Part shown: piece by piece, positions 1 through 64,000 of the stretch
Numbering within the stretch: the first letter of the stretch is position 1
Layout of the letters: each line of letters starts with the position of its first letter
Assembly (NCBI GenBank): GCA_964016885.1
Contig: OZ024747.1
Span: 89,962,001-90,026,000, forward strand
Reading direction: 5' to 3'
Length of the DNA stretch: 64,000 nt
Source: Eledone cirrhosa
Taxonomy: Eukaryota
The notes under the pieces: generated by a model
Seen by the model: the letters and a program-made list of their open reading frames with translations, nothing else
Database searches by the model: none
What the model was told of the DNA's origin: nothing
Translations under genes and position numbers: made by a program

Positions 1-33
1 CTACAGCTGGATGCCCTTCCTAATGCAAACCAC

Positions 34-233
34 GTACTTGAATATAAGCCAAGGAATACATGATCCAAAAATTGATAGTAAAGTGGGTGGGGCGTGGCTT
101 ATATTCGTGGTCAATATTTTGATGATTTTCACCAACTCCAAATTCTATGAAAATAAGGTCTGAATTTTTACCCATTTCTCAAACATAACATAGTGGGGTC
201 GGCTTTTATTCGTATCTGCCTATATTTAAGTAT
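34..233. mobile_element. Degenerate Tc1/mariner-pogo-type MITE
   Basis: Left end gtacttgaatataagcc and right end ggcttttattcgtatctgcctatatttaagtata resemble the inverted 'ctcgaatataagcc / ggcttatattcgag' termini of Tigger/Tc2-like MITEs; an internal ggcttatattcg copy is at ~96-107. Confidence 0.45.
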
Positions 234-259
234 AAGTGCATGTCATGTATAATTTTCGT

Positions 260-460
260 TTCTACTATAGGCTCAAGGCCAACAATTTTTGGGCAGGGCA
301 AAGTCGATTAAATCAACCTCAGTGCAAGACTGGTACTTTATTTATCAACTCTTTAAAAATGAAAGGCAAAGCTAACCTCAGCAGGATTTTAACCCAGAAC
401 GTAAAGGTCCATAACTCTATGCCATAAAGCATGTTATCCGACACTCCTCTGATACTGTCA
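260..460 (-). mobile_element. tRNA-derived SINE, family A (Meta-SINE-like central domain)
   Basis: Reverse complement of the family consensus seen throughout the window: tRNA-like head, central gcctttcat...gataaataaagtaccag domain, tail ggccttgtgcc.aaagtagaaac. Confidence 0.75.
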
Positions 461-751
461 ATCCATCATTGTCACTTATAATATGTTACTTTTGATTCTT
501 CAAATCCATCATTGTCACTTATAATATGTTACTTTTGATTCTTCAAATCTAAAATTACTTTTACATTCAGGTTTAAAAAATATAAAGTAATTTTAAATCT
601 TTATGTAGCACTCACCTGATATATTTTAGGGGTTCTCCCTTTTAAAAAGTTAATAATTGATAATTTTGTGTATATACCAATATTGATTTTTGTTAAAACA
701 TGGTGATTAAATATATATTCCGGAAATATCAAAAAAAAAAAAAATGAGAGA

Positions 752-850
752 TGACAAAAACTGCAGCGAAATGCATTTATATCCAAGTTAGATCCTATCA
801 GAGTTTTACTTCAAATTCCATTCTGAGCTTTGTTACTAAAAATATGTCAA
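752..850. repeat. ~100-bp dispersed direct repeat, copy 1 (copy 2 at 2744-2842)
   Basis: tgacaaaaactgcagcgaaatgcatttatatc...aaaaatatgtcaa occurs twice about 2 kb apart with only a few substitutions. Confidence 0.9.
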
Positions 851-3174
851 AGATATTATTTTTTTTTAGATTATACAACTTATATTTCAAGTGTCCTTCA
901 TGGTAAAAAGAAAAATTCCACTTACAGGGTATTTATGTACAAAATGCCATGCAGTAGGATTGAACCCAGAACTGTGTGGTTGCAAACTAAACTCCTTAAC
1001 CACACAACCATGCCTGTGGTAGTGTGGAAAAAAGGACATAAAACAGTGATAATGATGATGATGATGATATATATATATTGCTTTTGATAACAGCTGGTGA
1101 TATGCATGTAAGTAAATATTCTCCCTATCTGATATTTTGTAACTAACCTTACATAGATCGATAAAGAAGTATAGTTACGATGTATTATCATCACCTAGAA
1201 ACGATCGTAAAGCAGTGAAGTATATTTCTAATGACTTGATTTTTTATTTCATTGTTTTAACTTATATATATATATATATATATATATGTATACATGTTAC
1301 CGTATGAGCAAGACAAGGTCACCCAACCAGGCACTACCCACAACAGGACAACCCGTCCAACCCATGCTAGCATGGAAGAATGGATGTAAAATGATGAGGA
1401 TGATGATTGATTGAACACATATCTCTATGTGTACTTCTCTCTATATGTTTATTTATATATATATATATAGCACAGACATGTATAAATATTTAAATATATA
1501 CATATATTTACACATTATATGTGTGTGAATGAAAGAGAGAGAGAAAGAGTTGGTGTGTGAATGTGTATGCATCTGTGTATGTGTATGTGCGTGCATGTCT
1601 GTATGTGTGTATTTATTGGAATGTATGTCCCCAGTTGGCAAATAAATATTTTGAGTAGTGTGTGTCAGGAGATATCAACAATAAAAAAAAATGTATATAT
1701 TTGTTATTCTATTTTCTATCTTCAGCATGTAATTTAAATATTTTAATGTGACAGATGATCTTGAGAAAATCAAACCATGTCATTGCATCATCTATTAAAT
1801 CCCATGATAAATACTGCTTATTTTACTAAGGTCTTTTACTCGCAGTATGTAATCAATATTTAGACACTAAGCCATAAAAAGATTTTCGTTTTTCTTATAT
1901 CATATATCAGAGGTGACCTTAACTCATTTATTACCATATTTATAATGAAAAATGCTGACTATGACATCCAAATAATTTTGAAAATAATCAAGGAATGTTT
2001 TTGTGGGCTTGTCCTCAGGGCAGAGCCCCAATGCCGCCGTGCCCTAGGACTAGAGCCCATCCCCTTCCCCTTCCCCCTTCCATTCTTCTGTGACCTGAGA
2101 ACCCTTGCCTTTTCCATATTCATAACCGTAAAAGACATTTGCATTTTCTCCACAGATTTAATTTTTTTCCAATCAAGAATTTAAAGTGATTTAGTAATGT
2201 GATTAACTTTCTTATTTTAAGCTGGTGTTTAGGACATAACTGAACAAAGGTTCTTACAGACACTTATTGTGGAATATTTTTATATAAATATAAATACATT
2301 ACTCTATATATACTATTATATTTTCATCGTAAAAGCTTTATCTCACATAATTATCTCACATAATATCGAATTTATGTGATTTTGAAATTATGAGAGGCTG
2401 GTTACAGCAGGTTTGAACAGAAAGAGGCGAAAGAGTTCTAGTCGGATGTGACTGATTTAAATGCTAAACAGTTAAAGGAAACAGCATTGCATCGCAGAAC
2501 CAAGGGTCATTTCAGGTGATTGGCTATCGAAGGAGCTAAGCAATTACTGTTTCATTCAAGGATTGAAAAAAGATTTTAGTTTTTATTATATATAAAGGAA
2601 AACCTTCATATAAACCCCAGTAATAATGCTTGAAAAAGACATTAGAAAAATGACCTATCCATTTACCTGCTATTTTGAACTTTTTACATATCTGTAAAGT
2701 AACTTGTACACTCATATATGTGTTAGTGACATGCATATAAATCTGACAAAAACTGCAGCGAAATGCATTTATATCTAGGTTAGATCCTATCAGAGTTTTA
2801 CTTGAAATTCCATTCTGACCTTTGTTACCAAAAATATGTCAATACAAGTTATATTTCTGCATATAATGTTATAAGTTTGTTTTAGACAAGAAATGGAAAT
2901 TTCATACATTCATCTTAGATAGTAAACATCTGTTATTCTCTGCATTTTGTGTGTGGGAGACGGTTTTTTTTTAGTGATTGTGTGGGAGGGAGAGTGGGAG
3001 GCATTTTTAGTGTGTGTATGTGGTGGTGGTGGTGGTTGGGCAGTTGGGTCATTTTTAGTTTGTGCGTGTGGGGGCAAGTTAAGGGCTTTTTTAGAGTGTG
3101 TGTTTATATATGTGTGCACTTTCCATGTCTCCCTAGTGTTGCCTGTTTCTCCATTACTCTGTTAATATTATTAT

Positions 3175-3360
3175 CTGTTTCTACTTTTGGCACAAGGCCA
3201 GCAATTACCCAGTGCATTACTGGTACTTTATTTTATCGACCCCGTAAGGATGAAAGGCAAAGTCAACCTCGGCGGGATTTGAACTCAGATCGTAAAGGGA
3301 CGTAACTATGCTGGAAAGCATGGCGTCCGACCCTCTACCGATACTGCCAATCCACCGCCC
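3175..3360 (-). mobile_element. tRNA-derived SINE, family A, near full length
   Basis: Reverse complement carries ggcagtatcggtagag (A-box-like), gagttcaaatccc (B box), the central domain and the 3' tail. Confidence 0.85.
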
Positions 3361-3636
3361 TTATCAAAATCATGATGTGTGTGGGAGACGGACAGTGGGT
3401 TTATTTTTTTAGTTTGAGAGGGAGTTGATGCATTTTTTACTGTGTATGTGTGTGTGTGTGAATATATGTGTGCAGTATGTGTGTATATATATATGTGCAG
3501 TATGTGTGTGTATAAATATATATGTGCAGTATGTGTGTTGTGTGTGTGTATGTGTGCACTTTCCACATCTCTCTAGTGTTTGTCTGTTTGTCCATTACTC
3601 TACTGATATTATTATCATAAGTAATTATCATAATTA

Positions 3637-3825
3637 AGCGGGTGGATTGGCAGTATCGGTAAAGGGTCGGACATCATGCTTTGACGCATAGAGTTACGGC
3701 CCTTTCCATTCTGAGTTCAAATCATGCCGAGGTCAATTTTGCCTTTCATCCTTATGGGGTCGATAAAATAAAGTACCAGTAATGTACTGAGTAATTGCTG
3801 GCCTTGTGCCAAAAGTAGAAACAAT
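3637..3825 (+). mobile_element. tRNA-derived SINE, family A
   Basis: ggcagtatcggtaaag...gagttcaaatc...gcctttcatccttatggggtcgataaaataaagtaccag...ggccttgtgccaaaagtagaaacaat. Confidence 0.85.
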
Positions 3826-3919
3826 TATCATAATTAATTACTATTTTTCACAACTGAACAGTATTTAGATTCTGCTTAGCAAATAGAACAGTAGTGGTTT
3901 CTCTCTGTATTGTATATCT

Positions 3920-4121
3920 TCATCCTCTCCTCATCACCATCATCATCACCGTCATCATATTCATCATCACCGTCATCATATTCATCATCACCTTCATCAT
4001 ATTCATCATCACCGTCATCATATTCATCATCACCGTCATCATATTCATCATCACCTTCATCATATTCATCATCACCTTCATCATATTCATCATCGCCTTC
4101 ATCATATTCATCATCGCCTTC

Positions 4122-4153
<32 letters not shown>

Positions 4154-4172
4154 CACCACCACCACCGTCATA

Positions 4173-4206
<34 letters not shown>

Positions 4207-4307
4207 CCACCACCGGCATAACAACCACCGCCACCATCATCATCATCACCACCATCGTCATAACCACCATCGTCATCATCACCACCACCACCACCACCAC
4301 CGTCATA

Positions 4308-4341
<34 letters not shown>

Positions 4342-4856
4342 CCACCACCGGCATAACAACCACCGCCACCATCATCATCATCACCACCATCGTCATAACC
4401 ACCATCATCATCATCACCACCACCACCACCACCACCGTCATAACCACCACCACCACCACCACCACCACCACCACCACCACCACCACCACCACCACCACCA
4501 CCACCACCATCATAACCACCACCACCACCACCATCACCACCATTGTCATCATCACCACCACCACCACCCCCATCACCACCACCATCATCACCACCACCAC
4601 CACCACCCCCCATCACCACCACCATCATCACCATAACCATCACCACCACCGTCATAACCACCACCACCACCACCACCATCACCACCATTGTCATCATCAC
4701 CATCATCACCATCATCACCCCCACCACCACCACCACCATCGTCATCATCGCCATCATCACCATCATCCTCACCACCACCAACACCACCACCAACACCACA
4801 ACCACCATCATCATCACCACCACAACCACCACCATCATCATCATCATCACCACCTT
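3920..4856. repeat. Compound (CAT/CAC)n trinucleotide tract with higher-order 21-bp and ~120-bp periodicities
   Basis: Visible directly; it produces spurious poly-His/Thr/Gly/Asp ORFs in several frames. Confidence 0.95.
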
Positions 4857-5193
4857 CCCTGCCACATCCTTGCCAACACCTCCTTCCACCAATATGCCTG
4901 GTGCTGTGCTATTTATATAAATGTTTATAGCTGTCTCTTTCCTCCTATAGTTACCCCTTTCTATAATATCAGCAAGACTTTCAGCTTCCCTCTTTCTTTA
5001 GTTGTTCTCCTCAAAGTGTCAATTCTTCTGTTTTACCATTAGTCTGCAGCAGGGAACCTATTGCATGAGAAGCTTCCATTGTTCTCAGTCTTCTGAAACT
5101 GAGACAAGACTGGTTTCAAATGATAATCCATTGTTTTAAAGCCCATATTTTCTCTCTAGGAGTTGTAACCCCAAAATTGATTTGGAAGCATGA

Positions 5194-5224
<31 letters not shown>

Positions 5225-5378
5225 TGTATGTATGTATGTATGTATGTATGCATGCATGTATGTATGTATGTATGTATGTATGTATGTATGCATGCATGCA
5301 TGCATGCATGTATGTATGTATGTATGTATGCATGTATGTATGTATGTATATATGTATGTATGCATGTATGTATGTATG

Positions 5379-5412
<34 letters not shown>

Positions 5413-5446
5413 TGTATGTATATATGTATGTATGCATGTATGTATG

Positions 5447-5478
<32 letters not shown>

Positions 5479-5750
5479 CATGTATGTATGTATGCATGTA
5501 TGTATGTATGTATGTATGTATGCATGTATGTATGCATGTATGTATGTATGTATGTATGTATGTATGCATGTATGTATGTATGTATGTATGTATGTATGTA
5601 TGCATGTATGTATGCATGTATGTATGTATGTATATATGTATGTATGCATGTATGTATGTATATATGTATGTATGCATGTATGTATGTATGTATATATGTA
5701 TATATGTATGTATGCATGTATGTATGTATATATGTATGTATGTATGTATG

Positions 5751-5782
<32 letters not shown>

Positions 5783-5846
5783 CATGTATGTATATATGTA
5801 TGTATGTATGTATGTATATATGTATGTATGCATGTATGTATAGATG

Positions 5847-5880
<34 letters not shown>

Positions 5881-6206
5881 TGTATGTATGTATGTATGTA
5901 TGCATGCATGTATGTATGTATGCATGTATGCATGTATGTATGTATGTATGTATGTATGTATGCATGTATGTATGTATGCATGTATGTATGTATGTATGTA
6001 TATATGTATGTATGCATGTATGTATGTATATATGTATGTATGTATGTATGTATGCATGTATGTATGTATGCATGTATGTATGTATGTATGCATGTATGAA
6101 TGTATGTATGTATGTATGCATGCATGTGTGTATGTATGTATGTATGTATGTATGCATGCATGTATGTATGTATGTATGTATGTATGTATGCATGTATGCA
6201 TGTATG

Positions 6207-6240
<34 letters not shown>

Positions 6241-7013
6241 TGTATGTATGTATGTATGTATGTATGCATGCATGTATGTATGTATGTATGTATGTATGTA
6301 TGTATGTATATATGTATGTATGCATGTATGTATGTATGTATGTATGTATGTATGTATGCATGTATGTATGTATGTATGTATGTATGTATGTATGCATGCA
6401 TGCATGCATGTATTATGTATGTATGTATGTATGTATGTATGTATGTATGTATGTATGTATGCATGCATGTATGTATGTATGTATGCATGCATGTATGTAT
6501 GTATATATGTATGTATGCATGTATGTATGTATGCATGTATGTATGTATGTATGCATGTATGTATGTATGTATGTATGCATGCATGCATGCATGTATTATG
6601 TATGCATGTATGTATGTATGTATGTATGTATGTATGTATGCATGTATGTATGCATGTATGTATGTATGTATGTATGCATGCATGCATGCATGTATTATGT
6701 ATGCATGTATGTATGTATGCATGTATGTATGTATGTATGCATGTATGTATGTATGTATGTATGCATGCATGCATGCATGTATTATGTATGCATGTATGCA
6801 TGTATGTATGTATGTATGTATGCATGCATGCATGCATGTATTATGTATGCATGTATGTATGTATGTATGTATGTATGTATGTATGTATGTATGCATGCAT
6901 GTATGTATGTATGTATGCATGCATGTATGTATGTATATATGTGTGTATGCATGTATGTATGTATGCATGTATGTATGTATGTATGCATGTATGTATGTGT
7001 GTATGTATGTATG

Positions 7014-7298
7014 TTATCTCTTTCTCTTAATTTCGGGTATATTTTTTTTGACCGGCCACCTTCCTGGTGGCAAGGTTGTAAAAGAAAAGAAATTGTCATC
7101 CCTTGAATCGCAAGAATGTTTTGCAAATTTTGAAGGTGCCAGCTATCGCAGCCATTTGTAGACTATGAATTAGGGAGCTGCGCTTTTTGTCCGCAAATCC
7201 AAGTTCAGTCATACTTTGGTCCAAGCGGGTTGGTATATAACCCGTAGCTCCAATAATGATGGGTATGAAGCTAAAGGTGTATCTTGGATACTGGATTT
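7014..7298 (-). mobile_element. 5'-truncated R4/Dong-type (restriction-like endonuclease) LINE 3' end
   Basis: Translates YPRYTFSFIPIIIGATGYIPTRLDQSMTELGF...LQMAAIAGTFKICKTFLRFKG*, homologous to the C-terminus of the element at 58130. A short 3' UTR runs into (CATA)n. Confidence 0.8.
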
Positions 7299-7637
7299 GT
7301 ATGTATATATGTATGTATGCATGTATGTATGCATGTATGTATGTATGCATGCATGAATGTATGTATGTATGTATTATGTATGCATGTATGCATGTGTGTG
7401 TGTGTGTATGTATGAATGTATGTGTGTGTATGTATGCATGTATGTATGTGTGTATGTATGTATGCATGTATGTATATATGCATGTATGTATGTATGTATG
7501 TATGTATGCATGCATGTATGTATGTATTATGTATGCATGCATGCATGTGTGTGTGTATGTATGTATGAATGTATGTGTGTGTATGTATGCATGTATGTAT
7601 GTATGTGTGTACGTATGTATATATATATGTATGTATG

Positions 7638-8247
7638 TGTCAGGTCACCAGTTGGTGCTATTGGTAACATGTATCCCAGTACAACCTGTCTCATGGTCGG
7701 GTCGTTGGCGACTAAACTGGCAACCCCACCAAGGTTTCTTGGTGAGGAGGGTGGCTTTGGACATCCTGCAGGACTAAAAACAAAACCTGTCAAAAGGCAA
7801 AGGGGCTCTTAAGAGTCAATAGCCATCCAAAATCACCGGGGAGATGACCCCTTAGCCTTTGTCAAGGCAGAATTCTAGGAGAAGGAAAACTCTGATATAA
7901 CACCTGCAACCCTGATGGTATCCAATGATGTTGAATTGTTCTTCTTTTTGGTAAATATCATCTTGGTTAAGAGAGTGGGACTGGCTTTGTGCAGTGCCTT
8001 TGCTCACTATAAAAGCTTCACAGCACAGGCATTGCTTTATATCTGGAGATCTCTCTGCACTTGTCGTCACATGGTACCATGGGCCCAGCACTATGTGTCA
8101 ATAATTGTCACAAGTGTAGTGTTTGTACCAGAGTTCTCAAGTCGCTGGCTGGACTAAAAAGTCACACTCGTTCAGCGCATTGGTAGGGGTTCTCCTACAT
8201 GGATATAAAGTAGTGGCCGTACTCGAAAACGAGTTGGCAGCCACCAT
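7638..8247 (+). mobile_element. Internally deleted non-autonomous RTE-clade LINE derivative, copy 1
   Basis: 5'-UTR-like part with ctaggagaaggaaaactctga. The 3' part encodes a terminal C2H2 finger [25 protein letters not shown] (8109-8186), then a ctcg-aaaa-cgag hairpin and a (GTAT)n tail. A near-identical copy is at 30735-31345. Confidence 0.75.
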
Positions 8248-8756
8248 GTATGATGTATGTATGCATGTATGTATGCATGTATGTATGTATGTATGCATGC
8301 ATGTATGTATGTATGTATTATGTATGCATACATGCATGTGTGTGTGTATGTATGTATGAATGTATGTGCGTGTATGCATGTATGTATGTATGCATGTATG
8401 TATGCATGTATGCATGTATGTATGTATGTATGTATGTATATATGTATGTATGCATGCATGTATGTATGTATGTATGTATGTATTATGTATGCATGCATGC
8501 ATGTGTGTATGTATGTATGAATGTATGTATGTATGTACGTATGCGTGCATGTGTGTGTATGTATGTATGAATTTATGTATGTATGTGTGTGTATGCATGC
8601 TTATATGTATGTATGTGTATATGTATGTATATATGTATGTATGTGTATATGTATGTATATATGTATGTATGAATGGATGTATGTATGTGTGTATGGATAT
8701 ATGTATATATATATATATGCATATATATACATCCACATGCTTGCACACACACACAC

Positions 8757-8804
<48 letters not shown>

Positions 8805-9185
8805 CATATATATTATATATGTATGCACACACTCATATATAAATATGTATGTATGCTTGTATGTTTATATATATGTATGTCTGTATGTATGTATGTACAT
8901 ATGTATGCATGTATATATATATATATATGTATGCACACACTCATATATAAATATGTATGTATGCTTGTATGTTTATATATATGTATGTCTGTATGTATGC
9001 ATGTACATATGTATGCATGTATATATATATATGTATGTACGTATATATATATATGTATGTGTAGGAGGTGAGTTTTATTGTAGCACAATAAAGCAATGCA
9101 AAATATCGGATAAGTAGCACTCTACAGTTTGTAAGACTTGAGTATAAATAATATAAGATCAAAAGATGGTTAAAAGAGTTACAAG

Positions 9186-9256
9186 TATTTTATTATGCGC
9201 ATTTCAAAAACAAATATCATCACGGGATGATATCTGCGTTCTCATCAGATAAAATA
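9186..9256 (-). ncRNA. Minimal type-I hammerhead ribozyme (Penelope pLTR type)
   Basis: Minus strand reads UAUUUUAU-CUGAUGA-[16-bp stem II, loop CCGU]-GAAA-UGCGCA-UA|-AUAAAAUA: perfect 8-bp stem I, palindromic stem III AUGCGCAU, AUA cleavage triplet. Confidence 0.85.
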
Positions 9257-9291
9257 GGGGAGTAGGAAAAGGTAAGGAAGAGGAAGAAAGA

Positions 9292-10653
9292 AAAATAAAG
9301 GATGGTGGGGGAGGAGTATAAGAAGGAAAGATGAGAGAGGAGGAGAAATGAGTGATAGAGAGAGAGAAATGGCCTTTACAACTGAGAAAACATTGTCTCA
9401 CAGAGAGAAATTAAAAAACCGTTGGAAGATAATAGATAATTTAAAAGATTTTGAAATTAAAAGTTAATGAGGTTTATGCATGAAGAAAAAGGAATTAAGA
9501 ATAGTATTAAATTAAGGTTTGTATATTGAAAGGTTTAATAATATGTGCGAAATAAAAGAATTTATTAATATGTATTATTAAAATTAAAATATTAAGGATA
9601 TTAAGGATATAATGTGAAAGAAAGAGAAGAATAAATGAATTATGAATTTAGAGGAATTAGTTAGGGTTTAAGTTTGTTTTTATGTATTGTAATATGTAAA
9701 CGTAAATAGTAGGTTTAAAACGAGCACGGAAGGAGAGAAGAAAAAAAGAAAGTTTAAGAAAGAAAAATATCTAACGTCAAAAAGTATATATGTTTACGAA
9801 AATGTTCTAATGGTAATATTATAATATATTAAAAAAGGAATTAGTTAGGGTTTAAGTTTGTTTTTATGTATTGTAATATGTAAAAGTAAAAGTAAATAGT
9901 AGGTTTAAAACGAGCACATTATTACTCACTACAGCATTATCCATTTTTCCTCATATTATTGGCCATTAAAACTATATTTTTTTAATATAGTTTTAATGGC
10001 CAATAATATGAGGAAAGAAGGAAAAATGGATAATGCTGTAGTGAATAATAATTTTTCTACTTTAGGCACAAGGCCAGCAATTACCCAGTGCATTACTGGT
10101 ACTTTATTTTATCGACCCCGTAAAGATGAAAGGCAAAGTCAACCTCGGCGGGATTTGAACTCAGATCGTAAAGGGACGTAACTATGCTGGAAAGCATGGC
10201 GTCCGACCCTCTACCGATACTGCTAATCCACCGCTGTAGTGAGTAATAATGTGCTCGTTTTAAACCTACTATTTACTTTTACTTTTACATATTACAATAC
10301 ATAAAAACAAACTTAAACCCTAACTATTTCCTTTTTTAATATTATAATATTACCATTAGAACATTTTCGTAAACATATATAGTTTTTGACGTTAGATATT
10401 TATCTTCCTTAAACTTTCTTTTTTTCTTCTCTCCTTCCGTGCTCGTTTTAAACCTATTATTTACGTTTACATATTACAATACATAATACATTATCTTGCA
10501 TTACATAATACATTATCTTACAACGGTTTTTTAATTTCTCTCTGTGAGACAATGTTTTCTCAGTTGTAAAGGCTATTTCTCTCTCTCTATCACCCATTTA
10601 TCCTCCTCTCTCATCCTTCCTTCTTATACTCCTCCCCCACCATCCTTTATTTT
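9292..10653. repeat. Large fold-back inverted repeat centred at ~9981
   Basis: 9292-9435 mirrors 10513-10653 and 9680-9978 mirrors 9984-10485, around a 5-nt T loop. The right arm has a SINE insertion and a ~240-bp deletion. Confidence 0.93.
10053..10232 (-). mobile_element. SINE family A with 18-bp target-site duplication
   Basis: Flanked by gctgtagtgaataataat (10035-10052) and gctgtagtgagtaataat (10233-10250). Confidence 0.9.
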
Positions 10654-10719
10654 CCCCAATCTCAACGGTTGAGCTCTGGCCGTTTCAACATCTAAATCCG
10701 AACTGAATCACTGGTGATT

Positions 10720-11066
10720 TGAAGGGGAGGGAAAAGTCGATTAAATCAACCTCAGTGCTTACTGGTACTTTATTCTATCGACCCTGTAAGGATGAAAGGC
10801 AAAGCTAACCTCGGCGGTATTTGAAATTAGCACCTAAAGGGTCATAACTCTATGCCACGAAGCATGGCGTCTGGCACTCTACTGATACTGCCAAATGATA
10901 ATAATAATAATTGTTTCTACTTTTGGCACAAGGCCAGCAATCAACCAGTGCATTACTGGTACTTTATTTTATCGACCCCGTAAGGATGAAAGGCAAAGTT
11001 AACCGCAGCGGGATTTGAACTCAAAGCATGGCATCTGATCCTCTACCAATACTGCCAATCCACCAC
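10720..11066 (-). mobile_element. Two tandem SINE family A copies
   Basis: Two consecutive actggtactttatt.tatcgaccc.gtaaggatgaaaggcaaag blocks, each with a tRNA-like head. Confidence 0.8.
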
Positions 11067-12173
11067 GTGTTTGTCTGTGTGTGTGTGTGTATGCACATGT
11101 CCATGTGTGTGTATTATTTGACAAGAGAATAAGCTTGGTTCAGGGAGCTTTGACCTGAAACAAGATCCAAGTTAATTTGTGGATCTGCCAATTGAAAAAG
11201 ATAAAATCGGTTAAGTTTCCACTAAGGGTTATAGACCTTAATTTAAAACAAGTATGTATATATGACCTTATATGGAATGAGGTGGTACCTCATTTTTAAG
11301 TTTTGTTGTCCACCATTTGCAATATCACTAACCATCTTCTTTATGTTTATTAGAGATTAAAAATTACAATAAACTCATAAACTATGGCTAAGATAGTTGA
11401 TATGAGATAAAGATCATTATTTCTGTTTTCTATAAACAGGTCTAGACAATAATACCCTCTCATGTCTACAGGGAAATATACTGGATTATTTTATTTTTCA
11501 TCATTAAACAAAATGTATTATTTATACCGGCAATAAATATTCTTTTATTTTTCTACTAGTTTCAGACTTTGGCCATGATAGAGCACCATGCTCAAAGGGT
11601 GAGCATATTGATTTTTTCTTAACCATATTTTTAATGAAGAACATTGTCTTTGATTTTCAAATAATTTTGAAATGTATCAAAACTTTGGAAGGATTTAGTT
11701 ATATAACTAACTTGCTCATTATTTAGTTGCTATTTGGAACATAACTTAAAGGTTCTTACATACAATTGTGATGCAATTTTTTTAGATAATTCTGAACACT
11801 TTAAAATAAACAGCTTTATATTATAGAACCAAGGGTGGTTTCCAGGCAGTTGAGTATCAAAACATTTAACATTTACTTATTTCAGTTTAGTACTTCATTT
11901 ATAATAAGTCAATATTAAACATTTCACCATCTGATTTCTTTACTTAAGTAAATGTACATCAGAGCTGAAGAGTCTTCCTGGATTAATTATAATTTCATGT
12001 GCATTTTGATATTTGCAGTGAGTATCAACAAACTTCTAACACTTTCAGAAACAAACATAGATATAGTCAAGAATATCAAGCCATATGAATTTGGATAATA
12101 TTTAGATGTCTTTTATTTTTATAAAACAATGTTGTCTCTGATCGAGATGAAGTAAGAGTGTTCTTGAATACAA

Positions 12174-12467
12174 ATAAAAATGAGAAAACTCATTGCTAGA
12201 ACAGCTGTTAAAATAGCCAAAGACAGCAATAGGCAAAAAGGCCTCAGAGGACAGAGACCAATGGTCAGCAGTCAGAGGACACAGACCAATGGCCTGCAGG
12301 CAACAGAGAGACTGTCTCTTTGTTGACTGCTGGCTGTCGTTCTCTGTCCACTGAGGCAATTTTGCCCATTGCTTTCTTTGACAGCATTTGGTTGTTTCAA
12401 TGGCTGTTCTAATGACGAGTTTTCTCATTTTTATGGCTGTTCTAATGACGAGTTTTCTCATTTTTAT
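12174..12467. repeat. ~260-bp imperfect palindrome (old MITE-like fold-back) with a 33-bp tandem duplication of its right end
   Basis: ataaaaatgagaaaactc... pairs with ...gagttttctcatttttat; inner arms gcaataggcaaaaaggcctcagaggacagaga / tctctgtccactgaggcaattttgcccattgc; apex caacagagagac-t-gtctctttgttg. Confidence 0.85.
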
Positions 12468-12939
12468 ATATCTTTTATTTTTATGTTTTTGAACTGAGTT
12501 ATTTATTTATAACGAAAGATATTTTATTACCAAGGACAATGTTATTTTTCCAATGTTTATGCAGCTGTATTTTGCATTGGTTTGAATGTTTATGGTTATA
12601 TAAACATTATATAGGTAAAACACTTCAACATACAATCCCCTCTACTTTCGAGGTGACATCAAAACACTATAAATTGAATTTTATTTATTTTATTGTATTT
12701 GTTTGAATCTGTCTCTGTTTGAGATTTAGTTATGCTAATCACTGACAAAAACCTTTGTAAATGTCTTTAAATTCTTAGTGTCAATATTATGTATTGTCAG
12801 CAAAAATGTAAAGTTTGGTGGAATCATTTAATTTTCTCACTGATTACATTTATAAAAATCTATTTCTTACATGTATATTTTAGAAAATAAAATTGTAAAA
12901 GTTTGGACGTCTTTTTCAGGTCCATGTAGTTTTTCTTTG

Positions 12940-13294
12940 TAATGGGAAAAAGTGCGAAACTCGGAGATCAGTGAGTTACTCCAGGTAGAGCCGCTACTTC
13001 TCCGAATTGAGAGATCATAGCTCCGATACTATGGGAATGTAGTTCAAATGTCTCAGGAAAGAATTGCTGGACAGATTTTACAGGCAAAACAAAGCAGCAG
13101 GAGACCCAAGGCAAGATGCTTTGATAACATCCATGAGCTTGGCTTACCTCACTTGGGGATCCAGCCAGATCAGTTGGAGATGGTTGCTTCTCACAGGACC
13201 TGCTGGAAGGTGTGTTTGAGGACTCTGGCCCCATGATGCTCTCAGGATAAGTGGGCAAAGAAGAAGAAGAAGAAGAAGAAGAAGAAGAAGAAGA
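12940..13294 (+). mobile_element. RTE-type LINE 3' fragment with (GAA)n tail (repeated at 14488-14835 and 16029-16330)
   Basis: Translates LRYYGNVVQMSQERIAGQILQAK...RRPKARCFDNIHELG...HRTCWK, matching the 'LRW.GHV.RM...RP..RW.D' LINE C-terminus, and ends in a GAA repeat. Confidence 0.75.
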
Positions 13295-16200
13295 TTGAAA
13301 GAATTCCTTTGAAACTTGACTATGTATATATAAATTTATTAGTGTTGATATTGGTAATCTTATGTTTGAAATAAAATATTTTCTATTGCATAAGGTCAGA
13401 TTCTCAATAAGATTACATATGTAACTGTTTAGTCCTGGGTCAGTACTAATTGTACAAACATTTATACAGACACAGTGTATCTATTCAATGTATCCTTCCT
13501 TTTCTATGATTGTGGTGGCTTTGACTGACCACGTAGATGTTTGTCCATTGATTCCAGATATGTTATATGTTTTTAGTATGTAGTATTCTTGTATTAGGTT
13601 AGTTTTAGTATAACCAGTACACTATTAGTAGTTTCAATTTCAAAGTGCTTGAGGTAGAATTCATTTCTATAACTTCCGGTATAAATTCTTGCTGTTGGTT
13701 CCATTCTCTATAATATATATAATTATAGCAATACAAGATAGTAAAATATTCACCATGATAAATAAACTAGTGGACGAGTGCCATCAATAATAATGGCAAT
13801 ATTGTTGTGCGAGGGTGGTGGGTTGGAAGTATTGGTGGACAACATGCTTTATGGCAGAGAGTTATGGCCCTTTATGATCTGAGTTCAAATCCTGCTGAGG
13901 TTAGCTTTGCCTTTCATCCTTACGGTGCCAATAAAATAAAGTACCAGTAATGCACTGGGGTCAATTTAATCGACTTTCCACCGCCCCGAAAAATGTTGGC
14001 CTTGTGCCTAAAGTAGAAACAATATTGTTGGAAATATTTAAATTTTGGAGTCCAGAATTATTCAGTTATCTGTAACAGCATTACTAGATATCTGAACAAT
14101 ACATACTGGCAAGTGTGTGATTTGATAAATTAATGATTTGCATAAGAGAAACCCTATAATTTATGTTAATTACTAATATGTTTCCGTTGGTCTTTCCAAT
14201 TGCTAATACTATCTATTGGTCGCAACTCCAGGTAGAAGGATCAATGTGAAATAAAGTGTCTTGCTCAAGGACATACCGCATCGCCTGGTCCAGGAATCGA
14301 ACTAATATGCTGAAGTGGTTAAAAAGGATATAATGATCTTAGTAATTTGGTCATAATTACATAAATATTCAGCATAAATGTACAAATAATATACAGGATT
14401 ATGTGTGTGAATAACTCAAGAACCCCACCAATCCTAAACCACCCTACTCTTCAAGAGCACCCAAGGATGGTGACCCTTTCCTCTCAAAATGGGAAAAAGT
14501 GCATAACTCAGAAATCAGTGAGTTACTCCAGGTAGAGCCGCTACTTCTCCGAATTGAGAGATCATAGCTCCGATACTATGGGAATGTAGTTCAAATGTCT
14601 CAGGAAAGAATTGCTGGACAGATTTTACAGGCAAAACAAAGCAGCAGGAGACCCAAGGCAAGATGCTTTGATAACATCCATGAGCTTGGCTTACCTCACT
14701 TGGGGATCCAGCCAGATCAGTTGGAGATGGTTGCTTCTCACAGGACCTGCTGGAAGGTGTGTTTGAGGACTCTGGCCCCATGATGCTCTCAGGATAAGTG
14801 GGCAAAGAAGAAGAAGAAGAAGAAGAAGAAGAAGATTGAAAGAATTCCTTTGAAACTTGACTATGTATATATAAATTTATTAGTGTTGATATTGGTAATC
14901 TTATGTTTGAAATAAAATATTTTCTATTGCATAAGGTCAGATTCTCAATAAGATTACATATGTAACTGTTTAGCCCTGGGTCAGTACTAATTGTACAAAC
15001 ATTTATACAGACACAGTGTATCTATTCAATGTATCCTTCCTTTTCTATGATTGTGGTGGCTTTGACTGACCACGTAGATGTTTGTCCATTGATTCCAGAT
15101 ATGTTATATGTTTTCAGTATGTAGTATTCTTGTATTAGGTTAGTTTTAGTATAACCAGTACACTATTAGTAGTTTCAATTTCAAAGTGCTTGAGGTAGAA
15201 TTCATTTCTATAACTTCCGGTATAAATTCTTGCTGTTGGTTCCATTCTCTATAATATATATAATTATAGCAATACAAGATAGTAAAATATTCACCATGAT
15301 AAATAAACTAGTGGACGAGTGCCATCAATAATAATGGCAATATTGTTGTGCGAGGGTGGTGGGTTGGAAGTATTGGTGGACAACATGCTTTATGGCAGAG
15401 AGTTATGGCCCTTTATGATCTGAGTTCAAATCCTGCTGAGGTTAGCTTTGCCTTTCATCCTTACGGTGCCAATAAAATAAAGTACCAGTAATGCACTGGG
15501 GTCAATTTAATCGACTTTCCACCGCCCCGAAAAATGTTGGCCTTGTGCCTAAAGTAGAAACAATATTGTTGGAAATATTTAAATTTTGGAGTCCAGAATT
15601 ATTCAGTTATCTGTAACAGCATTACTAGATATCTGAACAATACATACTGGCAAGTGTGTGATTTGATAAATTAATGATTCGCATAAGAGAAACCCTATAA
15701 TTTATGTTAATTACTAATATGTTTCCGTTGGTCTTTCCAATTGCTAATACTATCTATTGGTCGCAACTCCAGGTAGAAGGATCAATGTGAAATAAAGTGT
15801 CTTGCTCAAGGACATACCGCATCGCCTGGTCCAGGAATCGAACTAATATGCTGAAGTGGTTAAAAAGGATATAATGATCTTAGTAATTTGGTCATAATTA
15901 CATAAATATTCAGCATAAATGTACAAATAATATACAGGATTATGTGTGTGAATAACTCAAGAACCCCACCAATCCTAAACCACCCTACTCTTCAAGAGCA
16001 CCCAAGGACGGTGACCCTTTCCTCTCAAAATGGGAAAAAGTGCATAACTCAGAAATCAGTGAGTTACTCCAGGTAGAGCCGCTACTTCTCCGAATTGAGA
16101 GATCATAGCTCCGATACTATGGGAATGTAGTTCAAATGTCTCAGGAAAGAATTGCTGGACAGATTTTACAGGCAAAACAAAGCAGCAGGAGACCCAAGGC

Positions 16201-16330
16201 AAGATGCTTTGATAACATCGATGAGCTTGGCTGGTCTTGCTTGGGGATCCAGCCAGATCAGTTGGAGATGGTTGCTTCTCACAGGACCTGCTGGAAGGAA
16301 TGTTTGAGGAGTCTGGCCCCATGATGCTCT
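12940..16330. repeat. Tandem segmental duplication, ~1.54-kb unit x 2.2 copies
   Basis: Units start at ~12941, ~14488 and ~16029 (aatgggaaaaagtgc). Copies 1 and 2 differ by a few substitutions and by (GAA)n length. Confidence 0.97.
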
Positions 16331-16447
16331 GAAAACTAGCCAGCCTACAGGTGCATGGTCAGTAAAATGTATTCACCTGACCTGGCTAGCCACATAACCG
16401 GACAACTTGTGTAATCCATCCAAGCATGGGAAAAAGATGTTAAACAG

Positions 16448-17040
16448 TGATGGGGTATGGTGATGGTGATGATGACGATGGTGGTGATGGTTATGGTGAT
16501 GATCATGGTGACGATGATGACAATGATGGTGATGATGATGATGGTGCTGACGATGAAGGTGATGATGGTGATGACTATGATGGGGATGGTGATGAGGATG
16601 ATGGTGATGATGATGACGGTGATGACAATGCTGGTGATGATGGTGATGACTATGATGGGGATGGTGATGAGGATGATGGTGATGACAATGATGGTGATGA
16701 CTATGATGGGGATGGTGATGAGGATGATGGTGATGATGATGATGATGATGACAATGATGGTGATGATGGTGATGGCTATGATGGGGATGGTGATGAGGAT
16801 GATGGTGATGACGATGATGGTGATGATGGTGATGACTATGATGGGGATGATGATGATGATGATGACGGTGATGACGATGCTGGTGATGATGGTGATGGCT
16901 ATGATGGGGATGGTGATGAGGATGATGGTGATGATGATGACGGTGATGACGATGCTGGTGATGATGGTGATGTCTATGATGGGGATCGTGATGAGGATGA
17001 TGGTGATGATGATAATAACAATGATGACAATGATGATGTA
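16448..17040. repeat. Compound (GAT/GGT)n tract with higher-order units
   Basis: Visible directly; recurring ctatgatggggatggtgatgaggat sub-unit. Confidence 0.95.
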
Positions 17041-17157
17041 TAGAAGGGAAGAACAAACAAAGCAAGGTACCCCATACATCGAATAGAAAAGGTGTTTTAT
17101 TTATTTTATCGAGAGATGAATTTTACAGAACTAGCTCTATCTAAGCCACCTCTAAAT

Positions 17158-17580
17158 TATAATTGTTTCTACTTTTGGCACAAGGCCAGCAAATTACCCA
17201 GTGTATTACTGGTACCTTTATTTTATCAACCCCGTAAGGATGAAAGGCAAAGTTAACCTCGGCGAGATTTGAACTCAGACCGTAAAATATAATTGTTTCT
17301 ACTTTTTGGCACAAGGCCAGCAAATAAACCAGTGTATTACTGGTACTTTTATTTTATCAACCCCGTAAAGGATGAAAGGCAAAGTTCACCTCGGCGAGAT
17401 TTGAACTCAGACCGTAAAATATAATTGTTTCTACTTTTTGGCACAAGGCCAGCAAATAAACCAGTGTATTACTGGTACTTTTATTTTATCAACCCCGTAA
17501 AGGATGAAAGGCAAAGTTAACCTCGGCGAGATTTGAATTCAGACCGTAAAATATAATTGTTTCTACTTTTTGGCACAAGT
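17158..17580 (-). repeat. SINE-derived minisatellite: ~131-bp headless SINE A unit x 3.2
   Basis: aattgtttctactttt recurs at 17161, 17291, 17423 and 17555. Confidence 0.9.
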
Positions 17581-17589
17581 CTTTCTGAA

Positions 17590-18078
17590 TGTAAGTCTGT
17601 TTATGTATGTGTGTGTTTGTTTGTTTGTGTAAGTATATGTGTTTGTATGTATATGTGTGTGTATGTGTATGTTCCTTTGTATGTGTCTGTGTGTGTGCTT
17701 GTGTGTGTATTTGTGTATGTGCCTTTGTATGTGTGTGTGTTTGTATATGTGCCTTTGGGTGTGTGTATGTGTGTGTGTAAGTGTCTGTGTTTGTGTATGT
17801 GTCTTTGTGTGTGAGTATTTGTGTGTCTTTGTGTGTGTGTGCCTTTGTGTGTGTGCCTTTGTGTGTTTGCATGTGTGTTTTTGTGTATGTGTGTATATGT
17901 GAGTGTGTGTATATGTATATATGTGTGTGTATATGTGTGTTTGTATGTCTGTGTTTTTTGTGTATGTGTGTGTGTATGTGCCTTTGTGTATGTGTGTGTG
18001 GGCCTTTTTGTATATGTATATGCGTGTGTTTGTATCTGTCAGTGTATATATATGTATGTATATATGTGTATGTATGTA
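17590..18078. repeat. Degenerate (TG)n microsatellite
   Basis: Visible directly. Confidence 0.9.
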
Positions 18079-18684
18079 ACCTTTCTACAGATCTACTGAG
18101 ATCTGTAAATGCTATTGAAGCTAATTGAAATTTTCAGTACTAAATTGTTTATCATCTAGCGGAGTTAGTAACTATTTCCAATTACACTCATACACTAGAC
18201 TGAAACAAGGTAATGTGTGTTGCAATAACTATTGTAGTAACTGTTGCAGTAGCTGTTGTCTGCTACTTTAAACCACACATCAACTGCACCTGTTTATGGT
18301 ATTTATTTCACAGACAAGACATATAAAACTTGGTTATAATCAGTAGCTTCATCAATGATCTCATTGGTTATAATCAGCAACTTCATGGATGGGCTAACAA
18401 TTAATGACATATCCAATAAAAGCAATCACAGTCCAGCATTTGTTATTTGATATCTTGAGCAATTAGCCATGACTTCTGATGGAGCGATCACAATTTCGTC
18501 GCTTCTACCATTGAAACTAAATGCATCGTTTACTATCAATATATCAAACTTCTGAAAATTAAATTGAAATATGAATCATTAATCTTTAATTGATTATTTT
18601 TATACATGTTCTGGCAATATTCTACACCTTTTAATCTTCACACATACTTTATACATGTTCTACACATTTTAATGTAGTGTTGTG

Positions 18685-18716
<32 letters not shown>

Positions 18717-18820
18717 AATCCCGCCGAGGTTGACTTTGCCTTTCATCCTTACGGGGTCGATAAAATAAAGTACCAGTAATGCACTGGGTAATTGCTGGCC
18801 TTGTGCCTAAAGTAGAAACA

Positions 18821-18868
<48 letters not shown>

Positions 18869-18879
18869 GTTGTTGTTGT

Positions 18880-18947
<68 letters not shown>

Positions 18948-18960
18948 TTGTTATTATTGT
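18685..18960 (+). mobile_element. 5'-truncated SINE A embedded in (ATT)n/(GTT)n/(ACT)n tract
   Basis: ttcaaatcccgccgaggttgactttgcctttc...agtagaaacaattattatt, flanked by ATT repeats. Confidence 0.85.
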
Positions 18961-19079
18961 GATTTGAAACTTCCTTTGAGTTCTGCTTCTTTCTAAATCA
19001 TGTAGAGTGTCAACCTGGCACCTGAGGCAAAATTTGATAATACATTTTACAATCAATTGTCACACAAATGATTATTATT

Positions 19080-19290
19080 GTGCCCTCCCCGGGTACCCTA
19101 GAAGCGCCAGGTGGTTCAGGATTGGTGGGATACCTGAGTCACCCCTGTTGGGGAATTTATTTTATATTTTTTAGATTTTCACTGTTAAATTAGCCTTGTC
19201 ATTGTGCACTTTTACTCGAGCTTATTGTAAACTCCATGTCTTTGTATCATCACCTACATGTTGGCCCTTGTGGTCAATAAATGAAATCAT
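19080..19290 (+). mobile_element. 3' UTR of a Tx1-like LINE inserted in (ATT)n
   Basis: Ends ...tgtaaactcc...tttgtat...cccttgtggtcaataaatgaaa, the same terminal motif as the Tx1 3' ends at 45.2-46.0 kb; flanked by attattatt. Confidence 0.6.
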
Positions 19291-19311
19291 TATTATTATT
19301 ATTATTATTAA

Positions 19312-19780
19312 GGGCGGTGAATTGGCAGTATCGGTAGAGGGTTGGATGCCATGCTTTCTAGCTTAGTTACGTCCCTTTACAGTCTGAGTTCAAATCCCGC
19401 CGAGGTTAACTTTGCCTTTCATCCTTATGGGGCCTTGTGTCAAAAATAGAAACAATTATTATTATTATTATTATTACCAGTAATACACTAGGAAAATTGC
19501 TGGCCTTGTGCCAAAAGTAGAAACAATTATTATTATTATTATTATTACCAGTAATACACTGGGAAAATTGCTGGCCTTGTGCCAAAAGTAGAAACAATTA
19601 TTATTATTATTATAATTATTATTATTATTATTAGGGACATTATATTGGCAGAATCGGTAGAGCGTCAGACACCATGCTTTACAGCATAGAGTTACGCCTC
19701 TTTACATTCTGAGTTCAAATCCAGCCAAGGTTAGTTTTGCCGTTCATCCTTACGGGGTCGATAAAATAAAGTACCAGTAA
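19312..19780 (+). mobile_element. Cluster of SINE A copies with tandemly amplified 3' tail
   Basis: Two heads (19312, ~19635) and repeated ccagtaatacact.ggaaaattgctggccttgtgccaaaagtagaaac tails. Confidence 0.8.
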
Positions 19781-19784
19781 CATT

Positions 19785-20120
19785 CATACATAGATACCTA
19801 CATATATACACACATACATACATATATACATGCATGCATACACACATACATACATACATGCATGCATATATACATGCACACACACATGCATATATGCATA
19901 CATATATTCATACATATACATATTCATACATATACATATTCATACATATACACATACATACATATATACACACATACATACATACATACATGCATATATA
20001 CATACATGCATGCATTTATATATACATGCATTTACACACACACACATACATACATACATACATACATACATACATACATACATACATACATACATACATA
20101 CATACATACATACATACACA
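19785..20120. repeat. (CATA)n microsatellite
   Basis: Visible directly. Confidence 0.95.
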
Positions 20121-20605
20121 TTGATATATAAGTAAGATACATATTTTTTTTTTTTGGTTGCCCAAAAGATTTTCTGTATATTTATTTTTGTCAGCAGCAT
20201 TAAATAAATGTCACTCCATGGCAGGAATATTTTCATAGGGTAACTTTAGTTCTAATTTTGTCAAAGATGGTAAATTTAAGTTGACATTTCTCTTTCTATC
20301 TCTCTATCTATTTTTTCCCAAGAACTCACCCCCTTTATTTCTTTTTTCACTCCTTTTGTACTTTATTTTGTACTTGAACTCGAAGTTAGTTTTCGGTGCT
20401 ATAATAATTCATCTCTATAAAATGCTGCAACAGTCTTCTTGCCAATTTAAGAAGATCTCATGAGAATGATTTAAGAATGTTCTCTAAAGAACAGTTCTTT
20501 TGAAATTTCAGGAAAGTTTTAGCTAAATTTTAAGCATGAAAGCTGTTAGAATTAATGGACAGAATATGGCAAAAGAGATAGAGAGAGAGAAAAAAATATA
20601 TATAT

Positions 20606-20636
<31 letters not shown>

Positions 20637-21016
20637 GGGGAGAGAGAGGGGAGAGAGAGAGAGGGAGAGAGAAATCAAAAACTAAAACCTAAAACTAAAA
20701 TGTAAAAATGATGAATGTAAGTTGAAGTAAGTTATGATTTCAATAATAAAAGATTTACAACAAACAACTATAACTGAACACTTGGCACAACAGTCAGAGA
20801 TATTTTGATGAGGTCTGTAAAATAATAAGACTGCAACAAGAGATGGACAGTTCAGTTCAGTATTTCTGATATGAACACTTTATTCCTTCAAAACTAAAAT
20901 TTAGAAATTTACTTCGTAGTTTCAATCCTATTGTTTGGCATCATGGGCTTATCCAATACCTTGTGAATAGAATTTGATAGACAGAAACTGTACATATATA
21001 TATATATATATATGTG

Positions 21017-21058
<42 letters not shown>

Positions 21059-21119
21059 GAAGGGAAAACAACACAGGAGAACAATACAGTACATTGATGA
21101 TATATATAGCTATATATTA

Positions 21120-21460
21120 AAAAAAGTTGTGTAAAGACCCCCTTTGGTCATGAATGACCAAGGGTTTTGCACCAAGATAGTTTCCCTCTGAGGCACAAGT
21201 CCAGGCGAGGTTGTTTGTGGAAGACCAGTAGTCACCCATGTATACCAGTCTCCCCTCTTCATGCCACCAATGATGTCCAAGGGAAAGGCAATGTCCAATA
21301 CAGCTTGACACCAATGACATCACAACTCATTTCTACAGCTGAGTAAACTGGAGCAACCTGAAATAAGGACACAATGCATCACCCGGTCCGAGAATCCAAC
21401 TCACAACCTTCTGATTGCAAGCTCAATGCTTTAACCACTAAGCCATGTGCCTCCACACAT

Positions 21461-21492
<32 letters not shown>

Positions 21493-21810
21493 TTTACGAC
21501 TGCTTTTCTCTGCTTGCAAGGGTGGGACGGGAACTGATTCTGGCTTGATTTCTACAGCTGGATGCCCTTCCTAACACCAACCTCATTTACAGTGAGTGCT
21601 GGGTGCTTTTTTTGCCGTGGCACCTCCACGACCACTTTGCAGTGGAATGATACGGACCCCAGTCCTATCATCTCATTTCTACAGCTGAGTAAACTGGAGC
21701 AATGTGAAATAAAGTGTCTTGCTCAAGGAAACAACACATCACTCGGTCTGAGAATTGAACTCACAACCTTTCGATTGCAAGGCCAATGCTCTAACCACTA
21801 AGCCATGTGC
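21120..21810 (-). mobile_element. Cluster of CORE-type tRNA SINEs (family B) and an RTE-tailed SINE fragment
   Basis: Reverse complement ggcttagtggttagagc...gtgagttcaattc...ccttgagcaagacactttatttcac (tRNA head plus CORE-like domain), and a ctacagctggatgcccttcc / (CAT)n tail segment. Confidence 0.7.
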
Positions 21811-22758
21811 CTATATATGTGTGTGTGCGTGTTAAGAGAATTGTTTTTCTATGACTGTATTATTGTTTGTGATTTATTAAAAGCCATATCATCCTTATGT
21901 TGTGTATACCAAACTTTATTTACAAAAAATAGCAAACTTACCCACCTTTTCTATCTCAACATTTCTTTTAGGTGTTTGAAGATGTCACAGACACTTCATG
22001 GTCACCTTATTTATTCCTGTTTTAGTTTTTATCTTTCAAAGAATCAGTTATTCTGCATTGACATTTGCAAGGCTGATACTTGATACAAAATGTTAATTCT
22101 TATAAAAAAAAAAAAGCAACATGTTTGGTTTAACAATAATTCTATATAATTCTTCCCTGTTATTCTATAGTTTATTTATTTATCATTATCATTATTCTTG
22201 TATTTTGAATTCAGTTGCTGTGGTCTTCCTTTTCAATCCTTTATTTGGTTAAATGTTTCTGGAAGTATTCTATCAAAATGCAATGCTGTTTCACCCCAAA
22301 ACCTATGCCAATGTTCACAAGAGCAACATGTCTGTATTGATATCTAAACCACTCCAGGCCAATTTCATTCCACAGAAGAATATCAACAATACAGTAATCA
22401 GACCACAAGAGGAAAGATCATTCTCTATTTCTAAGAGAATATTTGAGTATTAAAGAGAGTATCTTTGAAATTTGTATAACTGGAAACATAAAATGGCTCT
22501 AATCTTTGGAGTAGCAGTTCTATGACTAAATGTATTAGTTCCATTCTTTAATGTTTTTCAGCAATTTAATGGATACTCTGGTGAGAATAGGTTTTTTTGC
22601 ATCCATCATCTCTCATTTAATGTTGTATAACACTGTTGCAACTATCTACCTATCTATATCTATTTAACTTTCTATCTATATCTACCTACCTATCTATCTA
22701 TCTGTTTATCCATCTATATCTATCTATCTATCTATCTATAAATATATATATATATATA

Positions 22759-23040
22759 TACAATATTAAATAAATGGAAAACTATATTTATAAAACCATA
22801 TTTATTTCATTATATATATTTCGGGGATATCATATTAACAATATGCTATGCCTTCATCAGACAAAATACAATATAAACAGTTTTATAGATAAATATATTC
22901 GACATATATATAATGAAATAAATATGGTTTTATAAATATAGTTTTCCATTTATTTAATATTGTAAATATACTCCAAGTATTTGTCGAGTGCTTTTATATC
23001 AGTTATAAATATTTACTAGTTGTAACCCAACAATTTTAAA
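22759..23040. mobile_element. Penelope-like pLTR relic with ~60-bp perfect inverted repeat
   Basis: 22759-22819 is the reverse complement of 22904-22964; it overlaps a hammerhead core and sits inside (TA)n. Confidence 0.7.
22803..22868 (-). ncRNA. Minimal type-I hammerhead ribozyme
   Basis: Minus strand reads UAUUUUGU-CUGAUGA-[AGGCAUAGCAUAUU-GUU-AAUAUGAUAUCCCC]-GAAA-UAUAUA-UA|-AUGAAAUA: 8-bp stem I with 2 G-U pairs and a palindromic stem III. Confidence 0.78.
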
Positions 23041-23048
23041 TATAACTT

Positions 23049-23115
<67 letters not shown>

Positions 23116-23699
23116 GTGTTGGTAGAGGATCAGTACAATTGTTAGACACAAAACTAAGTATTTTGAGAAAAAAAATACCTGCTATTTATAGCCAATCAGA
23201 TGACTATATAGAGATTCAATATTGTTGAACTTGAAGTTTGACATCACATTTCTTTGGCAACCAGAAAATAGTTTCAACCGACTATCTGGTGCTAATGTGT
23301 TTGTAGAATGTTTGTAGAATACTCAATGTTCTGAATTACAAAGGTTTGTCAAGTATTTTTGGAGAGTATTCTGTATAAGACATTTAGGATATCAACTGTT
23401 CTTTTGTCTAGCTTTGTTCTGTGTTGTCAGATATAATGGGTTACAGTGGTTCCTTATTGAAGGTCAGATGGTAGAATGTATGGTAATTGTATCACTAATA
23501 TAATTGTTAGTCAGGAAGTTTGCAGCTTTCGTCTTTTGCATTGGAATTTGTTTTGTAAATTACATTAGTTATTTGCAGTACATATTACTTAACTTGCAGA
23601 CTTGTGGTTTGCTGATGATGAAGAAATTTTTAATTTTCATGTTCTTGAACTTTAATCCTAAGTGCTAGTTGGCAGTTGGGTGCAATGCATATTGTAACC

Positions 23700-24450
23700 T
23701 GTCTAATGAGTTATCATTCTATAACATGTTCTTCCATTCTTTAGAGAAGCTTGTAAATTTAGATAGGTTTCTATGCCATTCTTGACTGGAGTTCATGCAG
23801 TACATAAGTGAACCATTCAGAAAAAGGCAAAGAACATTCACAATCTGAAAGTAAAAAAGAGAGAGCAGGATGAAGAAATCAAGAAGGTGACTTGAAAATT
23901 TGTCATCCAGCTCAGCTATTATTGATGATGATGATGAAATATTCAAGTCAACACTGCTCAAAGAATTACTGCATATAAAGCCAACTCTTAATGCCACTCT
24001 TATTGCCTTGTGAGAATGGGAGAAACTATCAGTACAACAAGGAAGTATTTCTTACATCGTAATTGCAAACAGTCTTGGTCAAGATGTGCCTGAACTCTTG
24101 ATTTCCCCTCGAAACTGTTTATCGAGGAAAACCCAGTCACCCTGAGAAGAGGACTAGGGAAATCAAGTTATTCACTTTCCCATCTGAAAACAGATGCTGG
24201 CTAGTTCTCCACTGGGATGAAAAATCATTACCATTGGTTTCCCGATCCAGCATATTCAAAGCACTGATTGCAATTTTAGTTGCAGAAAAAGAAAAAAAGA
24301 AGTTCTTAGGTATTCTGATTTCAAAAGATAGAACTGGACAAGTTGCTGTAGTCATTTTGAAGGAAATCCAAGAAGTCCAAATTGAGAAAAGGATACTTGG
24401 TATGTCCTTCAACATCATTGGGAGTAACACCAGCATACACCAAGGAGCCA
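23700..24450 (+). pseudogene. Degenerate hAT-superfamily (hATm-like) transposase fragment
   Basis: Translates LVLHWDEKSLP...IAILVA...KFLGI...RTGQVA...ILGMSFNIIGSNTSIHQGA, a decayed 'HWDGK ... GMSFDTTASNTG.H.GA' signature; stops and frameshifts upstream. Confidence 0.7.
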
Positions 24451-24497
24451 ATATGAGAGAGTGTGTGACTTTTAAATATTATTTGATTGACCTATAA

Positions 24498-24655
24498 TGG
24501 TTAGATAACATTCATGAGCTTGGCTGGTCATGCTTTGGGATCCAACTGAAAGTTGGAGACAATTGCTTCTGACAGGACCCACTAGAAGTAGTGTTTGAGG
24601 ACTTTGCCCCCACGATCCTCTCAGGAATAAGTGGGTTAAGAAAAAGAAGAGAAGA
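24498..24655 (+). mobile_element. RTE-type LINE 3' fragment (same family as 12940-13294)
   Basis: gataacattcatgagcttggctgg...ctctcaggaataagtggg followed by a GAA-like tail. Confidence 0.8.
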
Positions 24656-24899
24656 CCTATAATTTGGCACACATGGAATAACCTGCTCATGAAATTAACG
24701 TGTAAGTGGCTGAGCATTCCACAGACATGTGTATCCTTAACATAATTCTCAGGGAGATTAAATATGACACAGTATATGACAAGGTTGACCCTTTGAATTA
24801 CAGGGACAGTCCTTCCAATATGCTCCCAAACATTTTCTGTCTATCCAGTTTCACTTACAAGGAATGGTTAGACACAGAGTTAAGGTAAATGACACTTGC

Positions 24900-25090
24900 T
24901 TAACCTTTTAGCATTTACATTACTCTATATTTACTATTGTATTTTCATAGTAATTATCTCACATAATATCGAATCTATGAGATTTTGATATTATTTATTT
25001 TGAGAACAATACCTTAACATCAGTATGACTGGCAGAAAGAGATGAGAGAATTCTGGCTGGATACAGATGGTTTAAATACTAAAGGGTTAA
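24900..25090. mobile_element. piggyBac-type TTAA MITE
   Basis: ttaa|cctttta...taaaggg|ttaa; body shared with other copies in the window. Confidence 0.8.
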
Positions 25091-25115
25091 GACACCATGC
25101 AGTCAGATTGAACCC

Positions 25116-25432
25116 TTCTTCTTCTTCTTCTTCTTCTTCTTCTTCTTCTTCTTCTTCTTCTTCTTCTTCTTCTTCTTCTTCGCCCACTTATTCCTGAGAG
25201 GGTCATGGGAGCAGAGACCTCAAACATTCCCTCCAGTTGGTCCTGTCAGAAGCAATCATTTGCAACTGATCTGGCTGGATCCCCAAACATGACCAGCCAA
25301 ACCCATGGATGTTATCCAACCATCTAACTCGGGTTCACCCTTGGGTCTCCTGTTGGTTTCGCTCATAAAATCTGTCCAATGATTCTTTCCTGAGACATTC
25401 TAACCACATGCTCATAGTATCAGAGCTGTGGT
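25116..25432 (-). mobile_element. RTE-type LINE 3' fragment with (GAA)n tail, inverted relative to 24498-24655
   Basis: (TTC)n then gcccacttattcctgagag...gtatcagagctg, the reverse complement of the family. Confidence 0.8.
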
Positions 25433-26049
25433 TTCTGGATTGAACCCAGTACCTAATAATTGCAAAATGAACCTCATAAACATTTGGCTATGCTGCATCT
25501 ACTGCAAGAGAATAATATTATATATTTGTCGTCAAGTTTGTTCCTTAGATAAGATTGTTTACTTCTTATTGTAAAAATAAAAATAATAATATGGCACAAG
25601 ATTATAACAAAAAATATAGTTTTCAAAGAAGTTCTCTCTCTCTCTTTCTTAATACTGCACCTTCAATACTATGGATGTTACACTATTTCAAGAAACAAAT
25701 ACTTCAGAAAAAACACAATTTCAAAAGAAATTGTGTATTCTATAGTTCTCTAGGAACTTCCAACAATCTTATACTTTTCAAAGTAATTGAGGAATTTCCA
25801 CAGGTACAGTTAGTTCATTTGAATATCTATTAACTAATTCCTGTGTCTATCTATTACTTAATATTTGTGTCTAGTGATGATTTTTCAAGGAGAACTTCGA
25901 GATACTTCCTAGTTAATATACTTTGTTAGACCAAGAAAACCCAGGGTTTCGTAAATCATAGTCTGGTGGCTATTAAGAAAACTACAAGAATGTTTTGTTG
26001 TGAGGCTTCCACTGTATAAGTGCATGCACACACATGTGCACACACAAAT

Positions 26050-26099
<50 letters not shown>

Positions 26100-27858
26100 A
26101 TATATATATATATGTGTATATATATATATGTGTGTGTGTGTATATACACATATATATATATATATATACATAAATATTATATATAGCATCATCATCATTT
26201 AACATCCATCTTCCATGCTAGCATGTCTCAGAATTAATAGTATATACATATAGATATAAATACATATTAATCATATATATCATTTATACATATTTGGTAG
26301 TTTTGGTTACCTAGGTGATTTAATTTTCTAAGCTACAGTGAAATCAAAGTAGCTAGAATAAAGAAAGAATTAGAATGTTCTAGAAGTTCTTGCGACTCTT
26401 ATTTATCAAAGATTTCATACTTTGTGTAAAAGATGGACTCCATAAGAATTGTTTTGCTGAATGCTAGGAAGATATTTATGTTGAATGAAAATATCTATGG
26501 AGGATCATAAGAATTAAGATAAACATGACTTGTACGATGAGTAATATATTAACTTGCAGGAAACATAGAGTAAAACTGATTCAAGAGAACAGATAGGCAT
26601 TAAAGACGTTGGTTAATATAAGTAGGAGTGACAATTGTAGTGGTATGGATATGTGGTTTGAATGGTTGATGATCTAAACTGTAAATGCAGCATCGCTGAA
26701 TGGTTAAAAGTTTTACTTTGTAATCATTAAGTCTTAGGTTCGATCCCACTGCATGGCTGGCATTTTAACGCTTTAGCATTTAAACCAGCCATATTTGGCC
26801 AGAATTCTCTCACCTCTTTCTGTTCAAACCGGCCATAACTGGCTGCTCATACTTATGTTAAGGTATTGTTCTCAAAATAAATGCTCAGCCACCCACTTTC
26901 ACATACATTTCATCAACAGGTTTTTTCATTGATTGAACAACTGGAACATTCATCAAATATAAGGGAGATCTATCGTTATATATTAACCCTTTCATGACTA
27001 TATTTCTAACGAAATACACTCTCTTATAATTAACTAATGAAGAATTTTGAAGGGTTTACTAAAATTTTAGTTATTTTATTACTGAAATATTAACTTAAAC
27101 CACCCATTTTGAAGGTTTCCAATTTAAATAAAAATCTTCCAACATAATTTTATATAAGAACCTTACATTAAATTACAATCTTTGTAATGATATAATTAAT
27201 AATGTTATGAGTATGTTATGTGTCTGCTTGTTTGTGTTTGTGTATGTCTGTATAGTAGAGAAATATATGTTGTAATGAGTCACACAGGTGTATGTATTAA
27301 ATATACCTGAATGTTGTGTATTTGTCAGTCAAAACGTCTGTATGTAATTAATCTGTTGTGATTGTATATCTATATATATAAAATTGAGGATGTCTGTCCC
27401 TGTGTGTGTGAGTTTGAATCCCTAAAACTCGAGAAGCACCCAACCGACTGTTTTCAAACTTTACACATGTAATGCTTATGTTTCAGGGAGTGTTCTGAGC
27501 AAAACAAATTTAGGCGATTTAGCGATCTCTCTCTATAATTCTTAGTCTTTCTCTTTTTAGATAGATACATACATATAACGTCGCGCCCTTATAATATTTG
27601 TCTGTATGTCTGGCTGTCTGCATTACGTCACTTCCCTGAGGATGTCAGTCTGTGTGTATGTGTGTATGTGAGTTTGAATGCCTAAAACTCGAGAAGTACC
27701 CAACCGACCTTTTTAAAAATTTACATGTATATTACTTATGTTTCAGGGAGTGTTATGCACATATAATAATTCAACTTTTTGATCCCCATTAGGTGAAAAA
27801 CTGCGTTTTTTCAGGTTTTTATGGGTTTTTTGAGGCGTTACGTCAGACCGATTTCCTT

Positions 27859-29599
27859 GTAACATATATTTTGTTCCCTGGTTCGAAGTGTCATTTACTG
27901 GTTTGTTATATCCCATTATTATAAAAAAAAACACTATTATTTAATCAGAAGTTTGGGTTTGTGGTCAGGAGTTTGATATTTCGAAATTTTCATATTTTTC
28001 AAGAAAAAACACATGTTTTTAAAATTTATCATTTTATATAATTAAATCAACAGAGTATATATTTATTTTATTACACAAGCTTATCAAAAGCAAACAAATA
28101 AAAACAAATAACACTTATAAAGCAACTTATACACGTCAGAAATGACTGGATTTGCGGTTGTAGTCCAGGTCGCATTCCCACACTAGCCCCCAGATATAGT
28201 CCCCATCATTTTTTCATTGTAGTGGCCCTGGTACCTCCGCTCTATCTTTTTCACATCTTGGTGGAATCGTTCGCCTTGTTCTTCTGAGTAGGCGCCCATA
28301 TTGTCCTTGAATTTTTCCAGGTGAGTGTCCAGCATATGGAGTTTAAGCGGCATCCTGCATCCCATGGCGCCAAAAGCCTTTATCAGATCCTGCACCAGTT
28401 GCTGGTAGTTTTCAGTCCTGTAGTTGCCCAGGAAGCCCTTAACAACTACCTTGAAACAGTTCCATGCTGTTCTCTCAATCCTATTGAGCTTATTGGAGAA
28501 CTCGGTAGACTCAAACACCTTCTTTATCTGAGGTCCAACAAAAATTCCACCTTTGATTTTGGGGAAGAACTCAAGAAGGTACATAAAAGCGGCTGATTCT
28601 TGGCTGAGAGCCTTCACAAACTGCTTCATCAACCCCAACTTAATGTGCAATGGCAGCATGAGCACAATCCTGGGATCAACCAGTGGCTCCCGCATGACGT
28701 TCCGGGTCCCAACTACAAATTCTGTTTGCTGTTCCCTGTTCTTTCTTTTGTAGTGGTCAGAGGTGGCTCTGCTGTTCCAAAGGCAGAGAAAGCATTGGAA
28801 TTTGATAAAGCCTCCTTGGAGTCCAAGCAGGAAAACCACCATCTTGAAGTCTCCAATGATTTCCCAATTGTACTGGTTGTATTGCAGAGCTTCCAAGAGG
28901 ACTTTCAGACTGTAGTAATCTTCCTTCAGGCAGACTGAATGAGCTAGGGGCAGTGTCAGGAACTTGTGGTGGAGCCTTCAAACTTGTGGTGGAGCTGTCT
29001 ATAAATAGCTACCACTCCTTGGGCACCCCAATAATGTCAAACAGTCCAGGCACATCATGGCAGTGCAGAGGCCATCCCTAAGAGTGTAGAAGCCTGAGAA
29101 AGGTTCGTGTCGACTTCTCTGACTTGTCACCTGCACTTCCTCCTTGACCAAGTTCCACTACTTCATCCTGGAGATGAATAGCTCTGCATTGGACTTAGTC
29201 AGACCCATATCCCTGACCAAGTCATTGACTTCTTTTTGGTTTGGGAAGTGAGGAACTTTTTCTGGTACCCCAGTATCAATAAATCTCTTTAATCCACTTT
29301 TTAACAATTTTATACTTTATTGCACTTTTATAATTTTCTTTAGGTATTACTCTTTATTTTATAATTTTAATTTAACCTGAAACATATACAAAGAAAATCA
29401 TTTAACATAAGTAAATTAAACTTACATACAACGTAAAATCCAGCATACAAATAATTCTAGTGAATAGCTTAGAATTTTTACAAACCCAAACTTTTAACTG
29501 TTTAATAGCACTTTTTTTTATTTATTTGGGACCTAAGCAACACAAAAAAAGTGATTACAGGCCAGGAACAGAGAAAAAAAAATTTTTTGTTACTCAGTG
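27859..29599 (-). mobile_element. Chapaev3-type (CMC superfamily, RAG1/Transib-related) DNA transposon, decayed
   Basis: Minus-strand start CACTGAGTAACAAAAA; imperfect counterpart gtaacatatattttgttccctgg at the other end; contains a transposase pseudogene. Confidence 0.7.
28183..29280 (-). pseudogene. DDE transposase pseudogene with RAG1-core-like motifs
   Basis: NDLVRDMGLTK, W*LFIDSS (D1), IIGDFKMV..LLGLQGG..K..CFLC (D2 + C2), PLHIKLG, KLHMLDTH (H2), GAYSEEQGERFHQD (E). 237-aa open segment at 28183-28896; stops and frameshifts upstream. Confidence 0.85.
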
Positions 29600-30680
29600 G
29601 AAATTATAACTATGTATTAGTCAGTCTCTTCTTCATACCGTGAGCAAAGAAAACCAACTTTTTTATGAGCTAGGACCCGCATTAGGTGAAAAACTTCATT
29701 TTTTCATATTTTTAGGGGTCTTTTGAGACGTTACGTCTAGCTGATTTTCCCGAAATTTCAAGGCATATTTGGCACATACAAAAAATTCATTTTCTTGATC
29801 CCCTAGTGAAAACCTGCATTTTTCCTGTTTCACCGAGGAAAATCTTAAAGATTATCCAGCCATCAGAGTATTCGGTTTATTTTCTTTACATATTGTCCAG
29901 ACATGCAGTTTTTCCAGGATTAGGTCTGTTGGCAACCCGCATTCCAAAATACCATATCCCGTGCAACGCCGGGTACCACTGCTAGTATATATACATATAT
30001 ATATATATATTTGGTGTTCCAGTACTGTTCTGCTTATGATGTCTAAAACAAACTAAAGAATGCATATGTATCTATATAACTATGTATGTATGTATATGTA
30101 AGTGTTTGCATGCATATATGTATGTATGTAATGTACTTAATGTAAGTATGTGTGCATGTATGTTTATGTGTATGTGTGTGTATGTAAGTATGTATGCATA
30201 CATGTATGTATTTATGTATTTAATGTATGTGTGTATGTATGTTTGTGTGTATCTGTGTGTTTGTAAGTATGTATGCATGCATATATGTATATATATGTAT
30301 ATCAAGATTCTCTCAATTGTTACTAGTAATATATAACAGTACACTCTATTGCAAGTCTCAGGTCATTGGTTGACTTTTCATTACATTAATTGGAATATCA
30401 GGTATGTCTGTGACAATGAAGTGTTACCACATCTATAGCTTCATCATTCATAATTGTATTTTAGGTGAGAGTACTTGTAAATCTTTGGCAGCCATTGCTG
30501 CTGCATTGTACATGAAAGTGTTGTAGGTTATGGTTACTGGGAAGACAGAGGTTTGGTTCTGCTATTTTGGTGTGTGTCTTTATTATCTTGAGAGCCCAAG
30601 ATGGAGAAGTGCTGTCTCTTAAAATGGCAGGAGGAATGTGCAAAATGTGGTCATATTCAATAATGACTCGATATTATATA

Positions 30681-30716
<36 letters not shown>

Positions 30717-30734
30717 TATATGTATGTATGTTAC

Positions 30735-31345
30735 TGTCAGGTCACCAGTTGGTGCTACTGGTAACATGTATCCCAGTACAACCTGTCCCATGGTCGGGTC
30801 GTTGGCGACTAAACTGGCAACCCCACCAAGGTTTCTTGGTGAGGAGGGTGACTTTGGACATCCTGCAGGACTAAAAACAAAACCTGTCAAAGGGCAAAGG
30901 AGCTCTTAAGAGTCAATGGCCATCCAAAATCACCAGGAGAGATGACCCCTTAGCCTTTGTCAAGGCAGAATTCTAGGAGAAGGAAAACTCTGATATAACA
31001 CCTGCAACCCTGATGGTTTCCAATGATGTTGACTTGTTCTTCTTTTTGGTAAATATCATCTTGGTTAAGAGAGTGGGACTGGCTTTGTGCAGTGCCTTTG
31101 CTCACTATAAAAGCTTCACAGCACAGGCATTGCTTTATATCTGGAGATCTCTCTGCACTTGTCGTCACATGGTACCATGGGCCCAGCACTATGTGTCAAT
31201 AATTGTCACAAGTGTAGTGTTTGTACCAGAGTTTTGAAGTCGCTGGCTGGACTAAAAAGTCACACTTATTCAGCGCATCGGTAGGGGTTCTCCTACATGG
31301 ATATAAAGTAGTGGCCGTACTCGAAAACGAGTTGGCAGCCACCAT
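30735..31345 (+). mobile_element. Internally deleted RTE-clade derivative, copy 2
   Basis: Colinear and highly similar to 7638-8247; finger [25 protein letters not shown]; flanked by (TATG)n. Confidence 0.8.
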
Positions 31346-31366
31346 GTATGTATGTATGCATGTATG

Positions 31367-31405
<39 letters not shown>

Positions 31406-31470
31406 ATATATGTATATGTATGTATCTATGTATGAATGTATGTATGTATATCTGTATGTATGAATGTATG

Positions 31471-31538
<68 letters not shown>

Positions 31539-33329
31539 TGTATGTATGTATGTATATATGTATGATTGTATGTATTCATGTATATCTGTATATATGTGTG
31601 TATATATGTATATATGTATGTATGTATATATGTATATATGTATGTGTATATGTATGTGTGTATGTATGCATGCAAGCATGTATGTATGTATGTACATGTA
31701 TGTATGTGATGCTTTGTGTGGTTTTATGAAGATAGTGGCTGATCAAAGAAGATGAATTGATTATATTTAGTCTAAGGAAATCAGGCTTCACAGATAATTA
31801 TAGACACAAGATACATGTTTCATGAAGATGTACTTCTTGGCAGATATTAAGTTGATGATGATGTGGCTGTGGAGAAGGATGTGGGAATGTAATGATGATC
31901 CACATCGTTAATTCTATATGAAATATTTAATGCAAAGTTAATTAAGATGAAAGTTCATCTATAGAATAGCTCAGAGTTTCTAAGAAATGAAACGGGAAGA
32001 CAGACAGTGAAAAGTAGAAAAGGAAGGAATTGTCCACTTATACTTTTATCGTAACTTTCTAATATTTGTATCCACTACACCTTTATTCAACTCACTTGAA
32101 GAATTAGAGCACAACCCATTATATGCAAAGCTAATTGCATGATCTGTAAATCTGATTATCGAAATATTGGTCAGCTCAAATTTAAATGGACTTTATCTTG
32201 AAACAGAGCTGGTTCTAATAGCTGTGGGTTGGTAAGAAGTATTGATATTCTAGTAATCTTTGATGATACATCAGTCTTGATACTGCAGCACAAGATAAAA
32301 GGATCATTAAACCAGTTCTTAAATACTGGATAAATATTACTCTATAATTTCTGAAAATTTCTGCAATTGGCAAGAAGCATTATCTTTTGAAGAACTATTG
32401 TGAGCAGAATTAATATTTATTATTATTGGACTGTTGAATTGCCAAGCAATTGTTTTACAACTGATGTACATGTTGCACCCTTACATCAACAGCATGCTAT
32501 TATAATAACACTGGGCATCTGTTTTAAATCCCCAAGAAAAACCAACCGAATTTATAGATGTTATCCCACCATCCTACTTCTGGTTTTCTTCTGGCTTTGC
32601 CCATAAAATCTGTTCATGAGGGAAGTAATACATAATTTGATTGGTTGCAATTAGTCTCATTTGTAAAGGATGGCAAGATATGAGATATTGAGTGCTATGT
32701 GATGTGAATTTGGGGTGGTAATGGCTATGAGGAGAGATGGATGATATGGTGGCATAGGTGAGCAAAAGGTGATATTTTGAATTTCTAGAGATATATGTGT
32801 TTTGTCTTACACATATATACATAGCCTACAGTTTATCAATTTATGAATAACAAAATGTTGCTCTCAAGGTTAATTTTCCTTGAAGAAAGTTGAGTGTGAT
32901 GAAAATATAACAAGTGTGTGTATATTAACAGTGTGAACATTTTTAGTTCATCAGTAAATTTTGTGTTTATAGAAACATGTGAGCTCGGCATTGAAATTTA
33001 AGATACCAGGATGGAACAAATTATTTAGCTTTCCACTGGTTCTTAGGTTACAGAATCTCAAACTCAGTCATGTTTTTGCATATTCCAGAATTTTCCATGT
33101 GATGTCAAAATTGATGTGTTTGTCTTTCAAAATAAACATGCATCATGGCAGATTGGTGTGTAAGTGTCTTGCTGAATCCCTGAAGATGTATGTGTGTTTG
33201 TGATATCATACTTAAAATAGCTTGGCTGTTAAACCAATATGTTTGATTTACTAGTGATAACCTTCAGCACAGTTGATAATGAAACTTGTGAAACACATAC
33301 TCTCTAAAAGTCATGATGTTGAAGTTATA

Positions 33330-33600
33330 CACTACACTGTAAAGTGGTTGTGTTTGTGTCATGACAAAAAGCATCCAGTCCACACTGTAAAGTGCTCATG
33401 TAGGTGTCATGACAAAAAGCATCCAGTGCACACTATAAATGTGGTTGGCTTTAGGAAGGGCATCCAGCTGTAGAAAACAAGCCAGAAACAGTTTTGTATG
33501 AGCAAGACATGGTCACCTGACCCAACTTGCCTCAAATGGGAAAACCTGTCTAACCCTTGCTAGCATAAAAAATGGACATTAAACGATGATGATGATGTAT
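33330..33600 (+). mobile_element. RTE-tailed SINE 3' part with (GAT)n tail
   Basis: aggaagggcatccagctgtagaaa...gctagcat...ggacattaaacgatgatgatg; related pieces at 1-30, 1300-1410, 33850-34030 and 61880-62060. Confidence 0.65.
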
Positions 33601-34328
33601 CATGGAGCTGCATATAAGATGAGTTCAGTGAGGCAACTGCAAATGGAGGCAATGGCACAGCTAGGATTGTTGGGTTTGTGAAGTTAAGAAATAAATAAAA
33701 TGGTAAAGATTCAAACAAATTTGAATAATGAAGTTATTAACTTTGAGAATAAGTAAAGAGAGAGAGATGAGCTGGTGTAAAGTATTGGAGATGAGTCATT
33801 GGTTGTGAAGGTTACAGTTCCTGAGTAATTTTATCATGCATATCATTCTCACCATCATCATCATCACTGTTTCGTGTCCATTTTTCCATGTTTGCATGAG
33901 TTCACATGTCGTCCATGTCAAGAGACAAATCTAGCCAGAATTGGCCACACCATACCTTGCTCTGATGGGACTGCAAATTTGGCTGGGTTTTCTTACAGCT
34001 GCCTAACACCAACCACATTTACAGTGTGGGACTATATAAAAGAAAAATAAATTGTTTGTTTATTTTATTTATTGTGAAATGAAGAATAGAAGAAAAGGAA
34101 AAGGAATAAAATGAAAGAAGAAATTAAACAATGAAAGGAAGGGAAGAAGTGGAGTGAGTGATAGACTCTAGATCCCAGTCTGGGGGGTATCTCTCAGCTG
34201 TATCCTGCAGACAAAATTGTGAAAGCATTGCTACAGAGAACAGCCAGTGACACACACTACAACAGCCACTCTGCCTCACATGGCTCCTTCATAATGAATT
34301 TATTGAAAAAAGTATGAACATTTGTAGG

Positions 34329-34557
34329 TTAACCCTTTAACAATTACATTACTCTATATATACTATTGTATTTTCACGGTAAAGGCTTCACTTCACATAA
34401 TTATCTCACATAATATCAAATCTATGAGAGTTTGATATTATTTATTTTGAGAACAATACCTTAACATAAGTATGAGTGGCAGGTTACAGCCGGTTTAAAC
34501 AAAAAGTAGTGAGGGAAGCCTAGCCAGATATGGCCGGTTTAAATGCTAAAGGGTTAA
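34329..34557. mobile_element. piggyBac-type TTAA MITE
   Basis: ttaa|cccttta...taaaggg|ttaa. Confidence 0.85.
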
Positions 34558-35684
34558 ACATGGATATTCAGTTCTTTGTTTTATCTTTCATAGCTGGAGT
34601 ACTTACTCTCTTCTTTAAGACTATAGTCTTTATAATTTAATATGCTTTGTTCTTTTATCAATATATTCGTAAATAATTTGAGATTGAAAAAGTAAATGGA
34701 TTTCACCAGTTTCAATGATGAATATTTCACTGTTTGATCAATTCAACTAGTAGTTCATTGAATGTAAGTGGCTGAGTATTCCTCAAACACATAGAGTCAA
34801 TATTGACACAGTATGTAACAAGACTGCTGGATATTTGAAGTACAGATACAATCCATTTGACAGATTTCCACACAGTTTCTCTCAGTTTAATTTTATTCAC
34901 AAAGCTTGGGTAAACTTGAGATTGTAATAAAAGACATTTACCTTAAATACCATTCAGTTGAAATAAATGCAAGATCTTGGGGTTGTGAAGTGAATTTCTT
35001 AACCTTTCAGCCATAAGATTGAAGAAATCAACTAATAGAAATTGAACAGTGTATCTTGTTCACAATATCTCCTATTTACAAATTCATAATCTTCATTAAT
35101 AAAGATTTATAATATTTATATAAATGTTTGATAATATTTATATAAGATGTCTTTAATCTTGGTTTTATTTTCGGGAGTTAATTCTAGTCTATACATCCTA
35201 TCAATAAGAAATATCTTGCTATGTGAAATATCAATGGAAGAATCCTTATCTCTCTATCATTACTTTACAAATGAATTCTAAATGATAACTGTAATGTTCT
35301 ATGTCAAATCAAAACTCTGAAAGAGAAAAGCTATGAAGTCTGTTAACCAAGAGATGTAGTTAAATGCAAGTTAAAACTCCCAATGTAGCCAAAAATAATT
35401 TTAATCAATTGAAATACCATCATATTGAAAAGAAATATTATTGACATTAATACAAAAAGGTAAAGGAGACAATTTTGAAAACCATATTGATTCAAAATTC
35501 AATTGAGACAAGCAGTAAAAACAAGCTTGATCTAAGGAATGTATAAGGACAACTTTAAATCTAGGTGTGTTTTTATCTTATTACACCTCCTTATCAAAGT
35601 ATAGTTTGTCACTTACTTATCAGAACCTAAAATAACTGACAGAATAAATATATAGATTTTGAGAGAAAAATAATCACTGAAATA

Positions 35685-36250
35685 ATTGTTTCTAATTTTC
35701 GTACAAGGCCAGCAATTACCCAGTGCATTACTGGTGCTTTATTTTATCGACCCTGTAAGGATGAAAAGATAACCTCAGCGGGATTTGAACTCAGACGTAA
35801 AGGACCATAACTCTATGCTGCAAAGCATGTTGTCCGATGCTCTACCGATTTTGCCAATCCACTGCCCTAATAATTGTTTCTACTTTTAGCACAAGGCCAG
35901 CAATTATCCCAGCGCATTACTGGCACTTTATTTTATCGACCCCGTAAGGATGAAAGGCAAAGTTAACCTCGGCGGGATTTGAACTCAGATCATAAAGGGA
36001 GGTAACTCTATGCTTCAAAGCATGGCGTCCAATGCTTACTGATACTGCCAACCTAATAAGTGTTTCTACGTTAGGCACAAGGCCAGCAATTATCCCAGTA
36101 CATTACTGGTACTTTATTTTATCGACCCCGTAAGGATGAAAGGCAAAGTTAACCTCGGCAGGATTTGAACTCAGAATGACAAGGGCCGTAACTCTATGCA
36201 TCAAAGCATGGCATCCGACCCTCTACCGATACTGCCAATCCACTGCCAAC
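35685..36250 (-). mobile_element. Three head-to-tail full SINE A copies
   Basis: Three successive diverged units of ~185 bp. Confidence 0.85.
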
Positions 36251-36419
36251 CTAATAATGATATAAAAAATGTTCCAGGAATAATGTAGCCAAGATTTGTA
36301 TTGTTTGGTTCCTGTCAATGAGTTTGTTGGTTTTTTTTAAATATCAAATTGTTGTTTGCAAACACACAAAGATTACCCAGCCTCCCCCCTCATCTCTCGA
36401 TATATATATATAGTTTTTA

Positions 36420-36870
36420 ATAGTTTCTAACTTAGGCACAAGACCAACAATTTATGGAAAGGGAAAGTTGATTACAATGAGCCCAATGCGTAATTGGTAC
36501 TTTATTTTATCAATATGGAAAGATGAAAGGAAAAGTTGACCTCAGCGAGAATTGAACTCAAAGCATAAAGGGGCATAATTAAATGATTCAAAGCATTTTG
36601 ACTGACACTTTAACCCTTTCATGATAGCATTTCTAATGAAATATACTCTATTTCAATTAACTAATAAAGAATTTGGAAGGATTTACATAAATGATTAATT
36701 ATTTCATTACTTAGATAGTAACTTAATGAAAGGTTCTTATATAAATTATACTGGAAAATTTTAATTTACATTGGAAACCTTTAAAATGGGTGATTTTATT
36801 TCATAGAATCAGAGCTGGTTTGGGCCAGATTGGTAACTAAAGGGTTAACGATTCTGTCATTCCACTGCCT
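36420..36870 (-). mobile_element. Old SINE A interrupted by a second TTAA MITE family (36610-36848)
   Basis: The SINE head is split by ttaa|ccctttcatga...aaaggg|ttaa; a related MITE end is at ~26983. Confidence 0.75.
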
Positions 36871-37484
36871 TTACTCAGCTCATGATCGTAAGGTCATGAT
36901 TTTGCTTCCCAGACAAGGTAGCACATTGAGCCCTTGAGCAAGACATTTTATTTCAAATTACTTCAGTTCACTCAGCTGGCAAAATTGTGTTGAACTTGTA
37001 ATTCAAAAGGCCTAACTTGTCACTCACAGTATCATGCTGAATCTCCCTGAGAACTCTGTTAAAGATACACGTGTCTGTGGCTCAGCCACTTGCATATTTA
37101 TTTTTAGCAAGCAGGCTTTTCTGTTGCTCAAACACTCATTGTTTGAACCGATGGAGATCCAACATATGGCAAATAATCCTCTACTATAGAACCATTAATA
37201 TTGCATGTCAAATGAACTATAAAGGATTTAAGAATGGCCAAAGAAATTTCATCAAAGAAAGTACTCATGGCTGTGTCTAAGAACAAGGAAAGAAATAAGA
37301 GCTTGAGTGAGAATTTAAAAAAAATACAGCACTAGATTTCACCATAGAGCTTTTGTAAAAGTACAACAGACATCTGTTATATAAGTACAACAGACATCTG
37401 TTATATAAATGTAGTTGACATCTGTTATATAAATGTAGTTGACAAAAATATAATGTTCTATGTTTTATATTACACAAACACATA

Positions 37485-38215
37485 CAGACAAATACATGCA
37501 CATACACAAACACATACACAAACACATACACATACACATAAACTCACATACAGAGAGATATATGTATATACACACACATGCAGACATACACATGCACATA
37601 CACACTAACACACACACCCAGACAGACATATGCACATACACACACACTAACACACACATACAGACAGACACAAACACACACAGGGACACACTTGCATATA
37701 CATACACACTCATACAGACAGACATCCACATATACTCTAACACACACACACACAGACACATGCACATACACACACACTAACACACACATACAGACAGACA
37801 CAAACACACACAGGGACACACTTGCATATACATACACACTCATACAGACAGACATCCACATATACTCTAACACACACACACAGACACATGCACATACACA
37901 CACACTAACACACAGACAGACACAAACACACACAGGGACACACTTGCATATACATACACACTCATACAGACAGACATCCACATATACTCTAACACACACA
38001 CACAGACACATGCACATACACACACACTAACACACAGACAGACACAAACACACACAGGGACACACTTGCATATACATACACACTCATACAGACAGACATC
38101 CACATATACTCTAACACACACACACAGACACATGCACATACACACACACTAACACACACACACACACAAACACACACAGGGACACACTTGCATATACATA
38201 CACACAGATACACTT
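37485..38215. repeat. (CA)-rich minisatellite with ~122-128-bp higher-order unit
   Basis: cagggacacacttgcatatacatacacactcatacagacagacatccacatatactctaa recurs 4-5 times. Confidence 0.9.
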
Positions 38216-38522
38216 GCCCATATCCAATCCAATCCAGGGCCGTCTCACACCTGTTGGAGGAACCCCGTACTGGTTGACCTCCACCACTTTCTGTTTGGTT
38301 TTTGGTCATGTCAGGTGTGGTAGCCGTAGTCATCACACCTGGCCAATTGTAGGGTGGTGAGGCTATTTAACCCACAGTTAGTGTTGCCCCTTTTAACAGC
38401 TCGTTTTTTTTTTTGTGCTGCTGGGGTTCCACATACTCTCCTTACCAGACCAGGATCAGGTAGAGGGGCTGGTTTAGTCACTGATCACTCTACCATGAAG
38501 CAGGTTATACTGGGTTACATAG
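38216..38522 (-). mobile_element. 5' end (UTR plus ORF start) of a LINE, 3'-truncated
   Basis: Minus strand tgtaacccagtataacctgcttcatggtagagtg...gactaaacc resembles the 5' module of the 7638/30735 element, followed by MMTTATTPDMTKNQTESGGGQPVRGSSNRC. Clade uncertain. Confidence 0.5.
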
Positions 38523-38904
38523 TGTATACATATACACACACAAACACACAAACACATAATTATGCATATACACTCACAGACACATTCATACAATGATGAG
38601 TGTTCAATTTAATTTTACCAACAAAACAACCAGTTCATGGGATTAATATGCGAATAAAGTAAGCTCTAAGTGGTTGAGCATTTCACAGAAATGTATAACC
38701 TTAACTTAATATAGTTCTCAGTGTGTGACAAAGCTGGCCCTTTGAATTACTGATACAACTTATTTTTGCCAGTTGAGTGGACTGGAGCAACTGGAAATAA
38801 AGTGTCTTGCTGAAGGATGCAACATGCAGCCTGTAACTGGACTCATGACTTTAAAATCATGAGCCAAACATCCTAACCACTAAGCCACATATACATACGT
38901 TCAC

Positions 38905-39255
38905 ATCATCATCATCATCAGCAGCAGCATTTTACGTCTGCTTTTCCCTGCTTGCAAGGGTGGGATGGGTCCTATTCAGGACAGCATCTCTCCATTCATC
39001 ACAGTCCTTTGTCATCTCCTCCGTGAGCTTCAGCGATCTGAGCTCCGCTCTCACCACCTCTGCCCATGTTTTTCGTGGTCTTTCTCTACTGCATCTTCCT
39101 TCTACTGGGATTTCTTGGCACTTCTTTACCCAGCGGTTATCCTCCATGCGCATCACATGTCCATACCAATGCAGTCTTCTCTCTTGCACACTACAGTTTC
39201 TCTCTCAACTCGTCTATGCTTGGTCATTCACGCACATTGACATTGCGCATCCAAT
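38905..39255 (-). mobile_element. RTE LINE 3' fragment with (TGA)n tail
   Basis: QERRLHWYGHVMRMEDNRWVKKC...VEGRCSRERPRKTWAEVV...DCDEWR. Confidence 0.85.
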
Positions 39256-39279
39256 GTTCATATATATGCATAAACATAA

Positions 39280-39595
39280 CAAAAAAACTGGCAATCTGTC
39301 AGTTATGATGACGAGTGTGCCAGTTGATCTGATTAACAGAGCAGCCTGCTCATCAAATTAACGTGCAAGTGGCTGAGCATTCCACAGACATGAGTACCTG
39401 TAACGTAGTTTTCAGAGAGATACAGCATGACACAGAATACTCGTTTTTGCCAGGTACTCATTTTTGCCAACTGAGTGGACTGGGGCATTATGAAATAAAG
39501 TGTCTTGCTCAAGGACAAAATGTGCCACTGGAAATTGAACTCACGACCTTACGCTTGTTAGCTGAATACCCTAACCACAACACCACGCACCTTCA
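39280..39595 (-). mobile_element. CORE-type tRNA SINE (family B); other copies at 36875-37140 (+), 38620-38890, 48075-48385 and 51790-51980
   Basis: aaattaacgtgcaagtggctgagcattccacagaca...gaaataaagtgtcttgctcaagga...ttgaactcacgacc...ctaaccac. Confidence 0.8.
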
Positions 39596-39669
39596 CATAC
39601 GTAACATATACATACACATAAACATACATGGATAAATTTGTTTCTTGTAAATGTTATTTCCTTGAAACC

Positions 39670-39895
39670 ATAACCCTTTAGCATTCACATTATTTTATAT
39701 TTACTATTGTATTTTCACAGTAAAGGCTTTACCTCACATAAAATCACACATAATATCGAATCTATGAGATTTTGAAAGTATTTATTTTGAAAACAATACC
39801 TTAACATCTGTTTGAGCAACCAGTTGCAGCCAGTTTCAACAGAAACAGGTAGAGATTCTGGCCGGTTTTGACCAGTTTGAACATTAAAGGGTTAA
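39670..39895. mobile_element. piggyBac-type TTAA MITE (further copies at 46178-46400, 50048-50274, 55683-55911, 60508-61016)
   Basis: taaccctttagcatt...taaagggttaa termini and a shared body. Confidence 0.8.
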
Positions 39896-40438
39896 CTAAC
39901 AATTTTAATGAGACAGATACTTTATGATCAGGCAGCAGCTGAAAGTCTGTAGATTCTACTGAAAGCATTGGTATGTATACTCTAATAACATATTGTCCTT
40001 ACATATGTACAATTTTCAAGACAAGAGAAAATCAATTATAACCCGATTTGTTTTAATTTCATTTTTTTTTATATTTTTAAAGTTTATTTTTAATAATATA
40101 ATTTTTCAGGGCATTTGTGCCAAACCTTACCTATGGTCATGAATTTTGGGTAATGACTATATATATCCTTTGTACATGTAGTAAAACTAGTCCATCATTT
40201 GGTATAACTCCACTATCTATCTATCTATCTATCTCGGAGAAGATAGACGTGTTTTTGTTTCGCTCCTGCATTTTGTCGGAATTTATTACGAGAAGCGGTA
40301 GGTTTGTTTAAGTAACTTGTTATTTGTTGTGTTTAACTCCTCGCCTGGGCCTGCAGACGTTGGGTAAAATAAATTTTGCCCCTTTTTATGGCGAAATTTA
40401 ATAGTTATAAGTTGTCGATAAAAAGTCGTTTAGTGACA

Positions 40439-42290
40439 ATGGACGCCATTAATACGACACATGCCACGCCCCCCAAGGAAGGTAATAGAGAGAAGGTAGC
40501 AGCACAACGCTGTAAGCCTTCCCTCCTCACTCCCGGAAAAGACATCACGGAATCAAAAGAAAAAATTGTGGAAATGGGTGAAAACCCCAAAAGTAACAAT
40601 TACACAAACAAGAACAACAATGACAATAACAACACAACCAACAACAGCAACAATGACAATAACAACACAACCAACAACAGCAATAATGACAACACCAAAA
40701 AAGGAAAAAAGCAAGCCAACACGAATAACAACAACAACAATGATAACAACACGAAAGAAAACGGACCCACAGCTGCACTCTCCTTCGCACAGGCGGTCCG
40801 AGAATCCAGACATACAAGGCACTGGACATCTCGAATGCCAAGAAATTGCTGAAAGAAGCAAGGAATTGTGTAATTTTCAGGGAATGTGGGGAATTCACAA
40901 TTACCTCCTGAAGAAATTAGAAGGGACACAGTCCTCAGGACCGTAATCTTTAGTACAGTTTCAAACACGACTAGGAAACCGGCTCAATTGTCCCAAAGCG
41001 AAATTGAGCTGGTCCTAAGTAGTTCCTGGAAGGACATCACTTTCATACAGAAAGGGAAACTGTATGGAAGCATATCTGTTTTAATGCAAGATGAATTGGC
41101 GGCACGGAAATATTCTATGTCGCCAATTGTATCCAAAGCATACACATTTTTCCCCACATATTTGGGGAAAAGAACTCAAAAGATAAGAATCTAGGGCATC
41201 AAGGCCAAATGCGAGCATTTGGTGGGTGCTCACGGGATTCTGAGAAGATGAGGACACAATCCTTTCGATAGGCGAATCCACCGGGGGCGTATTCGGCGGC
41301 AATAGCCTTGAAGTTCTGGTCCAAATGAGACCAGAACGGATAGCAAGAATACCGCAGCGTGTGTTCCTGGATGGAGTCGCCTTCATAAACATTTCTGTTG
41401 AGGGCAGGCGTCCTTCATGCTACCACTGTTCAAGAAGTGGTCACCTGAGGGCTTCCTGTCCCCTTTTAAATGCCCCCCCAAAAAGACGCTTCTGCCCACC
41501 CCACACACAACAACACAACCACCACCACGACCACAACAACAACAACAACAACAACAACCACAACAACACGAAAAAATAACAACACAAGATACTGTCCTAC
41601 CCAACCCCTCCCCATCTAAAATAAATACAAAAGCAACCACAACAAAACCCCAAAATATACCCCTCCCCAACAACACGGACAAGGACCCCTTATCAACGTC
41701 ACCCAGTGATGACGAGGGAGAACCCTTTCAACCTGTAGAAAGAAATAAAAGAAGGCACCACATTAACAAAAATGCAACAAACACACAACCACCAGCACAA
41801 ACATCACAAACATCACAAACAAAAAAACCCACCCCTCCCGAAAACATAACACATACTACAAAACGCAAACACACAAGAACAAGAAACAAAAACAAACAGA
41901 ACACAACAAAAACAGCATACATACATCAACACAAACAACAAAACACTTGTGCAAACAATAAACAAAGACCCTTCGGTGGAAACCGAAGGGAAAATGTTCA
42001 CCAACGCGGTGACTAAACCGCATTTAAAAATGATTAGGGTCCCAAGGGACACCTACGCAATGCTCAAACAGAACTTTCCCGAGGACGAGGGGGAACCCCT
42101 GTACTAGACCCAACAACCGCGTCCTCTTGAAATGTTTCCTCACCACCACCCCAGACACCCCACCCCCACCAAACACCCCCACCCACCACACAGTGATGTC
42201 CCCACCACATCCCAAACCACCACCCCACCAAACAACCCCATGGAAATTGTGCAGCCTGGTCCCCAGGAGAAGGACAGGTAGGTTTCTTTT
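40439..42290 (+). pseudogene. Tx1 ORF1 (gag-like), frameshifted
   Basis: SFAQAV motif, VEGRRPSCYHCSRSGHLRASCP CCHC zinc knuckle, low-complexity N/T/Q/P linkers. Confidence 0.8.
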
Positions 42291-42324
42291 CCTTTTTCTC
42301 CACTCTAAACTCTTCACCACCAAC

Positions 42325-45045
42325 ATGGCTGTTATAAGAGTTGGATGTTTAAATATGCGCGGCTTGGTGATGTCCTGGAAGCAGGGCAAACTCTTAAATG
42401 ACCTCAGATCGCACTAATGGATGTGATAGCTATTTGCGAGTCCAGAATCAGCAGCGAGCACCAACTGGCCCCCATCTTCGACGACTTTGAGATCTATGCA
42501 TCTCTCTGTCAGCTGGGAGGTGGGGGCGGGGTGGTCGTTCTACTATGAAAACACCTGGGCCTCGCAACACGAAAGGTACACCTGGACCCGGAGGGTCGAC
42601 TGGTGGTTCTAGACGTAAGCAGTAGTGAAGATGAAGCCTTCAGCTGGTGGCAGTGTATGCCCCATCTGGGATACCGCGACCGGACTTCTTCCAACGCCTA
42701 GAGACTTTTCTGGGAGCGTCTCGCTCCTTGCTTTTAGTGGGGGACAGGAATGGTATCCTGGATGCACGTTGGGACTATGTAGAGGCATGTCCCGATAGAG
42801 GGGGGGGGGGTGTAACAGCCTCAAACGGTTAATCGGCCGATTTGATCTGGCCGATAGATATCGACTAGATTTTCCGACTGTGCCACTGTGGACGTGGACT
42901 AATCGTAGCGGAACATCTAAGTCATACCTAGATAGGTTCCTAGTTAGAAGGATAGGGACATATTAAACTGTCCCCGAATGTTCATGGTTGACTATTCGGA
43001 TCACAAGTTGGTGACCGGAGTGGTCAACCTTGATAGAACCCATAGACAAGGACCCAGTTACTGGAAGCTAAACTTGTCCTAACCGACAAACAAAGCTTAC
43101 AGTAAGCGGATTAGCACTCTAGTTAAGCAGCGGTTGATGGGGGCAATTGTCAACAGCAGGTGGTGGGGCTCTCTCAAGAGAGAAATTAGAATAGAATCGA
43201 TAGGTTTTAGTCAGGAATTAGTATCAGATAGGAATAGAACTGAAAGGGAATTGATAGATAGAGTAGAAGAGGTGATTAGGAGTGGCAACGTGGCCGGCGT
43301 GCTGGCATCAAGAACGGCCCTACACCAGTTCTTTGACGGGAAGCACGAGGGGTGTGTTGTCAGGAGTAAAATACGTGCTCTAGATAACGAGGGAGCCAAA
43401 GCTGTTAGCTGGGCCTGAGTGACAGGGCAAAAAGTGGAAACAAGTCCACGATTCGGTCTTTGAAGGACCAGGATGGATCCTTGAACCTGAGCGGATGTGC
43501 GAGGCCTTTCAACGGCGCTTTGCACGACTGTTCGGGAGGGGCGGCGGGCCGGGTGAGACCCTGGATTTCAGTCCATACCTCAGCGGTCTGCCGTGGCTCT
43601 CGGACGGGGAGGCGAAGTCCTGGAAAGGCCGATTTCAGCCGCTGAAATAGGGGAAGCGCTGAGCCAATGCAGCAAACGCAAATCTCCCGGTCTCGATGGT
43701 CTACCATACAAACTTTATGTAGCAATGCCGGACTTGTTCTCCGATCTCCTCGAGGTGGTCTACTGCAACTGGCAACAGAATGGGAGAATTCCTAGTTCTG
43801 TGACCAAGGGCGTAGTCACGCTGGTGAGGAAGGACGAGAACAAGGGGGATGACATAGATAACTTCAGGCCCATAACTCTGCTAAACACAGAGTTAAAGAT
43901 CTGGTGTTAGCGAAGAGGTTGGCGCTTGTCGTCGGGAACCTGGTAGGAGAAGCGCAGTCATGCGCAATCCCATCCAGGTCCATACATGACAACCTCCACC
44001 TCATGCGATACATTGTAGAGAGGGTAGAGAACGAACCGGCTTTGGTGGGGCCCTGATCAACTTGGATCAATCAAAGGCGTTCGATAGGGTCGACCATCGG
44101 TACCTGGATGCGGTGCTCGCAGCGGCAAGCTTCGGACCCATTTTCAGGGGCTGGATTGCTGCAATGCACAGCAGCAACACCTGCTCGAGGTTCAAGGTGA
44201 ACGTCTACCTCTCGGAACCGTTCCAAAAGGCGCGTTCCATCCGACAGGGATGTCCTCTCTCCTCCATTCTGTATGTGCTGGCTCTCGAGCCACTACTGCG
44301 GAAGTTGGAGCTGTTGCAGGGAATCCCCTTGGAACCGAGAAAAGTGGGCGACTGGCACATTGAATGTGCCCAGGCGCTCACGGCCCTCTGGCAAGCGGAT
44401 CCGGAAATCAATGGAGACTCAACCTCAACATTCTATAGAGGGTTGGTGTGCAGCAAGTGCGATGACGCTCTCGGAGAGGCTCTGGGCATGGAGGAAGACG
44501 AGCTAGCCAGTCTGTTCGGTAGGACGTTTGGCTCAGGACCGATGGACAACTTCCAAAAGTCCCTGGCTTGGCAGTGCTACCGAGGAGCTCTACCCATTCG
44601 GGACAAGCTCTACCCCTCGAAGAAGATCTGTCCGAGATGCGTGCGTGATGAGGAAACAGTCGGGCACACATTCAAACACTGCCCAGGCGTTACTTACCTG
44701 TGGGGCTATGTGGAACGACTACTATCGCGGGTGGGACCAATCCGGTTGACCACCGAGTACATTGTCACGATCAAACTGCCTCCCCCCTTCAACAATGAAG
44801 CAGAGGCGGTTTTCCTCTGTGTGATAGCTATGGCGAAAGAGGTTGTATGGTGGACGAGGTTGAAAGGGCTGAGGTCAGACATTTTTCTCTCCGGCCAACA
44901 ACTAGTTTTTTTTTCAAGTACCATTTTAGAAGAAGGATCAGAATGGAGAGAGAGGTGCTCTACCCCAGCAAGTTTTATGGAAGGTGGGTGAAAGTGGCAA
45001 GAATGGCCTGAGTGAATGGGCCTTCTCTCTATATCAGCCTGTAGG
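42325..45045 (+). pseudogene. Tx1 ORF2 (APE endonuclease - reverse transcriptase - zinc finger), disrupted and internally deleted
   Basis: MAVIRVGCLNMRGL, VYAP, LLLVGD, SYLDR, SDH, YWKLN; KSPGLDGLP, NFRPITLLN, DQSKAFDRVDH, SIRQGCPLS. A deletion at ~44340 removes the YADD motif; then CPRC...ETVGH...C. Confidence 0.9.
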
Positions 45046-45397
45046 TGAGAGAGGAGAAGAAGGAGGAGAGGAAGGGAGCACCCGCTCTTTGTGCTCCTGA
45101 GGAGGAGGGTTGCACATTTTTTTCGGGGGTGTATGTGACCCATGATCCCTATTGAGGACTTCGATTGTTGAATTTGATTTGTTATGTTTTTACACGTCCT
45201 TTGAAATGTATGTAAACTCCCCCCCACCCCACCCTTGTATTTGTCCCAATCTTTGATCCCTGGTGGCAAATAAATAGAAAGTTATCTATCTAGCTATCTA
45301 TCTATCTATCCCTTGTACATGTAATAAAACTAATCCATCATTTGGTATAACTCTACTATCTATCTAGCTATCTAGCTATCTAGCTATCTAGCTATCA

Positions 45398-45435
<38 letters not shown>

Positions 45436-45436
45436 A

Positions 45437-45623
45437 AGTGAATGGGTTGCACATTTTTTTCGGGGGTATGTGTTACCCATATAAACTGTCTCCCTCTATT
45501 GGGGAAAATCGACTAACTTTTAAATTCCATCTGTGATAACATTTTACACGTTTTTATTGTATGTAAACTTCCCCCTTTGTATTTGTCCCCTTCTTTTGTG
45601 CCCCTGTGGCTAATAAAGAAATA

Positions 45624-45678
<55 letters not shown>

Positions 45679-45977
45679 AAGTGAATGGGCCTTCTCTGTA
45701 TATAAACCTGTAGAAAACGGTTGAGGAAGATAAACAGAGGGAAGACAGGAACACTTACAAAATGTGTTTCTGGTGTTGAGGGTTGTTCTATCCACGGGGT
45801 GTAAAACAACCCTGCAGTAACGTTCCCCCCTATTGGAGATTTCAATTGTTATTTTATTATATATAGTTTATTGTTATTTATTAATGTTAAAGTTATATGA
45901 TTTTTATGTAAAACCCCTGCCGTCATGTCTTGTAATGTCCCATTTTTGTACGCCCCTGTGGCAAATAAAGAAAGATA
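45437..45977 (+). mobile_element. Two additional stacked 3' ends of related Tx1 elements
   Basis: Both start aagtgaatggg and end cccctgtggc.aataaagaaa, separated by (TCTA)n. Confidence 0.8.
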
Positions 45978-46659
45978 TCTATCTATCCCTTGTTCGTGTA
46001 GTAGAACTAATCCAACATTTGGTTTAACTCCACTATACATATATTCTTTGTATACTTTTAGCAGAGTTCACTTTATTTCAAGCATTCCGAAGAAATATCT
46101 GGATATCTGAGGATATTTTGCTATGTTGATATGCTTCTTCTTACTAATGTAAAGCATTGAACCATGGTTTCTTCCTTTTAACCCTTTAACATTTACATTA
46201 CTCTATATTTACGATTGCATTTTCACAGTAAACACTTTATTTCACATAATTATCTCACATAATATTGAATCTATGAGATTTTGATATTATTTATTTTGAG
46301 AACAATACCTTAACATATTTATGAGCGACTGTTTACAGCCAGTTTGAACAGAGAGAGGTGAGGGAGGGAATTCAGGCTGGTTTAAATGCTAAAGAGTTAA
46401 ACCAGTGGCAAAAGCTCTCCAAAAATCATAATCATAGGTCATTCCTCCTTTCACTAAGTTAGGAAAACATTACTTGAGCATGAAATAAATTTCAAAATTT
46501 TTCTAGCACCAGCATTAGAAATATTCTTTATTCTTTATTTAGTCTAAGATAGTTGCTAAAGATTATAAACAATGTGTTTCTTCTTGGACATGGAAAAACA
46601 ATGTTTGTTGTTATTCATTTTCAAATTTTGTTTTTCTTCTTTCTTCTTTCTCATCCAAT

Positions 46660-46855
46660 CCTCATATCTGAGGATTGGAAGTCATGGACTTATGGACCAG
46701 CACTCTCCATCTTTTCCTGTCCCTTGCCATTGCCGTACATTCTGCCAAACTTCTTCCTTCCATTCCTTAATATCATCTGTCCATCTCTTTTCCTGCCACC
46801 CCTGGGTCTTTTCCCCTGTATTCGTCCCTCAAGGATGTTCATAGATAGCCATGTA
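46660..46855 (-). mobile_element. RTE (BovB-like) LINE 3' fragment
   Basis: ILEGRIQGKRPRG...WTDDIKEW...DRKRWRVLVH, with frameshifts. Confidence 0.7.
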
Positions 46856-49800
46856 ACCATTTTTAAACAACTTGAAAAATAAAAAAGAATTTTTTTGTCA
46901 GTTAAATACTTACAAACGGATATCTATGAATTTATTATTTCATTGTTGATAGTCAAAATAGAGAAAAAGGATCTTATGATTTAAATAACAATTTGTTGCT
47001 ATAATGATAAGATAGGTTTGAAGAATCTTTACAGAAGTGCTGGTTTCATTCTCTCTTAAACAGAATTTTCTATGAAACAATATTGACTTTTGACAGAACC
47101 TTTGCTAAGTTATTGATAGAGTTATTGATAGAGAATAATTCGTTCATGACTTTTCCATAGAAACTTTGAAATTCTGAAATGCCAGCCTTAAAATGAGACA
47201 ATAATTCCATAAGGTTAAGTTAAATGTCAATTATTAGTAAGAGCATTGGTGATGAAAACTCAGATGAAGGTAGCCTCTGTTATGGATATATCCTTGACAA
47301 CACTTATTCTAGTGGAATCTGGAACTTCAGACATTTGCAAAAAAAAAAAGGGTTATTGTATTGGTTTAATATTTGTCTGCTTAATTGGACTTATATTGAG
47401 AAAGTGAGTAATAATAATTATTGTCAAAGTTAAACAAACATTCTGTGTTCTGATTAGAGCTTACTTTATCTGCAACCTGAGCTATGACACTCCAGAGAAA
47501 TTGTTTTGTTAATCAATTGAAGTGTGCAGTATATCAGGAAAGGAAGCATAATATTTGATTTAAATTAATATTGATAGATGATAGGTAAATACACTTAACT
47601 CTATGGCTATATTCTATTATGTCTATTTATACCCAAATGTGTCTAGTATACTGTGGCAATAAGAGTGAAGTAATATCTTTGGAGAAATAGGTAATAAATT
47701 TAGTGAAAATTATCTTCAAATTATCATCAATCATTTGAATACGTTTTGGGAAAAGAACACCTTTAAACAACAAATATACCACATAGATTATCCTCTTCCA
47801 TAGTGTATTACTGTTTATCACCTAGTTGTTGTTGTTGTTGTTCAGCCTGGGACAAGCTTGATTGAGTAGATCAATGAGTAAAGTAGTGACAATTCCATCA
47901 ATTTAGGGGTAAATCTAGGAATCCATTATGCAATATGACCATTTCCTTATTTAAGATAGCAGTGTGTTAATTGAGGGAGATTTGGCTGCTATTTCTAGCA
48001 AATGACCATACCAAATGTAGAGTCTCCCATTGACTGAACAGAGTTTATAGTTAGTTCTTACTTCCAGTAAAAAAAAAACTGGCACTTCGTCAGTTACAAC
48101 GAGTGTTCCAGTTGATATAATTAACAGAACAGCCTGCTCGTAAAATTAACGTGAAAGTGGCTGAGCATTCCACAGACATGCGTACCATTAATGTAGTTCT
48201 CAGGGAGATTCAGCATAACACACAACGTAACAAGGCTGGCCCTCATAACTACAGGTACAACTCATTTTTGTCAGCTAAGTGTACTGGAGCAACGTAAAAT
48301 AATCTGTCTTGCTCAAAGACATAAGACGCCATCAAGAATTGAACTCACGACCTTACGATCATGAGCCAAATACACTAATCATTATGTTGTCATATATCAT
48401 CACTAATGGTGGTAATATAGGACAATATTGAATTGTATTCCACTATGGAATTATAAAGAGCTCCTACAGGTTTGATTGAATTCAAAGCCTGATGTAGTTA
48501 AAATTATTTTTCATCAGTTTAATGATGAACCAACAAGAAAGGCCTCTATATGGTTGTTCGACCTGCTAGACAATACATCTAACTGTCCTTCAAATTCCAC
48601 TTTACCATCTTAAATAAGGAAATGACACTTTAGATAATGTAGTTCTATTTATCCTTAAAAAGAATGTATGGTCATTGTTGGAATGTATTTAACCATAGGT
48701 TGGGTTGACCAGGCTTGAACATGGGTAAAACCACAATTTAATAAAAGTTTGATTGGTTATATTCTGGAACAAGTTAATGTGGTGCGATAAATAAATATAT
48801 ATATATATATACCAGGTCCAAACACAATGGAACCAAACTCCCACTGTCTCTGTCTCCGTCTCTCTCGTTCTCCCCATCTCTCACTATTATGAGCAAATGG
48901 GGGGGGGGGGGGCACGCACTGACTGTCCAGCAGCTCTGGTGGACAGAATAGAGAAGGTGTTTTCTCGGAGGATGGTGAGGGAGACGCCAATTCTGAGGCA
49001 AGTTTAATCATTTATATATTTCTACAAAAGAACAATTAAACTTAGAGAAAATAAATTGATATTGAATGAGATAATGATAGAATTCAACGTTTAATTCTGT
49101 TTATTATTAATTTACTTGGGTTTGTGTTTAGTTTTCTTCTTCATGCAAAATATATATTATAGAAAGATTATATTTATTTGAAACAAAGCTCATGGCAACA
49201 AAATTTGATTTAATATTTCATATTGTATTACATTAAGATAATTTTGATGTCTGATCACATAACTTCTTTGTGACATTGGATTCAATTTCTAAATAATAGT
49301 TTCTCATTTAGGCACAAGGTCAGCAATTTCAAAGGAGAGAAAAATCGATTTGTTCATCGTGCAATTCCAAGATATATGCATGCATGTGTGATTAAAAAGT
49401 TTATTTTGCAGTCATTTAGTTCAATCCGACTCCATGCACATCAGATGTAGCAAGTGTTTTCTACTGTAGCCTTCAGTTGACCAATACTTTGCAAATGAAA
49501 TTTGGTAGATATGAGTGTTTCTAGGACTACATTACTTAGTGAGCATCATTTTTTAAGACAGTAGTACTGATATTAGGGAGCATTTGCCATTATTTCTAGC
49601 AGATCAAAGGCTGTGGGTTGGCAGTATTGATAGAGTTTCAGACAAAATGCTTTATGGCATATAGTTATGACCCTTTATGTTCTGAGTTCAAATCCCACTA
49701 AGGTTAACTTTGTCTTTCATCCTTACAAGGTTGATAAAATAAAGTACAATTAATGTACTGGGGTCAACTTTCTTCTCCCCTCATTAAATTGTTGGCCTTG

Positions 49801-52800
49801 TGCCTAAATCAGAAATCATTCTTTCTAACAGATCAAATCATTGTGTAAAGGCTTCTTCATTGATTCACCATCAGAGTAGATTTGTATCTACCAATTTAGC
49901 ATTATAAATTCTTCTAGCAGCCATCATGTTAGTGAAGTATTTACCATAAATTCTACAAATATTCCAATACTGAGGGGATTATTATATACGGCCACTTGCT
50001 TGAGGTTAACCCTAAAAGTACTGGAAAGCAGTAACTTAGTTATTATTTTAACCCTTTAGCATTTACATTACTCTATATTTACAATTATATTTTAACGATA
50101 AAAGCTTTACCTCACATAATTATCTCACATAATATCGAATCTATGAAATTTTTATATTTTATTTTGAGATCAATACCTTAACATAAGTATAAATGGCTAG
50201 TTACAGCCAGTTTGAACAGAAAGAGATGAGAGAATTCTGGCTGGATTTGGTTGGTTTAAATGCTAAAGGGTTAAATGGATAACAACTTAACTACTGAGCT
50301 AAATGAGAAGTATTTTAGTATCTATAAAATATAAAGACCTCTGGAACAATGGCCGGTATTTCAAAATTATAGTAAATAATGAAAATAATATGTTTGTTGA
50401 TAAGCTGCAATTTGTTGTTTACTTATAACGAGCTTTTGAAGAATTGAGAAATTATTCGATTACCATCAGTTGAATAAGGCTTTTTGTGTTCATTATGATA
50501 ACAACGGGCTTGTTATTTTGATAAAAGCAGTTCTTTCTACACGTGGAAAGTATAAAGAGAAATTCTACAAAAACATCATTCAGATTCTTTGATGTGATTT
50601 TATAAAAGATTTTGTATTAGAAATAATAGATTCGGTGATAAATGATATGTTGGAATCTTTGAAAAACAATGCTGATACATTTGAGAAAGGAAACTATAAC
50701 TAGAATAAGGTAAATAAGATATTAAAACAAAATAAAGAGAGGAATTGAAGCAAAATATGAATGAAATATATATTTTTTAAATATACAGAAATTGAATTAT
50801 GCTGGATTAAATAAATGTTTTATCAGATTTAAGAGATTATAGAACAAAGGTAAAAATTCATATAAAGAAAAGTGCTTAATCAAGTTGTCTTTGAAATTAT
50901 GTAGAAGAATCTGTGAAGAAACAAATTGTCCTTTATCTGTAGAACAAACTTTAAATCCCAGAAGTTAACTAACACTAAATTACAATAGAAAAATTGAAAT
51001 TCAGTCATGTAAAAACAGGGAAAATTTATTTTTCTTTCTTCATTGTATCATAAGTTAAACTTTTTGCTTTAGAATCCTGTATATTCATTGATATTAATAC
51101 ATTTTCCTCGTATTATTTCTGATTTGAAGGACAAGAGATTGTCAGTATTGGTAGAGTATAGGATAATATGTTTTGTGGTATATAGTTACATCCCTTTATG
51201 CTCTGAGTTCAAATCTCTTCGAGGTTAGCTTACAGGGTCAATAAAATAAAGTACCAGTCATGCACTAGGGTGGATTTAATTGACATTCCCCTCCCCACAC
51301 ATTGTTAGCCTTGTGCCTAAATCAGAAATCATTATTTCTGATTGTGCATCATGCAGAATATCTGACAAGTGAAATTTCTCTATTTTGTCATATTTGATAA
51401 ACCATCTCATGCATGACCTCAGTCTGTTGGCTGGAACACGGAATAGAGAAATAGAGTTATACTTTTATTAGTCAATGTGAAATTCAACACAGAACAATAT
51501 TCCAGAGTCATTAGAGCATCAGATTAAATGATTCAGTATTTGTTCCAGATTTTTGCCTTCTGAGTTGAGTTCAAATCTTGCTAAGGTCAACTTTTGCCTT
51601 TCATCTTTTCGAGATCAATAAATAAAGTATCAGTCAATGTGTGGTGGATTAGAAGAACTCTTAGAGAGTCTGATAGAATGCCTTGTCTTCTGAGTTCAAA
51701 TTCTACTCCCTGTTATCAGAAAAGGGCAGATGTTTTAGCTATAAGTTGTGACAGGCAGATAATGTCAGTTTATGGTGCGAAGTGACTGAGAATACAAGAC
51801 TCTCCATCACAGGGTTAAACACCCAGCTTATGCTGGTACTCATTTTCAGCTGAGTATACTGGAGCAACGTGAAATGAAGTGTTTTGTTCAAGAAAACAAC
51901 ATGCAACCCAGCCCAGGAATGAAACCCACAACATTATGATCGTAAGTCCAACACACTTACCACTAGGCCACATGCCTCCACAAAGATAATGTCAGCAATG
52001 GAAAAACCAATGGTAATATAGTCTACTTGGTCTGATTTAATGATCAGTTTAATTCCTAATGGTTGGGTCTAACTGTGTGAAGCAGCAACCAGTACAATAA
52101 ATGCTTAAACCAATTAAGAAACTATAAGCTTAATAGTTATATTAAGCAAAACATACATCTACAGGTGAAATGTTTCAAAGAAATATTCTCAGACTAAAAA
52201 CTCATCTTTATATTTCTAACAAAACAGTTATATTTTTTTTTCTTTTCTATTAATATTAATTATATCAATTAAGCAAAGAAGCATTCTGTATCTGGATCAA
52301 TATTTTAAAATAAGCTCTTTCTGTCAAAAAAGATAACAACAAAATAGTTTCCATTGGAATCTAACTTAAAATAATTCTCATCATTGACTTTCTTGCTCTA
52401 GGTGATATACAACAAATCAATAATCTGTTCTATCAATATAGGAAGATCGGCTTGGCTGGTTTTTATTTCTTCAAGATAAATACAAGTGAAAATTTCATTT
52501 CAACTTTGTTTAAAGTTTTCTTTTACTCTTTCTGACTTATTTTATTTTTCATGAATAAAAGGTCAAATTATGATTGTTTTCTCTTTTTCAAAGCAGAAAA
52601 ATATAACATTGGTTGTAGTTATCTTGCAGAGGAAGTATTTGGCACAAATAATATATACATGAACTAAATCGTTGTTATAGCAGCAATTTCCTTCACTGTG
52701 TAAAATATTGTCATTAAAGAAATATTGGTTTCTGATTTAGGCACAAGACCAATAATTTTTTGGGGCGGAGAAAGTCGATTAAATCTACCCCAGTGCATTA

Positions 52801-53539
52801 CTGGTACTTTATTTTATCGACCTCGTAAGGACGAAAGGCAAAGCTAACCTCGGGATTTAAACTCATAACATAAAGGGCTGTAACTTTATATCACGAAGTA
52901 GGGTGTCTGACGCTCTACCGATACTGTCAATCTGATAATAATAATTGTTTCTACTATAGGCACAACCTCGTAAGGATGAAAGGCAAAACTAAACTAAAGG
53001 ATTTGAACTTAGATCGTAAAGGGACATAACCTTATGCCATAAAGCATGCCATTTCTAAAATGTGATGTAAGTTAAATAGACGTAAATACTGAAATTTGAC
53101 TGCAGATATGGTACTTTAGAAACATTCCTACCTCTCTTACAATGTACACTATGTCCAGAAATGAAGTTCACATAACAATATATCCCTTTCCAAAATAATT
53201 TCTTTAAAACATTTCTGACATAATATCTATCAATATAAACCTTCTTAACTCTAGAGAACGTTCTTGGTGTTGGTGTATTGACCTTATCTACAAGTCCTTA
53301 GATATTGATTCAATATACAGTTGCTAGAATCTAAATATTGGCTTGGCACAATTTAATGATACCCTATTAATCTGCTAGGATGCCACAATATAAAGATACA
53401 TCACCTTGAGCCAGTATATCAATTCTCCATTTTGATCAATTATCCCCTATACACTTTCTCACTTACACATATTTTGTGTCTCTTTCTTTTTTTTTCTCTT
53501 CATCTTTCTCTTTTTTCTCTTCCTCTTTCTCTCTCTCTC

Positions 53540-53612
53540 TCTATCTATCTATCTGTTCCTATCTAACTATCCCTATCTCTCTATCTATGTATCTATCTAT
53601 CTATTTATCTAT

Positions 53613-53644
<32 letters not shown>

Positions 53645-53725
53645 GTCTATCTATCTATTTATATCTATCCCTATCTATCTATCCCTATTTATCTATCCCT
53701 ATCTATTTATCTATTCATGTATCTA

Positions 53726-53790
<65 letters not shown>
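53540..53790. repeat. (TCTA)n microsatellite
   Basis: Visible directly. Confidence 0.9.
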
Positions 53791-54177
53791 CACTCTCTTC
53801 CTCCCTTTTTCTCTTTCTATCTTACACACAGCTATCCACACATGATCAGAAACTTTAACTTTATACCTAACTTTAAATTCTATGTCTAGTTTTTTTAAAC
53901 TTCTTATTCCCTAACATTAGAAAGCATCAAATGTCAATCTGACTAGAAGTTCACAAACAATTTAGTTTCCATTATTTTGGTTTCAGTTCCAAGAATTCAA
54001 GAAGAAGCAACTGAGTAACATACTGTTAAAATAAAATGCAAAAAGAATTTACAATCAGGATATAATTAATACCAAACTCTTCATAGTTAACTGCATTTGT
54101 GTGAAGCCATTTCTGAATGTGGAATCATCAACATTTCTTCAACTTGATTCTGAAAACAAAAACAAAAACAAAATAAG

Positions 54178-54216
<39 letters not shown>

Positions 54217-54534
54217 GAATAAAAATAAAGACACAAAAAAAAAAAAAAAAAAATACAATATAAAACAGTCATTTATCTGTTAGATTTAGAAATAATGCCT
54301 AGATTGGAATATCCTTGATAAAATGGTAGAAAATATCCATATTATTACTAATGGAAATAATTATCTTTTCATCAGTGCTGTGATAGTTTGTTGATAATGA
54401 GGTTGCTTAGAATTAATTTTTGGTTTATTTTCATTTAGTGCTATTTTCTGAATGTTTTCGACCAAATGATTTTGCTTAAGGTTGTTTGCAATCATTGACC
54501 TGTATAGTTACACTGAAACACCCACATCCATACA

Positions 54535-55080
<546 letters not shown>

Positions 55081-55988
55081 ATTTAGATTTGCAGAAGAAT
55101 ACATATATAGATATAAATAAGTGCATGAATAAGTGTATACATAGCTGTAGGTTTGTAAATTAATTTATTTTATACTGTTTGTAACTAAAACTGTAAAAGT
55201 TGGTATTTTATCTTACCAAAATAAAAGTATATGTTGTGTTTATGTACAGCTTTCTGTTATAAGATGTAAGTGGATTGCATGATAAATAAGTGTTTGCTTT
55301 TGTTTCATTAGCTTGTAGTCATGAGTTCAAGTTGTGAAGAGAATAACAGTAAGAAACTCCAGTATATAGTTGCTGATTTGACTCCAGTACATAGCTGCTG
55401 ATTGGATTCCCTAATTACCTTTGACATAGCTTCTTATTCAACTCTTGTTCTGGTTGGATGCAGATTGAGATGGTTGACATCAATAAATCTATTTCATATT
55501 AAACTCACTACAGACAAATACCAACTATCAGGAGAATATATTTTTGCAACTTCAGGATTAGGACACCATTCATCATCGTTGTTTAATGTCTACTTTCTCT
55601 GCTAGGAATTCTATGTTCATCAATTAAACACAAACAGCCAAGAATTGTATGGACACCAGGGAGGGAGATAAAGATATTCAATTTAACCCTTTAGCATTTA
55701 TATTACTCTATATATACCATTGTATTTTCACAGTAAAAGCTTTATCTTACACAAATATATCCCATAATATCAAATCTATGAGATTTTGACATTAATTATT
55801 TTGAGAACAATACCATCACATCAGTATGAGTGGCCAGTTATGGACGGTTTGAACAGAAAGAGGTGAGAAAAGTCTGGCCAGATACAGTCAGTTTAAATGC
55901 CAAGGAGCTAAACCGTGTCTGAGATATAAGACAATGATGGAGAAGGTGATAAAGAAGTTAAGAGCTGAAACACTCGCTTGAGGAGAGG

Positions 55989-56997
55989 GGGTTTCTTCTC
56001 TGAAGACCTTCTGCTGTCCAGCTCTCCTTAGAGTTTCTTCTCTGAAGACCTTCTGCTGTCCAGCTCTCCTTAGAGTTTCTTCTCTGAAGACCTTCTGCTG
56101 TCCAGCTCTTCTAAGACTTTCTGCTCTAAAAACCTTCTGCTGTCCAGCTCTCCTTAGAGTTTCTTCTCTAAAAACCTTCTGCTGTCCAGCTCTCCTTAGA
56201 GTTTCTTCTCTGAAGACCTTCTGCTATCCAGCTCTCCTAAGAGTTTCTTCTCTGAAGACCTTCTGCTGTCCAGCTCTCCTAAGAGTTTCTTCTCTGAAGA
56301 CCTTCTGCTATCCAGCTCTCCTAAGAGTTTCTTCTCTGAAGACCTTCTGCTGTCCAGCTCTCCTGAGAGTTTCTTCTCTGAAGACCTTCTGCTATCCAGC
56401 TCTCCTGAGAGTTTCTTCTTTGAAGACCTTCTGCTGTCCAGCTCTCCTGAGAGTTTCTTCTCTGAAGACCTTCTGCTGCCCAGCTCTCCCGTTCAGCTCT
56501 CCCCAGAGTTTCTTCTCTGAAGACCTTCTGCTATCCAGCTCTCCTGAGAGTTTCTTCTTTGAAGACCTTCTGCTATCCAGCTCTCCTAAGAGTTTCTTCT
56601 CTGAAGACCTTCTGCTGTCCAGCTCTCCTGAGAGTTTCTTCTCTGAAGACCTTCTGCTGCCCAGCTCTCCCGTTCAGCTCTCCCCAGAGTTTCTTCTCTG
56701 AAGACCTTCTGCTATCCAGCTCTCCTGAGAGTTTCTTCTTTGAAGACCTTCTGCTATCCAGCTCTCCCAAGAGTTTCTTCTCTGAAGACCTTCTGCTGTC
56801 CAGCTCTCCTGAGAGTTTCTTCTCTGAAGACCTTCTGCTATCCAGCTCTCCTGAGAGTTTCTTCTTTGAAGACCTTCTGCTATCCAGCTCTCCTAAGAGT
56901 TTCTTCTCTGAAGACCTTCTGCTGTCCAGCTCTCCTGAGAGTTTCTTCTCTGAAGACCTTCTGCTGCCCAGCTCTCCCGTTCAGCTCTCCTAAGACT
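55989..56997. repeat. 42-bp minisatellite (~23 units) with a recurring 55-bp variant
   Basis: Unit gagtttcttctctgaagaccttctgct(g/a)tccagctctcct(t/a/g)a; variant with cccgttcagctct at ~56488, ~56669 and ~56976. Confidence 0.95.
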
Positions 56998-57507
56998 TTG
57001 AAGACTAGAAAGATGATATCATCGATGAAGTAAATATTATTTCTTCAAAAACTGTTTGCTAATGTTAAAATAGAGTAGATGTTAGGTTAATATAATGAAA
57101 CAATTATTACAAGACTAGATGTTCAGACTCTATTGCCTGTCAACATAGATTGATACATCAAAGTCCAGGATTTCATAGCAAAGCTCCTCACACTAATTGT
57201 ATACAAATGGGAAAATTTATTACAAGTCACTGAAAGAAAAATTAAAATAAATGTATTAGTCATTATATGTGTGTATTTGTGTATGTGTGTGTATATATGT
57301 GTATGTATGTATGTATGTATGTATGTATGTATGTATGTATATATGTATTTATGTAGTCATGCATGCATGTATGTATGTATATATGTATGTATATATGTAT
57401 GTATATATGTATGTACGTATGTATGTATATATGTATATATATGTATGTATGTATGTATGTAAGTATGTATATATGTATGTATATATGCATGTATATATAT
57501 ATATGTA

Positions 57508-57915
57508 CGAGGGTAATCCCAAAAGTAAGGTCTCCAAAGCGATGGTGATGCAGAGAAACTGTTCGTACGGCTGTTGGCAACACTGTTGTGGTTGGTGCTT
57601 CTTTCACTCCCAAACAAGCATGCGCGCAATTCGCTGGAAAGCTCAATCTTGGCTTGGCAGCTGTTGAGAATGGAGCTCCCGTTGAACGCTACCGCCATGT
57701 GCGAATTTCGCGCAGTTATTATATAGAGGGCAATCCCAAAAGTAAGGTCTCCTTCCGAGGAAAACATGCATAAAGATCGGCGGATCACTCTGGATGCTCT
57801 CTGCCTTTTGGTTCCTGAGGTTTCCCAAAGCACCATCCATGGGATTTTAACGGAAAAGTTGCAATATCAGAAGTTGCAATATCGGAAGGAGACCTTACTT
57901 TTGGGATTGCCCTCG
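57508..57915 (+). mobile_element. Deleted mariner element with TA TSD and an extra internal TIR
   Basis: TA|cgagggtaatcccaaaagtaaggtctcc ... ggagaccttacttttgggattgccctcg|TA; third TIR at 57726-57752; transposase relics MELPLNATAMCEFRAVI and KDRRITLDAL...VSQSTIHGILTEKLQYQK. Confidence 0.88.
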
Positions 57916-58129
57916 TATGTATATTCTTCTGGTTTTATTATTTCACAAATTTTTACCAATAGAGAGAGAGTCGGTTTCTAACATAGACACAAGACTCTCT
58001 CATTGGAATTTACACAACATCAACTAGGTAGATATGTATGGATGTTATTGTATGTGTGGATGTGTATGTTTTGAGTTGTATGTGTGCATGTGTATATGCT
58101 TTGTATCTGTACATGTGTATATGCAGTTA

Positions 58130-59702
58130 TTAGATGCAACATTTTTGGAATGTTTTACATATTTTTACTGTTCCATTAATGGATTGTTCTTGTATTTTCC
58201 TCACTAGTTGTGTTCCTTCTGTCCCTGTGAAGCCTAGCGTCTCAAGATTTGTATTGAGGCAGTTACTAACATATCCCAGTGCCCCAATAATCACAGGCAT
58301 AAATCTGAAGGTGTAATCAGGGTGTAGTATCTGCAGATTTCTCATCAGTTCTGCATAAATATTCTCCTTTTCGCTAATCTTTAATATCATATTGGCATCT
58401 GCTTTCTTGTCCCTTTCCCATATCATAATATCTGGTCTGTTATGCCTGCGTTTTATTGCAGTTTTTACTGGAACATTCCACCAGTACTCTTTCATATTAT
58501 GTATATGGATGTCTTCCACATTTCTGTAGCTTTTAATGTATTTATTATCGGGGCTATCTTTTCTACGGATTGCATTGTAGTGTTTTGCCTGCATCCCTAT
58601 CTCTTTTGTGAATCACGTATTTCGTGTTAATCTCCTGTTCTTGGATTGCAAAAGCGTATCCTGCAAAGTGGGAGCCAACATAGCGGTTGTTGGTTCAAGA
58701 TAGACTACTTTCCTTATCTATATTACTCTCACTCTGGAGCTTCCTGGCAACATATCCATGCATGATTTTTTGCTGATAAGCATGCAGTTTTTCATCCATG
58801 GATTCACTGCGATACTGCTGAGTGACTTCCCTGGGTGTGAGTTTTTGATTATCACACAGGGAATATCTCTCGAGGAGTTCTTTTCCAACTCTCATGATCT
58901 TATCTGTTTCATGCAGATAGACTTGCTCGAGAGACAGGCTCCTACGCTTCAAGGTTCGTAGATGTTGTCGGAGGGATATGATGCGACATTCAAATGCTGT
59001 TTGGACTGATGTTAGGCCTCTGCCTAACATCAGCTTACGTTTCAAGTAAAGGCTGTCTATGTCACTGTTGATGTGGAAGTTTCCAGTATTGTTTAGTATT
59101 TTTCGAGTTCTAACATCAGCTGCTCAGATTTCGTCTATCGTCCAATTGAGTATTCCAAACGTTGGTGTTAGGACAGGTGCAGCAAACACATTGTGAGCCA
59201 CTGTTTTGTTTTGCGCAGAGAGTTCCAATGACCATATCTTTCTTAATCGGGTGTAGTATTCCCTGGTTACACGTTCCTTATTACAGATACCATTATAGGA
59301 TATGTTCTCATCTATCCCCAGGTATCTGTAGCAGTCCTCATTAGATATTGATTAAACAGTTAGGCCATTGATGACAATGTTGCTAGATTGAGTTGTTGTT
59401 TTTCCCCGCTTTACAGTCATATATGAGCATTTATCTTGGCCAAACGCCATTCCTATATCCTTTGAGAACGGTGTAACCAGGTCAATATTTTTCTTCATCC
59501 CATCCATTTTCTTGGCATAGAGTTTCAGATCATCCACAAAGAAATTATGGGTTAGGTTCATATTTCTGTCCTCTTGTGAGCCAATGATGTATTCTTCACA
59601 TTTCTTGAGCAGAAAGGACAAGAGGTTTAATGACAGGATGAATAATATCACAGAGAGACTATCTCCCTGAAATATACCCCTGCGATATTTTATTTTATCA
59701 GT
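58130..59702 (-). pseudogene. R4/Dong-type LINE fragment (RT plus restriction-like endonuclease)
   Basis: RGIFQGDSL, HNFFVDDLKLY, IGMAFGQDKC, YLG, GRGL, MHG, AIQEQEI, NRPDIMIW (REL), PVIIGALG; several deletions and frameshifts. Confidence 0.88.
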
Positions 59703-61139
59703 GAATATATATGTATCAGTGAATATGTATCAGTGAATATATATGTATGTATGCATGTATGTATGTATATATGTATGTATGTATGTATGCATTAAATTAA
59801 TATATATCTTTATTGTACTGTATCATTTACTGTGTTGTTTTCTGTTTATCTTTTTGCATATGCATATATATATATGTATGTATTATATATATGTAGTGTT
59901 AAGAGTTTCTGTAGAAGACTTGATAAAGGTAAAAGAGTGCTCTATGTTAAGTACAGAGCTAAAGTATATTATTGTAAATAAATTCTCAACACAGTTGCTT
60001 GCTACCTAAGGTTTCAAAGCGTACTCTAGCATAGGTCTTAGAGACGGTATATTTGCAAGTGTTGCTTATCTTTCAGTCAATATCAAGATGGCCGATGTTA
60101 TTTATATGAGATCTCATCAAGTGCAAGGGAGGTAATAATAATGTAATATTAAATTTGATTTTGTTATACTCTTGTGTCTGTAAGTTTATGTTTTTTTAAT
60201 GTAATTATAATTGCAATTGTTCAAGATTTGCATTGTGTATATATGTGTTTGTGTTTATCTATGTATAATTATATGGATTATTATAGTAAATATATGTTTT
60301 TATTAAGATGTAGAGTATTCTTAAATATTTATATGCTATGCACACACACACACATACACACACACACACATATTCATATGTGTTTGTGTATAGAACAATG
60401 AAAAAAGAAAACAAAATGCAGATGTAGGTAATCAATTAGTTCATTGTTTTACAATCATTTCAGAGGGTTGATTGCCCTCCCATACACTTCTATATTACAT
60501 TTCCATATTAACCCCTTAGCATTTAAACTGGCCATATCTGACCAGATTTCTCTCACCTCTTTCTGTTCAAACCGGCTATATCTAACCAGATTTCTCTCAC
60601 CTCTTTCTGTTCAAACCGGCTATAACTGGCCAGATTTCTCTCACCTCTTTCTGTTCAAACTGGCTGTAACTGGCTGCTCTAATGTTAATATATTGTTTTC
60701 AAAATAAGTAATAACAAAATCTTATAGGCTCGAGATTATATGAGGTAATTAAGTGAGGTAAAGGCTTTACCATGAAATATATAATAGTAAATATAGAGTA
60801 ATGATTTCTTATATAGGCACACGGCCAGAATTTTGGGGGGAAGGGGAAAGTTGGTTAAATCGACCCAGTGTGGGACTGGTACTTTATTTTATCGACCCCG
60901 CAAGGATGAAAGGCAAAGCTAACCTCTGTGCGATTTGAACTCAGACCGTAAAGGGCCGTAACTCTATGCTGCAAAGCATGGTGTCCGACTCTCTACCGAT
61001 ACTACCAAAGGGTTAAACATGTGATAAACCATGCCAAATATGGATAACATAAGAAGGATCAGTTTGATTTCATCCCTTCCAATCAATGCAAGCATGAAGA
61101 TGATGAAGATAATGGTGATAATGACGAATTCTGAAGTGT

Positions 61140-61290
61140 TTTGGCAGTATCGGTAGAGGGTCGGACGCCATGCTTTCCAGCATAGTTACGTCTCTTTACG
61201 ATCTGAGTTCAAACCCCGCCGGGGTCGATAAAATAAAGTACCAGTAATGCACTGGGTAATTGCTGGCCTTGTGCCTAAAGTAGAAACAGT
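61140..61290 (+). mobile_element. SINE A with internal deletion (other copies at 13813-14022, 15354-15563, 49610-49820, 51130-51335, 52725-53050, 60805-61010)
   Basis: Family head and tail are present; the central gcctttcatcc part is missing. Confidence 0.8.
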
Positions 61291-62249
61291 TATCTGCCTA
61301 ATAAACAATAGTTAAATGAGAGATGAAATATTTAATACTTGAAATTTTGAAAAGCTAAAATAAATATAATATGCAGTGAGAGAAAAACAATATTTGTTGA
61401 TAACTAAAGCTTTCATTTTTCTAACATAATACATGAGGAAACACTTAACATGTTTCAGCCTCCTTGGGCATTATCAGAGAAATTGTAGCTTTGCCTTAAC
61501 TACCTAAACAGATACATATATTCATTGGTTAAAAAAAAATATAGAATCCTAAGACATATGCCTGATAGATACTGTGTAAAACGAGTGAAATAATATTTAA
61601 AACTTGTTCGGGTGAGGTTTATGTAATCATGCTTACTTTACATATGAATAAACATATCTATTAGATTCTAGGCTCTTCTAACATATGAGTGCATTGAAAA
61701 TGCTTATGTTCTTATAACACAAACACACACACACACACAGGCACACACAGATGCACACATAGATAAATACAGATAAACACATATAGATATAGATATATAT
61801 GTGTTTATGGGTATATGAAAAAGAACAGTAATATGAAAGATGTATAGTATGTGAGCATGGTATTGTGTATATATATATATATATCATCATCATCCTTTAA
61901 CGTCCATCTTCCACGCTTGCATGGGTTTGGACGGGAGTTTTCCCACTTGAGGCAAGATTGGTTGTCTTAGGACTGCCTGGCGGGTTTTCTACGGCTGGAT
62001 GCCTTTCCCAACACCAACCACATTTACAGTGTGGACTGGGAGGTTGTTACCGTGTTACCCACACGGCCACATTACAGCGTGGACTGTGTTTTTTTGTCGT
62101 GACACCTACACAACCTCATTTGTTTTGGACTGGGTGTTGTGGTACCAACATAACTTTACATTGAAAGGGGTGGTGTATGGGGTGGGGGTAGTGGGACGGG
62201 GGTGTATTTTTGTTAGAGGTGCCTACTGACTGTAGGTTTCGCTTTGTAC

Positions 62250-62515
62250 TTAGGCAAGGCGGGTCTTCTGTATTACTGTGTAGCGCCAAAGATCTCGGTC
62301 CAGTGACATTGTCTCGGAGAGGTATAAGTGTGTGAGGTCGGAATTTATCAAGTCATCCCAGGTTTTTCTGAGTCTGCCTACTCCGTGGCTACTGTCTATT
62401 TTTATTGCCCTGCACTTTTTTATACAGTTGTCGTCTTTCATGCGCATCACATGACCATACCAACGTAGCCTTCTCTCGAGTAAACAACATCTGATCCATC
62501 TTATTCCTAATTTCT
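62250..62515 (-). mobile_element. RTE LINE 3' fragment
   Basis: REKRLRWYGHVMRMKDDNCIKKC...GRLRKTWDDLI...DRDLWR. Confidence 0.8.
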
Positions 62516-62518
62516 ACC

Positions 62519-62549
<31 letters not shown>

Positions 62550-62713
62550 GTATATATATATTATGTATTTGCAGATAGAGAAGAAAGAAAACAATGTAGT
62601 GAGAAAGGGTGATTAGAAGGGAAACATACACACAAACAGAAACATGCACACACATGTACATGTAAATATAAATATAAGTACATATATGTATATGTGTGTG
62701 TGTATATATATAC

Positions 62714-62759
<46 letters not shown>

Positions 62760-63270
62760 TATTTTCCGTTGTGTTGTAATATAAATATTACACACAGTAG
62801 ATTATCGGCTCACGTAGAGTTTGCTCGACGGTTCCAGTTGTAGTTCCAAAAGTAATCCGGAGAAAAATAGAAAGATTTGAATGGATACAGTTTAGTTGAA
62901 AGGAATTTATTGACACGTGTTTCTATAACAGTTACATAACCTAAAACAGCTATCTACAAACTTTTAGTTATGCAGACATTCAATATTTCAATGTTATTAT
63001 TTACTGTCATTTCATCAGAATAATATTACTGAGGACCTATTTAGTTTTTATAGAGAATATTAGGAGGGAGGGGTGAAGTTGTTAGAAGAATAGTTGAAGG
63101 AGTGGTTTTTCGATAGCAGTGAGAATTCTTGGTGGCAGTGAGTAATTAGATTCCCATCTGTTGTTTTGACATTTTTTATAGAATATATTATTGGTTATTT
63201 TTCTAAATCTATAGAAGGATTAGAGATAGTGAAGATATGCGTGGTTGGTTTTGTGTTTGCACTTAATTAA
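62760..63270 (-). mobile_element. Penelope-like element 3' end / pLTR
   Basis: Decayed GIY-YIG C-terminal 'LI..C.H' motif (GNLITHCHQ) upstream of a hammerhead core. Confidence 0.65.
62907..63023 (-). ncRNA. Type-I hammerhead ribozyme with enlarged stem II
   Basis: Minus strand reads UUAUU-CUGAUGA-[A-AUGACAGU...ACUGUUAU-A, 88 nt]-GAAA-CACGUG-UC|-AAUAA: canonical GUC site and palindromic stem III ACACGUGU. Confidence 0.82.
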
Positions 63271-63609
63271 CATTCAGACTTAAATTTTTCTTTCAAGTGT
63301 ACGTATCCTTTCACCCACGCATTCACACACAAATATATTTGCACACCTCTACAAAATACATATACACACAATTCACATATTCATACTTACATATACATAC
63401 ACATGCATACACATATATATACACACATGTATTCATGTACATACATACGCGCTCATGTGTATACATTTTCATACTCAACTTATCTTTATATACACACGTA
63501 TAGACACACACATATATACATACATACTCTAGTCCATGTGTACACACATTCACATACATACACATCCATATACACATATATACATACACCTATATACATA
63601 CATATATAC

Positions 63610-63652
<43 letters not shown>

Positions 63653-64000
63653 CATACACAAACATACATATACACACATACACATATATATATATATAAG
63701 CACTTTAATACATGAATACACTTACATCTAACTATACACATTAAACATATATATATATTTACTTATTTATATACATTTTCACATATATATACATACTTAT
63801 GGACGTTTTTAGACACATTCATTATCGCATATTTGTACCTATTCTCATCAGCATATCTTTTCATTATTAGTATGGTAATTTAAGGTTATTAATATACATA
63901 TATATGTTGAGAAGAGATTGTTTTTATATTTTTCTAACTAGATTAAGGTTTATATAGTTGGGGGATGTCCCTCTTTTATGTAATATTCGGCTTGTAGTGG

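Follow-up and report, generated by a model that had tools for sequence, protein, structure and literature searches.

A motif of hammerhead type on the minus strand of the window (the whole 64-kb stretch of DNA analyzed here) raises three questions: whether it is a genuine ribozyme, what kind of element it belongs to, and whether this copy could still cut RNA. The original prediction took it for a minimal type-I hammerhead from a Penelope-like element (PLE), next to a giant palindrome, in a recent and possibly active copy. Our reading, to which we assign a probability of roughly 0.85, is that the motif is a hammerhead in the 3′ pseudo-LTR (pLTR) of a truncated, ORF-less PLE with Hydra-clade motifs, which in intact tandems likely cuts RNA by means of a paired, palindromic stem III.

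The motif and the copy that carries it

Read on the minus strand, the motif has the core segments CUGANGA, GAAA, and UH in the correct order, with three helices around the core and helix I open (Table 1). All eight pairs of stem I are Watson-Crick, and helix III has just 2 bp in the monomer. Stem II spans 16 positions, of which 15 are paired, three of them as G-U (9241-9206, 9237-9210, and 9234-9213); the single mismatch is a C.U at 9238/9209, the fourth position, with 3 pairs before and 12 after it. The letters thus bear out the complete core, the perfect 8-bp stem I, the self-complementary stem III, and the 16-bp stem II with one mismatch that had been predicted. The label "minimal" is inexact, as stems I and II are long and stem III alone is weak. 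The 10.1-11.1 pair of this copy is G-U (9241-9206) and does not match the consensus G10.1-C11.1. A stem I longer than 8 bp, predicted in several lineages with no fixed register, is not claimed.

Table 1. Coordinates of the hammerhead, of the element copy that carries it, and of other repeats in the window
Feature	Position	Strand	Remark
Type-I hammerhead motif	9256-9186	minus	letters read and descriptor match; AUA cleavage triplet
Stem I, 5′ arm	9256-9249	minus
CUGAUGA core segment	9248-9242	minus
Stem II, arms	9241-9226 / 9221-9206	minus	loop 9225-9222
GAAA core segment	9205-9202	minus
Self-complementary palindrome (loop/stem III)	9202-9195	minus	AUGCGCAU
H17	9194	minus	A
Stem I, 3′ arm	9193-9186	minus
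Predicted cut	between 9194 and 9193	minus	after AUA
3′ end of element (pLTR end)	9060-9259	minus	long 3′ end at 9060, then (TA)n/(TATG)n
PLE "tail"	9060-9150	minus	in 31/73 sampled copies
Junction of copy-specific deletion	9259-9260	minus	~100-110 nt, directly 5′ of stem I
Element 3′UTR; left palindrome arm	9260-9917	minus	~184-nt internal repeats; joined to RT-endonuclease ORFs in other copies
Short inverted repeat of 3′UTR piece; palindrome center	9918-10052
SINE-like repeat	10053-10232	plus	18-nt target-site duplication 10035-10052 / 10233-10250
Second 3′UTR copy; right palindrome arm	10233-10666	plus	inverted, internally deleted; ends before hammerhead
(TA)n/(TATG)n microsatellite	8400-9059		insertion site
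Second hammerhead, other lineage	22803-22868	minus	loop III UAUAUA; A.C at 10.1-11.1; C.C at position 4
Inverted partial copy, with second hammerhead	22901-23115
Further remnants	26056-26225, 54622-54744, 61759-61939
LINE-type RT fragment	43990-44988	plus	RVT_1; zf-RVT below cut-off
LINE-type RT fragment	59355-59729	minus	RVT_1
42-nt minisatellite array	55884-57091
CAT/CAC trinucleotide-like long arrays	3889-4490 and 16380-17010		opposite orientation, ~70% complementary

A descriptor search of the RNAMotif type, one of the checks that had been proposed, returned 9186-9256 as its sole match in the window. At lower stringency (stems I and II of at least six pairs, palindromic loop) none of 60 Markov controls matched, and still looser matches numbered two in 60. 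The core letters alone occur twice in the window against 0 in 100 shuffles, and the folding z-score is -2.65, with 2 of 200 shuffles equally stable. The Infernal/Rfam check came out against the prediction, with no hammerhead row at E <= 10 for 9100-9400 and no hammerhead among the 150 rows listed of 314; the microRNA rows were rejected as microsatellite and palindrome artefacts.

In the 3.0-Gb genome that was searched, a 33-mer from the 3′ half of the motif has 11,086 exact matches and the corresponding 33-mer of a sister subfamily 9,368, with 0 for the reversed control of each. A pattern located beyond the ribozyme has 7,165 matches, and the first 60 regions listed gave our sample of 73 copies; 61 copies span the motif, 53 are ungapped, and 48 have an intact core. 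Similarity among copies ends at window position 9060, where (TA)n starts, and nearly all sampled copies run into (TA)n at the 3′ end. That end lies at one of two places, ~45 and ~134 nt past the predicted cut site: 42 copies stop near 9150-9143 and 31 reach 9060. These two ends are a match for the optional PLE tail, a feature that Frangieh et al. (2024, PMC11167929) connect with reverse transcription starting at two sites, and a PLE "tail" is also defined in PMC8557442.

The window copy consists of 3′UTR and pLTR end alone, from 9060 to about 10250 on the minus strand, and no ORF remnant of the element was found in the window; a plus-strand, endonuclease-like reading at 9420-9580 was dropped, as the actual ORF lies on the strand of the hammerhead and farther 5′. 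The predicted giant palindrome is real, comprising three arm pairs (9292-9444/10501-10653, 9680-9935/10233-10486, and 9918-9978/9984-10052), and belongs to the same element as the hammerhead; judged by its sequence, it is the element's own inverted 3′UTR. The SINE-like repeat within it has 25 more matches in the window and occupies the identical place inside the PLE 3′UTR in two fetched loci (L052 and L025), being carried there in one sub-lineage; we take it to resemble octopus SINEs. Inverted 5′-truncated copies are typical of PLEs (PMC8557442), and here reverse transcription would have begun at the long 3′ end, halted in the 3′UTR, and left an inverted second piece.

The window copy is 96-97% identical to its best relatives (about 4% apart), and the palindrome arms differ at ~10 of 396 aligned positions (about 2.5%). 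With an octopus substitution rate of 0.0036 per Myr (PMC13282606), this suggests an age of 3-4 Myr, a rough figure that assumes identical arms at insertion and an applicable octopus rate. The proposal of a recent, possibly active copy is not supported: besides this divergence, the window copy has no ORF, lacks the ~100-110 nt 5′ of the ribozyme, and carries one hammerhead, for which the window offers no partner from its own family in the same sense. The subfamily of recent origin is a different one, a sister whose pLTR is 87.6% identical to that of the window and which is more than 10 times less diverged, so that the description fits the family and not this copy. Probably the window copy dates back a few million years and is inert, a relic whose hammerhead we consider very unlikely to be active. 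As a locus it is ordinary, one among more than 20,000 relic retrotransposon ends.

The parent element and its relatives

Longer copies extend 5′ of the motif through a 1.2-kb 3′UTR into an ORF of the same sense, which in these other copies carries the motifs YRDDGL, DKT, CxCX5C, and CxxC..E..N..CxH. The change from DKG to DKT is present (HSDKTNNLY), the N-terminal RWK region reads RRLRW with K replaced by T or I, and the linker CxCX5C takes the form CNCRIKNKC; the putative endonuclease has no CCHH, and its CxxC and CxH flank a conserved E and N (read by eye). The predicted model of an intact ORF (pLDDT 79.8), which includes a C-terminal VYECK...TYFG motif and a folded C-terminal domain, most closely resembles telomerase RTs in fold (ranks 1, 2, and 4), and Atlas neighbors of the protein carry RVT_1 and GIY-YIG. 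Going by this model, the sister copies have a single ORF with a telomerase-like RT fold. Pfam gave no match for the intact ORF protein, with RVT_1 and GIY-YIG each matching just 1 of 22 aligned relatives; PDB sequence searches with it gave nothing credible, and its one named homologue is from Argonauta.

A protein search with a query from the window's subfamily gave 20,621 candidates, of which 150 were scored, with frames counted by eye. Stop-free frames of 821 codons were found in 51 of the 150, all of them 81-83% identical to the query, and a full stop-free frame in none of the 24 scored matches that were at least 85% identical. Intact elements occur either as inverted pairs or head to tail in tandem, where each unit of 3.7-3.9 kb has its own single hammerhead. 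The unit length of 3,896 nt exceeds the "generally under 3 kb" described for the Hydra clade, a figure of descriptive and not diagnostic value, and the predicted cut site lies 185 nt upstream of the first ATG. The median difference among 17 intact frames is 4.5 of 2,463 nt. Loci L181-L196 of this young subfamily (e.g., G000:C2:134082300-134092200) contain as many as four or five units in direct tandem, and the subfamily is likely still active.

Tandem units forming pLTRs with a hammerhead, inverted 5′-truncated copies, and an optional 3′ tail are PLE traits, and the predicted placing of a type-I hammerhead in a PLE pLTR is upheld by linkage to RT-endonuclease ORFs and by tandem pLTRs in other copies; we are nearly certain that the motif is a PLE hammerhead. 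Placement in the Hydra clade is suggested by motifs (DKT, RW, CxCX5C, CxxC/CxH, and insertion into (TA)n) rather than by a tree with reference elements. These, together with a single ORF for RT and a putative C-terminal endonuclease, a sense hammerhead near the 3′ end, and a common U before GAAA, are shared with Hydra-clade PLEs, for which hammerheads have been published, including that of the octopus element Hydra-1_Obim (Craig et al., 2021, PMC8557442). The present family is not Hydra-1_Obim, from which it differs in its hammerhead sequence and in a visibly diverged protein; it also shows clear tandems and many intact copies, whereas Hydra-1_Obim is described with "no pLTR". Compared with the values in PMC8557442, the unit is longer (3.9 kb with a 1.2-kb 3′UTR, against "generally <3 kb"), stem II extends over 16 positions and includes a C.Y mismatch at position 4 (3-7 pairs being listed there), and stem III is a perfect 8-nt palindrome (against 3-4 pairs around 1-3 nt).

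Published pLTR hammerheads of PLEs likewise have type-I topology, a weak palindromic helix III, a predicted dimer, and thousands of dispersed single copies and opposite-strand pairs, but the stems I and II found here are longer, no bulged base lies between 9 and 10.1, and G10.1-C11.1 is not conserved. Poseidon PAc of Anolis (PMC11167929) resembles the present element in its tandem units, pLTR hammerhead, two 3′ ends with tail, and AT-rich targets; it belongs to another PLE clade, its cut falls inside the ORF rather than ahead of the first ATG, and its tail is 30-40 nt long against ~85-90 nt here. Non-LTR retrozymes (Cervera and de la Peña, 2020, PMC7229834; bioRxiv 10.64898/2026.07.22.740005) also carry type-I hammerheads in repeats, and those of amphibians share activation as a dimer (PMC7229834), but their tandem units are non-coding and 170-400 nt long, whereas the element found here is coding and 3.9 kb long. 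Published accounts of hammerheads already cover PLE pLTRs, the Hydra clade, and an octopus Hydra element, and the present feature is a known trait of such elements. Neither the present family nor a C.pyrimidine mismatch at position 4 was found in the literature, where subscription papers, the supplements of PMC4209133, and the Octopus vulgaris library may hold them; the O. vulgaris repeat library has 31 recently active Penelope-like families (PMC13282606).

Other hammerheads were met in the fetched DNA. Another very young hammerhead-bearing repeat (L056:4560-4760 and L131-L150) has 1,316 candidates, two 3′ ends, head-to-head pairs, and top copies that are 98-100% identical; no linked ORF was established in 20 fetched loci. 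Three hammerheads (L054:5782(-), L034:272(-), and L004:3027(-)) share a loop III segment of 7 nt (CCACUGG), as in published Hydra hammerheads; the L054 motif follows a distant Hydra-like ORF, at ~1 kb on its 3′ side. Within 700 nt at L192:5734-6406 there are four hammerhead motifs from three lineages, apparently nested insertions into one (TA)n site.

Selection on the fold and the 10.1-11.1 pair

Within the 53 ungapped copies, all six shared variants of stem II exchange a Watson-Crick pair for a wobble or the reverse, N7 alone varies among the core letters as a shared change, and two-sided changes of a pair are absent. Across lineages, we aligned 15 of 34 groups, omitting decayed single copies, four groups with other loops III, a four-copy A.C variant, a G.A variant, and two doubtful matches. 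In this 15-row set, 15 of 19 pairs change on both sides, which 0 of 500 shuffles equaled, and 97.9% of positions pair against 32-58% in slid controls. These percentages are inflated because the descriptor had demanded pairing, and the count was therefore redone on 254 matches that a scan for the core letters alone picked out of 757 kb of fetched DNA (0-3 per shuffle), a set dominated by two families that had been searched for. The covariation check proposed for stems I and II thus yields two-sided changes between lineages, which extend to the loop III palindrome, and none within the 53-copy sample.

Among the 254 core-letter matches, 10.1-11.1 is paired in 242 (A-U 130, G-U 84, G-C 27, and U-A 1). 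In the main lineages, loop III has self-complementary inner letters (GCGC 180, AUGU 34, AUAU 13, GAUC 2, and ACGU 1). At position 4 of stem II, no pair is formed in 248 of these matches and in 14 of 16 clusters, and 12 clusters have C on the 5′ side; of the two exceptional clusters, one is a chance-like match and the other a lineage whose first pair is G.A.

The G-U pair at 10.1-11.1 had been attributed, as probable, to CpG decay. U11.1 occurs in all 53 ungapped copies, which were sampled regardless of the ribozyme, with A (35), G (17), or U (1) at 10.1, and the youngest intact elements also have U11.1, paired with A; this indicates that the G-U pair was inherited by the window copy and is not a lesion of that copy. 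Genome-wide, 770 sites have another letter at 11.1, which is C in 91 of the first 100 listed. In 20 regions with a non-U 11.1, G10.1 accompanies C11.1 in 27 of 29 copies, 28 of which are from one diverged lineage. As the pLTR tree is poorly supported (1 of 15 inner branches starred), we used trees of the ORF. In the protein tree, rooted on distant relatives, the G-C lineage branches off first, with support of 82/92 for all others; the G-U subfamily of the window follows, and the A-U subfamilies are nested within (87/99; 100/100 with DNA). The outgroups are long branches, the tree does not settle the state at the root, and A-U also occurs inside the window's subfamily. The branching order fits a walk from G-C through the G-U wobble to A-U.

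Decay in the window copy itself is thus contradicted, but with G-C in a diverged sister lineage a C-to-U change of a master element, which transposition afterwards multiplied thousands of times, is plausible. An origin of the G-U pairs in A-to-I editing was rejected, single-copy changes showing no sense-strand excess of A>G over T>C (3 vs 5, 17 vs 19, and 21 vs 40). Departures at this pair have precedents: Hydra hammerheads often have U before GAAA, two of them with G-U (Penelope-13_HM and Penelope-17_HM; PMC8557442 file S2), and natural hammerheads depart from G10.1-C11.1 even to U-U (PMC3088659). PMC544870 holds no data on the 10.1-11.1 pair.

Cleavage, alternative readings, and meaning for the family

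Closing the palindrome AUGCGCAU within a monomer gives 2 bp and a tetraloop at a predicted cost of 3.5 kcal/mol, whereas two copies would form an 8-bp intermolecular helix with a predicted self-duplex energy of -10.5 kcal/mol. Together with the natural 3.9-kb tandems of the sister subfamily, this agrees with the original suggestion that the palindromic stem III suits a dimer. A read-through transcript of 3.9-kb units would carry one hammerhead per unit; two of these would join their palindromes as an intermolecular stem III of 8 bp, and cutting after AUA, upstream of the first ATG, would yield unit-length RNA, and the element's own protein probably binds and aids folding. We lean toward dimer cutting in vivo. 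The dimer model is that of Cervera and de la Peña; dimer cutting is low, with none by the single minimal motif, and PLE hammerheads cleave little in vitro (PMC4209133); AUA triplets occur in nature but are cut more slowly (PMC1636495). The predicted probability of stem I in the window copy is 0.6-0.8 with flanks of up to 40 nt and at most 0.01 with a 150-nt 5′ flank or the full tail, the latter in window, young, and A1 copies alike. These low values in long context are in line with the protein-assisted cutting of the Anolis element, for which cleavage was nevertheless dispensable for insertion in vitro and no RNA ends were observed at the cut site (PMC11167929).

The same features could serve a hammerhead that cuts as a monomer, closed by its 2-bp stem III and tetraloop with help from the PLE protein or tertiary contacts, the palindrome being secondary. 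An axolotl hammerhead of just this form self-cleaves to 22% as a monomer and invertebrate retrozyme hammerheads cleave efficiently (PMC7229834), the Anolis PLE ribozyme depends on protein (PMC11167929), and the tandem partners sit 3.9 kb apart, so far that they may pair poorly during transcription. A monomer loop, however, need not have four inner letters that are self-complementary across lineages, and the energetic cost of its closure also speaks against this reading, which we regard as unlikely, if worth keeping in view. Less likely again is a fold kept for a role other than cutting, such as binding RT or placing the two reverse-transcription starts, with cleavage weak or incidental. The dispensability of cleavage in the Anolis element in vitro (PMC11167929), the two 3′ ends past the cut site, the drift of 10.1-11.1 among G-C, G-U, A-U, and A.C, and the disfavoring of stem I in long context would all agree with it; against it, the core letters are constant in all lineages found, and N7 as the only shared core variant fits selection on the chemistry, although the scans demanded those letters and only the 73-copy sample is unbiased in this respect.

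Three further readings concern what the motif is rather than how it works. The window copy could be a non-autonomous unit of retrozyme type that yields small circular RNAs, as many copies are short and ORF-less and PLE pLTRs are given as the origin of animal retrozymes in a preprint of 2026 (bioRxiv 10.64898/2026.07.22.740005); yet the short copies seen are single or head-to-head inverted pairs, the same-sense repeats in fetched loci are 3.5-3.9-kb ORF-bearing units, no short non-coding direct tandem units with a hammerhead occurred in those loci, and the window copy has its one hammerhead, all of which makes this quite improbable. Co-option of the window copy by the host as a regulatory ribozyme is more improbable still: its core and stems are intact where 25 of the 73 sampled copies have a damaged or missing core, but two thirds of copies are just as intact, and the 71 reading frames of the window contain no host-gene family above threshold, only two RT fragments, in a search that short exons would escape. 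Chance occurrence in AT-rich DNA, for which the absence of an Rfam match might be adduced, has a negligible probability and is refuted by the Markov and shuffle controls, by the more than 20,000 exact partial copies, and by covariation.

We thus prefer a PLE hammerhead that, in intact tandems, likely cuts through paired palindromes. It is conceivable, as a tentative refinement, that this represents a dimer-plus-protein sub-architecture in which an obligatory C.pyrimidine at position 4 of stem II replaces loop 2 as the site of tertiary contact or RT binding, alongside a strictly palindromic stem III. If true, the dozens of near-identical intact elements in tandem and the series of G-C, G-U, and A-U lineages would make the role of PLE hammerheads directly testable.

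Cutting by PLE hammerheads is low in vitro (PMC4209133) and, in the one element reconstituted, protein-assisted but dispensable (PMC11167929). Rfam, moreover, overlooks a motif of which a single animal genome has tens of thousands of copies. In that genome, a very young Hydra-type element combines intact ORFs and natural tandems with a series of lineages, and this series shows which features are kept (the palindrome and the position-4 mismatch) and which one drifts (10.1-11.1).

Follow-up and report, generated by a model that had tools for sequence, protein, structure and literature searches.

A predicted long-armed, dimer-dependent hammerhead ribozyme in a Hydra-clade Penelope-like element of Eledone cirrhosa

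Introduction

Can a hammerhead whose stem II runs to 88 nt still be a hammerhead, what shape would such an arm take, and how could the RNA cut itself? The question is raised by a locus close to the end of a 64-kb stretch of the Eledone cirrhosa genome (the window, meaning the whole stretch of DNA analyzed). We have examined the motif, its copies in the genome and the mobile element that carries it.

Results

The hammerhead motif

A search of the window, on either strand, for type I hammerheads yielded five candidate rows at four places. One of them, on the minus strand at 63023-62907, has an intact core and a GUC site; the scan thus recovered, at the same coordinates, the core, the cleavage site and the palindromic stem III that an earlier note on this DNA had described. 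Along the minus strand, the 5' strand of stem I (UUAUU, 63019-63023) is followed by the core strand C3-U4-G5-A6-U7-G8-A9 (CUGAUGA, 63012-63018), the 88-nt stem II domain (62924-63011) and the core residues G12-A13-A14 (GAA, 62921-62923). Then come the palindromic stem III ACACGUGU (62913-62920), predicted to form an 8-bp duplex between two copies, the predicted cleavage site C17 (62912) and the 3' strand AAUAA (62907-62911) that completes a 5-bp stem I, as indicated by the scan and by covariation. The type I core (CUGANGA, GAAA and UH) is complete and three helices surround it, with stem I open and covariation in stems I, II and III. The pair 10.1-11.1, usually G-C, is an A·A mismatch here. 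This does not exclude the motif from type I, since mismatches are known in active natural hammerheads.

Rfam gave no match at the gathering score over the whole window, and a search of 62500-64000 at E <= 5 produced 54 weak matches, none of them from hammerhead families. The suspicion that standard searches could miss this motif is therefore justified as far as Rfam is concerned, and its description as a structural variant of the hammerhead holds, in the sense of a Penelope-associated form that Rfam overlooks. We also searched the genome with a pattern made of the core halves, 60-90 nt apart, plus the window palindrome. It had 1,327 matches and its reversed control 0; with these numbers and a z of -4.6 for the fold of stem II (next section), the hammerhead motif is more than a chance occurrence.

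Stem II as a predicted unbranched rod

Counting from the core, stem II is made of the A10.1·A11.1 mismatch, an 8-bp basal helix (63010-63003 with 62932-62925), a 5x3 internal loop, a middle helix of about 13 bp, another internal loop and an apical helix. The pair probabilities of the basal helix were 0.90-1.0, in agreement with the earlier description of an 88-nt stem II with an 8-bp base. Folding of the 88-nt domain gave -24.1 kcal/mol, with a z of -4.6; 0 of 300 shuffles did as well, and the wider 136-nt region had a z of -2.6. The same description had the stem branched, as a three-way junction with two inner hairpins, and the two pairs of complementary strands that this would need do exist in the subfamily of the window copy. 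However, both inner hairpins had a pair probability of 0.0 and the branched fold reached -14.9 kcal/mol (-17.5 for the best enforced version), between 6.6 and 9.2 kcal/mol worse than the rod. All 25 best suboptimal folds listed for stem II were rods, and in an older copy the values were -11.3 for the branched form against -25.3. A covariance model of the branched form (see below) did better than one of the base alone in just 4 of 24 copies of a sister family. We consider the three-way junction hardly credible, and stem II is predicted to be one long unbranched rod. A shorter hammerhead, using a GAAA located inside stem II, was dropped; its stem III is weak and large-looped, and the rod would be broken.

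Covariation with a sister family

The sister family used for comparison, which we call family D (L112 and L141-L170), is linked with pieces of Hydra ORFs that share 26-66% identity with the ORF of the window element. Its stem II is homologous and 78 nt long, its stem III reads ACAAUUGU, the site is GUU and the closing position is mostly A·A. RNAalifold gives its stem II as an unbranched rod; within the family just one of 30 pairs is double-changed, and in the program's fold the core strands end up in a non-catalytic helix. We then compared it with the family of the window hammerhead (family A) in an unfitted alignment of 18 family-A and 14 family-D copies, chosen among 57 distinct copies whose core is exact. 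MAFFT misplaced a gap in the upper rod between the two families, so the count was restricted to stems I and III and the basal helix. These were 94.9% paired, against 28-51% when the strands were slid, and 6 of their 17 pairs were double-changed between A and D. Stem I stands out, with both partners different in four of its five pairs, and the centre of the palindrome is C-G in one family and A-U in the other. The core strand was invariant except for N7 in the 32 aligned copies, which had been chosen for an exact core. The earlier note had proposed folding and aligning the copies and had named a consensus without stem II base pairing as fatal to its idea; the base of stem II pairs and covaries between families A and D, and is included in the 94.9%.

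Three covariance models (rod, base-only and branched), each with 20 copies of family A as its sole input, were applied to 26 loci. For the 24 copies of family D the rod model averaged 32.3 bits, the base-only model 30.0 and the branched model 28.5. The rod scored above the branched model in 22 of the 24 and above the base-only model in 19, with one tie; the worst fit to the rod was L121. In the model-fitted alignment 14 of 42 pairs were double-changed, six of these in the upper rod, and 94.8% of the cells were paired compared with 36-46% after sliding, the apical helix being largely unaligned and mostly gapped in family D. Coming from a single comparison of two families, with margins of 2-4 bits and copies that are not independent, the covariation supports the rod without proving it.

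The host element

Judged from its sequence, the element is a young, intact and very abundant Hydra-clade Penelope-like retrotransposon, of which the window holds the tail end. The last codons and stop of its RT and GIY-YIG ORF (about the last 50 bases) occupy 63950-64000 on the minus strand, and the intact ORF continues past the window edge for 794 aa, stop to stop, in the neighbouring DNA (L031:2451-4835). Between ORF and hammerhead lies the rest of the 3' UTR or pLTR (63024-63949, minus strand), including a microsatellite-rich stretch, which is repeated 3,596 nt upstream. The repeated hammerhead region (L031 1250-2851 with 4846-6448) has 98.4% identity, and the upstream repeat at 3,596 nt is followed by an inverted, 5'-truncated arm. 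The 150 scored RT matches were all about 100% identical and free of stops. The frame has 785 aa in most copies; a one-base homopolymer difference (L031:2451-2510 against L032) gives the window copy its 794-aa frame and another C-terminus. An intact ORF between the repeats rules out a short non-coding retrozyme. Nor could we find the decayed GIY-YIG C-terminus that had been placed upstream of the hammerhead, the ORF being intact beyond the window edge: tblastn of 122 proteins against the window found nothing in 63030-63950 and matched only at 32957-33241. That second place, on the minus strand, is a worn Hydra-type endonuclease C-terminus of another family (about 30% identity, E 2e-6).

The protein carries the motifs RVRWK, DKT, RDD (365), CNCTYPDNC, IIY...YVG (662), CKLC and CRH, and has no GxKF/Y. 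These are the features expected of the Hydra clade: a single ORF with RT followed by a C-terminal GIY-YIG; RWK present, GxKF/Y absent and DKT in place of DKG; a CxCx5C linker, with CxxC and CxH around E and N and no CCHH (its absence judged by eye, one Cys lying within the GIY-YIG core); and insertion into (TA)n. The unit of 3,596 nt exceeds the 'generally under 3 kb' of the clade, a tendency and not a strict rule, because of the long microsatellite-rich 3' UTR. The label was given since the motifs match those that define Hydra in Craig et al. (2021; PMC8557442), a placement by motifs in which the published Hydra proteins were compared by eye. Homologues in the protein database were 32-38% identical among the matches listed (120 of 382), and among these 120 RWK appeared in 80, DKT/S in 119 and the linker in 112. 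A Pfam scan returned 0 families for 3 of 3 proteins. Downstream of the insertion, at 62250-62513 on the minus strand, there is an 87-aa frame, presumably the C-terminus of an RTE-type LINE protein from its resemblance to one.

Copies and subfamilies

Among the matches to the core-plus-palindrome pattern that were listed (100), nearly all belonged to family A. A variant of the pattern with a 3-nt insert had 1,830 matches and another with U at 11.1, which gives an A-U closure, had 524, both with 0 in the reversed control. These sets overlap in part, so we estimate about 3,000 copies. With a 521-nt query against the 3.0-Gb genome, all 40 scored matches had 99-100% identity.

The A·A closure had been presented as a property of this copy. 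Actually, all 45 full-length alignments keep it, in a count that includes overlapping loci repeatedly; the young subfamilies are fixed for A·A and family D commonly has it, while A-U is found in older copies. The latter look older because they have more private changes. In them the basal helix extends to 11 bp, whereas the young A·A copies have lost two basal pairs. The changes that mark the subfamilies are mostly in loops, or are one-sided and keep the pair.

An intron in stem II?

The insert in stem II could also be read as a retained spliceosomal intron, with splicing acting as a switch between the long and a normal form of the ribozyme; in another version an upstream donor would be joined to the same acceptor and half of the ribozyme would be deleted from the mRNA. 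The speculative intron is a 64-nt GU...AG stretch (62941-63004, minus strand) that starts with GUAAAU and ends with UUUUAG/G, or UUUUCAG/G in older copies, where a branch-like CUAAU precedes the acceptor. Excising 63004-62941 leaves a 24-nt product with a perfect 9-bp stem and a 4-nt loop (-8.1 kcal/mol). In the young subfamilies GUUGAU became GUAAAU, which cost the stem two pairs, and families B, C and D also have an AG after a U run in the 3' arm. Penelope-like elements (PLEs) are described as retaining introns, and that of D. virilis as having one that ends at the hammerhead, in the accessible text of Cervera and de la Pena (2014; PMC4209133). However, the U run is explained by the pairing of the rod, further AGs sit between the branch-like site and the acceptor, and most of family D has no GU at the matching place. 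Processed (spliced) genomic copies were discarded as a sign of splicing: the precise internal junction appeared in 0 of 39 pattern matches and a recurrent upstream junction in none of the 30 loci inspected, a weak argument since PLEs retain introns. Four sequencing runs, of a kind that is not recorded, contained neither the joint nor a 64-nt gap, their contigs being of a sort that drops rare forms. On balance we find the intron quite improbable. If it were true, the long-armed ribozyme of the unspliced RNA would be damped and splicing would give a compact one with a 9-bp stem, and the element would choose between transposition template and cut RNA.

Two further runs, X5 and X6, cover the stretch at low depth and do not enter into the evidence. 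One of the four runs, X2, shows 13 A>G places and 3 T>C between 62740 and 63330. Eight of the 13 are absent from run X1, six of them in stem II, and one of the eight is a genomic variant. The A>G pattern looks like A-to-I editing of the antisense strand.

Copy ends

We collected the ends of 96 distinct copies, the first 30 loci having been picked with a query that favours long ends. None of the 96 ended at C17. In 53 the end was at +163/164 past C17 and in 34 at +43 to +52, of which 31 were at exactly +45; the remaining nine continue into the ORF. Nearly all ends abut (TA)n. On the minus strand of the window the first preferred end corresponds to 62867, and beyond it a 118-nt tail (62749-62866) reaches the second preferred end, +163, followed in this copy by (TA)n. 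When both outer ends of a two-armed insertion were visible, one arm ended at about +45 and the other at +163 in 19 of 19 cases, an unusually clear record of two-site internal priming. Family D has a short end near +60, plus longer copies. A hairpin is predicted in the tail (62770-62796, minus strand), some 20 nt before the +163 end.

The cut site was rejected as the 5' end of insertions, with 5 of 16 at C17+1 against 7 of 18 at a control base, no excess, and none leading into the ORF. Since insertions end past the cut site, the template must reach beyond it, as either uncut RNA or a re-joined circle. The data on the ends cannot separate the two.

Predicted pairing of two copies and proposed ribozyme activity

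The palindrome of stem III is predicted to form a duplex of -10.3 kcal/mol between two molecules and a hairpin of +2.4 within one. In the monomer the probability of stem I is close to 0 and the active fold lies 3.8 kcal/mol above the minimum. The active dimer reaches -55.9 kcal/mol against -48.4 for two monomers and is 4.2 above the dimer minimum. Besides, the centre of the palindrome covaries between families although it could not pair within one strand. Dimeric hammerheads of PLEs were reportedly treated by Lunse et al. in 2017. The results point to slow cutting at the GUC that would require two copies to be base-paired by their palindromic stem III, with stem II as a rod, and we hold this with fair confidence; it is probably a slow, dimer-dependent and protein-assisted ribozyme.

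The following mechanism could be proposed. In a transcript of the tandem locus two hammerheads would be present at a distance of 3,596 nt, and their pairing would involve the 8-nt palindrome together with both stems I. The rod, folding on its own, would keep the basal helix positioned even though the 10.1-11.1 pair is A·A and the sequence is AU-rich. In the predicted fold about 30 bp separate its end loop from the core, more than the usual loop 1-loop 2 contact would span, which would mean a low rate, maybe dependent on the element's protein; an internal loop could stand in for that contact. Reverse transcription would start inside the RNA, at +45 and +163, with one start per nicked strand of the (TA)n target. 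The template would be uncut RNA, or a circle cut and re-joined, and the cut would not set the ends of the insertion.

U·U is the best-tolerated mispair at 10.1-11.1 (PMC3088659), so A·A is expected to be slower. The metazoan PLE hammerheads cleave weakly and as dimers, and a circular RNA template was proposed for them, according to the accessible part of Cervera and de la Pena (PMC4209133). In Anolis, the PLE hammerhead needs protein, and the RT has two internal start sites and uses uncut RNA as template in vitro (PMC11167929).

Against an active ribozyme, the hammerhead of the young subfamilies might be a near-dead passenger of the terminal repeat, with the rod kept for protein binding, for RNA stability or by inertia. 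The most recent subfamilies have lost the A-U closure and two basal pairs, yet made about 3,000 copies, no copy preferentially starts or ends at the cut site, and the hammerhead is dispensable in the Anolis element, where its mutants had no effect on insertion in vitro (PMC11167929). However, families with just 26-66% identity over the matched stretches of their proteins have retained the core, the palindrome and stem I, with compensatory changes. Hydra hammerheads often have a mismatch at 10.1-11.1 (U·U in 14 of the 26 rows of the table accessible in PMC8557442), and the axolotl hammerhead with U·U still cleaves, as a dimer, in the portion of PMC7229834 available. We regard the passenger as unlikely and prefer the slow, dimer-dependent ribozyme.

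Comparison with known systems

The Hydra-clade PLEs with C-terminal EN of Craig et al. (2021), in the accessible part of that paper (PMC8557442), share with the window element RWK, DKT, CxCx5C and CxxC/CxH, and also the (TA)n target, a type I hammerhead near the 3' end and a short self-complementary stem III. Of the 26 rows in their table, 15 have a mismatched 10.1-11.1 pair (14 U·U and one U·C), none of them A·A. The mismatch would thus be a habit of the clade, with A·A and the length of the arm falling outside that table. From A9 to G12 we counted 12-26 nt in the Hydra rows and 88-92 nt in the window family, so that on these counts its arm is three to seven times longer than those of the relatives published there. 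The nearest precedent in the table is a stem II of about 54 nt, the longest, in a spike-moss PLE-X marked as deviant. The unit is also longer (3.6 kb, generally under 3 kb in the clade), and so is the tail (118 nt; for PLEs 30-40 bp have been described). In the literature we found no description of such a long stem II in PLE hammerheads, subscription journals and key supplements being mostly outside the scope of this search.

The metazoan PLE hammerheads, as given in the accessible text of Cervera and de la Pena (2014; PMC4209133), are likewise present in both terminal repeats, about 3 kb apart, with a helix I of 4-5 bp, a helix II base of 7-8 bp (longer than usual) and a palindromic helix III with a predicted dimer. 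Unlike them, the window hammerhead lacks G10.1-C11.1 and its helix II extends some 70 nt further. PAc of Anolis (PMC11167929) has, as here, an AT-rich target, two internal RT starts that define a tail and no ends at the cut site. It belongs to the Poseidon clade and its hammerhead overlaps the ORF start, whereas in the window element it precedes the ATG of the next unit by about 210 nt. Animal non-LTR retrozymes, in the available parts of PMC7229834 and bioRxiv 10.64898/2026.07.22.740005, also have a type I hammerhead, dimer cleavage (predicted in our case) and possibly circular RNA. They are short, non-coding tandem units, in contrast to the window element, which is autonomous and has an intact ORF.

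Other hammerheads in the genome

In the clearest copies of families B and C the core halves are 84-101 nt apart, the palindrome is the same and the closure is G-U; family C is located about 0.5 kb downstream of Hydra ORF ends. Single worn copies of both are not distinguished from shuffles by their folding (z -1.5 and -0.07). A further 101 matches had 30-59 nt between the core halves, against three in the control. Elongation of the arm is, on these counts, a spectrum in this genome, with the 88-nt form near the top. L101-L140 and the 30-59-nt matches comprise several hammerhead families, with stems II of 30 to 101 nt and the same palindrome. Just upstream of a family C hammerhead there is a near-perfect hairpin of about 80 nt (L121:1480-1569, -41 kcal/mol), possibly the junction of two inverted arms.

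The other two hammerheads of the window, both on the minus strand, have stems II of 36 nt (9194-9248) and 31 nt (22811-22860) and palindromic stems III; that at 22811-22860 resembles the copies at L153 and L159. The same 3' UTR as the main motif contains, at 63798-63855 on the minus strand, a hammerhead-like CUGAUGA followed after 34 nt by AAAAAC-GUC, dead or a product of chance. It has A for G12 in every aligned copy, old or young, and stem I is absent in the older ones.

Discussion

Long arms escape Rfam and length-limited descriptors, so hammerhead counts would be too low in genomes such as this one, and calls of 'no hammerhead' in them may merit re-inspection. The reason why PLEs keep hammerheads is an open question on which a young and intact family of about 3,000 copies bears. 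Its natural variants, with A·A or A-U closure and rods of 78 to 92 nt, allow a direct test of the dependence on dimers and on protein.
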